A stretch of DNA of 61,053 nt, the filler included, from Globobulimina sp. (taxonomy: Eukaryota), in the NCBI GenBank assembly GCA_003354225.1. It is 19 parts of 19 records of this genome, joined end to end, with 100 filler letters (N's around TTAATTAATTAA, not from the genome) between each part and the next. Parts side by side here need not be neighbours in the genome. Positions count along the whole stretch, not along the records: positions 38,638 to 41,755 come from PIVH01003683.1; 18 more parts are not named here. One strand, given 5' to 3'. Both the position numbers and the translations under genes were made by a program. Within the stretch, counting starts at the first letter, position 1, and every line of letters begins with the position of its first letter. The notes under the pieces were generated by a model, which saw only the letters and a program-made list of their open reading frames with translations, did no database searches and was not told where the DNA came from. Positions 1 through 61,053 of the stretch are shown piece after piece.

Positions 1-541
1 TGAATTTTCTGGCAAATTCAGAGAGGAATGAGCATTCCTTTTTGTATATTTTTTGATTAAAACTGATTCTTTTCATGGTGGTGAAGATCTGATCAACAAA
101 CTAACATGGAATTATCTGATAGTTGGTCGATTTCTTTAAAGGTTTTTAGTCAGTCAGCAAAAAAGGGCTTGAATCAAAAATTGAATATTATTTACGATTT
201 GGTTAAGGTGAAAATGCAAGTCCTAATATTTTTGTGCTTGTGTATACTCTGCGATGTGAACAGCAACGTATGTCATATTATTTAATGTGCATTTAAACTG
301 AATTGAAAGCAAACTCACTCACTAATTCAGTACCATTTTATTCCTTATCAACCTAATGAAAAATTTATGTTTATTATGTCCGGTCCTTTTACACATAATT
401 CAGTATTTATTCACTTAGTATATTGTGTAAAAGGATGCACAATGTCTATTCAGTATATTTATTCAGTTAATAAATGATTGCTTAATGAATTCTTAGTTAA
501 TAAATATTTCGAACAATTTGGCAATATTACATACAATTTAA

Positions 542-1288
542 TCATTTTCTTTTATATTTATATCTGAACTTACAATGTTTCTTTTGGTGCAGCAGCAATG
601 AGCAATTTCTTTTATATCCCTGATGGCACCAACAACAAATAAACGGTCTCTTTTTACTATGAACAATCAAATGTTTCTTCAAACCATGTTTAGAAGTTCC
701 AGCTTTGTGACATCGCGGACATTTCAAATTATTCTTTCCCATTTCATCAATCTTTTTCTTTAAATCCTCCATTTGGTCGTCACTGATATCAGAGTCAGAA
801 TCACTGCCTTTTTATCAAAATTAATGATCAAAGTTATCACTTTCCAGAGATCAGACAAAGAAACAAAACAGTAAGTAATCTAAACTTTGATTTGCTTTGT
901 CTCGTGACCGGGATCTAGATCTCGACCTTGACGTTGTATGACTTGCCTGAGTCGCCTCTGAATCAGAATCAGTGCAATTATCTACATTTTGCTTCAGCAA
1001 ACTGGTTGGTTTTGATATAATATATATATCATTATCTGTATCGATATCATCATCATCAACATCAGCAGCTGTACCATTATCATCGAGTGTATCGACAGTT
1101 GTATCCTTATTTATTAATGGCTGTGTACTGTCCATATTATCCTGTTCTGTCATGAAATTATGAGCTTGCAGCAATAAATGTATTCCAACTTTATCAGAGA
1201 CAGAATGTTCATTTTGTTGTTGTTGTTGTTGGTCGTTGTTATCAGAATAATTTGTACTGTTCGTGTTTAATGTTTTTACGGTATTCAT
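542..1288 (-). CDS. C2H2 zinc-finger protein (2 fingers), two exons
   Basis: CPRCHKAGTSKHGLKKHLIVH-SKKRPF-ICCWCHQGYKRNCSLLLHQKKH. A GT..AG intron at about 809-885 joins the acidic/RS-rich ORF 851-1288 in frame. Confidence 0.8.
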
Positions 1289-1664
1289 TGCGTTTCGAAG
1301 TCTATTCAGTATGTACCGTAATCCGGTATGATATTAACATAATTAAAGTCGTGTATCATTTCTTACATACTGTTGGCAAAACAAATTGGAGATTTGATTA
1401 TGGAGCAAATGTTTTTGAGTTATTAGATGGCGGATTCGTTTATTGTATGTTTCTTCCATCTCATTCATCGTGTTCACATAACGGCGCATTATTTGCATCA
1501 CTATTGTGGTCATCGGATCTTCCATTGTTAAAAAAGGCACTAAAATTAAACAAAAAAGATTTTTGTTATTTGATTTGAGACACGATAAAATGTATCCTAT
1601 ATACAGTAAAAACATACGTTTTTGTAGCTAAAACTAAAAGATTTACACAAGTATTTGTTCAAGA

Positions 1665-2645
1665 TTATAAAATAGCTTCCCATGATCGTTGATATCGCTG
1701 TGCGCACAAATTGCATATATTTTGATAGCACTTATCACAACAAAGGCAACATATTCCATATAAATGTGTCGCAAAACGAAAGGTAAACAACATACAGACT
1801 GCATCCAGCATCGATGCAGTCGCAGTGATGCATTTTGCCAATAACATCCCAGCATAATATCTGTGTGTCGTATATTTAAAAACGAAGAAAAACCAGGCAG
1901 CTCTTTCAAATATCCAAAATATAATAGTCATACAACACAACAATGCATTTCGCACAACTCTATTTATTAATAGTTTTTGTCGCTCATTCAAACTGTTTGC
2001 TGGCAAATGCGTATTTCTTTGCACCGCTGGCGGTGATAACATTAAACCTGACTGTTGTGAGTATGATAAAATCGATGTCTTCATTCTTACCATTAAGCGA
2101 AATAAGTTCATATTAAATAGCCATAAACATAAAAGTGTGGCAGTTGTGGTTGCAACTAATCCAATAATGTCAATGTAAAGTAATAAATGTGAGAATCCTA
2201 AAATATCCCCATAGCGATAAGCCAGACATTCTAACATAAAGTTAATAGCATTAATACAGACCAATGCTATTAATATACTAATCATATATTTTGAAATTGC
2301 AAAGGCGGAATCGAAGAATGATAAATGTAGCCTGTAAATGTAAATCGAATATGTTACTATATCAATAAATAAATGTGCAATATTCTGACTTTGGTACCAT
2401 AGACCACCGAAATCGCGATCATCGCCGTTAATAATTACTGTCATTCCACTTGCTGCGGAACAACAAATGCAGGCAACACATCCACACACACTCAATAATC
2501 GTATGATAACCCGAATTCTTGATGTTTTTTCAAAATTGCAGCAATACTCGATCCCATAAAAAAATAAAACAATGGTTATTACAACTAATGATACTATATG
2601 CAAACCAATAGTGAACCAAAACATATATTGTGTCAAATGATCCAT
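1665..2645 (-). CDS. Orphan ~7-TM membrane protein (GPCR-like topology)
   Basis: About seven hydrophobic segments, a long third intracellular loop and a Cys-rich C-tail (ICCLCCDKC). Probable start is MDHLTQ at 2645. Confidence 0.6.
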   Translation of the reverse strand: MDHLTQYMFWFTIGLHIVSLVVITIVLFFYGIEYCCNFEKTSRIRVIIRLLSVCGCVACICCSAASGMTVIINGDDRDFGGLWYQSQNIAHLFIDIVTYSIYIYRLHLSFFDSAFAISKYMISILIALVCINAINFMLECLAYRYGDILGFSHLLLYIDIIGLVATTTATLLCLWLFNMNLFRLMVRMKTSILSYSQQSGLMLSPPAVQRNTHLPANSLNERQKLLINRVVRNALLCCMTIIFWIFERAAWFFFVFKYTTHRYYAGMLLAKCITATASMLDAVCMLFTFRFATHLYGICCLCCDKCYQNICNLCAQRYQRSWEAIL

Positions 2646-2712
2646 TTTCCTGTTGATGAAGCAGTAAAAAAGTTTTTGAATGTATGCACAGTGATCAATA
2701 TATTTTATTTGC

Positions 2713-3122
2713 ATGGCAGCAGCAAAAGAGGAAAAAAAAGAAGAATCAAACCATGCAAATATTTCAAATGTATATACGCTCAACGATGGCAACAAAATAC
2801 CTATCATTGGATTTGGAACATATCAATTGTATAATGAGCAATGCAGGAAAGCAGTTGAATATGCAATAAACATTGGTTACAGACATATTGACACTGCGAT
2901 ATTTTATAACAACGAACAAGATGTTGGTGTTGCTATCAGAAACGCAAAAATCCATCGTAACCAATTGTTTATAACAACGAAATTATGGTCACATGATCAT
3001 GAACACGGAAACGGCGAAACTGCAAACGCTGTTAATTCAAGTCTAAAAAATTTGGATGTACAATATATTGATTTATATTTAATACATTCACCGTATGGGC
3101 AGCATAATGTTTTAACATATAA
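2713..3122 (+). CDS. Aldo/keto reductase (3' partial)
   Basis: LNDGNKIPIIGFGTY, GYRHIDTAIFYNNE, LFITTKLW, YIDLYLIHSP (catalytic D-Y-K-H tetrad). Confidence 0.95.
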
Positions 3123-3222
3123 NNNNNNNNNNNNNNNNNNNNNNNNNNNNNNNNNNNNNNNNNNNNTTAATTAATTAANNNNNNNNNNNNNNNNNNNNNN
3201 NNNNNNNNNNNNNNNNNNNNNN
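3123..3222. other. Artificial contig linker (first of 18)
   Basis: 100-nt N-run/TTAATTAATTAA/N-run with stops in all frames. It recurs at 6345-6444, 9566-9665, 12786-12885, 16006-16105, 19226-19325, 22445-22544, 25664-25763, 28883-28982, 32102-32201, 35320-35419, 38538-38637, 41756-41855, 44974-45073, 48191-48290, 51408-51507, 54624-54723 and 57839-57938. The intervening contigs shrink steadily from 3122 to 3115 bp. Confidence 0.99.
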
Positions 3223-3747
3223 CGTCAATCTATAAACGGACGCATATCTATGTTGATGCAGATAACATTTCAAACTCAGAAGAAAAAAAAGAAGCATACG
3301 AATATGTATGGTAAAGTGAGATATATTGGGCAAATTGAAGGGAAAATAGGCATATATTACGGAATTGAATTGGATGAAACAACGACAATCAGCAGCAATA
3401 ATTACAATTCCAATATGAACATAGACACTCAATATTATTTCCATACCAATAACAAATCTATCTTCATCAAAAAAAAACAAATCCTTAAAATATTAATAAA
3501 AAATGGCAATGCGCTGCGAATGAATGTTGGTGATATTGTTCGAGTGCCAAAGTTTGATTGCAATGCAATCATTCGATTCATTGGAGAATTCAGACCGCCT
3601 TCGTTATGGTGCGGTGTGCAGTTAGAAGATAAAAAGGGTGATAACAATGGCTCTATCTATGGACATAAATATTTTTCATGTTTGCAAGATTACGGAAGTT
3701 TTCTATCTCAGAACGATATCAAAATAATCAAATTAATTCAACAATAG
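3223..3747 (+). CDS. CAP-Gly domain protein (two CAP-Gly-like units, 5' partial)
   Basis: GKVRYIG..YYGIELDE and AIIRFIG..WCGVQLEDKKGDNNGSIYGHKYFSC. Confidence 0.85.
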   Translation, partial: RQSINGRISMLMQITFQTQKKKKKHTNMYGKVRYIGQIEGKIGIYYGIELDETTTISSNNYNSNMNIDTQYYFHTNNKSIFIKKKQILKILIKNGNALRMNVGDIVRVPKFDCNAIIRFIGEFRPPSLWCGVQLEDKKGDNNGSIYGHKYFSCLQDYGSFLSQNDIKIIKLIQQ

Positions 3748-4274
3748 AGAATATAAATCTGGATATTTTATATTACGAAACATGAATTGTATATAAAAAT
3801 TCATATATTGTTTAAATATCGTATTTTTACTACGCTATGCATGGTAATATTTAAAGTCTGAACTCTGAAGGATGTTGTTGTGCTGTAATGAATAATTATA
3901 ATCAGCCCAACATCCTGCATGTTTTTACCATTTGTAGTCTTTAGCCTTATTGTAATACGTTTTATCTTATACTTTTGTATGCTGTGTAGATTAATAATCT
4001 TTCTTTTGCGCTGGACGTTAACCACTTCACCTATTGACCTAATTAATTGTCATTGCGGTGATGGGATTTCAACGTTTGTAGTTGATCGATGTAGCGACAT
4101 ATATAAAGCTGGCAATAAAATTGAAAAACATGCAGCATACATTTCTTTACAACAATTTGCACCAAAAAAAAAAGAATAATAAAATATACGAACACAACGG
4201 AACAAAAAAACGGAATCATGTACAAAAGACCAAAAAAACGGAATCATGTGAAAGGCTTTTAAATCATTTTGTTG

Positions 4275-5336
4275 TTATGGCTGTTCATCAATGTCATGAA
4301 CATTCCCTGCTTGTTTATAAAAACTTTTATTTTCAATCTGATTATCCTCTTTTAACGGAGTAGTAAATTGAGCAAAATCGTCTTTATCAGCAATTAACGA
4401 AACAACCGCTTGATTGGCATCGCCGGCATCCTCCCACCCATCGATTTGCGTACTTTGTTGTTTATGATGGCTCTCATTGCCCTCAGCTATCTGCGCTTTA
4501 TTCTTAAACGAAATCCTCGCCGATTTCCGCTTCCCTGTCGTATAATTCTTCGCTTTTATAATCGCCGGTGTCTCCGATACCTATTTCATTAACAATTCAT
4601 TACAAATCAACATATCAAATATATATTAATCATAACCTGTTTTTTAAGTCCTTTCACCTTACGATGCGTCCTCAAACTCGACATCCTCATACTTCCAACC
4701 CCTGCGGCTCTTTGTTGCGACAGCAAATACCGACTCGATATAAAACGGAGACTGTTCAACGTATTTTTACGCACACTCAAACTGCTCGGACTACGGCCGC
4801 CAGCACCGTCTGCATCTCGATTTGGGTCAATATTGGGCATCGACATTTTCTTTTTACTATATTTCATACTCGATGGCCGCGCAAACAATGACTTTCCTCT
4901 TTCATCCACACTCTGAGCAACCCGCATATTGCCAGGCCGCGATATGCCCAAAACATCCTTTCTCTCAACTTCATCCGGACCCGGATCCAAATCAAAAGAT
5001 TCATCATCAAACTGCACCGATTCCTCATCACTCAAAGATGCCGCGGCAGGGCCAATATTGGAATATTGTTTCAATATCTCGTCCTGCAAATGTCGCACAT
5101 GAAACTTCTTGGCGTGTTCAAACAAACCCTCGTGTTTAGCAAGCACATATTTCACCACTTCGAAACATTCTTTGATGGTCCAATCCTCCTCAATGCCCTG
5201 CGCAGACACAGAGGATGGTAATTGTTTGTCATTTAGACAGTGTGTTACCATCTCCTTTCGTCCAGCGCGATTTAATTGTTTCTTCGATCGATATCTATCA
5301 ATTTTGCCAATGTTAGATTCCTGCCGCCGCAGTCCC
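4275..5336 (-). CDS. Hypothetical protein, multi-exon; 5' end unresolved
   Basis: ORF 4607-5251 plus an in-frame downstream exon (VSETPAIIKAK...DEQP*, stop at 4275) after an AT-rich GT-AG intron. Confidence 0.55.
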
Positions 5337-5588
5337 TGAACATCACATACAGAAAGGAAACATTTATGTATTTGAATTAAAATATTGACGGTTGTACATA
5401 ATGTGTATGAGGATGAGCAGTGGAATACTTATACAATACGAAAAGACTGGCATTGAAGGACTGAGAAAGTTTTTTTGATTTTTGGAGTAAAAAATCTTTA
5501 GCTTTTCTTTTTTACATTTAATTACCACCTGAAACGGTTTCACTTTCACATAAACACTATACCTGTCCTGAAATCCGCGCCGCCAAAC

Positions 5589-6330
5589 ATGTCCTCAACC
5601 AAACCATACGTTATTGCAGAATATTGCAATGAAATACGAAAACGTATGTATTTGTACCATCCAACACAAAGTGATTTTATATGTGCATTACATGCAAATG
5701 CAATGTACAGTTCATGGTGATTGGGCCAATGAGACCTATGTCAATTTAGTTAAAGCAGCTCGTTCAAAATTCAAAATCGAAGATGAAATGCAATTTGATA
5801 TTCGCGTTTACGATAAAGTAACAAATAAATATTTTAAAATCGATGAAGATGAGATGGATGAAATTACGCCGGCTGGATTACTACAAATAACACCGTCACA
5901 AATCCAGACAAAAAGCAAAGCGGTTCCAGAAACATTAAGTGCCGAACAAGCCAATGCATTACGAGCTGAATGGAGCGTAAATTCAAAAGTCGAGTTATAC
6001 TCAGAAACGATGAAAAAATGGATGAAAGGTACCATAATTGGTATCATCAACGACGAGGAAGGCGAATGGTTACGAATACGCTATTTACAAAATCGAGAAA
6101 AAGAAATACAGCGTTTCAGTAAATTCATTAGACCTCTTCCAAAAACAGGAAAGCAAATTGCAACTAAAGAGGATGCAAAAGAAGAAAAGGAAGATGTATC
6201 AGATGATCCTGCCTCGGCTGTGGAAGAAGAAGAAGATACACACAAAGCTGTCGTGATTGACAAAGAGACGAAAGTCGAAGATGATGTTAAGTGTTTCAGC
6301 GTTTCTGATGTTTATGACGCCACAAATTAA
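5589..6330 (+). CDS. Protein with PB1-like N-terminus and Tudor/Agenet/SH3-like beta-barrel
   Basis: MSSTKPYVIAEYCNEIRK|L-HGDW.. across intron 5644-5710; WSVNSKVELYSETMKKWMKGTIIGIINDEEGEWLRIRY. Confidence 0.55.
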
Positions 6331-6444
6331 CAATTGTTTACAATNNNNNNNNNNNNNNNNNNNNNNNNNNNNNNNNNNNNNNNNNNNNTTAATTAATTAA
6401 NNNNNNNNNNNNNNNNNNNNNNNNNNNNNNNNNNNNNNNNNNNN

Positions 6445-7010
6445 CACCGATTGATATAAGTAAATATGAGGATCAATCTTTGAATACATCCACATTGACT
6501 AATATTGTCACAGTTTAATGCTCTCGTTTGTATCATATTATTTTTGTGTTTTCCCCATTGTTCAACCAATGCACTGCGTCCATTCCTTTTCGATGTAAAT
6601 AAATAATACGGTGTGTCTGCAGTGTATATGTCAGTCGTTGCATCCATTGCTTCCAGGCACAATATGCCCAATCGCATGGATGTTAATTTAAATGCATTTA
6701 TATCATCTTTGGATAAAAAAGTAATGATATTTGAAATGGATCCAAAGGATATTTTGTCAAAATTGTGTCGAATATGCGTATGGTTACCAGGTTGGTTTGA
6801 ATTGGCGACTGCTTCGTCAATAATATCTGTCATTGCATTTAATTGTTTTTCTGTTGAACATTTTATTAACATTTCCAATATATTCCTTTTACCAAATGCA
6901 TCAAACAAAGTATCGAGGCATGAAGACAGTACAATATCGTCAGTGTCATTCAGCAAAAGCTTTACACGCAACAATGACCGTACATGGCTATTGCACTGTG
7001 TCTGCATCAT
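6445..7010 (-). CDS. Hypothetical protein (3' partial)
   Basis: Open frame of about 190 aa running to the contig end; no recognised motif. Confidence 0.45.
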
Positions 7011-7093
7011 CAGTCAAAGCATTTTAAAGTTTTATTATCCACACGGCCAAAAACTCAATATTTTAATTTCCAGCAATACTAAGTCGTTACAAC

Positions 7094-7447
7094 ATGGCCA
7101 CTGAAAGAGAGAGTCCACCAGCAATGGTCATTGGATACGCGTGTTTATTTGTGTCATTATTACTATTTATTCATACTGGAATGGGTGTGAGTCAGTATAA
7201 ACATTGGCTATTAATTCATGATGAACAGGACACATCATTGCCGTTGGATATAATTTTGGAATGTTTAACAGCTTTAGGAAGTGCAATATTTGCAATTAAT
7301 TTTCTTATTACAAGACCATTTCGTGAGATTGTTAATGTATCGGAAGCAAAATTAAGAATGATGGATGGATTAACATATTCCGAAGACTTTGCTATATTTA
7401 AACGTAGACGACATCCGGTCTCTATTTCGTCAAAAAAAGAGTCATAA
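7094..7447 (+). CDS. EMC5/MMgT-like small membrane protein
   Basis: 117 aa, two TMs, LLFIHTG..SQY and SLPLDIILECL, C-terminal F.IFKRR. The pattern fits EMC5. Confidence 0.7.
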   Translation: MATERESPPAMVIGYACLFVSLLLFIHTGMGVSQYKHWLLIHDEQDTSLPLDIILECLTALGSAIFAINFLITRPFREIVNVSEAKLRMMDGLTYSEDFAIFKRRRHPVSISSKKES

Positions 7448-7491
7448 CACAAATCCCATTCGGTAGGATAATAACCTATGCCATGACATTC

Positions 7492-7502
7492 TATCCTTGC
7501 AC
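7492..7502 (-). promoter_or_regulatory. Intergenic motif GTGCAAGGATA
   Basis: TATCCTTGCAC on + strand; one of 7 intergenic copies. Regulatory role is inferred. Confidence 0.55.
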
Positions 7503-7642
7503 TCAATCACGGACTTTTTTGGATAGTTAATTTACAGCAACGTTTTGTTTATCAATTATGTGAATTTAACAATTTCAACAAAAAACAAAGTTACCTAAAA
7601 AACAACGAAAAAACAACGAAAAAACAACTAAAACATATTAGA

Positions 7643-8599
7643 TTATTTTCTGAAAAATGAAACTTTCCAAACAGACAATGTTCCAAATAAATGATTCAGC
7701 AAATTGCAATATGTCACACCATTCTGATCGCGATGTTTCTTCCTTTTGCAACATTTGAATACAAATCCCATAAATTGCCCTATCAAAACAAACATAGTCA
7801 ATACCACCAATGCGTTATATTCCACATTTACAGACTTTTCCACTCGTTTAATATATTCTAATTTTTCTAAAATTGCAATGATAATAACTGCCAGATACAG
7901 ACAATCGATCAATATACAAACACTCGATTCCATCAAAGATGAGCAAAATAGCGCAGATTCTTTACCATGACAAGCAACCATCTTTTTTAAAATTGTCAAT
8001 ATTATATGCAATATGAATGAAATCACTATACATATTACACAAAAATCAATGATTGCAATATTATACAATGTAATGTTAAACAGCATATATACACATAATC
8101 CAAATACTAATATATCTGATATTAAATGAACAGAAACCACGGTAAATATGAAGGCTGAGTGATACATAAACACGTCACTAATTTTCTGGATTGGTTCTAA
8201 ATCCTCGACATTGGTCAATGCATTGACTGGCAAACAAATTAAGAATGAAATGCACCAAAACAGACAGTTATAACCTCCGCTATATTTGAATAATTTATAC
8301 ATAGCTTCGCCTTCACATTCCCAACCAGTTGAATACAAATCATTATATATCAGCAACCCAATCAATGCCATATACATCAGAAAGGTGAGCCAATTAAGTA
8401 TTTTTGGTGCAGACAGCTTATTTTCTTGTGTGGACAGAAGTCGTTTTAAACAGAATAAAATGTTGAATAAATAGTATGCAGAGAAAACAACTGCTAACAC
8501 ACTCAAAATAATATAAAATGGATGAAATAAGATATGGATAAATATCGGCAATAACAAAGAATATTGTCTCATGTCTGCAATCGAATGATGAACGTACAA
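7643..8599 (-). CDS. Orphan multi-pass membrane protein
   Basis: 318-aa ORF with at least seven hydrophobic segments; start uncertain. Confidence 0.55.
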   Translation of the reverse strand: MYVHHSIADMRQYSLLLPIFIHILFHPFYIILSVLAVVFSAYYLFNILFCLKRLLSTQENKLSAPKILNWLTFLMYMALIGLLIYNDLYSTGWECEGEAMYKLFKYSGGYNCLFWCISFLICLPVNALTNVEDLEPIQKISDVFMYHSAFIFTVVSVHLISDILVFGLCVYMLFNITLYNIAIIDFCVICIVISFILHIILTILKKMVACHGKESALFCSSLMESSVCILIDCLYLAVIIIAILEKLEYIKRVEKSVNVEYNALVVLTMFVLIGQFMGFVFKCCKRKKHRDQNGVTYCNLLNHLFGTLSVWKVSFFRK

Positions 8600-9665
8600 A
8601 TGATAATGAACACAGCAATATAAATGGCAGGAAGCAAGACATGAATGCGGATAGTGTGAAGTTTTTGAAAAACATAAACAACAAAATGCAAAAGTAATAA
8701 TTGATATCTTCAGAATCGGACATCATATCATCAACGTTCAAATCGCCAATCACCAAATACATATAAACAAAATACAAACCGTACGTACTCTGCACACCGC
8801 CATACAGAAAAAAGTGAAACACATGACTGTTTTTGCTACACATGATAAAGAATATGATGTGTCTAATCACGAAACAGTAACGAATAAGCAATCAAATGTT
8901 GCATTGGCCCAGAATTATAGGGTGCATATGATGAATATGGTCATTAACCAATATGAAAAAACAGCTACGTTTGTGCCATATTCGACTGTTGAACAATATG
9001 TTGCTGCTAAATGCTAATCATACAATATTCAAACCCAGTGAACATTGATTACATTCAACAAAAACAACGATATGAATCGCCAAATTATAATTATACTCCG
9101 GCTACAAATTCAGTAAATATTTGAGATTAAAAGTTCAACCTTCGTGCTTACAAAATAAAGTAAAAAATGATTGTTAATAAGTTGTAAATGGAAACATGAA
9201 TATTTCGCAAATAAGACACCACAAAAAATGAATAGGAATCATGGTAAACAAAGAAATATTTGCTGGGAATTTAATTCATCAGCTGGATGTAAGAGTTGTT
9301 TCAATTATTAAGACTTAAAAATATTGAATATCTTATTATTCCTTTCGGTGTTAGTAAATAAAAGAGAAACGTTTCTGGTTTGTCTGGTCGTTAGCACACA
9401 GTACAAATATTTCTGGAAACTCTCGATTGGTAAATATATTTTTCGAATTATTCAATTCTAATACCTCTTACTTATCAATTTTAATTATTCAATTTTAATT
9501 ATTCAATTCTAAATTTTCGGATTTCTAAAAACAGTTTTTTAAGCTTCGTTCAACTTTAAGCTAAANNNNNNNNNNNNNNNNNNNNNNNNNNNNNNNNNNN
9601 NNNNNNNNNTTAATTAATTAANNNNNNNNNNNNNNNNNNNNNNNNNNNNNNNNNNNNNNNNNNNN

Positions 9666-11654
9666 TCCTCTTTCTTTTCATCCACATCTTCGTCCATATG
9701 GTCACTCGATATATTTGGAACATGCAAGGCCTCCATCTTAACATTTTTAGACATTTTTGTTTTAGATAGTTCAACCACACCCAAAATATCCAATGCTTTT
9801 GGTTTCTTACTTACACTCTGTTCATTTTGTGGATTAATATTCTGCTGCTTTGGAAATGTAAAATAATAATCGTTTTCACTCTGTATATCATCCTCATAAT
9901 CCGTTGGATATTGATAGGTGCCACTACTCGCTCGATTTAACTGTGTGGCGTTCTGCGGGGTTTGCCCAGCGGGCGTTATTACAATGCTCATTGGCGTATC
10001 TTTGACGACCATACTGGTCCTACCCACCATCATCATAACACTCATCGGGCTGTCTCTAAGTTCCTTATCATCCGCAATGGTGGGCAACTTTATTCCGCTC
10101 ACCACATTTGCCTTACATTCACACTCATTCTCATGAGCTCCATCTCCTATATCAACGCTGGAGGCCATTGGCGCTGTCGGTGATGTCTCCAAATTGGAAT
10201 CAGGTGTTAACGGAGTCAATGGACTTTTAGCTGGCATTTGTTTGAGTGTTTGGGCGTCCATTTCAAGTTCCAACACAGTAGAAAGTGGCTGTATCTCTTT
10301 TGCGTGGATTTCAGTTTTGAACTTTTCAGTCATTTCGATTGTTTTTTGTGCCATTTCTTTTGATTGGCTTTGTTTTCGTGTCCGATTCCCGTTTATTTTC
10401 TCCTGACAACATTGTTTACGATATTGTTTCATACAATTTTGACATTGATGTTGAAACCATAGTGTATTTTTGGCAAAAGTCAACATCCAACAAATACAAT
10501 TTATAATCCACCATAAAGGCGCTAATAATACCACAATATCACTGTAATGACATAACGTAAATGTTAATAAAAACAATGTTGACGATATAATACAACAAAT
10601 TGCGCAGATATTCAATTTGCGCATTGTAGTTTTTAAATCATAGATAATAATTTCGGAAACACCTATTGAGCCTATTTATGATTATCATTATTTGCTACGA
10701 TATTAATATTACGATTGCAATGCAATACATACTTTGCACATAATGTTGATACTGGTTATTTAACACAGCAATGAAGCCATAAACACAATAGCTGTTAAAT
10801 ACGACATGGATTGTGATAATCGCAGGAAATAATAAATATAATATGTACATTTGCAAAATACATAAACACAGAAACGATACTGCATAAATCAGGAAAAAAC
10901 CAAATATTTTTGAATATGGCGGCTTGTTGAAATTCAATGACATAAATTTGGTCGAATAAAATCTGTACCAATTCAATAAAGACTCCCATAAAATTAGCAA
11001 AATGACTAAGAAGTAATCTATTGTCATATACATGTTTCTCACGTTGGACAGCGGTGAGTGTGTATAGAAAAATAAGCGTTTAACGCTTCCAAAGTGTGTG
11101 CCCAATATACAGTACCTTTGAGGCATGCCGTTGTCAACAGTGGATTGGATGTAATATAATGTACAGGCTATGAACGCGATGACAGCGATTAGAATTAAAA
11201 AATACAACGTAACAGCTAACGGATAGAATTCCATGGAATCCACAGATGAAAACAGGCACCAACACAGTTGATCTTTGCGTGTGTTATGTCTTTCAATTAT
11301 ATGACAACAGCAACAATTGTTTTGTTTCACTTCGTCAGCAACGATAGCCGCTGCAATGCTTGTTCTGTGTGACATTCTTCTGCCCCATGCTTCGATTGAA
11401 TTCTTCTTTTGCAATTTCAATGTGGTGTTTGCAAGTGATGGGTTTGGCGATGCGGGCGAACTCATTCTGCCCGCTGCATATCCTGCTCTATTGTAATTTG
11501 ATGAACAGCACCATTCTATCTTACAAAATCGATGGAATTCAAAATGACGACAAAAATGCAGCATGAAGCTGCATATTGCCACTGCCAATGCGATAATTAT
11601 TAATATTGCAGAAACAAAGCCAACAACATGCATCGCAGCCACTGTGAGAAACAA
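9666..11654 (-). CDS. Orphan ~7-TM protein with long cytoplasmic tail, two exons (3' partial)
   Basis: ORFs 10695-11654 and 9666-10624 are separated by a short AT-rich intron. Hydrophobic helices are followed by an S/T/P-rich tail. Confidence 0.6.
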
Positions 11655-11787
11655 AGAAACGGAAAATAAATATTAACACAAAAGAAACGGAGGGGTTGGC
11701 GTTTTTGCGCACCTACTCGGATGAAATTTAGACTATTATTAGGACGAGAAAGAGTACAATTTGAAATCCTATGTGGATTTACATGCA

Positions 11788-11799
11788 GTGCAAGGATAA
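11788..11799 (+). promoter_or_regulatory. Intergenic motif GTGCAAGGATAA
   Basis: Exact 12-mer, about 140 bp upstream of the 7-TM gene. Confidence 0.6.
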
Positions 11800-11810
11800 T
11801 GTATACAATT

Positions 11811-12762
11811 TCAAACTAAAAAACAAAAAGAGTATTTACACAAAGTGTTGAAGATTTGATGGTCTTTCCGTCTTTCAATACTAAGGACAGTCAGCAATCT
11901 TCCAATGTTTTGATCCATCATATTTAGCTTTATACCATTTAAATGCAGCAGAAGAAACTCCAAATGAAAGCGATCCTGATTCATCACATAAATCACTAAA
12001 TCTGTTGGCAAAAGAATATAAATAAACAATTATTAGCACTTAGTTATGATACATGTACATTTTACATAACTGAAATGAAATTTCTTTCCAAATACAAGAC
12101 CTTCGATTCGCTCTCATTTCTTGATTCAATAAATCCAATGAAGAGTCTTCACAAAAAATTACTGTATCAGCCACTTGCTTGTCGGAATCGGAGCAGGTCA
12201 TTTTGCAAAATATATTTCCGTAAAGCGTTTCTCGACGAAAACATTGCATAAATGTCTCATGAGTGGTTTCTCGAATTGCTTGCTCGAATTCATCCCAATT
12301 ATTGATGATGCCATTTACAACTGCTTTTATATCTGCTTCATACGTATATTCACCATATTGCGCATCATATGACATATCATCGTCGTCGTCACAATGTTGT
12401 ATGCTAACATGGCTGGATGATGATGATAAATCAAAATCATATACATGCTCACCATGCGGATATTGTGATATGGCGGTAATAGTGGTCAGCGTATTTTCAT
12501 TACTTAGTAATTTATCTACAGATTCATCTGTTCCATATGTAATATATCCAATTACACAAATAATAGTTACAACAGTAATAATAAATGATACTATTTTTCC
12601 ACAATTCCATTTTTTGGGGTTTGTTTCGTGTTTAATTATGGATTCTGTGCCATATTCAGCCGTAGAAACGTTCATCTTTTGTTTGCAATGAAAAAAACTA
12701 CGAAAAATAAAGAGTTTTTGAGTGAGATCATGGCAATGCGTAAATTGAAATGGCACGAACAA
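11811..12762 (-). CDS. Hypothetical single-pass (type II) membrane protein
   Basis: One TM (IVSFIITVVTIICVIGYI) followed by an acidic/Cys-containing ectodomain. Probable second exon near 11850-12000; exact ends uncertain. Confidence 0.45.
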
Positions 12763-12885
12763 AAATTATTGAAAAAAGTAAATTTNNNNNNNNNNNNNNN
12801 NNNNNNNNNNNNNNNNNNNNNNNNNNNNNTTAATTAATTAANNNNNNNNNNNNNNNNNNNNNNNNNNNNNNNNNNNNNNNNNNNN

Positions 12886-14487
12886 CAAACAAGGGATGCA
12901 AAACTCTGCCATAGTATGGCAAAAAAAGAAAGATAAGACACTGAAACAATTCTCTTTATTGGATTTGGACCGCATTCTGAACCACACAAATTTATTACAA
13001 ATGAAACTGCCATCGGTTCAGTTGGAACACTATTTGAATGCATGTCGCATCGCTTCCTTATTACGTTTGGATCCCATCAAAGATAAACAACTCATCCGAT
13101 TAAAAAAAAGGATCCAATGGATTTGCATGAAACATAGGTTGAGTGCCGTGCCGCCATTGGACTTTTTTTTGAAACACCGGTATTTATATATTTATATTGG
13201 AAACACTTGTTTTTATATAGATTTTTCTTGAAATTTCACTATAAAATCGACAGTTTTTGGGACGTTATTGAAGATTCCAAGAAATATGGCAATTTTGCAC
13301 ATGTGGTGTCTTTGATTGGTCTGAAACCGTTGGTGTATTTGCCAAATAATAAATGTCCCGGGATCAACATGCTAAAAATCACAATGCCCAACGACCAAAT
13401 ATCTATCTTTGAATCACATTTTGTCCCTTCAACATTATCCAAACACAATTACGCATTTTCAAAAACGTTTGAAACGCAGCAAAACTATTTTCCAGTTTCA
13501 AACTGAACGCGTGCAGCGAGGCAAAAAAAGCCAAGCACAAATTTTCAGTTTCAAACTGCCATTTTTTGGGGTAAATTAATTTCAAACTGGAATGGAATTG
13601 CAATTAATATTGAAAAACACGGAGGCGATGCCGTTGCCGTTGCACATTTTTTTAATTCAGTTTGAAAGCGAATTAATACAAAATGTTTGGTTACCTTTTT
13701 TAAATAATTCAGGTGCAACATGTCCAATGGTGCCAGTTTTGGTCATTCCATTGCTCGATAGCTTGGGCGCTGTGAGATATCCTTTGGTTTTCACGCAGTT
13801 TAAAGAATGGCCGAAATCCGTCAATTTAGCACAGATATATAAACCACCCTTTTTCTCTGAATTGTGGGTGGAATAAATGTATAGCAAAATGTTTAATAAT
13901 TTTAAGTCGCGATGCAAATAATGCAATTTATGCATTTCGTCCAAGCCATTTACAATATTTCGAATGACTAATTTGGCAAAATGCTCTCTGACGGCAGGTT
14001 TGCGCAAACTCCATCCATGTTTGCTGTAGCCGCCATTCACAAAAAAATGGTATGCGTCGGATTGAGCTAATTCGGAGATGGTAATAAGTGTGGCTTCGCT
14101 CGCCAACACACAATGCAATTTGCATATATTTTCACCGGATTGCAAGGCGCGTAAAGTGATAATTTCACGCTCAAATTCTGGCCGATTTGGTACGATTTTG
14201 GCGGCCAATGTTTCGACTTTGGGCTTCTGATTATTTGCTGTACGAACGGGATATTTATAACAATAATGAATGTGGCCGTTGATGCCGATGTTGATGGATG
14301 GACCGATTAAGTAACGATGGCCATCGTATGTGATGAAGGTACCTTCGCCGGGTAGCCATTGCCGAGCACATGTTAAATAATTCCATTTTTGAGATCCAAT
14401 GCCAAATTCACGTGGATTGGTGAAGTGCGGATCACGGTCTTTTGCTGTTGGGACTGTTGGGACTGTTGCTTGTTGTTGTTGTAACAT
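12886..14487 (-). CDS. Ser/Thr protein kinase, multi-exon
   Basis: AAK, HRDLKLLNILL, LTDFG and GTIGHVAPE in 13657-14487. DIWSLG lies in the exon at about 13250-13600, and subdomain XI-like PNPIKR and LHPLF lie near 12886-13050. Confidence 0.9.
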
Positions 14488-14608
14488 TCGATTTTATTTT
14501 AATTGAACAGTGTATAAATTATTATACTTTTTATACAAATGAGAAGGGAACTTGAGTTTTTTTTGAGATATTTTAGCCTATCAAGATATATCTTGCATTG
14601 TTGTTATA

Positions 14609-15571
14609 GTGAAAGTTTTGGTGCTTCGCTTAATGGACTCTGAATGGTGGAAGCGAGTGCATGGTACTGATTTTATATCAGTATTGAGTACCACTCTGCA
14701 ATTATTATTATTAATTGTAATCGTTGTAATTTCTTTCATTTCAATCAAATATGTTTTACTGGAAAAGCTGCGATCATATAAAATATTATTACCGTATTCC
14801 ATATCTATTATATTAATCATAATCTTTTCTTTGTTAACAACAATATGTTCAATATTAACATCAATATTCATGCAAATAAACAATAGATACAATTCATTCT
14901 TATTTGTCGGCTTAACTTTATTTTTTTACAATATATCACTAACTTCAACCTACATATTATTTATATTTCGAATATATTTAATGCTGAAACAATCAATATA
15001 TAAATTATCCATATTCCAAGAAATAATATTATTCGTTTTAGTAATGGCATTAATATCTATTCAAATATATTTACTTTATCTTGTCACTTCACCGGATATT
15101 CATTTATCACATAATTGGAAATTGATTGATATAATTTCATTTATTTCAATGTCTATATTCTACGCAGGTTCGAGCATAATTATTTTTCTATTTGCTACAA
15201 AATTAAAAGTGGTTTGTTGCCGACTTTGTTTCTATATAATTTCCATAAATGTTTCTATATTAATCTGATACTAAAACAAATAGTTATTGGTAAATCCAGA
15301 TTTTGTGGAATTAGCGGATGCGATGACAAAAATGTCATTGTTAATATTATTAAGCATATTCACTTCTGCATTGATTTGGATATTATTATCAACGGAATGG
15401 ATGTTTAAAGACACAAATAGATTTATCACATATTTGTATGACGTATTCGTTGTTATTGATGCTACAATAAATGTATTGTTGACTTACTTATCATTTCCGT
15501 TTGGAATTAATTTATACGAAAAATTATTCCATAAACTACATCCAAAATTTAAACAATGGTGCAAACCATAA
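14609..15571 (+). CDS. Orphan ~7-TM membrane protein, two exons
   Basis: ORFs 14609-15268 and 15287-15571 are joined across a short intron. Architecture resembles 1665-2645 (YILFIFRIY vs YSIYIYRLH; DATINVLLTYLSF vs LDAVCMLFTF). Confidence 0.6.
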
Positions 15572-15822
15572 CAAAATATGTGTGAGGAAAAGCATGCGCG
15601 GCGTATACGCGTTTATATACTATATATGATTTTGTGTGTGTTTTAGTGTGTTGACTTGACTGTGTTCTTATGTCAAAAATGTCTGTTTGTAATGCTTACA
15701 TTTTGTTTCAATTCGTGTGACTACTAATATTTGTAGTTATGCGGAATTTTAATCGAATAGCAATCAAAGGTTGTGTAAGTAAACTTTCTAAAGTTTTTTC
15801 AACAAAGCAAATTCGTGCAATC

Positions 15823-16005
15823 ATGTCCTTCGTTTTGCAGTTATTACACGTTTTTACGCTATTCATTATTACGCATTCACAAAACTATATGTATCATGGT
15901 TCAACCTATCAATTGTCACATTCAGATTGGGAGGCCACATGTCTCTTTTATTATGATACCCATCTAGCATCAATCCATGATAATTCACAACAAGTAGAGG
16001 CATTT
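15823..16005 (+). CDS. Secreted C-type lectin-domain protein (3' partial)
   Basis: Signal peptide followed by LSHSDWEATC...THLASIH. Confidence 0.65.
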
Positions 16006-16105
16006 NNNNNNNNNNNNNNNNNNNNNNNNNNNNNNNNNNNNNNNNNNNNTTAATTAATTAANNNNNNNNNNNNNNNNNNNNNNNNNNNNNNNNNNNNNNN
16101 NNNNN

Positions 16106-18934
16106 AATCATTGTTGTGAAATATTTGCATCTACTGCCCAACATCGTATCGCACAAATCATTGATTATAATACCGGCACCTTTTGGCAAACCGCAGTGAA
16201 TGCCGATAATGATCAATTTAGTTATAACAAAGTCAAAAAAACGCATTGGTTGCAACTCAAGTTTAATGATGGCGCACAAGGACATATTAAAGAGATTGCA
16301 TGGTAGTTAGATGGTGTACGAGACAAAGAATTCTTGCCTTCGCGCGTTGAAATCTATGTTAGTAATACGGATAGCAATGAAGTGCGCATTGGCGAGTCGG
16401 TGATTAGCAATAATTTTGTGGGTTGGCATTATTTCCGAATGTCGTGTATGACGCAATGCACCCAAGATAAGTATAAACCAAATAGTCGGGGCTTGATTGC
16501 AGCAAAATATTGGTGGTTGAAAATCCCGTTGGTACATAATAACGGCTACGAAATGAGATTACGGCAAATGATGATTTATGGTGACGATGAAGAGAAGGAA
16601 AACTATGTGGATAAGGACTATTTATCATTTACACAGAAACGATTACAAGATACATCATTGAAATTATTTCAAAATTTAGTGATTGGCTGTTTATTACCCA
16701 AAAAAAGTAGTAATTCCTCCAATATTAATGGGGATGTTGACAATATAAACGTACCCGTTTCGCACGAATTGGTGCGATTAGTGAGTTCGGACGAACGCGA
16801 ACTATCTGATTTACAGAAAATGGTGTTCGAGTTGACCATTAATGAAATATTAAAACAATTATCTGCCTCCGAGAAGAATGCACAAGCATTTTATGATATT
16901 TTTGAAGAGTCCGAATCATTAAATATGTCGATTGAGGAGAGGCGATTACATGAGATGAGATTAAATGAGATTGGCATTCATGATAAGTATGTTTATGAAA
17001 TGCTATGGACCGTGTTACAAATGGTAGAATCCAGCGAGAAATCATCCATGTTTTTAGCACACAATCAGTTAATAACACCATTGATTGCGTTATTGGCGAG
17101 GTCAACGTCTCGAATGCAAGATATATTATTTCGAATCTATTCCTGTGTATTCATATATTATATCAATGATTATGGCAATAATAATGAAATTATTTATGTC
17201 TCCTTACCAGATCGGAAAAGCACAAAACAGTTTGCAAATAACTATAAAATGCAAAGAAAAAGATTTATATTTTACGATGTTGCGGACTATTTATTATTTT
17301 GTTTAGCATCGTCCATTGGGGCACAATATCGATATCGTGGAATTAACAAAAATTCGAAAAAAGATTTACGAGTCGAAGGCTGGCTGCCGGCCTTTGAGAA
17401 TGATATGGCCATTAAATGTGTCACCTTTTTACGCAAAGAGATGGATTCAAATCTTGCGTTTAAACAGCATTTAGAAAATAAATTAATTGAATATATATTA
17501 ATTACAAAAAAACTAACGCCACAATATTTTATCGATGTGTTTAAATCCGATATTGATTGGAAATCAACCCAAAAAGATCTAACTTATTTAGATTATTTCT
17601 GGTTAATTTGTTGTTCGTTGTGTGTGATTTGCGGTGATGGCACTCCACATTTATTACCGTTGTATGAGTTGAATAAAGAAATCAGCGCTGCCGATGAGGA
17701 CATACAAATTGAATTTAGTGGATTAGGATCTGCCACCATAAAAGTCTCAAATTGTTCTGAATCGGACCTGAAAATTATATTAACTGCCGATTTGATTCAA
17801 TGTAAAACAATTATCACATTTAAAGATACAAAACGGGTCAAAAGATGCAGATTTTGTCAAGAGACATTAACGGATAAAAATCGTGTGAATTGGACACAAT
17901 TAGCAGCGAATGAAGGCGATGAAAAAGAAAAAGAGAAATCAGAATTATCTGCAAAATATATTGAATTGTCTGGTTGTTCGACCATGGTCGATGTCTGTAA
18001 CGATTTAACATTTTGTATTCCAAACGCTTTGTTGTGTAGTCGTGTATTATTGGCCTGCGGCCATGCCTGTAATGGTGTATTTGGGGAAAGTAAATCATTG
18101 CCATGTTTAGAACCGGATTGCAGTGCAAATACTGGTACAATGACTACAATTGATGGGGATACAGACTGTGCCATTTGTTATACAGATACATTGCAAGCAT
18201 CACCATCCATATTACTAGAATGTGGACATTGTTTTCATTTTAATTGTTGTAAAAATATGCTCTCTTCGAAATGGAATGGGATGCGAATAACATTTGGTTT
18301 CAGAAACTGTCCGTTGTGTCGTAAAATAATAAGACATGAAACCTTGAATGAGATAAATAAACCAATTGATAAATTATTCGATAAAATTGTGAAAAAATCA
18401 ATGATGCGATTAAAATATGAGAAATTAGAGAAACACGCCGATATAATCAATGAGTCCGGTCAGTTTTATTCGAATCCGATTGGCTTTGCAATGAAGAAAT
18501 ATGCATATTATTTGTGTTATAAATGTAATGATCCCTATTATGGCGGGGAAGCGATTTGTTTGGCGGCGGGTGTGGATAATGTTAATTTTGATGAATCTGA
18601 GTTAATGTGCCCATCATGTTCACCATTATTAGTGGAAGATTGTCCAAAACACGGCAAGGATTACATTGAATTTAAATGTCGATATTGTTGTCAAATTGCA
18701 GTTTGGTTTTGTTTTGGTACCACCCATTTTTGTGAAGCCTGTCATAATAACAATGGTAAATTAACCAAAACAAAAAAAGAAAATCTGGTGCAATGTCCAT
18801 GTAAACCAAAAAACAGACATGGATTACCAGAAAAATTAGTTGATATTGAAAAATGTCCATTAGGTATTAATCATCCACCTCATGGAGAAGAATTTTGTTT
18901 AGGCTGCGGATTATGTCGTGGTAAAAACTTTTGA
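16106..18934 (+). CDS. MYCBP2/Highwire/RPM-1-like RING-Cys-relay E3 ligase with DOC/APC10-like domain (5' partial; in-frame TAG at 16304)
   Basis: TFWQ..HW..FLPSRV (DOC-like); RING CAICYTDTLQASPSILLECGHCFHFNCC..RITFGFRNCPLC; YAYYLCYKC..YYGGEAIC; CPKHG.DYIEFKCRYCC..VWFCFGTTHFC; HPPHGEEFCLGCGLCR. Confidence 0.92.
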
Positions 18935-19478
18935 CAGCTTCTTTTTTGTTGTTTTTATTTTCTTTTCTTTTGTCATTTCATTTCGTTCAATCATAAAGTA
19001 ATCCATTCCATCCGCAAAATATTTGCTATTTTTAATTGTTTTAACATTGTTTTGCAACACATCTCTCGGCATTGAATATGACGACAGAACAAACAAATGT
19101 TTACGTTCCAAGCTTCCAAAGTGGGGTTTTTAAATTAAATTTACTTTAACTCAAAAACATACGGTGGCCTTTAAAATACCAAATCGGCCAATAGAGTTTT
19201 CCTATTTGACCTTGATTTTGCTCATNNNNNNNNNNNNNNNNNNNNNNNNNNNNNNNNNNNNNNNNNNNNTTAATTAATTAANNNNNNNNNNNNNNNNNNN
19301 NNNNNNNNNNNNNNNNNNNNNNNNNGTATTCCCAATACTGTATTCCCTATTTTTTTACGCTTATATTTCCTATTTTGTTTGCAATTATCTTGCCACTCTC
19401 TATACTGCCTATATTATATTGTGTGTAATTAAAAATATATTGCCTCTAACAATGACTTTTATTGAAGCAACGAATCAA

Positions 19479-21374
19479 CTAAACAGGACTATGTCCTTTG
19501 TACTTAAAATCAGCATATTCCTGCACTACACTCGCAAACCTTTGATCAAGTTCTAACAAAACTGCATCAACGTGCGTGACATTCTTTTTTTGACCCAATT
19601 TATATTGTACCCACCAATCAACAAATCCCATTGCAAACTCACTCCATTTTGTCTTTAAACGCCGATGATTTGGCACATGACTCATTTGCCCCATCCCTTT
19701 CCGTAAATGTTCTTTTGTATTCAACTGTGCCTCATCCAATGTCCATTTTCCGTCTTTCTTTGACCGACTCGATCGATAACCTTTTATCATTCCATGCGAC
19801 AACGGCCGAAATAACTTATTCCGACATCGCTCCCTTATCCTTCTCCGAACCACATAGCTCGATGCCTTCACTTTGCATAATCCAATAACAACATCGTTTT
19901 TATTCAATAAGTACAACACCGAGCCTTCACTCGCAGTCTCTTTACGTATCCCATCAATCACTGCATTCAATTCTGATTTATCATGCAATGAATAGGTCAC
20001 ATGCTTGATACACGACGCGTTCATAAATCTATCTTGTTTTGCAACGCTTGCGTTGGTAAACACATTCATTCCATGTTTCTGTTGCTCATTTTTATGATCT
20101 GCATAATACTTTGCAGCCATTTTATATTTGTTGAATAGATCGAATGTCTTCTTACAATGGATAGGTAAGCCATCCTTTGATGCATTGTCCAACACCGTAT
20201 AAACCTCAATAAATATGTCATTGATAGGGATAATATGCTCCATCCACGGCTCATTTATCTCGCCCATCACAATATATTCATTGCTACTCATTTCATGAAT
20301 GAATTCATCAAATAGTAATTTATCACTTTTCTGCAACGATAGCAACCAATTGGAGTAAATCCGAGCTATCCAACCTGACGGATATAATATATTATTATCG
20401 AAATATGTAACCGAATGTTGAGTGGCCGGCCATATCTGGCAAGTGTTTTTACTGCCCGATACCGCATAACTTATATCATCAAAGCACAAAACGGACAATT
20501 TGCAATTCTCTCCATTGGATTTGCGTGTATTTACAAAGGAAACACAGTCCGAACTCTTGTAGTTTCGGTAAAAAAAAGAGGATGAATTCGCATGCGAGTT
20601 ACTGGCCTCATCCTCGTCGCTGACTATCAAGCCGGTGAACTTAGGGATTCCTCGGAAAAACGCTAAATGGTCAAAGTCTGAGACATTTGCGTTTGATTTC
20701 GCGTTTTTCACATAAATAGCATGGAAACCGCGAGGTATTATTTTCCGCAAAATCAATGAAACTGTGTATAATCCATCATCGGTTATGGTGTTGCCGCCTG
20801 CTTTGGATTTCCATTTTTTGTGCTGTTTTTTTTAGAGTGTTTAAGTTAGAAAATGTAGTAAGGAAATGGGGCGAGGCTCAACTGTTCGACACCAAACGTT
20901 GAATGCTCTGCAGCTTAATTGATATCTTTGAATCGAGAAAGTATGATATGGATACTTATAAGTTACAGTGTTTCCGGTTTGTTTCACGAAAGGATGTTGG
21001 TTTAACAGTTTTAAATGTAATAATTGCCGCGCTTCTTTTGCTTTTTTATCTGTAATACAGTCGAAATTCATCCATTTTTGAAAATCGTATAACAGATTTT
21101 TTTCACATGGCATGCATTCAAAACTATTCACATCAAATGTAAATTTCTCTTCTTGTGTTGCAATTGCTTGTTTTTCTTCTTTTGTGTCTATATTGGTGGC
21201 GCTAGTCTCGTTAGTTAGGTCTTGCATTGCGTGATCATTGCAAACGCTGTCTTTATCCATTGGTTCAAAATGAGCCAAGACATTATCAATCTGTTGTAAT
21301 GCTGACATGATACGAATTAGCTTTGGAGTTTGGACTGAAGTCAGTAACAATTTATACAACATTTTATACAACAT
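19479..21374 (-). CDS. ATP-dependent RNA ligase-like protein (T4 Rnl1/Trl1 adenylyltransferase fold), two exons
   Basis: Intron 20823-20897 joins the two ORFs in frame. Motifs in order: PRG, KFTG, motif I KSNG (Lys codon 20520-20522), GSKN, GE, EGSV, KVK. The start codon is uncertain. Confidence 0.75.
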
Positions 21375-21411
21375 TTTACATAAAATTAAAATAAAATTAA
21401 ATTAAACTCAG

Positions 21412-22444
21412 TTATAAATGAGAGAATCTGTTCAATTGCGACGCAGTGGAGGAATATGAAAACAATCGTGTCGCAATATCAATAACCTCCTCTTGCTCCC
21501 TATTATTCAAATAACTGTCCATTTCCGTCATATGCATGCCATCGACAAGTTCCTTGCTACGCGTCAATAGCGGATGTTGCCTCAAACTCAAAATATCCCG
21601 ATCTCCGTTTATGTTCACCACATGCAACCGTCCATAGCCTTTATTATACACATTGTGCACATCAAACATCATCCCAATCAGACTCAACTTGCCCTGTTGC
21701 ACTCTTTCATTTATCTGATAATCTTCCAACAATCGATTTATTTGATAATCTACGTTTATCTCTCCATAGACATCTAAACAAATGAAATTGCATAAAAACA
21801 ACACATTCAACACATATTAAATTAAATGAAATTGACTAAACTGCATCGATGATCAAACGGCATTTCGTCCAACTTTGCAGAATTTGCCAACGAATCCGCA
21901 AAACGGATCACTCGCACCAACGAAATCACTTCCTGCTGCACCATTGTGTGCAAGAAGCGGTAATCCGAGGCAGCGCTGCGGATCGCGCCGCAATTGGTAT
22001 GTCCCATAATTATGGCATACGGCGTTTTCAACTCTTCCAAGCCGTATCGGAAGGAACCGATCGAATTACAAAACTGATTGCCAATGTTGCGGACACTGAA
22101 GATCTCATTCGGGGCCTCCGCACCCAGCGCACTGGTCGGCGCCCGGCTGTCGCAGCAACTCAATATGGTCGAAATAGGCGTTTGTTTGTCCAAAAAACCG
22201 TACTCTGAGCCGTTGCTTAAGTTTACTAAATCGTGGGCTTGGCACCATTTCTTATTCTCGATGATCACATCATGGATAAAGTTTTTCCGTCTTTCTTCTT
22301 GTCGGATTTTGTCCTTTTCCTTGAGCTGTTCTCTCAGCTGTTCGTCGTGCGGATGTTGTGTATTTTGTGCATTTGCGGTTTCTGTCTTGCTACAAAAGTA
22401 ATGGCGACTTTGATTAAATGGATTTCCCCTCAAGGGGGTTTCCC
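21412..22444 (-). CDS. Beta-class carbonic anhydrase, two exons (5' partial)
   Basis: Zn-ligand motifs SCCDSR and GHTNCG, plus VRNIGN; intron 21774-21841; protein ends SHL*. Confidence 0.92.
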
Positions 22445-22544
22445 NNNNNNNNNNNNNNNNNNNNNNNNNNNNNNNNNNNNNNNNNNNNTTAATTAATTAA
22501 NNNNNNNNNNNNNNNNNNNNNNNNNNNNNNNNNNNNNNNNNNNN

Positions 22545-25500
22545 ACTCGTTGGGTGGCAACTCGTGCACGTTGATGATTGCCTGCGTGTCGCCGGCGAGG
22601 AGCAACATGTTGGAGACCAAGAACACGCTCAACTACGCGAATCGGGCCAAGAACATCAAGAATAAGGCAGTGGTGAACCGGGACCCGCGCAGCAGACAGA
22701 TCTTGGAGTTGAGGGAACGCGTAAAACAGTTAGAGAGGCAGTTGAAGCATGGCGGCAATATTGGCGGCGGTGAGGGCGGGAAGGAGGTGTTGCGCGATCA
22801 CGGTGATACTGCGAATGACGACATATTCCAGCAACAGATTGAGCAAATCAGTCAGTTGCAGGTGGATTTGGGTGATAGTAACAATGAGATGGTGAAGCTG
22901 CAGGAAAAGATTAAGAATCTGCGGCTGAATTTGAGTGAGCTGCAAGATAAGTATTACAATGAAGTGGGCAGTGCCAAGGCCGGCTTGTCGCTGGAAAAGA
23001 GGAAGAGGCTGCAACTGATCGAGTGGGTGAAGGGCAAATACGGTGAGGTCGATGCCGAGATCGGTGAGTTCAGCGTCGACGACGAGAAAGAGATCAAGGA
23101 GCAATGTATGGTGATGGAACGGTTGAAATTGGAAAACAATGCGTTGAAGAATAACAACGAGGCGTTGCAGAAAACAATTATGCGGAATGAATATGGGAAT
23201 CAGCAGCTTGTGCACAATTTGCATGATCAAGTCGCAAAGTTGAGTTGCTACCTTTTTTTATGTTTCTCTTCCCGGCAAATTATCAACGTTGAGACTTGAA
23301 ATTAAATCCAAATGCAATGATTTTTGTTTTGTTAAACAATACAAAATTCGTAGCATTTGGATTTCAAATTAAATGATTTCAAATTCCGAAGTGGTTAAAA
23401 TAAAAACAAAATATTTGCATCAGATTGGTTCGTGGCGACGATATCATGAAAGATAATTTGATATCACCCACAAAGCGGTTTGATATAACTTCACCAGCAA
23501 AGAGGTTTGGCATTGATCAGAATCGTATTTCTGAATTAAGCGTACATTCAGGCAGCAAAAACCTGATATTATTGACAGACGACGATGATGACGACGACGA
23601 AGATGAGGAAGACGATGAATACGAAGAAGAGCTGAATGACAATGATGAGAGTGATGAATGTGATGACGACGACGACGACGACGATAATGACATAGCAATG
23701 ACCGACCCAAATAAAGAAATATTAAAACAAGAAAACAAAAAGAAAGTCAAAGAGACCAACAGTGAACGCGTCAAATTGAAGGAAGAGAGGAAAATCGGCA
23801 AAGGTTTCAATAAAAAACTATTAAAGGAACAAAAGCAGCATCACAAACAAATGGCGTTCATTGAAAATGAAAAGGTGTCTCGCGAACGATCACAGAGATT
23901 AAAATCAGAGAAATATAACCGAGAAATTAACAAAACCACTCGAGATATTTCCAATTTGCAAGTTATGTTAAAATTGCTATACCAACAAAGACAAACTGAT
24001 GCCGGCAAGCAAGTGTTTTACGAAAAACAAGTTGAGTGCAATATGTATTTTTTTTTGTGATCTTGGCATTTTACTAAATTCTGTGTGAAGTTACAAAGTT
24101 TAACGCAAGAATTAGATGACGCCCATCGTGAGGGACGGCTCTACGAAGTGGAAAAATCTAAATTGAACCCGACGGACATAAAAAAGTTGCAAGCGCAGGA
24201 CGTGAAAATCGCAAATTATCAGAGTAAGGTGAAAGCGCTGCACATTCAAATCCGAAGTTACAAGGACAAATTGGGGCAAATCCGCAAATTAGAAGCGATG
24301 CACCGAGAAGATATGCTAAAAATGAATCAAATGACGCGCAAATTGTCCGATTTGAAGAAGAAAAAAGTGAATTTACAGCGCAAATTGAAAGAAGAGAACA
24401 AAGGCTATGTCCGCTGGAAACAGCACACTGAGAAAACCATCAAACAATTACGCAAAATCCAACGCGAGAAAACCATCCAATTGCAGCGAAACAAAACTGC
24501 CTTAACTAAAACCGCCAACGCCTTGAAACAAAAGACTTTGGCTTTGATAAACTTGAAAAAAAAACAACGCGACATGGAATTGAAAAAAACCAAAAACCGA
24601 ATACAAAATAAAAGAAGAGGTTTGGTTTTTTTTTTTTATATTTTGCATCGGCAACCAATCGGAATATTTTTTTTATTTTGCGCCAACCAATCAAATTTTT
24701 TATTTTTTTTTAAAGGCCGGAACCTGAGAAATCGTGGCGGTGGAAATGTGAAACAAATAAAAAACAAAATTGCAAAATTGTTGAGCTCACTCATTGTGAA
24801 ACATCAATTATTTCATAAATACAAATTATTTGATCGCGAATATAAATCATTGCAGCACGAACTGAGAGAGTACGAGATCGGTTTGAAAAACACCAACATT
24901 GTCTTGAATCAATTGAATATGACTCAGAACAACGAAGACGAGCAAGAGATTAATGGCCTAAACGCGGAAAACCTGGAATATGAGCAACGTATCGAAGATA
25001 CGCAGAGTACCATCAAATATATCCGCGAGCAAATGATTGCAATGAGCTACAAAATGAAGGAGAACGACCATAAACGTTGGAAGCAGCTGCAAAATGCACA
25101 GAAAGTGAGCCTAAGCTGCACTGAAAGCGATTTGGAGCGATTCCTGACGATCTCCACTGTGCCGTACGCCAAGATGTGTGTCAATTTCTTGATAAATCAA
25201 CATTTGCGCTTTCGACTAATTATTGATGACTATAAGAAGCAAACTATTCATCTCAAATCGGAACAAAATAAGATTTTGACTGCTGCCGACAATGAGATGC
25301 GCAAAAAAATGGTCTTAATTGAAAAATTGCAGAGTCGCATCCACGAAGAACAACAAAAGCGGCGGTTTGAGCAATTCAAGGAAGCGACCGATACCATCCA
25401 CGATATACACCAACAGCATCACGACAACAATAAGGATAATCAGATGATGGTCGACAATGACACAGACAACGAGACGGATAATGATATCGACGAAGATTTG

Positions 25501-25663
25501 GACATTAACGATAATAATAATGAAGTAATTCCGTTTGATTTACAGGATGAAGCTTCCTTAGATTTGCAGGCGGATTTACGGCGGAAACGAACTGAACTCA
25601 ATGAAAGTAAAAAGTTATTAAATATGTTTTGCTCGCCACAGCAGACACTTTTCACTGACCAGA
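22545..25663 (+). CDS. Kinesin-4 family (KIF4/KIF21/KIF27-like) motor C-terminus and coiled-coil stalk, multi-exon, partial
   Basis: [41 protein letters not shown] followed by long coiled coils. Introns lie near 23240-23424, 24030-24090 and 24620-24714. Confidence 0.9.
23304..23364. repeat. Imperfect 61-bp palindrome inside kinesin intron
   Basis: The 30-nt arms AAATCCAAATGCAATGATTTTTGTTTTGTT and AACAATACAAAATTCGTAGCATTTGGATTT are reverse complements with 4 mismatches. Confidence 0.85.
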
Positions 25664-26233
25664 NNNNNNNNNNNNNNNNNNNNNNNNNNNNNNNNNNNNN
25701 NNNNNNNTTAATTAATTAANNNNNNNNNNNNNNNNNNNNNNNNNNNNNNNNNNNNNNNNNNNNCCAGTGCCCCAATAAGCCTCTTTCTTTTGTAATAAAT
25801 TATTATTCCTAATGATTTCCATTGCTCCCAAATATTTGTGCGTTGGGAAATGAATGAAATGTAAAGTCCCATTCGATAATTTTATTTCGAGTTTTTTATC
25901 TCTGATACCAGTCGTTCCATATTTTAGTTTTGATTTTAGTAAACAAATTTTGTTTTTGTCATATTGATTCCAATTATGTGTCTTATCTGGTTCAAAGACA
26001 CATATTTTCGCTAAAGAGCCACCTTTTGAGCATCCACACACTTTTAGCAGCATAGAACAATACGCAGATACCAGACAAACCTATATCTAATCCAAAACTT
26101 ACTTGTGAAGCCAATATGTTTGAGTTTGACATGATTTGTTTAAAATAAATGCATTATTGAATCGTAAAACTCCGGGGCCGCTAAAATATTTAGATTTATT
26201 TAAGAAATTTTTGTCGTTTAATAATATATTGAT

Positions 26234-27143
26234 AATGACAGAAACTTCAGTGCAAATACAAATTGAAGAAGAATTGAAATCATATTTAAAACAATTATCT
26301 TATGAGGAACTTCAAAAAACAACAAAAAAGAAATGTAAAATATATCTTGAACAAAAATTAAATACATCGCTGTCCAAACAAAAAAATCATATTAAATTAT
26401 GTTTGAGTAAATTTATAACCAATTATTTGAATTCAAACAATAAAATTAAAAACAATGAAAAAAAAGACAACGAAACAAAAAACAATGAAATAAAAAACAA
26501 TGATGCAACAAATCAAAAACTAAACGATTCTATGGATGTGGACTCAGCACAAAATAACGCTGAATGCAAAGAAACAGAGATAATAAACGATATCGATCGG
26601 AAAAACAAAGTTAAATCCTCAGTAGTTATGATATCGCCATTATCACCATTTCAAATTGAAAGTAACCAAAATATAAAACAAATGACATCGTTAATTCATG
26701 CAGAAAATTTAATGTATTCTTTAAATGAACAATTGACAAAAAGCAAAAAAGGAAAAATTCATTCTGAAAATGTGAATTACGATAATATTGAACACGAAGC
26801 ACTGAAAAATAAATTAACAAAATGCAAACAAGAATGTTTAAAATATAAGGAATTAACAAAAAAATATGCGGCATTATTACAGCCAAAAGTTATTTTGTGT
26901 CAGAATTTAAAAAAAGAGAATGAAATTTTAACTAAAAATATTGTGGTGTTAAACAATAATCATATCAAAGAAATTGAAAAATTAAAAAATTGCTTGCAAA
27001 ATGAATCGGAAAATGTTAAAGAAGAAAGATTTAAATGTTTACGAAAAGATAAATATATACAAAGACTTGAAAACAAATTTATTTTTATTTGCAATAAATA
27101 TGATATTGATAAAGACAGTGTTGTTGTTGAAATGAATGAGTGA
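26234..27143 (+). CDS. DEK-C-like domain plus coiled-coil protein
   Basis: EEELKSYLKQLSYEELQKTTKKKCKIYLEQKLNTSLSKQKNHIK resembles the DEK C-terminal domain; C-terminal coiled coil. Confidence 0.55.
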
Positions 27144-27499
27144 CAGAGTGTGGTTTCCAAATGAGTTTCTGGAAGTACTTAAGTAGATTTTTTAATTTTA
27201 ATTAATTTAATATTAAAGCGAAAAGTTAAAAATTGTGATTCTGCGTTGTATTGAACAGGAGTTGTCGACAATGCTATGTCAATACAAGCAAGAAATCAAA
27301 TCAGTCTCCATAGGTGAATTGACAACATACACCAACAAAATTTGCTGATGAATAGATTATATTGCTGTGCCACCCAACATTTAATATTGATTTCTGTTTA
27401 ACTCCTACCTGAGTCAATTTTAATTGTCATTGCTTGAATTTATTGATTGATTGATATTTTCTATTTAATATCATAATGTTGATTCCTTTTACCATAAAG

Positions 27500-28882
27500 C
27501 TAGAGAGTAATAATGTTTTGATAAAGCAATATGTTGAGAACAATAAATATTACATAAAACATTATAGAAATATATCCAAATATTGTTGTGAATTTCCATT
27601 TATTAACGGCAACAAATATAATACAGAATATCAATTGAAACAAGACAGTAATACAAGATATACAAACATTTGCAGTATTTGGTAAATTATCTTTATGATT
27701 TTCTGAATATAATGTATGCACAGCAGTACCGACGCCAATACTAATCAATAAATTCAATGTAGGTGTTGCAATGGCAGCAGATATGCCCATTGTAGCATAA
27801 CCACGTTTTGATACTGATATATCAGCAATCATATCACCGATACTATTACCCAATGCCAAAACTGTTAAACCTAACAATGTCAAACCAATATTTAATACCA
27901 CACCTAATGTAGTTAATATATTTACCAATTCATTTGCAATAAATGCAATCATTGAAATACTACAAAAAAATCCCAAAACCACAAAATATATTTTAAATAC
28001 CGCTTTTTTTCTAACATCATCAGTATATTCATCATCGATAGCATCTTTTTGACATTTTAATTTGTAATTAATCGATGTATTGTTTATATGTGAAACGTGT
28101 GTTGCAGAAACTATTGCGGAATGAATAGACGTTGTAATAGAAGGTTTGCGGCTGTGATTATCCATATCGCTGTAATTAATTGGTACATTGTGTATATTTT
28201 TATATTTTAATTTTATTTTGTAATATGTTAAACAACTCATAAATAATCCAAATACTAAAATGAATACAATGAGTGGGAAGTTTATGTGACCAAAATTAAG
28301 ACAAACACGAATTAAACCAAAACTATACTGCATAAATATTGGTGCAGTGGTGCATGATATTATTGCTTTCCAATCATCCCAGTTTTGAACATCAGTCAAT
28401 GGGATAATATATTTGCACAAAAAATCAAGTAAAATGGTTGGAATACGCACAATATATATTATTATTGTAACAATCCGTTTCCATGCAGTTATCCTGTTAT
28501 GTTCAAACGACGATATTGTTTGAGACATCTCTGCTGCTTCGAAACTGCTTATTGCTGTTTCAAATTCATTGCTTTTTGTAATCGGTGATACGGAGCATTC
28601 CACACTTTCATTCAATGCATTGTGCATGGAATCAGTTGACAAAACATTTAAAGCCGCTAATAATGAATTGCTTAACTTTCTGGCTTTCGTATTGTCGACA
28701 GCATCATGGCATTTATTTTTATTTTTTAATTTCTTATGAAATTCATCAAATAACACGGCTACAACATAACAAATATACATTACAATCATTCCAATCGAAC
28801 CATAGACTGTAACAATACCATTACTTTTACACATACAGAATTTGAACAGGAGAACATCAACAAATAGAAACTATAAACGTAC
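27500..28882 (-). CDS. Cation/Ca2+ exchanger (CCX/NCLX-like), 5' partial
   Basis: Alpha-2 repeat LGLTVLALGNSIGDMIAD...MGISA; multiple TMs; ANELV. Confidence 0.9.
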
Positions 28883-29042
28883 NNNNNNNNNNNNNNNNNN
28901 NNNNNNNNNNNNNNNNNNNNNNNNNNTTAATTAATTAANNNNNNNNNNNNNNNNNNNNNNNNNNNNNNNNNNNNNNNNNNNNTACTTCTTTTATCTTTCT
29001 GGTTGGACTGATGATTTTAATTAAATGTGAAAATTCTTGATT

Positions 29043-31187
29043 CTATATTTTTTTTGTCATTTGTTTAATTATTTTACACCAAACATAATAAAATAACCAA
29101 ACTAAATCTGCAAATGAAGTGTAAACTTCATCTTGCCATTTTTTATCTGATATTTTCTGACATCTTTTTAGCATAACATTGGCGGTGACCAATATTTTCT
29201 CAATGGTTGGTAGGTCCATGCATTTGGCGAGAATTAAATCTTTTATTTCTGTATCTTGTTCAAACATTTCATCTATAATTTCAGAGAATAATTGCGATTC
29301 ATATCGAAAATAACCGGCCAATACCTTTTTAAATTTATCATACAAAGAATTTCCAGACACCATTTCTCGATCATGCATTGTTTTCCCAATTAAAATTGAC
29401 TGCAATGTGTTTGTGGTGACTGGGAATAATGAAACAGGAATCAACCTCGGTTTATTATTTATCATTTTAGTTGAATTATGATGAATTTGTTGTAATAAAA
29501 CGTATATATAATTCAGAATCTAAATATTAACAACAAACAATTTATTTATGTTTTGGTGGCAAGATTTATGTTTTTTATTACAAATCATCAGTATCAACAG
29601 ATTGTGCATCATCATTATCTTCATATTCGTCGTTAAACTCTTTAATAGTTGGTTGGGTGTAATGTTCCCTGTAATTCCAATAATTTTGGGTATTCAATAA
29701 AGTAAAAGCACCTTGGTTGTTAACAAAATTATAGACCGCTGTTTGCACGTTATTCTGTTGCTTTTGTTTGTATTTCTTATATTTATTAACGTTTTTTTCT
29801 AACTCATATTCAGGCAATTTCTCATGCATTTTTTGTTTTGTCCAATTTTTCCAACGTGACAATGGCACACAAAATGACTGTAAAACTCTCAATTTTTCAT
29901 TATCTGTTGAATCATTTTGTAACAATGGGAACATAGTGGCCACACATTTAGATTTTGTTGAGATTTTCTACACATTAACAAAGAGTGACAGGACTGTTGG
30001 AATATATACGTATATACTGACTAAACTGTTGGAATATTTTTAATGTGTTTCGGTTTCGCCTGCTTCTCAATATCGGTTGCAATGACTCTTTCTTTTGTAT
30101 TATTGCTGTATATTTCTGCTATTTCGGATATAATATTTAACATATTTTGCTGCATTTCATTATTTACAAATATTTCACTATTATTTGCTAACCGCTGCAT
30201 TTCGACAATTGGATCCTGTACAGCTGCGCTCTCTTCAGCGGGAGAATCAACCGCAGTTTGGTCTGCAATGTTGCACTCATCATAGTGTTTTGTAAGTGGT
30301 ATTTTTCTCGCCCGGGAATTATGTCTCCTTCGTGACCTAGCTCTATGTAAATTTAATTTTATTCTCCCTTTACGACGTTGGGGACGCTCTGTTTCTTTTT
30401 TTTCTTCTTTGCTATCATTTTCATTATCACTTGACACTAAAATATCTGCCATTGGCATAATTTTTATCCAATATTTATTTTTAAAGGCAACATATTGCTC
30501 TGTGTGGCGAGTATTCTGTGACACAAACCCTAATTTGTTCAGTAAATATTGTAGTGATTCATTAAATGACATTTGTTGAGACTCTAAACAAGCCATATCT
30601 TGATCCTTTTTATAAATTAACAAAATGTTTCTATGTTAACAGAATAAAAAACACTAAACTTTCCATTTTTGAAGTATAACACCACACGAGTCTGTTGATT
30701 CTATCCACTCCTGGGCCACCCAACTGAATTTATATGGGTGTTTAACAGTTTTTGCACTGATTTTATGACAATTTGGATCTGCGGTGTTGCAACTTACTCG
30801 TGTGGTGCATTTATTTGGCTCACTGCTCTGATAACAGAAATGATCAAACACATATTTTTGGTGATGCTTGACCACTTTCAAGGCGTCCTCATCGAATTCG
30901 CGAAATTGATATTCTTGTATTAATTTTAAGTTATGATGATAACATATTATAATCTAATAACATTTTGTATAGCGAATTGGACAGATTGTTCCGTATAAAA
31001 ATATACGGAGAGTATTAACTGCTTTCGTCGAATCATTATTGTAGATGCTTTCAAGGCGTTTTGTTTGTTCTGCTGATAATTTCCAGCCGTTTCTTGTTGC
31101 AATGAACAGCAACAATTTGTGATTTTTATTCTGTTTTAAGTGATAAATTTGGAGTAAAATAATTATTATTCCTAGATATAATACCAT
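29043..31187 (-). CDS. Hypothetical multi-exon protein(s)
   Basis: A chain of same-strand ORFs (30954-31187, 30654-30881, 30021-30623, 29578-29943, 29043-29465) separated by intron-sized AT-rich gaps; no family recognised. Confidence 0.4.
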
Positions 31188-31537
31188 TATTGAATGGTTG
31201 GCTGCAGGGTGATACTCACTCAGAAGAGTCAGACATGTATTTGTAGACTAGTGAACCTGTTCAGTAAGCAGCGAGTGTACGGAGTAACAGTTAAATCAAA
31301 TCAACAAAAACAAAAACATAAAGAACATTTCACAAAATATGTGTCCATTTCTAGTTTCATTTGTTGTAATAATATTTATCGCGTTTAATAAATTGCAAAA
31401 AATCGACGCATAATTTTAATGAATGAGTGAGATATATTTTGTAATTACACGGACACTGCTCTCATCAATCGCAGTGACTCAAATAATTAATGGATGAACC
31501 TGATTCAATAAATAGAATGCCAGCCAATGCAATGAGA

Positions 31538-31975
31538 TTAATATTCATACAATTTAATATTATTTGTTTCTGAATTTATTTCTTTCCCATCAAAAACAAA
31601 TATATTTTCGTTTGGGGAAACATTCCAATTTTGCGCCACAAACACTTTTGTTTCGTTTGTTTGGCCATTGGCTGATTTATTTTCGTCAATATTGTTTTGT
31701 AAATAATATGCTGAAATGTAACATTGTGAATGACCACCGTCATATTTACGCTGTGCATACATTTTGATTGAGATGAATTCCTCATTTATAACATCTTCAT
31801 TTGAAAATGTAACAGATCTTTCAACTAAATCGCTACTTGAATTGTGATGTGAGATGGAAGCGGATATATTAGCAACACCATAGCCATTACTCGCTGATAT
31901 TGAATTTTCCCTTGCAAATGAGCTTCCATTTTTACTTTGGATGCTTTGTATTTTGCAACTGCTGACACGAACCAT
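31538..31975 (-). CDS. Hypothetical protein
   Basis: 145-aa ORF; may have an upstream exon. Confidence 0.4.
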   Translation of the reverse strand: MVRVSSCKIQSIQSKNGSSFARENSISASNGYGVANISASISHHNSSSDLVERSVTFSNEDVINEEFISIKMYAQRKYDGGHSQCYISAYYLQNNIDENKSANGQTNETKVFVAQNWNVSPNENIFVFDGKEINSETNNIKLYEY

Positions 31976-32201
31976 TAATTCATATACACTTTGATTTTTA
32001 ATAATTATTTCACGCCCAATTACATTTTGTCTCGCTTGCTCTTCTAATTGCGATTCCTTTTGTAATTTGTGAATATTTGAGGCCGATGCGTTTGGGCAAA
32101 ANNNNNNNNNNNNNNNNNNNNNNNNNNNNNNNNNNNNNNNNNNNNTTAATTAATTAANNNNNNNNNNNNNNNNNNNNNNNNNNNNNNNNNNNNNNNNNNN
32201 N

Positions 32202-33405
32202 CTGACCACCATTGTGGCGGTGTTGCTGTCCATTTTGCAATTCTTTGCTGGAGATTTGTTAATTTTACTAGGCCAACCACCGGAATTGAAAGCATTGATC
32301 AATACGTTTTGTCGCTTGTTGATTCCATACATTTTTTTAACTGCATACTGTGCCATTTTGCAACGTTTATCACAAACATTGGATTATAACAAAGCATTGA
32401 CATATTGCGCATTGCTTATGTTAGTATCGTCATTCCCTTTGAATTGGCTGTTTATGTACGGAATAAATTTGGGTTATATGGGTGCAGCAATTGGGCAATC
32501 TCTGTCTTTTGTGATATTATTTATTTCCATTTTCTGCATGTTGATATATAAAGGACATTACAATTTATTTGTTCCATTGCCATTTTTTAAAATCTGGACA
32601 AAAAATGGCATTGTGGAATATATAAAGTTAGCAATACCAGGATTATTCCAAAATGCATTTGAATTTATCATTGAAGAAATTGCAATTATCTTTGCTGGAT
32701 ATATTGTAAATCCATCGATAGCACTGTCTACATCGGCTATTCTGTCCAATATATTTCTAATTAATATGGCTATCTGTCTGGCAAACTGCAATGCGACCAA
32801 TTTAAGGTATTGTTGTCTGAAAAACGTTTACATTGTCAGAGAGTATACTTTATAACAAAACGCGTTTTTGAAATTTTACTGTAAGGGTTGGTAAATATAT
32901 TGGTAAAGGACATGCAAATAATGCTAAACGTGCAGCAAAATGTGGCATACTAATTGCAATCATTATGGCCATAATCTATTGTATATTATTTTATTTTGGG
33001 CGACATTTCATTCCTAGGATCTATACGAACAATCCATACACCATACAATTAACAGAGAGAGTATTATGGATATTTGTTGTTTTTATGACTGGCGGTGTCT
33101 TTTTACAAACACTTGGTGGCATTTATCGGGGCTTAGGATTTCAAAGAATGTCAGCAGTTATCGTATTCATATCGTACTGGATCATTTCATTTCCCATATC
33201 AGTGGTTTTGTTATTTGTGTATCCAAAGTTTATTGATAATTTATTTTATGGTACTGCTGTGATATGGGGATCTCTCGCATTCGGTAATGTATTGGCTGGA
33301 ATTGTCACCTTTTTTGTTATTTTATGCTACGTGAATTGGAATAAAGCAATCAATGAATCAAAATCAAGAATTAAATACACCATAAAAAATTATCAATCTA
33401 CATAA
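32202..33405 (+). CDS. MATE family transporter, two exons (5' partial)
   Basis: LGYMGAAI, KLAIPG...EE, ATNLR|VGKYIGKG..AKRAA, GGIYRGLG.Q, YWIISFP. Confidence 0.93.
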
Positions 33406-33493
33406 GTGATTAAATGATATTGAAATCAATATTGATTTCCGCCGGCGTCCATTTCAGTTTGTTAACTACTTTGCTTTTTTCAGTCACTTTTAA

Positions 33494-34189
33494 ATGGAAG
33501 TCATACCTTTACAATGTATACCCCAAACAATTAAAGATGCAGTATTTGGATATATGAAACAAAATGCATATTGCTTTCATATGCCACATGGCATTATTAA
33601 TATTATTTTATTTTTTTATTATATCGGAGGTCAATTTAATAAAGCAGCACATGGCTCAAATTTAAAATTTATTGATTATAAAACTGTGCAGAAAATAAAA
33701 GATGATAACGATTTTTCAACTGTCGTATTTGGAACAACACTCTCTACGAAGACCTCTGACATTGTCGAAATACGTTTAAAAATTGTTAAAGCATCAAAGC
33801 TATTTTGTGTTGGTTTTCTAACTACAGCTTCAATCAAAGCAGCAATTAAAAATTGGGATCATCAACTTGGATGGGGAGATAATAAAATGAATTCTGTTGA
33901 ATTTTATTCATCACAGTATGACGGACATATTCATCTTCGTGATGGTTTTAATGCATTTCGTGATCTTGGTCATGTTGGCGTCTTTCATGATGGCACAGTG
34001 TGCCAATTGCTGTTCAATTTTAAGGATCAATATGTAAAGGTTTCACTATTTAAACCCAACGATACTAACTGTAGCGGATCTATCCAATTTTCATTGGCTA
34101 AATATGAATATGTCACGCCTGGTTTGTCATTATTGAGGAAACAACAGATTGAAATCATTAAATACAAAGTTGTTTCTGCCACTGAATGA
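33494..34189 (+). CDS. Hypothetical protein (helical N-motif plus SPRY/beta-sandwich-like domain)
   Basis: AVFGYMK..MPHGIINIILFFY followed by a beta-rich region (FCVGF, GTVCQLLFNFKD, PGLSL). Confidence 0.5.
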   Translation: MEVIPLQCIPQTIKDAVFGYMKQNAYCFHMPHGIINIILFFYYIGGQFNKAAHGSNLKFIDYKTVQKIKDDNDFSTVVFGTTLSTKTSDIVEIRLKIVKASKLFCVGFLTTASIKAAIKNWDHQLGWGDNKMNSVEFYSSQYDGHIHLRDGFNAFRDLGHVGVFHDGTVCQLLFNFKDQYVKVSLFKPNDTNCSGSIQFSLAKYEYVTPGLSLLRKQQIEIIKYKVVSATE

Positions 34190-34459
34190 TTTTGTTGTGT
34201 GTATTGTGTCTTTTTGAGAGCTAAAACAAGGGGAAATCACAAAATTAATTACAACACTTTAGACAGAAGCTCAAAATCCACAAAAAAATCCGTATGTCAG
34301 TTTACAAAAAAACAAAAAGAAGTCTTCTTGTAAATAATTAGAAAAAAAAAGCACGTGAAACAAATCAAAAAACACGTATAACAAACAAATAGCTATAAAC
34401 TTATAATGATCATTTAAGAATTATAAAACATATATCAACTAATATATAAATATGAAATC

Positions 34460-35230
34460 TTATGAATAATTTGGAGGCGGAGAGTGTCTATCAATATCAA
34501 CAGGCATTAATGGCGAACCATTCTCATAAAACGCAGTGGAGCCAAATTGCGGCGATCGGAATTGTAAGGAACCACAGCCCACTCCGTACATATCATCACT
34601 TAAATTAAATGGCGGCGATGCGCTCCGATCAATATTATAAGAATTATCCATCTCAAATGGCGTGGAATGGATATTATGATCCGATGGCGATGCGTTTATT
34701 GCGTTAAATGTACCAAACAAACTGTTACTATTATTATTGTTGTCTGCCATGCCATTAATATCCGGAAACAATGCCTCTCCTTTGACTCTTTTCAATTTCT
34801 CCTTTTTTTCATCCGCACCGCTCACAGATTCGCCGCCATTATCCTCCACAATTTTTTTCCTGATTTTTTTCACAATCACTCGTGAAGATTTCTTTTTTTT
34901 CTTCTTCTTTTTCCGTTTCCGCTTCTTTTTCCTATGTTTCCTCTTCTTTTTCTTCCTATTTTTATACATTTCACTGGGCGAAAAATCCGAATCTGAATCG
35001 CTGTCCGACTCTGACGTATCATCCTCAAATACATCCGAATGGAATGATTTTGTATCAAATTGCTGCTCACCCACTTGATCCACAGCCATTCGCTTATTCA
35101 AATTCAGAATCGCTTGCGGCGTCGCAATGGCAATGTGTTTATAATCCAAATCATGACACAACTCCGTCCACAGTCTGTCCACTTCCTTGTTGCTATACTC
35201 GCGATGTATGGCCTTCGCATTGGACGAGGT
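34460..35230 (-). CDS. Hypothetical nuclear protein C-terminus (poly-Lys/acidic)
   Basis: 240-aa ORF with SD-rich and K-rich tracts; 5' end unresolved. Confidence 0.5.
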   Translation of the reverse strand, partial: TSSNAKAIHREYSNKEVDRLWTELCHDLDYKHIAIATPQAILNLNKRMAVDQVGEQQFDTKSFHSDVFEDDTSESDSDSDSDFSPSEMYKNRKKKKRKHRKKKRKRKKKKKKKKSSRVIVKKIRKKIVEDNGGESVSGADEKKEKLKRVKGEALFPDINGMADNNNNSNSLFGTFNAINASPSDHNIHSTPFEMDNSYNIDRSASPPFNLSDDMYGVGCGSLQFRSPQFGSTAFYENGSPLMPVDIDRHSPPPNYS

Positions 35231-35419
35231 TTAGCTCGTCGCTCGCCATGCTGCTGCCCTCTTTTGCTGTGGGGTGCTCGCGTGTCCTTCTCGCGCTTTC
35301 GGCAGTTTCTGCTGCTCACNNNNNNNNNNNNNNNNNNNNNNNNNNNNNNNNNNNNNNNNNNNNTTAATTAATTAANNNNNNNNNNNNNNNNNNNNNNNNN
35401 NNNNNNNNNNNNNNNNNNN

Positions 35420-35663
35420 TGATTTGAATCAAATCGGTATTCATAAAATTGGACATAGGAAAAAAATATTTAAATATGCTCAAAAATTAGCGGATCAACA
35501 ACAACAAAATATAAATGTCAATGTAAATGTAGATGGATGGGAATGTGAAATGTGTGATACACAAAATGCAAACAATATATTTGAATGCAAATTATGTGGC
35601 TTGAAATGGAATTATATGAATAGGGATGTCGAAGGAACAAATATAATCGATACTGCACAATAA
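35420..35663 (+). CDS. SAM domain end plus RanBP2-type zinc finger (5' partial)
   Basis: DLNQIGIHKIGHRKKI (SAM); WECEMCDTQN...CKLC (RanBP2 ZnF). Confidence 0.8.
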
Positions 35664-35977
35664 AACTACTTTTGATTTTATATAAGTATTATTTTTAAAT
35701 CCAAGAAAAAAAAATATGAACCCAACTGCTATTGGTCAATTTCCTAACGGTACTTAAAAAAAATCAATTTCCCGCGAAACTTAAAAGAAAACCAAAAAAA
35801 AAAACAAATTTAAATATTACAATGTATCAAAAAGTGACTTCCTAATAAGCTTTATTCTTAATTCTTCAATATACGATATCACAATAACTAAAAAAAAAAG
35901 AATTTCAATTACAAACCGTTTCATTGCAACAGATTTGTATAAAAATCAAAGAAACAGTACAATAAATATCAGATCGA

Positions 35978-37271
35978 TCACATTGAATTAAACCTCAATT
36001 TCCGTTTATTAATTTTCTCATTATCCTCCACATTAAATTCCGCCTTCTCATAATATCCATTCTTATTATAATTATTCCTAAAGCCACCTCGGCCTCTTCC
36101 TTTACCAAAACCTCCTCTTCCTCTCCCACCTCTTCCTCGTCCTCGTCCTCTTCCTCTGCGATTATTCTTTTTATACGCTCGAAACTGTTGAAATTTCTTC
36201 TTATTCCTCACCTGCCGATTATTATTTTTCTTATTCCCAAATCTCTCCTCTCTCTGCAACGCCTTATCCCCTTCGGTCAAAGTGCCAAATCTCAACTTCC
36301 TTTCCATTAATTTCGTAGCACCTCCCTCGGCTCCACCGCCTACAGCAATTTCCTCAACTTTCTCCCCATCCGTACCCTCATTAAATCGCTTCATTCGCTC
36401 GCTTTTCTTCGCGTTCTCCTCTGCTTTTTTGATAGAAACCGGCAACAAATGCTGTGTACCAAAGCGTTTCGCGCGGTTTATTTTATCTGCATAAATAACG
36501 CCACTTTCCTCCTCCTTTGGAAAATAAGTAATTATCCTTGCGCTCAATGGCTGAAATGCATCAATAAACACTACTAAACTGTCAATGTGAAGCCTTTCGG
36601 CAACGCTGTGCCGTACTTCTTGGCGCGTTGTAGGATTTTATTGCGTTCCGCGGTGACATCGATGCGTTGTTTTTTCGGTGCGGGATCCGTTGCGTTGTTG
36701 GTGGTGCTCTCGAAGCGCCGTTTACGTGATTCCACTTTGGCCGTTTCAGTGTCTGTGTGGGTACCAAATCGATTGCGGCGATCTTCGATTTTTGAGTGAG
36801 TGTTTAAGGCAAAATCGGAGGTGATTTGGGTGGGAGTTATCGTCGGCTGTTTGGGTGTTGGTGTGTTGTCTGTTGGTAATATAATATGTTTCTCCTCGTC
36901 TTCGTCTTCTTTGTTTAGTAAATCGTCGATATTCACAGTTTCGGTGTGGGATAAATTGTCGTCTTTGTTATTTAATCGATTGTATTCATCCTATAATTTA
37001 AAAGTAAAATGATTTTTGTTTTGTTTATAATATGAATGGATAAGCTACGAACATTGATATATTCTTCGAAATCTGCAAAATCAGAATGTTGATTTTGGGT
37101 GGAAATGGAAGTAGAATCGTTATCGTTTGTGGTTTCGTCGATGGTTTGTGTCTGAATGGCGGCTTTTAAGCGAGATATTAATTCTGTTTTTCTACCATTC
37201 ACTTTTAATGAACGGGACTTGAGTTCTTTTTTGAGTTCGACGACAGTCATTGATTCTAAATCGACATCCAT
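35978..37271 (-). CDS. SAP-domain RNA-binding protein (SARNP/Tho1-like) with RGG tail, three exons
   Basis: MTVVELKKELKSRSLKVNGRKTELISRL (SAP); repeated R..RFG motifs; RGRGRGG box. Confidence 0.8.
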
Positions 37272-37321
37272 GATATTTTAATTTATATTTTGTGGATCAA
37301 TGTGAAGTTTCAAGTTTCGAC

Positions 37322-37330
37322 GCAAGGATA
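37322..37330 (+). promoter_or_regulatory. Intergenic motif core GCAAGGATA
   Basis: Lies between the divergent SAP-protein and RPLP1 starts. Confidence 0.45.
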
Positions 37331-37456
37331 CACAGATACAGGAATGGAAAATGTAATGTAAGTTTGTAGTGAAAGACAGTAAGAAAAAAAACTTGCACAT
37401 AACTTGCACATATTATATCATAATTGGATAGTCGATTTTTGCAATCAAATAAAAAC

Positions 37457-37942
37457 ATGACATCCTCTGAATTAGCGTGCACTTATGCAGCATTATGCTT
37501 GTTTGACGATGGTATAAAATTACATACAATTTGTGTGTTTTTGATGGTAATTTCGATGCTAAATAGATGTGGAAGTAACGGCAGAAAATATTCACAAAAT
37601 ATTGAAAGCAGCAAACGTCAAAGTTGAGGCATATTGGCCGGGCTTTTTTGAACGTTTAATTGCGAAAAAATCAGTGGGTGAACTTATCGCTGGAGGTACG
37701 TATACGTTGTTGTTTATGTATTTGCTGACTATTATTTATTTTGTTGTTTATGATTGGAAGCCTGCAAAGGAGGTGGCAGCGCACCGGCGGCCACCGGCGA
37801 TGACGGTGATACTGGCGAGGAAAAGCAAGAAGAGAAGAAAGAGGAAGAGGAAGAAGAGGAAAAATCATCGTCTGCATCTGGGCCGGGCTTATTTGGCGAT
37901 GATAGCTCATCATCGGAGGAGGAGAGTTCATCGGAGGATTAA
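37457..37942 (+). CDS. RPLP1: 60S acidic ribosomal protein P1, three exons
   Basis: MTSSELACTYAALCLFDD|DVEVTAENI..ILKAANVKVEAYWPGFF. Introns at 37512-37566 and 37696-37760; acidic hinge then GLFG. Confidence 0.92.
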
Positions 37943-38139
37943 AATAAGTGCATTGGATATGACTTTTGTAAGGAGTAAAAATGAAATTGTTTGGCAACTA
38001 AAATTGTGTTTTTATATGTTATGGGATTATAAAACTTGTGTTTTAGCATCGAAAACATAATGATAATCGCTTAGCTTTCTCATTTTTTTGATTTAAGAAT
38101 GATTGGAAAATTGCACATTGCGAGTTGAGTTTGTGCATT

Positions 38140-38151
38140 GTGCAAGGATAA
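38140..38151 (+). promoter_or_regulatory. Intergenic motif GTGCAAGGATAA
   Basis: Exact 12-mer, 80 bp upstream of the PEBP ATG. Confidence 0.6.
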
Positions 38152-38230
38152 GTCACTGTGAATTGCTCTTTGTACTTTTATAAAAGGATCCTATGCAGTC
38201 ACCACTGGAAATAAAAACTTACCTTAAACC

Positions 38231-38537
38231 ATGTCACACTTACAGTTTGTGATAATAATATGTATTTTATGCACTGCTATCATGTCGTTGGAATTTGCAG
38301 TATGTCCCGACGTATTAAATGAAGAGGCACTCCCATTACACATTGAATTTGATGGTGAAGCAATAATATCAGGCACAACAATCAATAAACACAAAGCAAG
38401 TCTCGAACCAAATATAGAATGGCCTCTATCAAACCACAACCATGATTATTATACAATATTAATGGTAGATCCTGATGCACCATCTCATACAAATCCAATT
38501 GCAGCAGAATGGCTTCATTGGATGATTAAAAATATAC
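38231..38537 (+). CDS. Secreted PEBP/RKIP-family protein (3' partial)
   Basis: Signal peptide; [18 protein letters not shown]. Confidence 0.92.
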
Positions 38538-38637
38538 NNNNNNNNNNNNNNNNNNNNNNNNNNNNNNNNNNNNNNNNNNNNTTAATTAATTAANNNNNNN
38601 NNNNNNNNNNNNNNNNNNNNNNNNNNNNNNNNNNNNN

Positions 38638-41390
38638 ATGATATGCTGCGGTATGACATCTTGACCGGCAGCTATCATCACTGAATGGTTTGTAATGTAT
38701 GCAATGGAGCCCACAAACGGTGCTCTGTTGCAACTCAATACCAATAAATTTGCGCCGCCACCTTTCCCTTTGCGCAGTATCTTAATCCCAATCATCCACA
38801 ACCTTCGATAATTGAATACATTCGAAGGTAGACGCGGTTCAATGTAATATAGCAACACTCGCGATTTTAACAGCAATGTATTAAACACATTAAACACCGC
38901 TGCTCTTTTTCGAATGGTTGCTTCGTGGATAAATTGCAAATCCATACGCAAATTATTTGCTTTCCGATCAGTAGATTTACGGTCAAACTCCGCAGGCGAT
39001 TCGAACAATACATACCGAGTGATATCAACTTTATATTTGCGATAAATGGGCTGCTGTCCCAATATAAAGACCGCCACAGTAAAAGCTGAACGTCGCAGCG
39101 CATCGCGTATACCACGCAAATCATTATAGTCCATAGCAATGATTTTGGGCTGATTCAAAGGCGGCGTTCGAAAGCCTTGATTGCTATTAAATTGATGGAA
39201 AAACTTCTGCACTTCGCGAGCAAATTGGTCACCATTTCCGCCGTTGCTGTCATAACAAATGACCCAATTAATACCATTCCTGGCTGGAGCTCTCTGATTA
39301 TTGTGTTTAGCCACTTTAGCGCCATATATCGAGCGTAAATTGTACCAAAAATCATCCACTCCCTTCCAGACCCGACCAGTAAAGCTCTCCGCGGCCTGTT
39401 TCCCGATTTTATGATTGCTTTTAAAGCAAATAAAAGGCGCATCAATCAAGAATCCGCGCACTTGGATAGGTCGGTCGTCTGTGCTGAATATGGAGTTCCT
39501 TGTCCTTGCTTTTTGAGCCAATATCTTATTGATTTCAAGCGATTTGCTGATTATAAGTTGCAAACTGGGATGCGATCGTTTTCGTAATTCTTGCTTCGTA
39601 TTTTGATTATGCTCATCTATGGACACGATAACATATAGTAATTGCGGTAAAAAATGGAGTGTTCTGACGACTTTTTTGTCGCGACCTCTGCCGGTATACA
39701 CATGGTGAATTACCAGGCATTGTTCTTGCTGTTCGAGTAAGGTCACCTTTCGATTTGTCCTCGAATCTTTTTTGTCAGTGTAATACTGCCGGTATGATAT
39801 TTGACAATTATTTTTTGGAAATGTGCTGTCTAAATTTAGCGATTTGTCCAATCCGTCGATTTCAACAATTTGATCTGAATAACTTGTGATTTCTCGCTTT
39901 CCTTTGATCCATTTGTCCACTGCCTCGATACCATTGGCGCGGATTAAATCGTACAATGAATGTTTGGTTATTAACTTACGACTAATAAGTAAAGTATTCG
40001 ATGTTTCTGTTTCTAAATATCATACACAGGACAAATAGAAATACCTTAATTGATTTTTAATTAAAAATGAGGTTTGGATGGGTAAAATGGAGGATTTATA
40101 GCCTTTCAATAGTCGCAAATCTGGAAATTGAAGGTCTGTGCCGTTTTGTGTCCATACTTCCATAGCATTCAAATCTTGCAATGAATAAAATGCATCTTCC
40201 CGGTAATGCAACTGTGCATAGTTTGCACTGCGAAATCGGCCCCGGTTCAATATGCTCATTCCCATTTGTTGGAAGTATATGCCGCAGGATTTATAAATGT
40301 TGAGGAAGCTGGATTTGCCACACTTAGCATTCGCATTCTTGCTATTATTATTATTGCTGCATTGCAAGGAAACATCCGTAGTTTGTTGCCGTTCCAAGGT
40401 AACTTTATAAATATCGTTCTCGACCGTGAATACAGGCTCTTTTGGCGGGTCTTTGTTGAATGAAAAGATATGCAAATTATCAAATGTATGCGGATTAAAT
40501 GCGCGCAAATGTCGTCTGAATTTCATATAAATATCCCGTCTCTCATCCGCATCCATATCCATTTCGTGTAATTTCTCTTCTTTTTCTTCTGTGCTTTTTC
40601 CCTGAATATTAAAGGTGTATTGGTGCACCGTCAATGATTTATCATCGATGCGTATGCTATTTGTAGTCACTGCGACACGGTTTGGGAATGTCAATATCAT
40701 TTTGTTATTAGTGGCAGGGAGGTCATTTAGCCATTTATCACTATTTCGTTCGATTTTAACTTGTGCGGATAATGGGATATCCCCAATAAATACGCTTTCA
40801 TTCCCCTGCTTTCCAGTTACTACTTTTTTAGCTTTGCCCGGCTTAAATCGAGCTTCGTAGTACTCGCAATTATTGATTTTATCAATCCATTTCCGCAGTG
40901 GTTGCGCACCGCGCTTGTCCAATGATAATTGTTTGATGGATGCCAATAATTTCGGGTTTAATGCAGCTAAAAAATCATATTTTCCAGTCGGGGCTCGAGA
41001 TCCACCGCCTCTGCCACCACCGCGGTTTGTTCTGTGTCCACGATTTGATCTATAACCGCCTCTATTATTCCCTCTGTAACCGCCACCGCCTCGAGGACGG
41101 CCTCTGTTGTTATTGCCTCTGTAATTGCCGCCTCTGTTATTTCGATCATAAGGTTTTCGGTCATATCTGCGGTAATCACTACGATATGTACTATCATGTC
41201 GATCGCCACGATCTCTTTCTCTTTCTCTGTTGTATGGTTCATATCGATGGCCAGATGTTGGCCGATTCGAACTATGATGACCTTTGTATTTTTCTGGTTG
41301 ATTGGTATTGTTTTTGTTTTTTGCACGGTCTGGCGGGGCTACGCGATCATCTTTGTTGTGATGAGGCGGTGATGATGGATGTCGTTTCAT
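38638..41390 (-). CDS. Divergent Piwi/Argonaute-family protein, two exons (3' partial)
   Basis: RG/RGG N-tail; N domain (VAVTTN..VHQY); L1 (LLKGYKSSI..LS|RKLI across intron 39982-40044); PAZ (LDSTF..ISYRQYY..HFLPQL); MID (YRKYK..LQFI..LLK); PIWI start (WMIGIKI). Confidence 0.8.
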
Positions 41391-42083
41391 GTATTTTAGT
41401 GGTTATTGCCCATTGTCTTTTCAGTTTTTAATTATTAAGCAAGTTTTCACAGTAAGCTGTTTATTTAGCAAGGAGTTTAAAAACTGCTAAATCAAGGGAA
41501 AATGCTTTGAAACTTCAAAAACGTACATTTCTGATGTCCCTAAAGCTGGAAAACCACTAAAATTGGAAAAATGTCACATCAACCACCGTTACTGCACAGA
41601 CCAAATAAAAGACAAAGATTAGGATTCAATGAAATGATGGCGAGGTAACAGAAGAAAACAAAAACATTTTTCAAAGGTTAGGTATAAATAAAATGATTGG
41701 ATACAATGAATTAGCATTTTGGAATTGCTTAAATATAATTCATCGTGCAATTAAANNNNNNNNNNNNNNNNNNNNNNNNNNNNNNNNNNNNNNNNNNNNT
41801 TAATTAATTAANNNNNNNNNNNNNNNNNNNNNNNNNNNNNNNNNNNNNNNNNNNNTCTATCGTTTTGGATGATATTTGCCGTTCGTTAGCATTTACGAGC
41901 AAGAACTACCATTTAATGAATAAATAACACTGTTTGCAAGAAGTCATTGTGTTGTCATGGTACTTTTATTCTTATTCAGCTCAGCATACCCAGTAGCTTA
42001 CCCACCATACCAGCTCGAGAAAACTACAACATTTTCCAACCTTGCATGATTATCCTCTCACATTGTGCACTGATTCAGTTATG

Positions 42084-42093
42084 TATCCTTGCA
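42084..42093 (-). promoter_or_regulatory. Intergenic motif TGCAAGGATA
   Basis: TATCCTTGCA on + strand, 55 bp upstream of the ankyrin-RelA/SpoT ATG. Confidence 0.55.
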
Positions 42094-42147
42094 TAACTCA
42101 AAAAACGTGAGGCAAAGCCATTTTAAGTAACTGACTTAAAAATAATA

Positions 42148-44973
42148 ATGGCGGAGGCAAAAGACAACTCTCACACTGATAATCACGAAACAATAAAGAA
42201 TGTGGAGAATGAGCTTAAGGACCTGAGGCGACAGTTACATAAGGTATGCTGGTATCCATTGCCTAAAGAAGAAAAGCCAATATTTTAGATTACTGTATAG
42301 ATTGAAGAACAAATCCGAGGAAAAAGCGCAGAATTATCAACAGTGTTGGCACGATCAGTATCGATCGCTGATATTGATGAAATTTTAGATATGTCCCATG
42401 ATACCAGCGATGCATCGATAACATCCTCGTTATCAATGGACGCAATGGAACGAAAAGATAGCACAGATATCGATAATGAGAGTACAGATACAATGTCTCC
42501 AACATCTAAAACAATCAAATCGTCCAAGAAAAAAAAGAAAAAAAAAGGTGCTGATAAAAAACGAAAAGCAACTGCATTGTGGAAAGAATTAGAAAAACAA
42601 ATTAAGGACGGAAATATGGAGTATGTTAAGAAATTAATACAATTAAATAAAGTAAAAATAAGTGACAATACGCAATGTAATGGAAGGACCATTTTGATGA
42701 TGGCAGCAGAACACGGCCAATATGATATTTGTTGCATGGTAATTAATTTAGGCGCAGATGTTACAATGACTACAAAATACGACTCAACTCGCGATGCTTC
42801 CTACTTTGCCAACAAATCACGCCATTATCATATCGAACGACTATTATTAATATCATCATTTGGCGGCGAATCCAGCGCAAAAATTAATGAAATCATTGAG
42901 AAATTAAAAAAACAGCAAGCTCTCAACCAAGATTTTATTCGCGTTGTTATTGAAGAAAAATCAGATGAATCTGCTGGTGATCGCGAGGTATGGATTAAGC
43001 AAATCACTCAATATTTATGTGGTTTGATACAGAAAAAAATGGTATTCAGTGACGATATGCTCAGTTTGTGTTGGAATTACACAGTTTATAATAATAAAGA
43101 TAAGGCTTTAAGCAGCTATTTATGGACAACGATAATGCAAAGTTGTAAGGAAGTCATTCAAAGTAAAGATTCGAACAATTGGTATTGGTTTAAACAATAT
43201 ATGTTAAAATCAACCATATGGTTGCAACCACTCCCTTTATATGCTACCTTCGAAGGAATAAATGGTATTAATGATGGTAACGATAATAATCAATTATCTT
43301 TGAATGATCTATTAATTCAACAATTATTTGACATTACAAACACTCAGTCAATGCAAAACAGCACCAAATTAAAAGCAATGGAGAAGAAATTTAATACAGA
43401 TTGGAAAGCTTTGATTAATTTTGATATTCAAACACGTTATGGTTTGCAGCCGAGACAGGATGATATTTTTAATGGTTTGGTTGCAAAATATAGTAAACAA
43501 GAATTGTCACAAAATATAAACCCGTCGACAACGTTTAATGCTCTTAAACATTATGATATTCATCAATATTTACCCAAACTAATATTAGTGTGTCATATGA
43601 TTGACGATGAATTTCAACAATGTATTATGAATATATTTGATATAAACTCTGCCACAAATACCAATGTTTCTAGTTTTTATAGCAAGGATGTGGAAGATTC
43701 AGATGATGAGAAAAACTTAATTCGATATCGACGGGGTCCACTTAAACAAATATCGAGATGTAAAGTTAAGGCTGAAAATGACTATCAAACAATGAAATTT
43801 CCCACTTCTGCGCATTTATTAGATGTGGTGCGGTGTACTTTGATATTTCAAGATGTCGATGGTTTGTTAAAATCGTTGCGAGAATTTGAGGGTAAAGTGA
43901 ATAAGAACAAATGTGGTGTTATTCAAGAAATAGTTCGATGTAAGAATGGTTTCGTAGATTGGAATGGCGACGCACCAAATTATGCAGATATAAAATTAAA
44001 TGTATTAATACAAACTGATAAATATTATGCAGTGATTGGTGAGATACAATTTTTATTGAAGGATATGAGCATTTTTAAATTGAGAGCTCATAAGTTATAC
44101 AGTGTCAGTCGTTTAGATGAGGAATATTTGTCATTATTAAAAATAAAAGAAATAATGATGGATCATTCAAAATGTTTATTAAATGCATCCTTTTTTAACG
44201 ATTCAAAACAGATTTCAAATGTAATGGTTGTACATCAAAAAGATATTAAATTCATTCAAGAAAATATTGATTTACAAAGAATTTGTCAAACGAAAGGATT
44301 TAAATTGTTAAGAATGTTAAAACAATATATGGATAGCGATGAATTGATAATTAAATTAAAAGCATGCGGTGCATTTCAAATAGTTTGCAGCAGAGGTTAT
44401 ATTGATATGATTCAATATATTTATTTACAAATATTGACATCAAAAACAAACAAATATGATGATATGTTACGGAATGGTTTAGCTGAAGTAATAAATGAAG
44501 GGCATTTTGAAATATTGACATGGATGTTTACTGAGAATAAGAAACATAAAGATTTTAAGTTTCTGAAATTATGGAATCAATTTGAGACTGCGGATAAGTA
44601 TACGTTTTTTAGGAGAGTTTGTGAATTGGGCAAAACAAATTGTGCTAAATTATTATTAAGACATTTTGGTGCTTTGTTTGATCCAAATGATCAAAGTAAG
44701 GGTGGATACTGTGCATTGATGAAGGCTGTTCGTAAAAAACGAATTGAAACCGTAAAATGGTTGGCTACCTTAAAATATATTGATTTATTTTCTGAAAATG
44801 CCAAGAAAGGAAGAATTTGTTTGTTCGAAGCTATTGATGTCGGTTGTTTTCAAATTGCTGATATATTATTATCTCAATACAAAAAACAAGGTAGAGATCC
44901 AAAAGAAATGTTAATGTATAAAGCATCATTTGGGCATACAATACAGATTTTTGTTAAGACGGCGGGCTGGAAA
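42148..44973 (+). CDS. Ankyrin-repeat protein with central RelA/SpoT-like nucleotidyl/pyrophospho-transferase domain (3' partial)
   Basis: Intron 42244-42300; ankyrins GRTILMMAAEHGQ..GAD and GYCALMKAV; central GPLKQISRCKVK, LLDVVRCT, NYADIK, GEIQF, AHKLY. Confidence 0.75.
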
Positions 44974-45499
44974 NNNNNNNNNNNNNNNNNNNNNNNNNNN
45001 NNNNNNNNNNNNNNNNNTTAATTAATTAANNNNNNNNNNNNNNNNNNNNNNNNNNNNNNNNNNNNNNNNNNNNTGTGGCGCATGCTTGCGATTACATATT
45101 GAAGGCGTTTGACGATATTGGCCAGGAAATGGACGGGGTGGCACAATTTGTGCACCCGGACAGGGAAATGTGCGAACAATTGCAATTAGAATTGATTGCG
45201 ATGTATGAGAATCAGGTTCGAGAATATTGTGAGAGAGTTACACTGCGCATAATACACACCTTTGCCATAATATATTTCATTTCTTTTTGACAAATAACAG
45301 TCTTTTTTAGCACACGTGACACGTTGTACATGTAGCAATTTTGGGATATATTTAATTTGTGTAATGGATGGATTCAATTGGAGTTTATTTTTGATATAAT
45401 TTGTTGCATAATGTGTTGTATTTGTTCCTTTGCATGTTACTATAGGGAGATGCTGGAGATTATAAATATGAATACAACAATCGGAATAGCGGGAAAAGC

Positions 45500-47770
45500 G
45501 TGCACGAAAAGCACAAATTAGGCACATTAATCATACCCAATATCAACACGTACAAAGAACAATGGTTAGTGCATAAATCATTGGTCGGCAGATTAATACA
45601 ACAATTGCATGCCACCAAGAAAGAGTGTAACACCATCATCGACATCATAAAGCCCATCAAACGCAAACGGAACATCCTGAGCGAACTACCCGACACCAAA
45701 CGGATCAATATACTGTCCATATTCGATCGCGTTGACGACACCGTACAAGATTTCGAACCGACCAGTGATGAATGTATCGATAAGTTCAAGGATTTAATCC
45801 AATTCTTTGATATTTTAATCACCGAAGCCACGCAATCTGCGCCAAACAACAACACTGAGCCGGAAGTAGCCACTGCCACAATGACGGGCGTCGAGGAGCA
45901 ATTTTTGGACCACGACGCTCATGTTCTGCGCCGGAAGCAATACGCCGAAGTTATCGTAGATTTGGAGGACTATCTAACCGACGCACAGAAGCAATGTCAG
46001 ACTATCTCCGGTGCGCTACGGGCCGGCGCCTCTGAGATGGCCAAATCCGACGATAAAAGCGAATGGCTGTCCATCGTGGCGAGCATCAATCGCAATTCCA
46101 ACAGCTCATTGACTTTGATCCACGCCACGTTGCAAGAGTCGTTGAAGGAGATCAAAACTGCTGGCATCTTATTGATGGAGAATGATAAACAAATCGAACG
46201 CTATCAGCAACAGTTAAAATTCCTGACCACCGCCTTGGAGAAACAACGCAAGAAATACCACGATGATATGGAGGTATATTGCAGCAAAATCCGCAAAGAA
46301 AAGGATCGCAATTCGTATTTAAACGAAGAGCTGCAACAATCGCGAGCCATTGCGGAGCGACGATCGATCGAAGCACGCCGGGTCGAGAAGACCGTGGAGG
46401 AATTGACCCAACGATTACGCGATAAAATGGGTAAAGGAGGAGTTGCGAGTGAGGAGGAGTTGCGGTATAAATGCAGTGAGTTGTCGCGCCATTTGGACGA
46501 CAGTAAGTTACGGCGGCAATATGAGAAATGTAATTATAAGAAGAAGTTGGAGCAGATGCGTACGGCGTGGGAGCACGAAAAGGTGGGCATTGAGAACCGG
46601 CACAATATGCTGATCGAAAAGTTGCAGGACGAGATTCATTTGTGGCGCAGTACCAATGGGAGCAGCAATTTCGACGTGCAAGTGGCGATGGAGCAGATGG
46701 AGGACGCGCTGCACGAGGCCCACATCCAAATCCGCGACAAGGATGACGAGATTGACGAGCTGCGCCAACAAGTGCAGCTGTTGCAGCAAGAGCAAAATCA
46801 GCAGCTACAGCAACGGCGCACTGCCGCAGAGAAACCCGCACTGTCTACGGAGGAGAATGAGACTGCGATGGTAGTGGCGGAGAGCGGGTTGGATGCCATT
46901 GAGATGCGGAAAGGACTCGAATTGTACGACTTTATATGCAGCAATTTGGCGGAGATTGAGAGTGAATACGACTGTGATATGCACGAATCATTGATTTTGT
47001 TGAAGGAGCTGCGCCATGAACTGTCGCTGTACGGCGCCTTATTGACTGAGCGCGATTATGCCATTGAGATGTTGGAGAATCGATTAAATATATCCCAAAA
47101 TGCAACGACTAGTATCCATGATAAGTACAGTAAACTGCGACATAAGTTTCTCAGAGACGAGGACGAGTCTGATAATATGTCGCAAATCTCCGATCTTGAC
47201 GTATCTTTATATCTGCATTCCTTTTTTGTTTATACTTAATACCAATACACAGGAAAAGCAGCAACAACAGCAAGAGTTGCAGGTGAATGGTGCCGCCGTG
47301 GTCGAGGACCAAAAGGAATCGCAGGACATCGTCACCAATTTGCCCCCATCCACGCATCCAAAGATCAAACCCGGTGACAGCGCCGATGACATCCACATCG
47401 GTTCGCGGCGCAAATCATTATTGGCCTTCCAGCAGGCTTTCGAGAAAGGGAAGAAGCGGCAAAGTATCAAGAACCTGGAAAACGGACTGGATAAATTGAA
47501 GAAGGAGGACCTACGGCGCAGCAAGAACTCTCGCCGTCGCCGTTCGAGTGTGAGCAACTTACCGCCGCTGGGCTTGTTGCCGCCGGTGGCGGACGGCCCC
47601 GATCCGTTATCCCGCTCCGATCTCGGCGGTTATACCATGAAAGACCCCATGAACGAGGAGGACGTGACCTATCTCAAGTCCTTGGCCAAAGACCTGAAAA
47701 ATATCCATGTCGGGCGGTTGAAGGAAACGCCGGCAAATTCGCCGTTGAACTCGCCCAAAGAAATTGGCCT
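45500..47770 (+). CDS. Long coiled-coil hypothetical protein, multi-exon
   Basis: 579-aa heptad-rich ORF plus a downstream exon after an intron at about 47201-47253; probable upstream exon 45074-45236. Confidence 0.65.
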
Positions 47771-48190
47771 TGCGGGGCGCTGTTAATGGAGAAGGCAAAC
47801 CTGCCACAGTTCTATTGCGGGAGAATCCTGCGGTTGTCGACAGGGCACAATTGCCCGGGAGAATGGATCTGCCATCCATCATCAGCGTGTCCGACAGCAC
47901 GGATGTTTGCGTCGAGAATATCAGAATGAAAAACTCTCCGCTGTTCTACAGCGCCGGCCAGGTGTTGGAGGCAACGGACAGCCATGTAAGGGTACGCGTT
48001 CTCAAGGGCCATCCCGTTGCTGACGGCATGGCGTCTGACATCATGGGCACTTACGACTTGCAGAACCGCAGGCTTCTCAAGAGCCGCTTGACCTACTACG
48101 GCGGCGCCACATGGCGGGTTGTTGACCGAGACGATCGCATCATGGAACTCGACATTCGCAATGTGGGTTGGTACCAGCGAGAGAAGATCC
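47764..48190 (+). CDS. Fragment resembling a bacterial-type beta-helix glycoside hydrolase N-terminus
   Basis: GC-rich, intron-less frame with DVCVENIRMKNSPLFYSAGQV..VRVLKGHP, starting abruptly at the end of the preceding gene. Weak resemblance only. Confidence 0.3.
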
Positions 48191-48464
48191 NNNNNNNNNN
48201 NNNNNNNNNNNNNNNNNNNNNNNNNNNNNNNNNNTTAATTAATTAANNNNNNNNNNNNNNNNNNNNNNNNNNNNNNNNNNNNNNNNNNNNTACAGTACCA
48301 ATACAGTACCAAACCATTTATGGCCACATTCAGTTGTGGCCCTCTGGCCATTTGCCTACAGGGTCCGACTCAATTAAAATCACTATTCACCATCCGAGTC
48401 TAGGATTAGTACATCTTCGTATATGGGGTGGCAGGCTTTGTCCCATATACTCTCTGATGTTGGG

Positions 48465-49427
48465 GCATGTTTCGAAATACTTTGGTATTGATCCGCTGGA
48501 TGGAATTGTGATTCTGGTATCCATGGCGGCAATGGAATAGCATTGACATTCACTGACGACAACCAGGTTGCATTCGTTTTGCTTTTAGTTTGCTTTTGAA
48601 AAATATTAAAAACATATTATATACACTTAACTATGGTGGATGTGGTATATTTATAGAGCAATACATGAACCATGGTTTATTTGTGTGTGATGCTTTAATT
48701 TGGTTTAATTTGTCAATGCAGTTTGCAGTAATTACAAAATCTTCAGCATGCACTTTATTATTATTTTCATCTGCGACAGGTTTACTTTTTGTAGCTCTTT
48801 GTATATTCGCAGAACGGGTTTCAATCGGAATACCACTGCCTGTGTTTGGACCATTATGGAAGCCATTTGCTGTCCCATTTGTTTGATTGTCATAATGTTG
48901 GTTCCCACCCACAATAATACCGCCACCAACATCCATTTTACCATACAAATAAACATCATAACCAATATCTTGCAATGCATCAAACAATGTTATATTAAAT
49001 ATTTGCAAATTCCGAAAACGTTTACATGTTGCTTCATTATATAGAGATTTACAAAACGGATCTACTTCTTTTCCATCTGAGGTCATGCCCCAACCCATAC
49101 CGTTATTATAACCTCCTGATTCGTCAATTCTTCGTCCTGAAAATAATGCTGTTCTGCCAGGAACACATTGTGGCGATGATGTATAATGTCGCGTCATAAT
49201 GGATCCTTTCTCTGCTAATTGCCGCAAATTTGGCATATTCATCAATGGATATTGTCTATCGGTTGGATCCATATTACGACCGTCCATGGAATCACACTGT
49301 TAAAATAGATATAGTTTCTATTATATATACGATGGAAATAAATGCAATGTAATATGTTCGGCTTATCTGCACCCAATATTAAAGTAGTCAATATTAAAAA
49401 CCAAAGCATTTGAAAAATGTACGCCAT
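48465..49427 (-). CDS. Secreted formylglycine-dependent sulfatase (ARSK-like), multi-exon, truncated
   Basis: Signal peptide, KPNI, DSMDGR, SPQCVPGRTALFSGR (CxPxR), YGKMD, PHPPY. The first splice junction is not cleanly resolved. Confidence 0.88.
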
Positions 49428-49484
49428 GATTGGAGGCTGAGTGAAGTGAAGTGATAATTTTCGAAAGAAAAATAGTGTGTGACC

Positions 49485-50133
49485 ATGATCACCAACTCAC
49501 TCCGCTCAACTTCAAAACTACTAACATCAATAAATAAGACATCATATTTACGTTCATCAATCCGTTTGTTTGCAGAAGGAGAGACAGTGAGCCGCGAAGG
49601 ATGGGAATCAAAGGAATTACCATCGTTGGAAGAAGGCAGCGCAGTGCCTGAATTGTTTAGTTTTACATTGTCGTGTCCGCATAAAGAATTATATCAAGAC
49701 GCGCCAGTACGTATGGTAGGAGTCCCAGGCAGTGCAGGGAGGTTTGCTGCAACACCTGGGCATATACCAGTTATTTGCGAAATGCAGCCTGGCATTTTGT
49801 CATTATATCATGAACGAAGTGAAACTTCTGGAAGACAGGATTCTTATTTTGTGTCTGGCGGTGTTTGTATGATTCATCCAAATGGTTCTATGGAGGTTTC
49901 GACGCCGGAATGTGTCAATGTGCAGGATATTGATCCAAATGTTAAGTGTTGCCCTATTTGCGAATTTGCGTAACATATATATACATAATATATTATAGAA
50001 TATTCGCGATGGATTAGCAAAGGCAAAGGATAAAATGAGTAAAGCGACCGAGGAAAAGGATAAATTGGAAGCTGAAATTGAGATAGAAACATTTGAAATG
50101 CTTGAGAAATGTTTGGGAGCTGGAGCTCAATAA
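49485..50133 (+). CDS. ATP5F1D: Mitochondrial F1 ATP synthase delta subunit, two exons
   Basis: Transit peptide; FTLSCPH, VPGSAG..PGHIP..QPG, YFVSGG; intron 49941-49998; C-terminal helical hairpin EAEIEIE. Confidence 0.9.
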
Positions 50134-50392
50134 CAATATATTTATAGATATGCGCATCAATCGTCATTATACATGATATAAATGTTATATTAAATATTCT
50201 GGAGATTTAGGAGAATGTATAGATTTTTTATTTTGTTTGCGTTATGGATGAATGAATGACATATTGACTCAATCCAATAACCAACATTGCTTAAACCAAC
50301 ATGTTATTTTGAAATCTTGCATGCTCAGAACATTCGTCCATCCTGAAAATATACTTTGAAAAAACTCAAAAAAAGCAGTTTAATTTCCAGAA

Positions 50393-51253
50393 ATGGGCAA
50401 TTCCAATTCCAAATCAAAAAGTAAACCCAGAAAGGACACATCCAAAAAGGAAACAGAAATTAAACTTCTTTTATCTAAACTCAACGCCAATCCATCAAAT
50501 GATGAACGTGAGTTCAAAATAACCGGACGGCAGGAAGTGGATACAAGACAACTCCAAAACTCATTGGACACCATGGAAGCTGACGAAACATTGAAAGAAT
50601 TTGATACATATCAGATGATTTGTGAAAAGATGCCTATATTCGTATTATCAAAAGCTCCCATTGGTGGTAAAGACGAATCAAACGATGATTATAGAATACG
50701 GTATCCAATGTATTACGATGTGTATGGTTCAGCTGACACTAACGATAAAATTAAAGAAATTCTGGTTGCTTATATTTCAGCTAATATCGCTGACATAGTA
50801 CTAGAATATTGTGGCGATGACTTATTATTTTCTGTAAAGATGGGAGACTGTGGAGGCATGACTTTGACCACAACAACATTGCTCATTGGCGATGCAGTAA
50901 CAATCTCTTCAACGTATTCTGAGAAGTCTGGCCGGTCGAGTCGGGTCAGAATAAGCAAAGGTTATGATAAGAAACTGCATATATATCTGGTTTGGCTCAT
51001 TCATGAATTGAGAGGAACGGAATCGATGCCATTTGCATGGAATCGCAGAATTTTCAGTAGAGTTGACTTCAGTTTGGCGGATTTCATTTCATATGAAATT
51101 TTGGACAAAGCAAGACCACCGCCGAGGGAAAGTATATGTGTATTGGGAGGCTGTTTGGTGTCGATGGAGTTTGGCTTGAAAGCAGCAAGAAATACAAGCC
51201 CTCCCATCCTTGAGCTGAGAATAGCTGATATCTTTGTTTTAACCTGTGTTTGA
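50393..51253 (+). CDS. Hypothetical protein with N-myristoylation-like start
   Basis: MGNSNSKSK start; 286-aa intact ORF. Confidence 0.55.
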   Translation: MGNSNSKSKSKPRKDTSKKETEIKLLLSKLNANPSNDEREFKITGRQEVDTRQLQNSLDTMEADETLKEFDTYQMICEKMPIFVLSKAPIGGKDESNDDYRIRYPMYYDVYGSADTNDKIKEILVAYISANIADIVLEYCGDDLLFSVKMGDCGGMTLTTTTLLIGDAVTISSTYSEKSGRSSRVRISKGYDKKLHIYLVWLIHELRGTESMPFAWNRRIFSRVDFSLADFISYEILDKARPPPRESICVLGGCLVSMEFGLKAARNTSPPILELRIADIFVLTCV

Positions 51254-51507
51254 GCTGATTGGTTTGAATTTTTAAAATAGATTTCACTGTAATGTATTCT
51301 AAATGTTCTTTGGACATCTCCTGTCTTCTTTGAGGCATATATCAAAGTACAACATAGTCAGGTTATTGAAGATCTACATTTATGTCCAGGCAAATCCCGC
51401 AAATCAANNNNNNNNNNNNNNNNNNNNNNNNNNNNNNNNNNNNNNNNNNNNTTAATTAATTAANNNNNNNNNNNNNNNNNNNNNNNNNNNNNNNNNNNNN
51501 NNNNNNN

Positions 51508-53075
51508 AACAGGCCAAGCAGATTACGAAGAAGAGAGGGCGCGGCCGGCCACGCAAAAGATGCATCAAAGAGGAAATCAGTGAATCTGAATCGGAATTTA
51601 GTACAAATAGTGACGAGGATGAGGGTATGAGCAGCAGTGAGGAGGCATACACTGAGACAGAGGAGGAAGATATGGAAGAGGATGAATTGAGTTTATCGGA
51701 GTATGAAATTGGAACAATTTATGATGACTTGCATGTGGAAGAAGAGAGTGCGTCGGATTCGAGTGCCAAAGATGAGAAAAGTTTCCTTGCTCAGGATATC
51801 AAATTAGATAAATTTATAAAACAACATTACGCGAAACAGAGTAAAAAGAAAGTTAAACGCGGCCGGAAACGCAAAAGAGATGAAATAAGTTCAGAGAATA
51901 ACGAGTCAGATATGGAAGATGAGGACAATGACAGTCACGATGCGAGCGACTTTATTATGTGCGATAACACAGCATTTGGGCAAAAAGGAGAGAATAAGAA
52001 CAGTAATATCAAGGTGAAGATAGAAGGCATTCGCATTAAACCAGAACAAAAGTCGAACAGTGATGATTTATTACGGCTGCCCACCTTCGATGTGCCGAGT
52101 ATACGTAACTTGGGACTCGGTTTTAATGACATCGACCTACCTTCGATAGCGAATTTATTCGGCAATGATGTGAATAATACGTTTAATAATACGCTAAATA
52201 GTTTAGGTTTGAATAATGCGCTGGATATACCCATGCCAGCTATGCCGTCATTGAATACCACCACGGCTGAATTAAACGGGCTATTAACGCACCTACAAAA
52301 TAGCCAAACTAGCAACATCAGCAACAGTCATAATAGCAATGGCAATCGCGGCAGGAACAGGAACAACGCGAATGGCAATGGCAACATTCATATGGATAAC
52401 ACAGTGGATTATAACTCCATTATTGAGTCGTTGCTAAGTGGTGGAAGCTCGTCACATTCGCAGCGACAATCTGCGCCCAGCGATGCGCAGTCATTTATTC
52501 AGTCCGCGGCGGCCCTGTCACCCATAAATAGTATGACTGGTAATATGAATCAAATGAATACAATGAATGCGATGAATACAATGCCAATCAATCAATTGAA
52601 TGCGATGAGTAATCAATTAAATATTATACAGAATAATATGAATCATCAACGACAAAGGACTGTGAGTTATAATAGTAATAATCCGTCGATTCATTCTTCG
52701 GAGGAGCCGATCCATCCAATTTCGAAAAATAATCAGAATAATAATAAGAGGAATTTCCTTCCGCATAATGGCGCGATGTTGAATGGGAATAAGTATTTAT
52801 TGAAAAAAATGCAGAATTCAATGGTGAATAATAAGGAGAGTGTGGATGAGGCACAGAATAAAGATAAGGAGGACTCAGAGAGTCCGTTTGTGCCTCCATT
52901 GGTTGAGGCGGTCTGCGGTGCGAATGGATGTGTTAAGACTAAAAGAGACGGCGGCAAACCTTTGTTAATGTGTGGAAGATGTTTTAATATCAAATATTGT
53001 TCCAAACGATGTCAATTGGCTCATATTCATGATCATAGACAGATTTGTAAGAAAAAAGGATCAACAAAACAATAA
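51508..53075 (+). CDS. AT-hook plus MYND zinc-finger protein (5' partial)
   Basis: KRGRGRPRK at about 51530-51560; Asn-rich linker; CGANGC..CGRC..YCSKRCQLAH..HRQIC. Confidence 0.85.
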
Positions 53076-53207
53076 TATTGACAATAACATATAAAATTAA
53101 TATACATACATTGTACAATTTCTTTTTCCTTCTTTTTTTTTGTTGAATGTTTTATTATAAAAATTTAAATACTACGTACGCTTTCTGGTAACTTTAAACT
53201 CGAGTTT

Positions 53208-54623
53208 TTATAATGTTTGATGCAACATGTTTTTCTTGAAAGTTTGGGCTAAAATTATGGGTTTTTGCAGGCTTTCATATCGTTGTTTGTATTGATCTAG
53301 TTTTTGTTGATTGGCTTTTAAATTATTCCTCGTTTCTTGGAAATCTATCACTAACACATCATTTCCAACAAATCCTTGTTTTTGTTTTAATTTTGTATTT
53401 TTATATCGTAGCGAATCACGTTTCTTCTTCAATTCATTCAATTCGTCTCTTTTTGTGTTAACTACATTATCTAAAAACGTTTGCTTTTCCGATAATTGGT
53501 GATTTATTTTATTAATAAATTGCAATTTTTCTTTAATGTGAGTTAATATCTGCACTGTGTTTGTGATTTTCTTTTTTAATTTATATAATTCGTCATTTCG
53601 TTCTTCAATTTTTTCATTCAATGTTTGATTCTCAATTTTTAATTGTTCAAAATCAATTAAATGCAATCCATCACTTAATTTGTCTTTTTCTTTTATTTTT
53701 TGTGTCAACTTTTTTAAACTAATATTATAATGAATATTTTTTAATCGTTCTTGTTCAATTTCATTATCAATTTCCTCCTCTTCCTCCTCTTTCTGTAATA
53801 TCCATTTTGGTTCAATTTTGCTTGAATTTCCTGATTTTTTAGTCACGTTTTTACATATTTTACGTTTGAAGTTTTTGTATGTATCTTTTAAGCTAATTGC
53901 GTTTTCGTCATTTTCTATGACGCAGTCCTTTAAATTTACAATTCGCTCATTATAATGTTTCTGTTTTGTGCTATATTCGATATGCAAATATTCAACTTCT
54001 TTTAATATAGTTTCGTATAATTCATTCTGTTTTGATTCCATGTTTGATGAAGTTGCTATTAAATTCATTGTTGATGGAACCTCAACACCCAAACCCAACG
54101 AATTATTATTTTTATGTACAATGCCGATCACTTGCTTTAATAAATGATAATTATATGATCGCAAATCCATTGATTCCTTCTTGGCTTCACACACTAATAA
54201 AGATAACTTATTTTCTCTTTCAATTCGCTCTAATTCCACTTCGTCAATTTCTTCCTCCTCTTCTTTATCATTTATTGTTTGTTCTATTGTTTGTGTCATA
54301 TTTGGCTGACTTTGGTTTGATTGGTTGTCATTATTATTTTCAGTAATCTCTGTTTCTTCAGTTTCGTCAACATTATCTTCCGCATTTTCTGGTTCAATTT
54401 CTGCTTTTTTCGTCTGTTCTGTATTTTGTTCATCAGCTTTTATTTCGGATTCTTGTGTCGCAGTTTCTGTTTCTGGCACAAGTTGTTGTTCATTTTTATT
54501 TTCTTGATTCGGCTTTTCCTTTTCGTTAATTTGAGTATCTTTGTTGCTGATTACATGATTCTCTATTTTTGTTTCTTCAATTTGAGGAGGAACAGTTATT
54601 TGAATTGCTTTTTCTTCCTTTTT
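53208..54623 (-). CDS. CCDC96/CFAP184-like ciliary coiled-coil protein
   Basis: GLHLIDFEQLKIENQTLNEKIEERNDEL..TVQILTHIKEKL; 5' end uncertain. Confidence 0.85.
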   Translation of the reverse strand, partial: KKEEKAIQITVPPQIEETKIENHVISNKDTQINEKEKPNQENKNEQQLVPETETATQESEIKADEQNTEQTKKAEIEPENAEDNVDETEETEITENNNDNQSNQSQPNMTQTIEQTINDKEEEEEIDEVELERIERENKLSLLVCEAKKESMDLRSYNYHLLKQVIGIVHKNNNSLGLGVEVPSTMNLIATSSNMESKQNELYETILKEVEYLHIEYSTKQKHYNERIVNLKDCVIENDENAISLKDTYKNFKRKICKNVTKKSGNSSKIEPKWILQKEEEEEEIDNEIEQERLKNIHYNISLKKLTQKIKEKDKLSDGLHLIDFEQLKIENQTLNEKIEERNDELYKLKKKITNTVQILTHIKEKLQFINKINHQLSEKQTFLDNVVNTKRDELNELKKKRDSLRYKNTKLKQKQGFVGNDVLVIDFQETRNNLKANQQKLDQYKQRYESLQKPIILAQTFKKNMLHQTL

Positions 54624-54723
54624 NNNNNNNNNNNNNNNNNNNNNNNNNNNNNNNNNNNNNNNNNNNNTTAATTAATTAANNNNNNNNNNNNNNNNNNNNN
54701 NNNNNNNNNNNNNNNNNNNNNNN

Positions 54724-55350
54724 AACAAAATATTGATTCCCATCGATATAACCTCTTAAATAATTATCCCTCGCATAGAGTATCGAACATATCATCGATT
54801 CAGTCACCAACATAGTGCCCATCCACTCAGATATGATGACATCCACTTTCTCGACGGGCAAAAATATGTCCTCAATCTTGCCATGCAACACACTTATTTT
54901 CCCCTGCAAACCGTTGGCGGCCACAATCTTTCTGGTTTTGAATGCAAATTTGGACGCTTCCACGCCATAAACGTGTTTGGCGCCATTTTGTGCACAAAAT
55001 ATGGATAAGATGCCAGTGCCGCAACCTACATCCAACACAATTTTGTCTTTGATGTATTTTTTCAGCGACAAACAAGCGTTTTTATATGATTGTGTGCGGG
55101 GTTTATCTGTTAACATTTCGTGATGGATTTTGATTGAATTGTAACCATCAAAGTATTCTGAATCTTGTAATAAGTCTTTTGCGATGTTCTCAACTAAACA
55201 TTTTTCAATGTGCTCGGGATAATCATTTGGATTCGTTTCCATTGCAATGCGGATTTGCACATTAAACTCATCGATGTAATGGTCCAGACGCAATTTCATG
55301 TAATTTGTTGGAACATAACCATACTTTTGATTGCATTCAGCGTACCACCA
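54724..55350 (-). CDS. Protein arginine methyltransferase (type I-like, 3' partial)
   Basis: YFDGY..HHEMLTDKPRT, VLDVGCGTGILS, VDVIISEWMG..ESM; start approximate. Confidence 0.93.
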
Positions 55351-55827
55351 ATCATTGGTTGTTCGTTCTATTATCTGTGTTTAAATGTGCATGTGTTTTA
55401 ATTTAGAGACGATATTGCGATGTCGATGGATATTAACATTTATGTGATCACCAAAGTGAACAGTCAATTGAGTAGAATCCTTTGCAATCCATGAATCAGA
55501 ACAAATACATTCCGTTGCATGTTCTAGAAGACCTTCGAAAAACGACGTCATTATTATTAACTCAATAAAAAGTTTTTGTTACAATTGAGAACCTAGCCCG
55601 ATATATCAATGAACACATTGACAGAAAGCAATGGAACAAAACAATCAAAGCATCCAATTTAGAATCCATTATTGCAATTAATACATTTGACTTTTTAGGC
55701 TTAAACTTTTCAACTTTGAATACTAGGATTCGAAACCTAGGTCAACTTCGAATACTAGGTTGAAAACCACTCTAGCTAACTCAAAAACCTTGCCAATCAC
55801 AAAAGAAGTGTTTAGAAGTTTAAGCCT

Positions 55828-55839
55828 TTATCCTTGCAC
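55828..55839 (-). promoter_or_regulatory. Intergenic motif GTGCAAGGATAA
   Basis: TTATCCTTGCAC on + strand, between the GAPDH 3' end and the PRMT 5' end. Confidence 0.6.
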
Positions 55840-55972
55840 AATATATATTTAGCCGTTGATTTGTTTGGCTTGGCTTGAATAAATTATACAAGAAGCAAAC
55901 ATATTAAACCACACAAAAGAAGGATACATATGTTATAATATATTAATGTAAACAAGCAAGCGCAAAAATCAA

Positions 55973-57028
<1,056 letters not shown>

Positions 57029-57117
57029 CTAGAATAATTTAAATCTTAACTAGAATATAATAAAATACAAAAACTTTTATCGTTTCTATAACAGAGTGCT
57101 GAAAAACAGTATTTGCT

Positions 57118-57129
57118 GTGCAAGGATAA
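57118..57129 (+). promoter_or_regulatory. Intergenic motif GTGCAAGGATAA
   Basis: Exact 12-mer, about 110 bp upstream of the GAPDH ATG. Confidence 0.6.
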
Positions 57130-57193
57130 GTAATGTGTACTACAATTTTGATATTAAATGGATAAGTATATAGACTACATATAATTATATATT

Positions 57194-57838
57194 TTATTGT
57201 TTATTATTTCTATTTTCAACATCACTGCTTTGCTCATTTTGTTGTTTTAATTTGGAGAGATTAAGATAATCTTTCTCTAAGTTTTGTAAATCTTCATTTA
57301 GCTCTTTTTGTTGATCTTTTGTCCATTTAACAAATACTTTATCATCTCTTTCCTTTGAATGTGCAGATTTTTCATGCGGTGGTTGCCATTCAACTAAAAC
57401 TTGTTTATTATCAGCTGAATCTTTATATATATGAGCGGCATCAATAACATTTATCATTTCATCGATTTTATCTGTTAAACTTAATGGTTTTGCTTTTGCC
57501 ATTGTTATAGCTGATGGATCGGCATTAAACTCTTTAACAACTGGTGATGACATAATATCTTCTTTATCTTTAGCTGGCGATGATTTTGGTGACGCTTTTG
57601 GAGACGGAATTTTTGTTTCATTGTATTCTGTTAATTTGGGAAAAGGATCATATGTTTTGGTTATGGTGGCTGTGGCTTTTGGTGCTTCCATTTGCAACGG
57701 TTGTTTTTTTGGAGTATCTGCAGTTTTTGAGTGTAACCCAAAACAATGTCAGACGAAGCTGTGAACAGTTCATATGGTTGGTTGATTGCAGCAATTTGTG
57801 TTTACAGTATTGGAGCTTTCGTAGTTGGGTTATTGTGT
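57194..57838 (-). CDS. Hypothetical protein C-terminus (5' partial)
   Basis: Open P/K/S-rich frame from the contig edge to the stop at 57194. Confidence 0.5.
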
Positions 57839-58231
57839 NNNNNNNNNNNNNNNNNNNNNNNNNNNNNNNNNNNNNNNNNNNNTTAATTAATTAANNNNNN
57901 NNNNNNNNNNNNNNNNNNNNNNNNNNNNNNNNNNNNNNATTTATAACTAGTTATAACTTATAACTTATGATCATTATTACGGGTTTCGAAACGATGGACC
58001 GTGTTTTATTTGTCCAAAAGCCAAAAGTGCTAAAAAAATGAATATTTATGAGATATTTGCAAAATTGGTGAAAACACAGAATAAACAAAATATTGCAGAA
58101 TATATGCATGAATACGATATTTTTAACAGATTTTTACAATTTTCTATGATTCTGTTGACCTAATTTCGATTATGTTAAAATACTATAAAATTCTTATGGA
58201 TTTTATTTGAATGAATACAAAATAAAAATTA

Positions 58232-60958
58232 TTATTTATTATTATTAGCAGTAGTGATTTGTGCAGCGAGTTGAAATTCTTTTTGCATGTTATTCCAAGT
58301 GACGTCAGTCACTCTTCTCCCGATATTATCAGTATTATCCAATGGATCCAATACAATTAAAATATTATTATGGTTATTTTGCAAATGACATAGATTTTTA
58401 TTCAAAAAACCATTGATTTTATTTTTCCGTATATTATGCGTAATGGATATTGCATGTATTTCTGGTTTAAACTCCTTATGAAAATACGTAAAAAACCCAC
58501 TGAACAATTCACCAATGTTATGTTTATTTTTTTGTCCAAAACTTACAAATTTCTCAGGTTTAACCCAATCTGGTTCATAATCTTTGTTCTTGTTGATTTC
58601 ATTCATATTTATTTGTAAAATGGGTAAAATCGGAGACTGTAAATGTTGTAAATAGTGTATAATCATTAAGGTGAAACCAAATGAATTTAAATCGCCTCTA
58701 TGCGTATTATTCAATTTCCTGGTTTTGACCCAATGTTTTATGGCCAATACCAAAGGTTTCACCCTCCAATCAATGGACACATATTTCTTAATCAATTTTG
58801 TTTTTATCACTGACTGCGTTAAACACACCGAAATATCCGATTGTAATCCATTATTTTCATCCGTTAACTTAACAATTGGCACCGTCGCATGTTCCAAGAA
58901 TATCACTTTAAAATGCGGCACTTTTACAATTTCCTCGTAAATCGGTTTCAATATTCTTTGAATGCGATGTTGTTTCACTTCGACGGTCAAATCCACGCTC
59001 TCATTATGTTTAAAATAATTATCAAATGATAATATATTATCGGCAGACAAATGTATAGAAATATCCAAATCTGATTCAATGTGATCCAATTTGGTCGCCA
59101 TGGAGCCAAATATTTCATATCTCGCATTGTGGCCATGTACTTTGATTAAAATATCTTTCAATTGCTTCAATAAACGATACCGTTGGAATATAATCTCATC
59201 CGTTGGCTGTTTAGTCAATGCTAAGCATAATACGCTTTTCATCAAACCATTATATTTCTTCTTTTTGCGAATGATTTTGTTTATTTCGTCTCGCAGCGAT
59301 AAGCCTCGATGGAAAAAGAAATCGCTGTCTGAGATATGAGAACAAGTCGAATATATCGGATAAAAACGAATATTTAATCGATAGGAGCCATCGCAGATGT
59401 TTTTATCTTGTAATATCTCATCAGAAACTATAGAAACACTGCCATCTAAGCCCAACTCGCTGTTATTTATTACGTTTGCTACGTCCACGCCAATCATCAA
59501 ACGGCTGTAATTATAGCCATCGCGCACTTCGTCATCACTCGCCGTCGCCGCAGAGGAAGATAACACATACAAAATATCAAAGTGTCGCTTGCCTAAAATG
59601 TTGACGATATTTGCTATGGTTTCTTTGACGTAGTCGCGATATGCGCCATTTATGTCATCTGCATAGCGCTTATCATCCACAAAATACTTGCAATTCAATA
59701 CGCGAATATGAAAGATATATTTGTTGGATAAATATTTATTTTTGTTTTTATTTTTAATGTTAACGTTTTTCTCATCGTTGACGCTTTCTTTCTTTTCGTC
59801 CGCCATATTCAGATTCATATTGACATTCTCGTCATGATGATTGATATTATAATTATTGTACTGATGATTGCTGATTCGATCTATAAATACCTGCAATAAC
59901 TGGACCACCAAATGGTGCGTCAATTTGTTATCAGCAACATCGGCCAGAATGGATTTGAATAACTGAATGCATTCTGTCTTTTGCTTACATTTACAACATT
60001 CCTCGCTCAAATCGCGCACAATGTCGACAATCATACGCAAATACGACGATGTATCCGGATCCTTAGCATTGTTATGGTTGTCTTTGTCATTCGCATTCTC
60101 GTTATTTGGCCTCGACACACAAAGGGAAGTAATCGCAGCGGAGTCTAATAACAATTTGCGTAAACAAATGATAATCGCATTGAAAGTGTGCTGATCATTG
60201 TTATTTAACTCATTTTTGTGTTGTTGCAATTTCGGTTTAATTCGAATAATTTGCTGTTTTAACCAAGCAACGATATCAGATATAAACACTAATTGTTTGT
60301 TGATATCGTTTAACTCATCGCCGATGTTTATAGTCCGCACAATGGGTATCCCGCTGCGGTCATTTATGGCTAAAAAACTGTCGACGCGCAAAGCTTGATC
60401 GCCGTCACAAATATCATCATCAAAGTCCATGTCTTTTTTTTTATTCTGATTTTTGTCCATTAAGTCTTCGTTCTCATCAATAGTGAAAATGGAGTTGTTT
60501 TCATCAAAATCGGCGTCTTCTTCTTTCTGTTCCAGTAATAAGTCGTCAATGTCGTCAATAACATTGTCCTCAGTACGAGTGTGAGTGTATGTGTATGTGT
60601 ACGTGTTCAATGCGGAGGAATTGGCAGAGGAGATATTGAAGAATTTTATGCTGTTATCGTCGCTCCAAAATGCCATCCATGTCCGGTATATTCCCTGTTG
60701 GATTTTATTCAAATGAGTGCGCTGTGCGTCGTTTAGTGAGGAGAGCGTTGGCGTGATTTGGAAGATTTCAATCAACGACATGGCGATTTGCATGCGTTTG
60801 ACGATGGACTCGATGTGGTAGAATCGAGTGTATATCTTTTGGATCAGTGCGAAATCATAATAGGCGAAGTTTAAAACGATGACTTGGCGATGTTCGTCAG
60901 TCGTAATCCATTTTAGTAATTCGATGAATCGTTTTGCAAAACGGACGACTGTTCGCAT
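58232..60958 (-). CDS. Non-canonical poly(A)/terminal uridylyl transferase (Cid1/TUT/GLD2-like) with long N-extension
   Basis: FGS..SDLDI, ATVPIVK, DIS, LNSFGFTLMIIHYLQ, GELFSGFFTYF, DPLDNTDNIGR. Confidence 0.92.
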   Translation of the reverse strand: MRTVVRFAKRFIELLKWITTDEHRQVIVLNFAYYDFALIQKIYTRFYHIESIVKRMQIAMSLIEIFQITPTLSSLNDAQRTHLNKIQQGIYRTWMAFWSDDNSIKFFNISSANSSALNTYTYTYTHTRTEDNVIDDIDDLLLEQKEEDADFDENNSIFTIDENEDLMDKNQNKKKDMDFDDDICDGDQALRVDSFLAINDRSGIPIVRTINIGDELNDINKQLVFISDIVAWLKQQIIRIKPKLQQHKNELNNNDQHTFNAIIICLRKLLLDSAAITSLCVSRPNNENANDKDNHNNAKDPDTSSYLRMIVDIVRDLSEECCKCKQKTECIQLFKSILADVADNKLTHHLVVQLLQVFIDRISNHQYNNYNINHHDENVNMNLNMADEKKESVNDEKNVNIKNKNKNKYLSNKYIFHIRVLNCKYFVDDKRYADDINGAYRDYVKETIANIVNILGKRHFDILYVLSSSAATASDDEVRDGYNYSRLMIGVDVANVINNSELGLDGSVSIVSDEILQDKNICDGSYRLNIRFYPIYSTCSHISDSDFFFHRGLSLRDEINKIIRKKKKYNGLMKSVLCLALTKQPTDEIIFQRYRLLKQLKDILIKVHGHNARYEIFGSMATKLDHIESDLDISIHLSADNILSFDNYFKHNESVDLTVEVKQHRIQRILKPIYEEIVKVPHFKVIFLEHATVPIVKLTDENNGLQSDISVCLTQSVIKTKLIKKYVSIDWRVKPLVLAIKHWVKTRKLNNTHRGDLNSFGFTLMIIHYLQHLQSPILPILQINMNEINKNKDYEPDWVKPEKFVSFGQKNKHNIGELFSGFFTYFHKEFKPEIHAISITHNIRKNKINGFLNKNLCHLQNNHNNILIVLDPLDNTDNIGRRVTDVTWNNMQKEFQLAAQITTANNNK

Positions 60959-61053
60959 GTCATTCTTCCAGAAGTTTTGATAGGCGTCTTATTGCAAAAT
61001 GAGAGCATTGAGAGCTAGGAGGAAATATTTGCATATATTAAAGTGTACAGTAC

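Follow-up and report, generated by a model that had tools for sequence, protein, structure and literature searches.

Does a highly divergent gene of the foraminifer Globobulimina sp. encode an Argonaute, and if so, can its product still cut RNA? The gene lies on the minus strand of contig PIVH01003683.1, which occupies positions 38638–41755 of a 61,053-nt window, the whole stretch of DNA analysed, in which 19 short contigs are joined by linkers. Exon 1 (40045..41390, minus strand; 448 codons plus 2 nt) starts with an ATG at 41390, upstream of which an in-frame stop lies at 41403–41405, and encodes a disordered basic/RGG tail, the N domain and L1, with an alignment to the N-terminal ~300 residues of homologues. 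Exon 2 (38638..39981, minus strand; 1 nt, 447 codons and 2 nt), whose product is referred to as P0002, encodes PAZ, L2, MID and the first ~70 residues of PIWI, which are ended by the contig edge. The two exons are separated by a 63-nt GT-AG intron in phase 2 (39982..40044, minus strand) with an in-frame TGA inside.

That removal of this intron yields a single protein had been proposed in an earlier note on this DNA, and two lines of evidence agree with it. Contigs assembled from public sequencing runs skip 39982–40044 exactly in all four runs aligned to the contig (three studies; the kind of runs X1 and X2 is unrecorded, RNA is only a guess for X6 and X7, and none of the listed runs with this sequence is recorded as RNA), and the spliced junction is colinear with intron-less homologues without any gap or insertion. 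The run-contig cover ends at 41396–41430, just upstream of the ATG; this and the spliced form indicate that the gene is probably transcribed. The gene model stops at 38638 because the contig ends there, after 896 open codons out of an estimated full length of 1,160 residues, and a 3′ part of ~260 codons is missing. One spliced contig of run X1, 3,512 nt long, reaches 785 nt past the contig end. By tblastn with four homologues against the whole window, no further piece of the gene was found on the other 18 contigs. From metagenomes, a single relative, L001, was returned, at 55–65% identity and with introns; it is not the missing 3′ end.

To what extent the gene is constrained was read from strain or species differences in the run contigs, which amount to 152 in all, 40 of them listed. 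Among the listed differences, 34 of 40 are synonymous and 34 of 40 fall at third codon positions. Up to the contig end the gene is intact, and it is under purifying selection.

Profile searches of the window pieces gave little on their own. The PAZ domain (P0002 residues 20–129; 39594..39923, minus strand) matched PF02170 with an E-value of 1.8e-5 and 25.1 bits, below the Pfam cut-off of 28.8; no Piwi match was obtained from the window pieces, which hold the start of that domain only, and exon 1 gave nothing meaningful in Pfam. Searching P0002 against the PDB by phmmer returned marginal PAZ matches only (E 0.07–0.1), the PAZ domain matched being that of Piwi-like protein 1. Both domains were recovered from the full-length homologues, with PAZ found in three of four (E<=0.01, 29.0–44.8 bits) and Piwi (PF02171) in all four (E<=0.01), three of which exceed the 28.9-bit cut-off. 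The suspicion that such a gene would be missed by routine annotation is therefore plausible, given a sub-threshold PAZ and no Piwi match in the window.

The AF2 model of the homologue P0004 (pLDDT 91.3, pTM 0.90) matched Siwi in Foldseek with an E-value of 6.5e-38, and in VIA it aligned to SIWI with a Z of 29.1 (711/753 residues) and to hAgo2 with a Z of 28.7, model residues 62–984 being spanned. The AF2 model of the window's own P0002 (m80d03331d7e7, pLDDT 91.2) returned PIWI-clade structures for all of its best 10 Foldseek matches, with MILI at the top (E 4.5e-15). Together with the homologue alignments, these models bear out the domain order of N, L1, PAZ, MID and the start of PIWI, and the predicted fold is that of a four-domain Argonaute. 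In the VIA comparison, PIWI and AGO structures were not separable, their Z values being tied within 1, and the clade call consequently rests on sequence. When the PDB was searched with a profile of the clade, the 17 highest-ranking distinct sequences were all PIWI-clade (E 7.8e-18 to 3.8e-8), while the best AGO-clade sequence, budding-yeast Argonaute, came at 1.3e-4 and hAgo2 at about 3e-4. PAZ is the best-conserved link with canonical PIWI proteins, and the clade profile reaches PIWI PAZ structures at E-values down to 1.9e-11. The named distant matches, namely PIWIL3, a Siwi-like Daphnia protein, Macrostomum PIWI-like 3 and a Paramecium protein, are all PIWI. By these sequence similarities, the protein is a very divergent PIWI-clade Argonaute.

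Four full-length relatives were obtained at 43–50% identity, and the named close relatives, from Elphidium, Bolivina and Nonionella, are all foraminifera and known as transcripts, in line with the proposal of a lineage-specific clade. Of 1.84 billion representatives searched with the family profile, only 169 matched at E<=1e-3. In the tree, the window sequence grouped with P0003–6 with an SH-aLRT of 100, a wider slicer-dead clade received 99–100, and the stem of the divergent foraminiferal family measured 1.15 substitutions per site with a support of 100, the Paramecium protein P0117 falling outside the family. As this tree was built from family-profile matches only, with AGO- and WAGO-clade sequences left out, the PIWI placement is a similarity ranking. 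Several PIWI-type paralogues occur in Foraminifera, at least three of them in Nonionella.

The catalytic tetrad of PIWI (DEDH) was then traced position by position. The AAG codon at 38781..38783 (minus strand), which encodes Lys400 of P0002 in the motif WMIGIKI, had been suspected to stand in place of the first catalytic Asp, and two independent alignments, MAFFT L-INS-i and hhalign, both put Lys400 opposite the canonical PIWI first Asp; in the P0002 model it lies inside the predicted strand E396–402. An intact Asp was found at this position in none of the 18 clade rows covering the column, and Lys in 13 of them. At the position of the catalytic Glu (the ‘glutamate finger’), both aligners placed Asp441 of P0002, encoded by the GAT codon at 38658..38660 (minus strand), and 17 of 20 clade rows have Asp there. 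Because the window is without the last ~260 codons, positions 3 and 4 were read from relatives at 43–65% identity. At position 3, none of the 22 clade rows covering the column has Asp, and A, S, C, T, H and N are found instead; at position 4, His is absent from all 20 covering rows. The tetrad of the clade therefore reads K / D / A,S,C / D,E against the canonical D / E / D / H, and the metagenome relative L001 reads K, D, C.

The departure from the canonical tetrad is also wider than first noted: the window has Asp at position 2, and no clade relative retains the canonical residue at position 3 or 4.

With both metal-binding Asp residues gone and a Lys in the former metal site, two-metal cutting of target RNA would not be expected. 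Two acidic residues do persist, D at position 2 and D/E at position 4, and an endonuclease with a rearranged active site could be imagined, built for example from Asp441 and the acidic residue of position 4. Against this, it is both metal-ligand Asp residues on the RNase H core strands that are replaced, a cationic Lys occupies position 1, and the varied composition of position 3 fits a relaxed former catalytic site; single D-to-A changes at the metal-ligand Asp positions abolish slicing in the Argonautes that have been studied. A retained endonuclease activity is thus very improbable.

An incomplete gene with weak Pfam scores may also raise the thought of a decaying pseudogene, or of an assembly error at the AAG codon. 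The truncation, however, is a contig end behind 896 open codons, the listed differences are biased to synonymous changes, and spliced contigs occur in 4/4 runs, in addition to the transcripts of the three other foraminiferal genera. No difference affects codon 38781–38783 among the 40 listed of the 152, and the nearby change at 38787 is synonymous. In addition, Lys recurs at position 1 in L001 and in 13 of the 18 independent clade sequences. Both explanations were rejected as extremely improbable. Judged from its aligned residues, the gene is a real and constrained one for a slicer-dead, non-cutting PIWI-clade Argonaute.

The MID domain spans approximately P0002 residues 236–375 (38856..39275, minus strand), boundaries that were drawn from model secondary structure and alignments. 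The earlier note had regarded the 5′-phosphate-pocket residues Y-K-Q-K as roughly retained, which holds in part: Q and K are kept, the first K perhaps as R, whereas the Tyr is not. The conserved MID residues are K317, R322, Q349 and K372 where the canonical pocket has Y-K-Q-K, with Q349 and K372, corresponding to the Q and the last K, retained family-wide. The canonical first K is opposite R322 in hhalign or T321 in MAFFT, and the canonical Y is opposite K317 in MAFFT or the aliphatic V318 in hhalign, three registers of the pocket helix being possible. The Tyr did not stand: relatives do not conserve the window's Tyr313 and Tyr316. Across ~30 family rows, conservation extends to the pocket Q, the last K, an invariant K and, one helical turn further on, an R/K. 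Two further features are a low-confidence insertion of 20–35 residues that adjoins the pocket helix and a family-wide C-terminal extension past the end of canonical chains, the terminal residues of Siwi and hAgo2 being matched by model residue 984 of 1006.

The unconserved pocket Tyr and the C-terminal extension imply that binding of the guide 5′ end may be altered or lost. Were it lost along with slicing, the protein would serve as a scaffold that needs no RNA, or as a general RNA-binding protein, acting for instance via its RGG box, with the Argonaute fold kept merely as a structural platform; the insertion beside the pocket helix would suit such a protein, and so would the extension, which deprives the canonical chain end of a free carboxylate at its usual place. 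We regard this as unlikely, considering the conservation of the Q, the last K, the invariant K and the R/K over the ~30 family rows, the standing of PAZ as the best-conserved link to canonical PIWI, and the sister subclades. The latter, which are foraminifer-type PIWI proteins (P0035–P0061 and P0129, and Nonionella P0094/P0096), belong to the same divergent family and show the same pocket changes and C-terminal extension, but still have Asp at position 1, Glu/Asp at position 2 and Asp at position 3, with K then H, or D, at position 4, and they may still slice. A D-E-D kept despite the same pocket changes is sensible only if guides are bound.

The same features could be read in another way, in which Foraminifera possess a divergent PIWI family of their own that works with unusual guides, and the slicer-dead RGG branch forms its nuclear arm. 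The pocket, without the stacking Tyr, with an extra invariant Lys and with the C-terminal extension at the canonical chain end, may then have been rebuilt, and the guide could carry, for example, a 5′-triphosphate or another modified 5′ end. The nuclear arm could serve chromatin marking or DNA elimination during the foraminiferal nuclear reorganisation known as Zerfall, for which PIWI up-regulation in Allogromia has been reported, and may by analogy parallel the ciliate scan-RNA system. Taken as a whole, this combination appears decidedly unlikely.

The RG/RGG tail described earlier proved to be real, since 10 RG dipeptides, 5 of them RGG, were counted in residues 61–128 (41007..41210, minus strand). 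The Elphidium transcript P0155 has a comparable tail, with 11 RG and 8 RGG, and the tails of related strains differ by in-frame indels of 3 and 6 nt. Sites of symmetric arginine dimethylation (sDMA) in animal PIWI proteins are GRG/ARG motifs, whereas an RGG box forms the tail here. In the PIWI clade, arginine-rich motifs at the N-terminus are methylated by PRMT5 and recognised by Tudor proteins, and guides carry 2′-O-methylation at their 3′ end; a coupling of the present tail to PRMT and Tudor partners would be conceivable.

Taken together, these data make it probable that the locus encodes a foraminiferal PIWI-clade Argonaute that has lost slicing and, loaded with a guide, silences without cutting via recruited factors. 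The established part of this reading comprises the gene structure, spliced form, fold, clade, tetrad loss and constraint. Beyond that part, a small guide RNA is most likely still loaded; complementary transcripts would be bound without being cut, and the guide-bound protein would recruit other factors, for which the RGG tail may act as a docking, RNA-binding or methylation module. The likeliest outcome would be that the abundant retroelements are silenced in the nucleus or at the level of chromatin, or that the genome is reorganised.

Among known systems, animal PIWI proteins have the four-domain fold in common with it over the whole chain (Siwi 5guh/9nhc, MILI 9ij0, HILI 7yfx, and also MIWI 9s0z, EfPiwi 7kx7 and Drosophila Piwi 6kr6; Z 26.5–29.1, 674–721 residues aligned), and are its best PDB sequence matches, at E-values down to 7.8e-18. 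Identity after structural alignment is, however, only 13–16%, and animal PIWI proteins keep DEDH (DQGH columns) while the foraminiferal clade has lost the tetrad. Drosophila Piwi and mouse MIWI2 silence without a need of slicing, and human AGO1/AGO4 are non-slicing Argonautes that act through recruited factors. C. elegans WAGOs are cited as guide-bound Argonautes that lack catalytic residues and likewise act through recruited factors (PMC3105430). The functional logic proposed here would be the same by analogy, but WAGOs and AGO1/AGO4 belong to other clades, and AGO-clade PDB sequences match the clade profile at E-values of 1e-4 or worse. Among protists, Paramecium Ptiwi07 has IDQ instead of DDH and is called non-catalytic and orthologous to Tetrahymena Twi8, which binds 23–24-nt small RNAs and is macronuclear (PMC3105430). 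Like the protein here, these are protist PIWI-clade proteins, each the most divergent paralogue of its set, with a mutated slicer triad; they differ in belonging to Alveolata and not Rhizaria, and the protein here has its own replacements (K / A,S,C / D,E), an RGG N-terminal tail, an unconserved pocket Tyr and the family C-terminal extension.

The small-RNA pathways of Foraminifera, and of Rhizaria generally, are almost unstudied: the literature searched yielded a single passing mention of a foraminiferal PIWI and a single study of functional RNAi in rhizarians, which concerned AGO-clade proteins of Plasmodiophora. Because of its strong divergence, the foraminiferal family is barely detected by profile annotation. 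Non-slicing Argonautes are a well-known theme, and the present finding therefore extends a pattern and breaks none; the protein is one more lineage-specific non-cutting Argonaute. It means that one conserved foraminiferal PIWI branch gave up slicing altogether, and the locus offers a concrete entry point to transposon control and nuclear reorganisation in these retroelement-rich, multinucleate protists.

The window (positions 1–61053) is made up of 19 contigs, each about 3.1 kb long, with linkers of the form N44-TTAATTAATTAA-N44 between them, so that 'genes' flanking a linker are not adjacent in the genome. On the contig at 38638–41755, the minus strand carries an Argonaute open reading frame that starts with an ATG at 41390, preceded three codons upstream by an in-frame stop (41403–41405), and consists of exon 1 (41390 to 40045, 448 codons), a 63-nt intron (39982–40044) and exon 2 (39981 to the contig end at 38638, 447 codons). 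With one split Ser codon, the coding sequence in the window amounts to 896 codons; the gene is incomplete at 38638 because the contig ends there, and a tblastn search with four homologues found no second piece of it on the other contigs of the window. The intron, proposed in an earlier note, has GT..AG borders, lies in phase 2 and contains an in-frame TGA, and the spliced product lines up with intron-less homologues across the junction without gap or insertion. When contigs from four public sequencing runs of three studies were compared with the gene's contig, all four runs contained one that skips exactly 39982–40044, confirming the proposal. Run-contig cover stops just upstream of the ATG, at 41396–41430, where one loose end continues as Illumina adapter, and 41446–41755 is almost without cover. 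The spliced form and the place where cover stops suggest that the run contigs are transcript assemblies, two of the runs presumably being RNA. A run contig of 3,512 nt extends 785 nt past 38641, approximately the missing 261 codons, and hand translation of the 30 letters past 38641 kept the frame and gave a peptide resembling the homologues at the same place. Upstream of the gene, runs X6 and X7 contribute low-depth contigs over 41551–41644, their far sides trailing off in long loose ends, and this stretch may represent an exon from a neighbouring transcript.

Searched against Pfam, the exon-2 product (P0002) matched PAZ at E = 1.8e-5 (25.1 bits, under the 28.8-bit cut-off) and gave no match to the Piwi domain, while exon 1 gave no meaningful match; phmmer against PDB returned four marginal PAZ matches, all to Piwi-like protein 1. 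Through a word-indexed search among longer proteins, we obtained four full-length relatives (P0003–P0006; 1000–1077 aa, 43–50% identity, 100% query coverage), in which Pfam at E ≤ 0.01 found Piwi in all four (three above the cut-off) and PAZ in three. A six-sequence profile matched no more than 169 proteins at E ≤ 1e-3 among 1.84 billion representatives, which indicates that the family is distant from mainstream Argonautes. The AlphaFold2 model of P0004, based on a 133-row alignment that omitted 21 proteins shorter than 120 aa, was confident (pLDDT 91.3, pTM 0.90), and Foldseek matched it to whole Argonaute chains, with Siwi first (E 6.5e-38) and MILI, HILI and hAgo2 next. VIA-align gave Z values of 29.1 to SIWI (711 of 753 residues) and 28.7 to hAgo2 over model residues 62–984. 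For the model of the window's own exon-2 product (pLDDT 91.2), the ten best Foldseek matches were all PIWI-clade, headed by MILI (E 4.5e-15). The claimed Piwi/Argonaute identity is thus borne out by the structural matches of both models and by the PAZ and Piwi domains of the relatives.

The catalytic tetrad was read in two independent, agreeing alignments, a MAFFT L-INS-i alignment of 43 rows and an hhalign comparison of the foraminiferal slicer-dead clade with nine canonical PIWI-type matches. In both, the first canonical Asp (G-x-D-x-x-H strand) is Lys in the clade, as had been claimed for the window's gene (K400, AAG at 38781–38783); the Glu of the glutamate finger is Asp (D441, GAT at 38658–38660); the Asp of Y-R-D-G is Ala, Ser or Cys, with which a HMMER alignment to MIWI/MILI concurs; and the His is Asp or Glu. 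Positions 3 and 4 of the window's gene fall past the contig end and were read from relatives. Counts were taken in the 133-row alignment, which is automatic and may misplace a few fragments, over those of the 47 rows with 30% or higher identity to P0004 in which the column is covered. None of 18 rows has D at position 1 (K in 13; E, T, R, A and H in one each), 17 of 20 have D at position 2 (two have N and one E), none of 22 has D at position 3 (S in 10; A, C, T and L in two each; H, N, G and P in one each), and none of 20 has H at position 4 (E in seven, D in six, Q in three, and others). Among the remaining 85 rows, D stands at position 1 in 38 of 58 and at position 3 in 52 of 71. A metagenome relative (L001) has K, D and C at positions 1–3. 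Sister subclades in the same family retain D, E/D, D, which confines the tetrad loss to the window's branch. It is very unlikely that nuclease activity remains.

It could be argued that the gene is a pseudogene or that the AAG codon is an assembly error. However, Lys at position 1 was found again in independent clade sequences, and none of the 40 best-supported among the 152 differences of the run contigs from the window falls in the AAG codon, a change beside it at 38787 being synonymous. Thirty-four of these 40 differences lie at the third codon position and 34 are synonymous, and the coding-sequence indels of related strains preserve the frame (3 nt, 6 nt, a 6-nt insertion and a cluster adding up to 6 nt), with the majority within the N-terminal tail. 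We therefore rejected this reading as extremely improbable. The gene is intact, constrained and spliced and codes for a four-domain PIWI-type Argonaute, and the tetrad is replaced in its branch.

Structure did not separate PIWI from AGO, the Z values being tied. Searched against PDB, a nine-row clade profile ranked 17 distinct PIWI-clade sequences (E 7.8e-18 to 3.8e-8) above any AGO-clade one, the best of which had E 1.3e-4, with hAgo2 at about 3e-4. Of the distant matches that carry a name, each is PIWI-type (primate PIWIL3, Macrostomum PIWI-like 3, a Siwi-like protein of Daphnia and one from Paramecium), and among the close relatives every named one is from a foraminifer (Bolivina argentea, Nonionella stella and, as a transcript, Elphidium margaritaceum). 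In a quick maximum-likelihood tree with PIWIL3-like rows as root, built from 43 rows (exon 2 of the window and 42 matches no shorter than 600 aa), a long stem of 1.15 substitutions per site (support 100) leads to a 30-row divergent family, and the window nests with P0003–P0006 (support 100), then with a Bolivina/Nonionella trio (99) and then with P0019 and P0107 (100). With AGO and WAGO sequences absent from the tree, it is the similarity ranking that supports the PIWI placement.

Further variation was seen around the tetrad. A mostly metagenomic sister subclade (P0035–P0061 and P0129) keeps D, E/D, D and has Lys at the canonical His position with His as the next residue (motif A-K-H-Y-A-E); of the 56 non-clade rows covering this column, 27 have Lys there. 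Nonionella stella (EukProt) has no fewer than three PIWI-type paralogues that differ greatly (P0009, P0096 and P0136): one in the slicer-dead clade reads K-D-H-Q in the 133-row alignment, a second has D at positions 1, 3 and 4, and a third, nearer canonical proteins, is without Asp at positions 1 and 3 and without His at 4.

The MID 5′-phosphate pocket residues Y, K, Q and K, which the earlier note took to be roughly retained, were so in part. Y576, K580, Q592 and K618 (PIWIL3 numbering) are invariant in the nine canonical matches, and the foraminiferal family keeps the Q (Q349 of P0002) and the last K (K372). The first K lies opposite R322 by hhalign or T321 by MAFFT, and the Tyr, opposite aliphatic V318 or the invariant Lys K317 depending on the register of the helix, appears not to be kept; Tyr313 and Tyr316 of the window were not found conserved in relatives. 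Family-wide, a low-confidence S/T-P-rich insertion follows the pocket helix. In P0003–P0006 it lies between this helix and the Q strand (about residues 610–642 of P0004) and has a conserved A-L-S-T-P-N-x-S-P, reminiscent of proline-directed phosphorylation sites; the window's protein has a much shorter insertion. A C-terminal extension, also family-wide, runs about 22 or more residues past the Siwi and hAgo2 chain ends (model residue 984 of 1006) and terminates in the window's subclade with a conserved D-V-x-M-K/Q. In canonical Argonautes the C-terminal carboxylate of the chain contributes to the 5′-phosphate site, and guide 5′-end recognition may therefore differ in the foraminiferal family, which we regard as a lead rather than a result. 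That guide binding has been lost too, leaving the protein a scaffold, is rather unlikely.

The claimed RG/RGG tail was recovered as 10 RG dipeptides, five of them RGG, in residues 61–128. An RG tail is present in both close relatives whose N-terminus reaches that far, the others beginning downstream; that of the Elphidium transcript P0155 is similar, with 11 RG (8 RGG, 5 GRG) after an RD/RS-rich stretch. RNA binding and methylation by PRMTs are general properties of RGG boxes, and Tudor proteins dock onto the N-terminal RG motifs of PIWI proteins. The slicer-dead Argonaute probably loads a small guide RNA that would pair with targets without cutting, and would silence through recruitment of partners, the RGG tail serving for docking or for binding RNA; the Lys in the former metal site could help to hold the target backbone. 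The overall reading as a non-slicing, lineage-specific Argonaute is supported, the MID pocket being its caveat.

On other contigs of the window, 58235–60988 (minus strand) holds a 918-aa open frame with an MTPAP-like poly(A) polymerase/terminal nucleotidyltransferase palm domain (PF22600, E 1.6e-17); elsewhere, such enzymes are known to add tails to small RNAs. An 891-aa frame running into a contig end (42301–44973, plus strand) has ankyrin repeats at both ends, with no Pfam match at E ≤ 1e-5 in its central several hundred residues. On the contig next to the Argonaute's in the window, open frames at 35978–37277 (minus strand) resemble exons of one protein with a long RGRG/RGG C-terminal tail and an N-terminal motif that we take to be SAP-like, and a frame at 38228–38537 (plus strand) runs into the contig end with a D-P-D-A-P...H-W signature, presumably typical of phosphatidylethanolamine-binding proteins.

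According to PMC3105430, Paramecium Ptiwi07, the most divergent Piwi and orthologue of macronuclear Twi8, has IDQ in place of DDH and is termed non-catalytic, with non-catalytic WAGOs mentioned alongside. Ptiwi07 is likewise a divergent Piwi with a lost triad, whereas the foraminiferal clade has Lys, Asp, Ala/Ser/Cys and Asp/Glu. In Rhizaria, a 2026 Plasmodiophora study reports AGO-clade proteins with intact DDH (PMC13547706). Within the searched foraminiferal and rhizarian Argonaute-Piwi literature (subscription journals and supplements outside scope), we found no description of the family or of a dead tetrad, and foraminiferal PIWI appeared only in a preprint that reports PIWI up-regulation during Zerfall in Allogromia (10.64898/2026.10.21.760831). 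The protein is a new, lineage-specific member among slicer-dead PIWI-clade Argonautes. Any further novelty would most likely lie in the altered 5′ pocket and the C-terminal extension; non-slicing Argonautes are already familiar, and the value of this one lies chiefly in offering an entry point to foraminiferal small-RNA biology.

Follow-up and report, generated by a model that had tools for sequence, protein, structure and literature searches.

A divergent Tas1-like member of the RelA/SpoT superfamily flanked by ankyrin repeats in the foraminiferan Globobulimina

Several described enzymes and receptors provide a background for the gene reported here. Tas1/Apk1 is a T6SS effector of Pseudomonas aeruginosa and an adenosine 3′-pyrophosphokinase (PDB 6ox6) whose products are pApp, ppApp and pppApp, with draining of ATP (PMC10083569, PMC8118318). 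Temperate phages encode the Apk2 proteins, toxins in which a (p)ppApp synthetase is fused to MuF (PMC10083569, PMC12226406), and the signatures described for Apk-type enzymes are R-x-T in Syn2, G-x-N in Syn3, and a Syn4 that is not I-R (PMC12226406). In CapRel(SJ46) and other toxSAS enzymes a toxSYNTH domain is fused to a C-terminal sensor or antitoxin, and the tRNA 3′-CCA end is pyrophosphorylated (PMC9712102, PMC11559606). Eukaryotic members of the RelA/SpoT (RSH) superfamily are known mainly as plastid proteins, together with the hydrolase Mesh1 and a few odd stand-alone synthetases (PMC3153485); the same source describes divergent eukaryotic SAS, 'divRel', in Dictyostelium, Ascomycota and diatoms, found with RSH HMMs, and its text has 0 occurrences of either 'ankyrin' or 'protist'. 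Lastly, fungal NOD-like receptors have been described in which a RelA_SpoT effector domain occupies the N-terminus and the arms are ANK, WD40 or TPR repeats (PMC4986451).

The gene lies in a window of 61,053 nucleotides (the whole stretch of DNA that was analyzed) from Globobulimina sp. Its protein is ordered as a short N-terminal ankyrin module, a conserved helical region, a catalytic core of ~150 residues, and a variable C-terminal repeat arm. As judged by sequence comparison the core belongs on the Tas1/Apk side of the RSH superfamily, the side of the adenosine 3′-pyrophosphokinase toxins.

Gene structure and protein layout

The window is made up of contigs of ~3.1 kb strung together by 18 linkers of the form N...TTAATTAATTAA...N, and because the contigs are linker-joined and the gene is confined to one piece (a single assembly contig of ~3.1 kb, 41856–44973, given without strand and bounded on both sides by the artificial linkers), the neighboring pieces provide no genomic context for it. 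No second gene was found on this contig, and thus no adjacent immunity gene. The gene has two exons, with an ATG at 42148, and is open at the contig end; all features given below are on the plus strand. Exon 1 (42148–42243) has 32 codons (MAEAKDNSHTDNHETIKNVENELKDLRRQLHK) and matches, across the junction, the N-terminus of P0002, a foraminiferal protein of 929 amino acids that served as the comparison sequence for the gene model. It is followed by a 57-nt GT..AG intron read from the sequence (42244–42300), and by exon 2 (42301–44973), which encodes the 891 codons of P0001 and lacks about 35 C-terminal residues. Residues 15–923 of the joined protein align with residues 22–894 of P0002 at 61% identity, continuously through the exon junction, and relatives at E≤1e-3 number 24. 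A preliminary description of the locus had proposed an intron-containing gene of host-like composition; the first point holds, as removal of the GT..AG intron restores the frame and the P0002 alignment crosses the junction. The GC content is 0.33, similar to that of the other pieces of the window.

Exactly the 57 intron nucleotides are absent from one contig of run X6 (95–99% alike), a run taken as RNA by guess only, and the intron is retained in a run X1 contig that spans 42213–42840. Contigs of X6 and X8 have loose ends that extend past 44967, and run X7 yielded no contig at the locus. No sequencing run recorded as RNA was found to carry the gene.

The N-terminus (MAEAKDNSHTDNHE...) is acidic and, as read by eye from the sequence, does not resemble a transit peptide, in line with the preliminary description. 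It is followed by a Ser/Lys-rich low-complexity patch (KTIKSSKKKKKKKGADKKRKA, 42508–42570) that resembles a nuclear localization signal, such that a nuclear location could be equally as possible as a cytosolic one. The N-terminal ankyrin repeats (P0001 99–162, 42595–42786) match Pfam Ank_4 (8.4e-11), Ank (6.2e-10) and Ank_5 (4.8e-09) as well as ankyrin proteins in the PDB. The middle region (42988–43497) is without a known domain, matching neither Pfam nor, by phmmer, the PDB, and is conserved in the family, with a mean paralogue identity of 0.3–0.37 in parts. The Tas1-like RSH-superfamily synthetase domain (P0001 400–624, 43498–44172) is followed by the C-terminal ankyrin-repeat region (44219–44973; Ank_2 2.6e-21, three stretches, the best being P0001 774–859), which is the least conserved part among the paralogues (mean identity 0.09–0.17). 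The center is thus flanked by ankyrin repeats, as had been noted previously, with Pfam stretches on either side of it. The Pfam scan of P0001 likewise agrees with the earlier observation that there is no HD hydrolase domain, and reveals no TGS or ACT domain and no PAAR or MuF delivery domain, with ankyrin repeats being the only matches; NACHT and NB-ARC domains are absent from the Pfam matches of P0001 and of 62 other family members scanned.

Core motifs and relationships of the central domain

For the core we number the domain 1–225, corresponding to P0001 400–624, and conservation was counted over 136 aligned family domains. Six motifs listed in the preliminary description are present in order in P0001 between nucleotides 43732 and 44103, i.e. 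GPLKQISRCKVK, LLDVVRCTLIF, VRCKNGF, PNYADIKLNV, GEIQF and AHKLY, and they are not chance occurrences, since no other columns of this large family are as well conserved. The Syn1-like segment Y77-R-R-G-P-L-K83-Q-I-S-R87-C-K-V-K91 (43726–43770) aligns with AKAPIKSRERAMQK of Tas1 and is the counterpart of the ATP-phosphate Lys/Arg residues of RSH enzymes, with K83, R87 and K91 conserved in 134, 133 and 134 of the 136 domains, respectively. The Syn2-like strand LLD109VVR112CTLIF (43816–43848) provides the catalytic Asp and is of the R-x-T type (compare DLARNT in Tas1); D109 is invariant (136/136) and R112 nearly so (134/136). Next is R147-C-K149-N150-G-F (43936–43953; 132/136, 134/136 and 136/136 for the numbered residues), the counterpart of the RxKD motif of Rel. 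The acceptor loop of Syn3, Y162-A-D164-I-K166-L-N-V (43981–44004), corresponds to G-Y-x-S-x-H in (p)ppGpp synthetases and Y-x-G-x-N in Tas1/Apk2, and its Y162, D164 and K166 are found in 134, 135 and 135 domains. Syn4 is G-E182-I-Q184-F (44038–44052) with the catalytic Glu (E182 134/136, Q184 132/136) and is without the Arg-Thr of EIQIRT, as is GEIQVN of Tas1, and Syn5, H198-K-L-Y201-S-V-S-R205 (44089–44112; H198 132/136), has the pattern H-x-x-Y-x-x-x-R seen in GHKYYEDWR of Tas1.

The five Syn motifs occur in order and with the catalytic Asp and Glu in a colinear hhalign alignment, although in direct hhalign comparison with classical RSH proteins this five-motif colinearity is seen only at a permissive setting. 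The proposals that the catalytic Asp, Glu and Tyr are kept and that the guanine-contacting His is replaced by Lys both agree with the family-wide counts for D109, E182, Y162 and K166, to which we add that the Ser of G-Y-x-S-x-H is Asp, also in 135/136; these two assignments derive from the alignment of the Photobacterium sequences (see below) to RelP together with hhalign. The guanosine-recognizing Syn3 motif is not matched beyond its Tyr. Compared to the Apk signatures, R112-C-T/S of Syn2 and F-L of Syn4 fit, whereas D-x-K of Syn3 differs from G-x-N. On sequence grounds Y-x-D-x-K represents a new type of acceptor loop, fitting no characterized one, and since it is neither of the guanosine type (SxH) nor of the adenosine type (GxN) the product is not readable from the sequence.

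Standard searches do not recognize the center. Pfam yielded no RelA_SpoT (PF04607) match for the whole protein at E≤1 (the model cut-off is 27 bits), no family of any kind for the center alone at E≤10, and no PF04607 match among 62 other family members scanned. The single NCBIfam match (MzaA) is ankyrin-driven and does not recognize the center, PADLOC gave only weak or ankyrin-driven matches (PDC-M24B, 0.0087; PDC-M72A, on the ankyrin part), and a phmmer search of the PDB with the center gave only chance-level matches (TBK1, 0.47; a decapping nuclease, 0.56). Profiles of the family are more informative as rows from outside the eukaryotes are included. The eukaryote-only profile A2 has two PDB matches, neither of them significant (bL21, 0.66, then Tas1, E=1). 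With profile A3 (17 eukaryote and 3 phage rows), the best match among 177,635 PDB sequences is Tas1 6ox6 at E=2.2e-4, in two colinear stretches that cover Syn1-2 and GEIQ, and with profile A5 (10 eukaryote, 3 phage and 2 Photobacterium rows) Tas1 is matched at E=2.1e-8. Tas1 is the nearest characterized relative and the only significant one with a solved structure, and it is a non-GTP enzyme, which accords with the earlier suggestion of a non-GTP acceptor.

Direct hhalign comparison of the family with nine classical RSH proteins gives P=0.13 (Prob 0.5%; P=0.85 in global mode), such that the RSH link shows only through Tas1 and through bacterial and phage bridges. The bridges are six sequences in three independent sets, namely phage giant virion proteins, a Photobacterium pair, and an Azospirillum Tas1 homologue. 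By hhalign the 136-row family matches the phage domains at P=6.9e-20, and these match the nine classical RSH proteins at P=4.7e-4; the corresponding values are P=2.2e-11 and P=5.6e-6 for the Photobacterium pair, P=9.1e-7 and P=2.6e-6 for the Azospirillum homologue, and P=1e-18 and 9.1e-10 for all six pooled. Five reversed-sequence decoys gave P=0.086–0.47. The Photobacterium ORFs also match Pfam RelA_SpoT over model positions 4–106 of 113 (E=4.6e-4 and 9.7e-4, below the cut-off), and one of them matches Tas1 at 2.3e-5 and RelP 6fgk at 0.01; the Azospirillum protein matches Tas1 at 7.5e-36. In a phylogenetic tree the 29 eukaryote domains sampled group together (99/99), as do the nine classical RSH proteins (100/99), with the six bridges on the eukaryote side, although the branches are long and such joins are flagged as possibly false. 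A named-only search of the ESM Atlas, which we treat as a lead only, returned PF04607 as the sole named family, in 14 of 30 neighbors. The relationship to RelA/SpoT put forward in the preliminary description thus stands as superfamily membership by way of Tas1 and the bridges, but not as a Pfam match or in direct comparison with RSH proteins, and these comparisons support the view that the center, although very divergent, truly belongs to the RSH synthetase superfamily.

The gene family and its proposed function

At E≤1e-3 the family comprises 1738 representative clusters, of which 732 are retained at ≤1e-10 and 238 at ≤1e-30, and all 21 of the members with an organism name are from Foraminifera; as far as the named members show, this is a large gene family expanded in Foraminifera. 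Some paralogues have RCC1, WD40, RING or ZZ/C1/FYVE domains in place of the C-terminal arm or in addition to it, and length-restricted homologue searches returned 1 and 8 short proteins, none of them Pfam-labelled. The closest non-eukaryotic relatives are phage-borne, with the domain in the middle of giant proteins (>1500–2000 aa), one of which matches an 'internal virion protein' PHROG, and a second viral scan with profile A4 returned the same contigs. Neither MuF (PF04233) nor RelA_SpoT was found in two phage records, while the controls matched in 5 and 12 of 14 genomes. A scan of 185,579 prokaryote species genomes gave 25 pattern matches with A2 and 64 with the phage domain, none of which was confirmed, and the window's core had no tblastn match in the 'phages' or 'plasmids' collections.

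We favor the interpretation, at a probability of roughly 0.62 and from sequence comparison, that the gene is a member of this foraminiferal, Tas1-like RSH family and encodes an active 3′-pyrophosphokinase under ankyrin control. K83, R87 and K91 of Syn1 would hold the phosphates of the donor ATP, D109 and E182 would hold Mg2+, and the β-γ pyrophosphate of ATP would be transferred to the 3′-OH of an acceptor stacked on Y162. Because of the kinship to Tas1 our first guess for the acceptor is an adenosine nucleotide, which would yield (p)ppApp and drain ATP; the second, by analogy to the tRNA-targeting toxSAS enzymes, is an RNA 3′ end. The ankyrin arms most likely restrain the enzyme or aim it, with the variable C-terminal arm as the putative recognition part, a model of regulation borrowed from the fused architecture of the CapRel type.

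Other interpretations of the core must be weighed against an active pyrophosphokinase. It is unlikely that the same fold performs a different chemistry (nucleotidyl or phosphoryl transfer, or the use of a non-nucleotide substrate): Y-x-D-x-K has no counterpart among characterized RSH enzymes, nor do N150 and N168, which are both invariant, but the donor-side residues of a pyrophosphokinase are all kept (Syn1 K/R/K, the Syn2 Asp, Syn4 Glu-x-Gln, and Syn5 H-x-x-Y). A housekeeping (p)ppGpp synthetase acting in a classical stringent-type response, with ankyrin repeats only for placement in the cell, would be compatible with RSH superfamily membership and with the divergent stand-alone synthetases on record (Dictyostelium, Ascomycota, diatoms; PMC3153485), yet we regard it as quite unlikely, since 135/136 domains have D-x-K where guanosine recognition calls for S-x-H in Syn3, Syn2 and Syn4 follow the Tas1 pattern, the tree places the family with Tas1-like sequences and not with Rel/SAS, and a single housekeeping enzyme would not be expected to have paralogues by the hundred that vary in their arms. 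Very unlikely, in our estimation, is a pseudo-enzyme whose core merely binds a nucleotide or a partner as a scaffold in an ankyrin protein; E182 is K or C in two of the 136 domains and K83 is altered in two, but the metal-binding acids and phosphate-binding basic residues are near-totally conserved in 136 divergent paralogues, and the window's copy retains every one of these residues.

That the gene is a bacterial or phage contaminant or a dead transfer and not a protist gene is barely credible, even with phage and bacterial sequences as its nearest non-eukaryotic relatives. Removal of the GT..AG intron restores the frame, and the intron is missing from one other-run contig, the core sits between ankyrin repeats in an intact frame of 891 codons, the protein is 61% identical to a foraminiferal one over its whole length, and its GC content of 0.33 matches the rest of the window, with nothing in the 'phages' or 'plasmids' collections and none confirmed in the prokaryote species genomes.

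Extending the ankyrin-controlled pyrophosphokinase to a biological role, we speculate, and consider it doubtful, that the family forms an innate-immunity-like repertoire of Foraminifera, in which variable ankyrin/RCC1/WD40 arms would respond to invaders or damage by setting free a pyrophosphokinase derived from Tas1, with the affected cytoplasm being shut down through a (p)ppApp-type ATP drain or a block of RNA 3′ ends. Such a system would be to a eukaryote what toxSAS abortive infection is to bacteria, and no adenosine-alarmone system would have preceded it among eukaryotes; it would probably have arisen when a toxin domain was captured from a phage or a bacterium. The narrower proposition, that a bacterial or phage weapon domain was taken over by a eukaryote, is likely. 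The toxin-type (Tas1/Apk) branch of the RSH superfamily would include a large, strongly conserved, intron-bearing and Pfam-invisible family in a major protist phylum, and a concrete candidate for 3′-pyrophosphorylated nucleotide (or RNA) chemistry in the eukaryotic cytoplasm. The named members, all being Foraminifera, do not answer the metazoan question, and a seed alignment is now available for finding similar hidden members elsewhere.

Comparison with known systems

Tas1 shares with the family Syn1 P-x-K-x-x-E-R-A-x-x-K-x-x-N-D-Y, Syn2 D-x-x-R-x-T, Syn4 G-E-I-Q without Arg-Thr, and Syn5 H-x-x-Y-x-x-x-R. It differs in having Y-S-G-V-N rather than Y-x-D-x-K in Syn3, and K-V-I-D-G rather than R-x-K-N-G-F, and is a bacterial toxin that has a PAAR domain for delivery and is accompanied by an immunity gene (PMC10083569), whereas here an ankyrin-flanked core is encoded by an intron-bearing eukaryotic gene. 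Apk2 is a phage-carried Tas1-like synthetase module, and the nearest non-eukaryotic relatives of the family are likewise phage-borne; however, its signature GxN is absent here, and there is no MuF in the two phage records searched. RelP/RelQ and the SYNTH domains of Rel/RelA/SpoT are related through superfamily membership by transitive profile evidence and share the order of the five Syn motifs, but SxH is replaced by DxK, RxKD by RxKN, and EIQIRT by EIQFLL, and there is no direct Pfam or hhalign match.

The remaining likenesses are of layout. CapRel also combines an RSH-type effector and a poorly conserved C-terminal part in one polypeptide (a comparison of layout, not sequence), although its arm is a pseudo-zinc-finger and those of the foraminiferal proteins are ankyrin repeats, or RCC1/WD40 in paralogues. 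The divRel proteins, compared by description only, are similarly synthetase-only eukaryotic RSH members without a plastid role. Fungal NOD-like receptors carry NACHT or NB-ARC domains and match PF04607, whereas the foraminiferal family does neither, but the two have in common a eukaryotic, presumably cytoplasmic RSH-type domain joined to repeat arms in an expanded and variable family.

The gene and its setting

The window carries 18 linkers of the form N...TTAATTAATTAA...N, one every ~3.2 kb across positions 1–61053 (at 3167, 6389, ... 57883), and the regular steps identify it as an artificial chain of near-equal contigs of ~3.1 kb rather than one stretch of chromosome. Adjacent genes are therefore not genomic neighbors, and the flanking pieces are uninformative on gene context. 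The contig with the ankyrin/synthetase-like gene occupies 41856–44973, and the GC content near the gene (0.33) is similar to that of most of the window. The remaining pieces contain ordinary eukaryotic genes, among them those for a KIF21A-like protein, CCDC113/96, a Na/Ca exchanger, an MTPAP-like polymerase, and RING and MYND fingers. On these contigs, extended reading frames that match Pfam models lie at 58232–60988 (−), 53208–54629 (−), 24061–25680 (+) and 27500–28870 (−), and the domains found in such frames include an MTPAP-like poly(A) polymerase palm (1.6e-17), the coiled coil of the cilium-associated CCDC113/CCDC96 family (2.5e-37), a KIF21A-like domain and the exchanger; several other window frames of 350–600 aa have zero Pfam matches.

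Exon 1 begins with the ATG at 42148 and runs for 32 codons up to the GT at 42244, the intron spans 57 nt from there to the AG at 42300, and exon 2 starts at 42301 and remains open for 891 codons to the contig's last base (its product is P0001). The joined protein is 61% identical to P0002, a 929-aa protein with the source label Nonionella stella, and the alignment (residues 15–923 to P0002 22–894) continues across the exon junction and implies that ~35 C-terminal residues are absent from the gene model. One contig of public sequencing run X6, a run tentatively taken to be RNA and derived from a close relative rather than from the organism of the window (95–99% alike), omits precisely the 57 intron nucleotides, with GT and AG at the ends of the gap; a contig of run X1 covering 42213–42840 retains them. 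None of the runs recorded as RNA contains the gene. We take the intron as real, as the preliminary description had it. A contig of X6 lacks 9 nt in frame at 43235, within an Asn/Asp-rich loop of the middle region, and contigs of X6 and X8 extend beyond 44967 with sequence that would prolong the open frame past the contig end.

Pfam recognizes ankyrin repeats at P0001 99–162 and 774–859 and nothing else of note, which bears out both the flanking of the center by ankyrin repeats and, since only these repeats are found, the lack of an HD hydrolase domain. The N-terminus of the gene product is acidic. Directly ahead of the first ankyrin module is a Lys-rich run (KSSKKKKKKKGADKKRK, window 42508–42570) that resembles a nuclear localization signal, and the A-rich DNA under it (42522–42553) was treated as repeat and skipped in read placement.

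A family with foraminiferal members

A search with residues 400–640 recovers 24 proteins of 490–1560 aa at E≤1e-3, 36–73% identical and nearly all with ankyrin repeats. The eukaryote-only profile A2, made from the domain alone (15 rows, 214 positions), matches 1738 of 1.84 billion representative proteins at E≤1e-3, 732 at ≤1e-10 and 238 at ≤1e-30. Exact-sequence look-up of 30 members gives an organism name for 20 and none for 10; the named ones comprise 12 from Nonionella stella, seven from Bolivina argentea and one from Reticulomyxa filosa ('hypothetical protein'), and one further member bears a taxon id of the genus Ammonia. Nonionella, Bolivina, Ammonia and Reticulomyxa all belong to Foraminifera, and all 21 named members are thus foraminiferal.

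Ankyrin repeats are the usual partner in the 62 other members scanned with Pfam (48 + 14), the exceptions being RCC1 propellers (P0084, P0093), coronin-type WD40 repeats (P0057), a RING finger (P0014) and ZZ/C1/FYVE domains (P0156); RelA_SpoT is matched in none of the 62. Mean identity to P0001 across 30 full-length members is 0.38–0.58 for the core, 0.21–0.34 for the N-terminal ankyrin module and just 0.09–0.17 for the C-terminal repeat arm, and the motif residues are almost invariant in 136 aligned family domains.

No description of the family was found in full-text searches of the literature; Dataset S1 of PMC10083569 (5,241 Tas1 relatives) may contain eukaryotic entries. Searches combining RelA/SpoT, ankyrin, eukaryote and alarmone return nothing relevant, only Legionella papers; those for Tas1/ppApp in eukaryotes likewise, the matches listed being all bacterial by title. 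The enzyme term is absent among the matches listed for alarmone synthetase or ppApp in foraminifer, protist, Rhizaria or amoeba, full-text searches for toxSAS in eukaryotes give no account of the family, and 'ankyrin' and 'protist' each have 0 occurrences in the RSH (RelA/SpoT homologue) survey PMC3153485.

Kinship to Tas1 and RelA/SpoT synthetases

All six motif strings quoted in the preliminary description are present in P0001 in the order given, and their mapping onto the known RelA/SpoT motifs, His to Lys included, is right. In domain numbering (add 399 for P0001, 431 for the full gene model), Syn1 is R-G-P-x-K83-x-x-x-R87-x-x-x-K91-x-E-N-D-Y (K-A-P-I-K-S-R-E-R-A-M-Q-K-I-N-N-D-Y in Tas1, the Pseudomonas aeruginosa toxin), and Syn2 is D109-x-x-R112-C-T, compared to D-L-A-R-N-T in Tas1 and D-x-x-G/A-x-R in classical RSH. 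The counterpart of the Rel RxKD motif is R147-x-K149-N150. Syn3 is Y162-x-D164-x-K166, whereas the classical sequence is G-Y-x-S-x-H and that of Tas1 G-Y-S-G-V-N; Syn4 is G-E182-I-Q184-F-L (G-E-I-Q-V-N in Tas1, E-I-Q-I-R-T in classical RSH), and Syn5 is H198-x-x-Y201-x-x-x-R205 (H-K-Y-Y-E-D-W-R in Tas1). Every donor-side and metal-binding residue is retained. In the available part of PMC12226406, SxH is described as the guanosine-recognizing site, with GxN at the same place in Apk (adenosine 3′-pyrophosphokinase) enzymes, and swapping the two inactivated Apk2 with no gain of pppGpp synthesis, so that the Syn3 motif alone does not dictate the acceptor.

The proposed RelA/SpoT kinship stands by way of Tas1 and three bridges, but not by direct comparison. 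The center is unrecognized by Pfam, NCBIfam and PADLOC models, and phmmer against PDB sequences gives chance-level matches only. When the family alignment (136 rows) is compared directly in hhalign with nine classical RSH synthetase domains (that of E. coli RelA, and those of Rel, SpoT-like and small alarmone synthetases from records of a phage sequence collection), P is 0.13, and all five Syn motifs are colinear only under a permissive setting. Against PDB, A2 has Tas1 (6ox6) as one of two matches, at E=1. A scan of viral contigs yields 11 phage/prophage records of 20–42 kb with a clear relative of the domain inside a giant frame of >1500–2000 aa, at local hmmsearch values of 3e-12 to 5e-11 that refer to a tiny database and serve as bit-score-backed links only; one giant frame matches a PHROG 'internal virion protein'. 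Profile A3, extended by 16 short fragments of family members and by domains from three phage sequences, places Tas1 first among PDB matches (E=2.2e-4) over two colinear stretches, Syn1–Syn2 and the GEIQ motif. With the phage domains as queries, tblastn leads to a tandem pair of ORFs in Photobacterium and to a protein of Azospirillum annotated 'hypothetical protein'; the local-search E-values for these relatives likewise refer to tiny databases. Compared with Tas1 itself, the Azospirillum protein scores 7.5e-36 and is, by its sequence, an unmistakable homologue. The Photobacterium ORFs align with nearly the whole Pfam RelA_SpoT model (E=4.6e-4 and 9.7e-4, both below cut-off), one of them matching Tas1 at 2.3e-5 and RelP at 0.01, and with both domains added (A5) the profile reaches Tas1 at E=2.1e-8.

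Each bridge alone joins the two sides significantly in hhalign, with inputs that are small (nine RSH rows, 1–6 bridge rows): the values to the family and to classical RSH are 6.9e-20 and 4.7e-4 for phage, 2.2e-11 and 5.6e-6 for Photobacterium, and 9.1e-7 and 2.6e-6 for Azospirillum, and five reversed-sequence decoys give P=0.086–0.47. A maximum-likelihood tree with 44 rows unites the 29 eukaryote domains sampled from the 136 at 99/99 and the nine classical RSH at 100/99, with the six bridges on the eukaryote side and long branches flagged. Among ESM Atlas neighbors PF04607 is the only named family (5/30, and 14/30 in a named-only search), a lead rather than a test. Available parts of the literature report that Tas1 has a (p)ppGpp-synthetase fold (PMC8118318) and that iterated HMM search takes it to RelA, SpoT and SAS proteins (PMC10083569). 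We conclude from these profile comparisons that the core is homologous to the synthetase domains of RSH enzymes and belongs to their Tas1/Apk branch.

The relatives themselves have several features of note. The phage records (L010–L020, from IMG/VR) carry the Tas1-like domain in the middle of the giant frame, e.g. L011 2851–3300 and L016 2992–3450, and these frames have no Pfam match. MuF is absent from both records searched for it (n=2), which are therefore distinct from published MuF-Apk2 toxins, and the giant-frame proteins may be ejected phage enzymes of a class not yet described. The Photobacterium sp. DA100 ORFs (NZ_CP119424.1; L030 5776–6564 and 6784–7608), unannotated in the gene table used, combine signal-peptide-like N-termini with an RSH/Tas1-like domain; HopJ, DUF2750, ROF and NUDIX genes lie nearby, and no obvious immunity gene was recognized there. 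The Azospirillum oryzae protein (WP_149198862.1, 239 aa; L032 3854–4573) is a plasmid-encoded, stand-alone toxin-domain homologue that, unlike PAAR- or MuF-bearing forms, has neither part, with a HigB/antitoxin pair ~3 kb away.

Proposed activity and comparison with known systems

The core would move the beta-gamma pyrophosphate of ATP onto a 3′-OH. Given the kinship to Tas1 and the fact that Syn2 and Syn4 are of the Apk type, we rank an adenosine nucleotide first as candidate acceptor, an RNA 3′ end second, which is the acceptor of FaRel2, PhRel2 and CapRel in the available parts of PMC11559606 and PMC9712102, and guanosine nucleotides last. Across hundreds of paralogues, a conserved effector is preceded by an N-terminal ankyrin module that stays constant and followed by a C-terminal repeat arm that changes fast and is sometimes exchanged. 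By analogy this architecture bears a resemblance, and a resemblance only, to families that couple a sensor to an effector, for instance fused CapRel and those fungal NLRs that begin with RelA_SpoT (from the available part of PMC4986451), although the NOD domain of the latter is absent from the family. The core is related to Tas1/Apk enzymes and most likely works like them. Two features by which those enzymes are defined, a delivery domain with an immunity gene and GxN in Syn3, are absent here, and the core fails the curated Pfam RelA_SpoT test; we therefore place it within the RSH superfamily, outside Apk1, Apk2 and any SAS subfamily.
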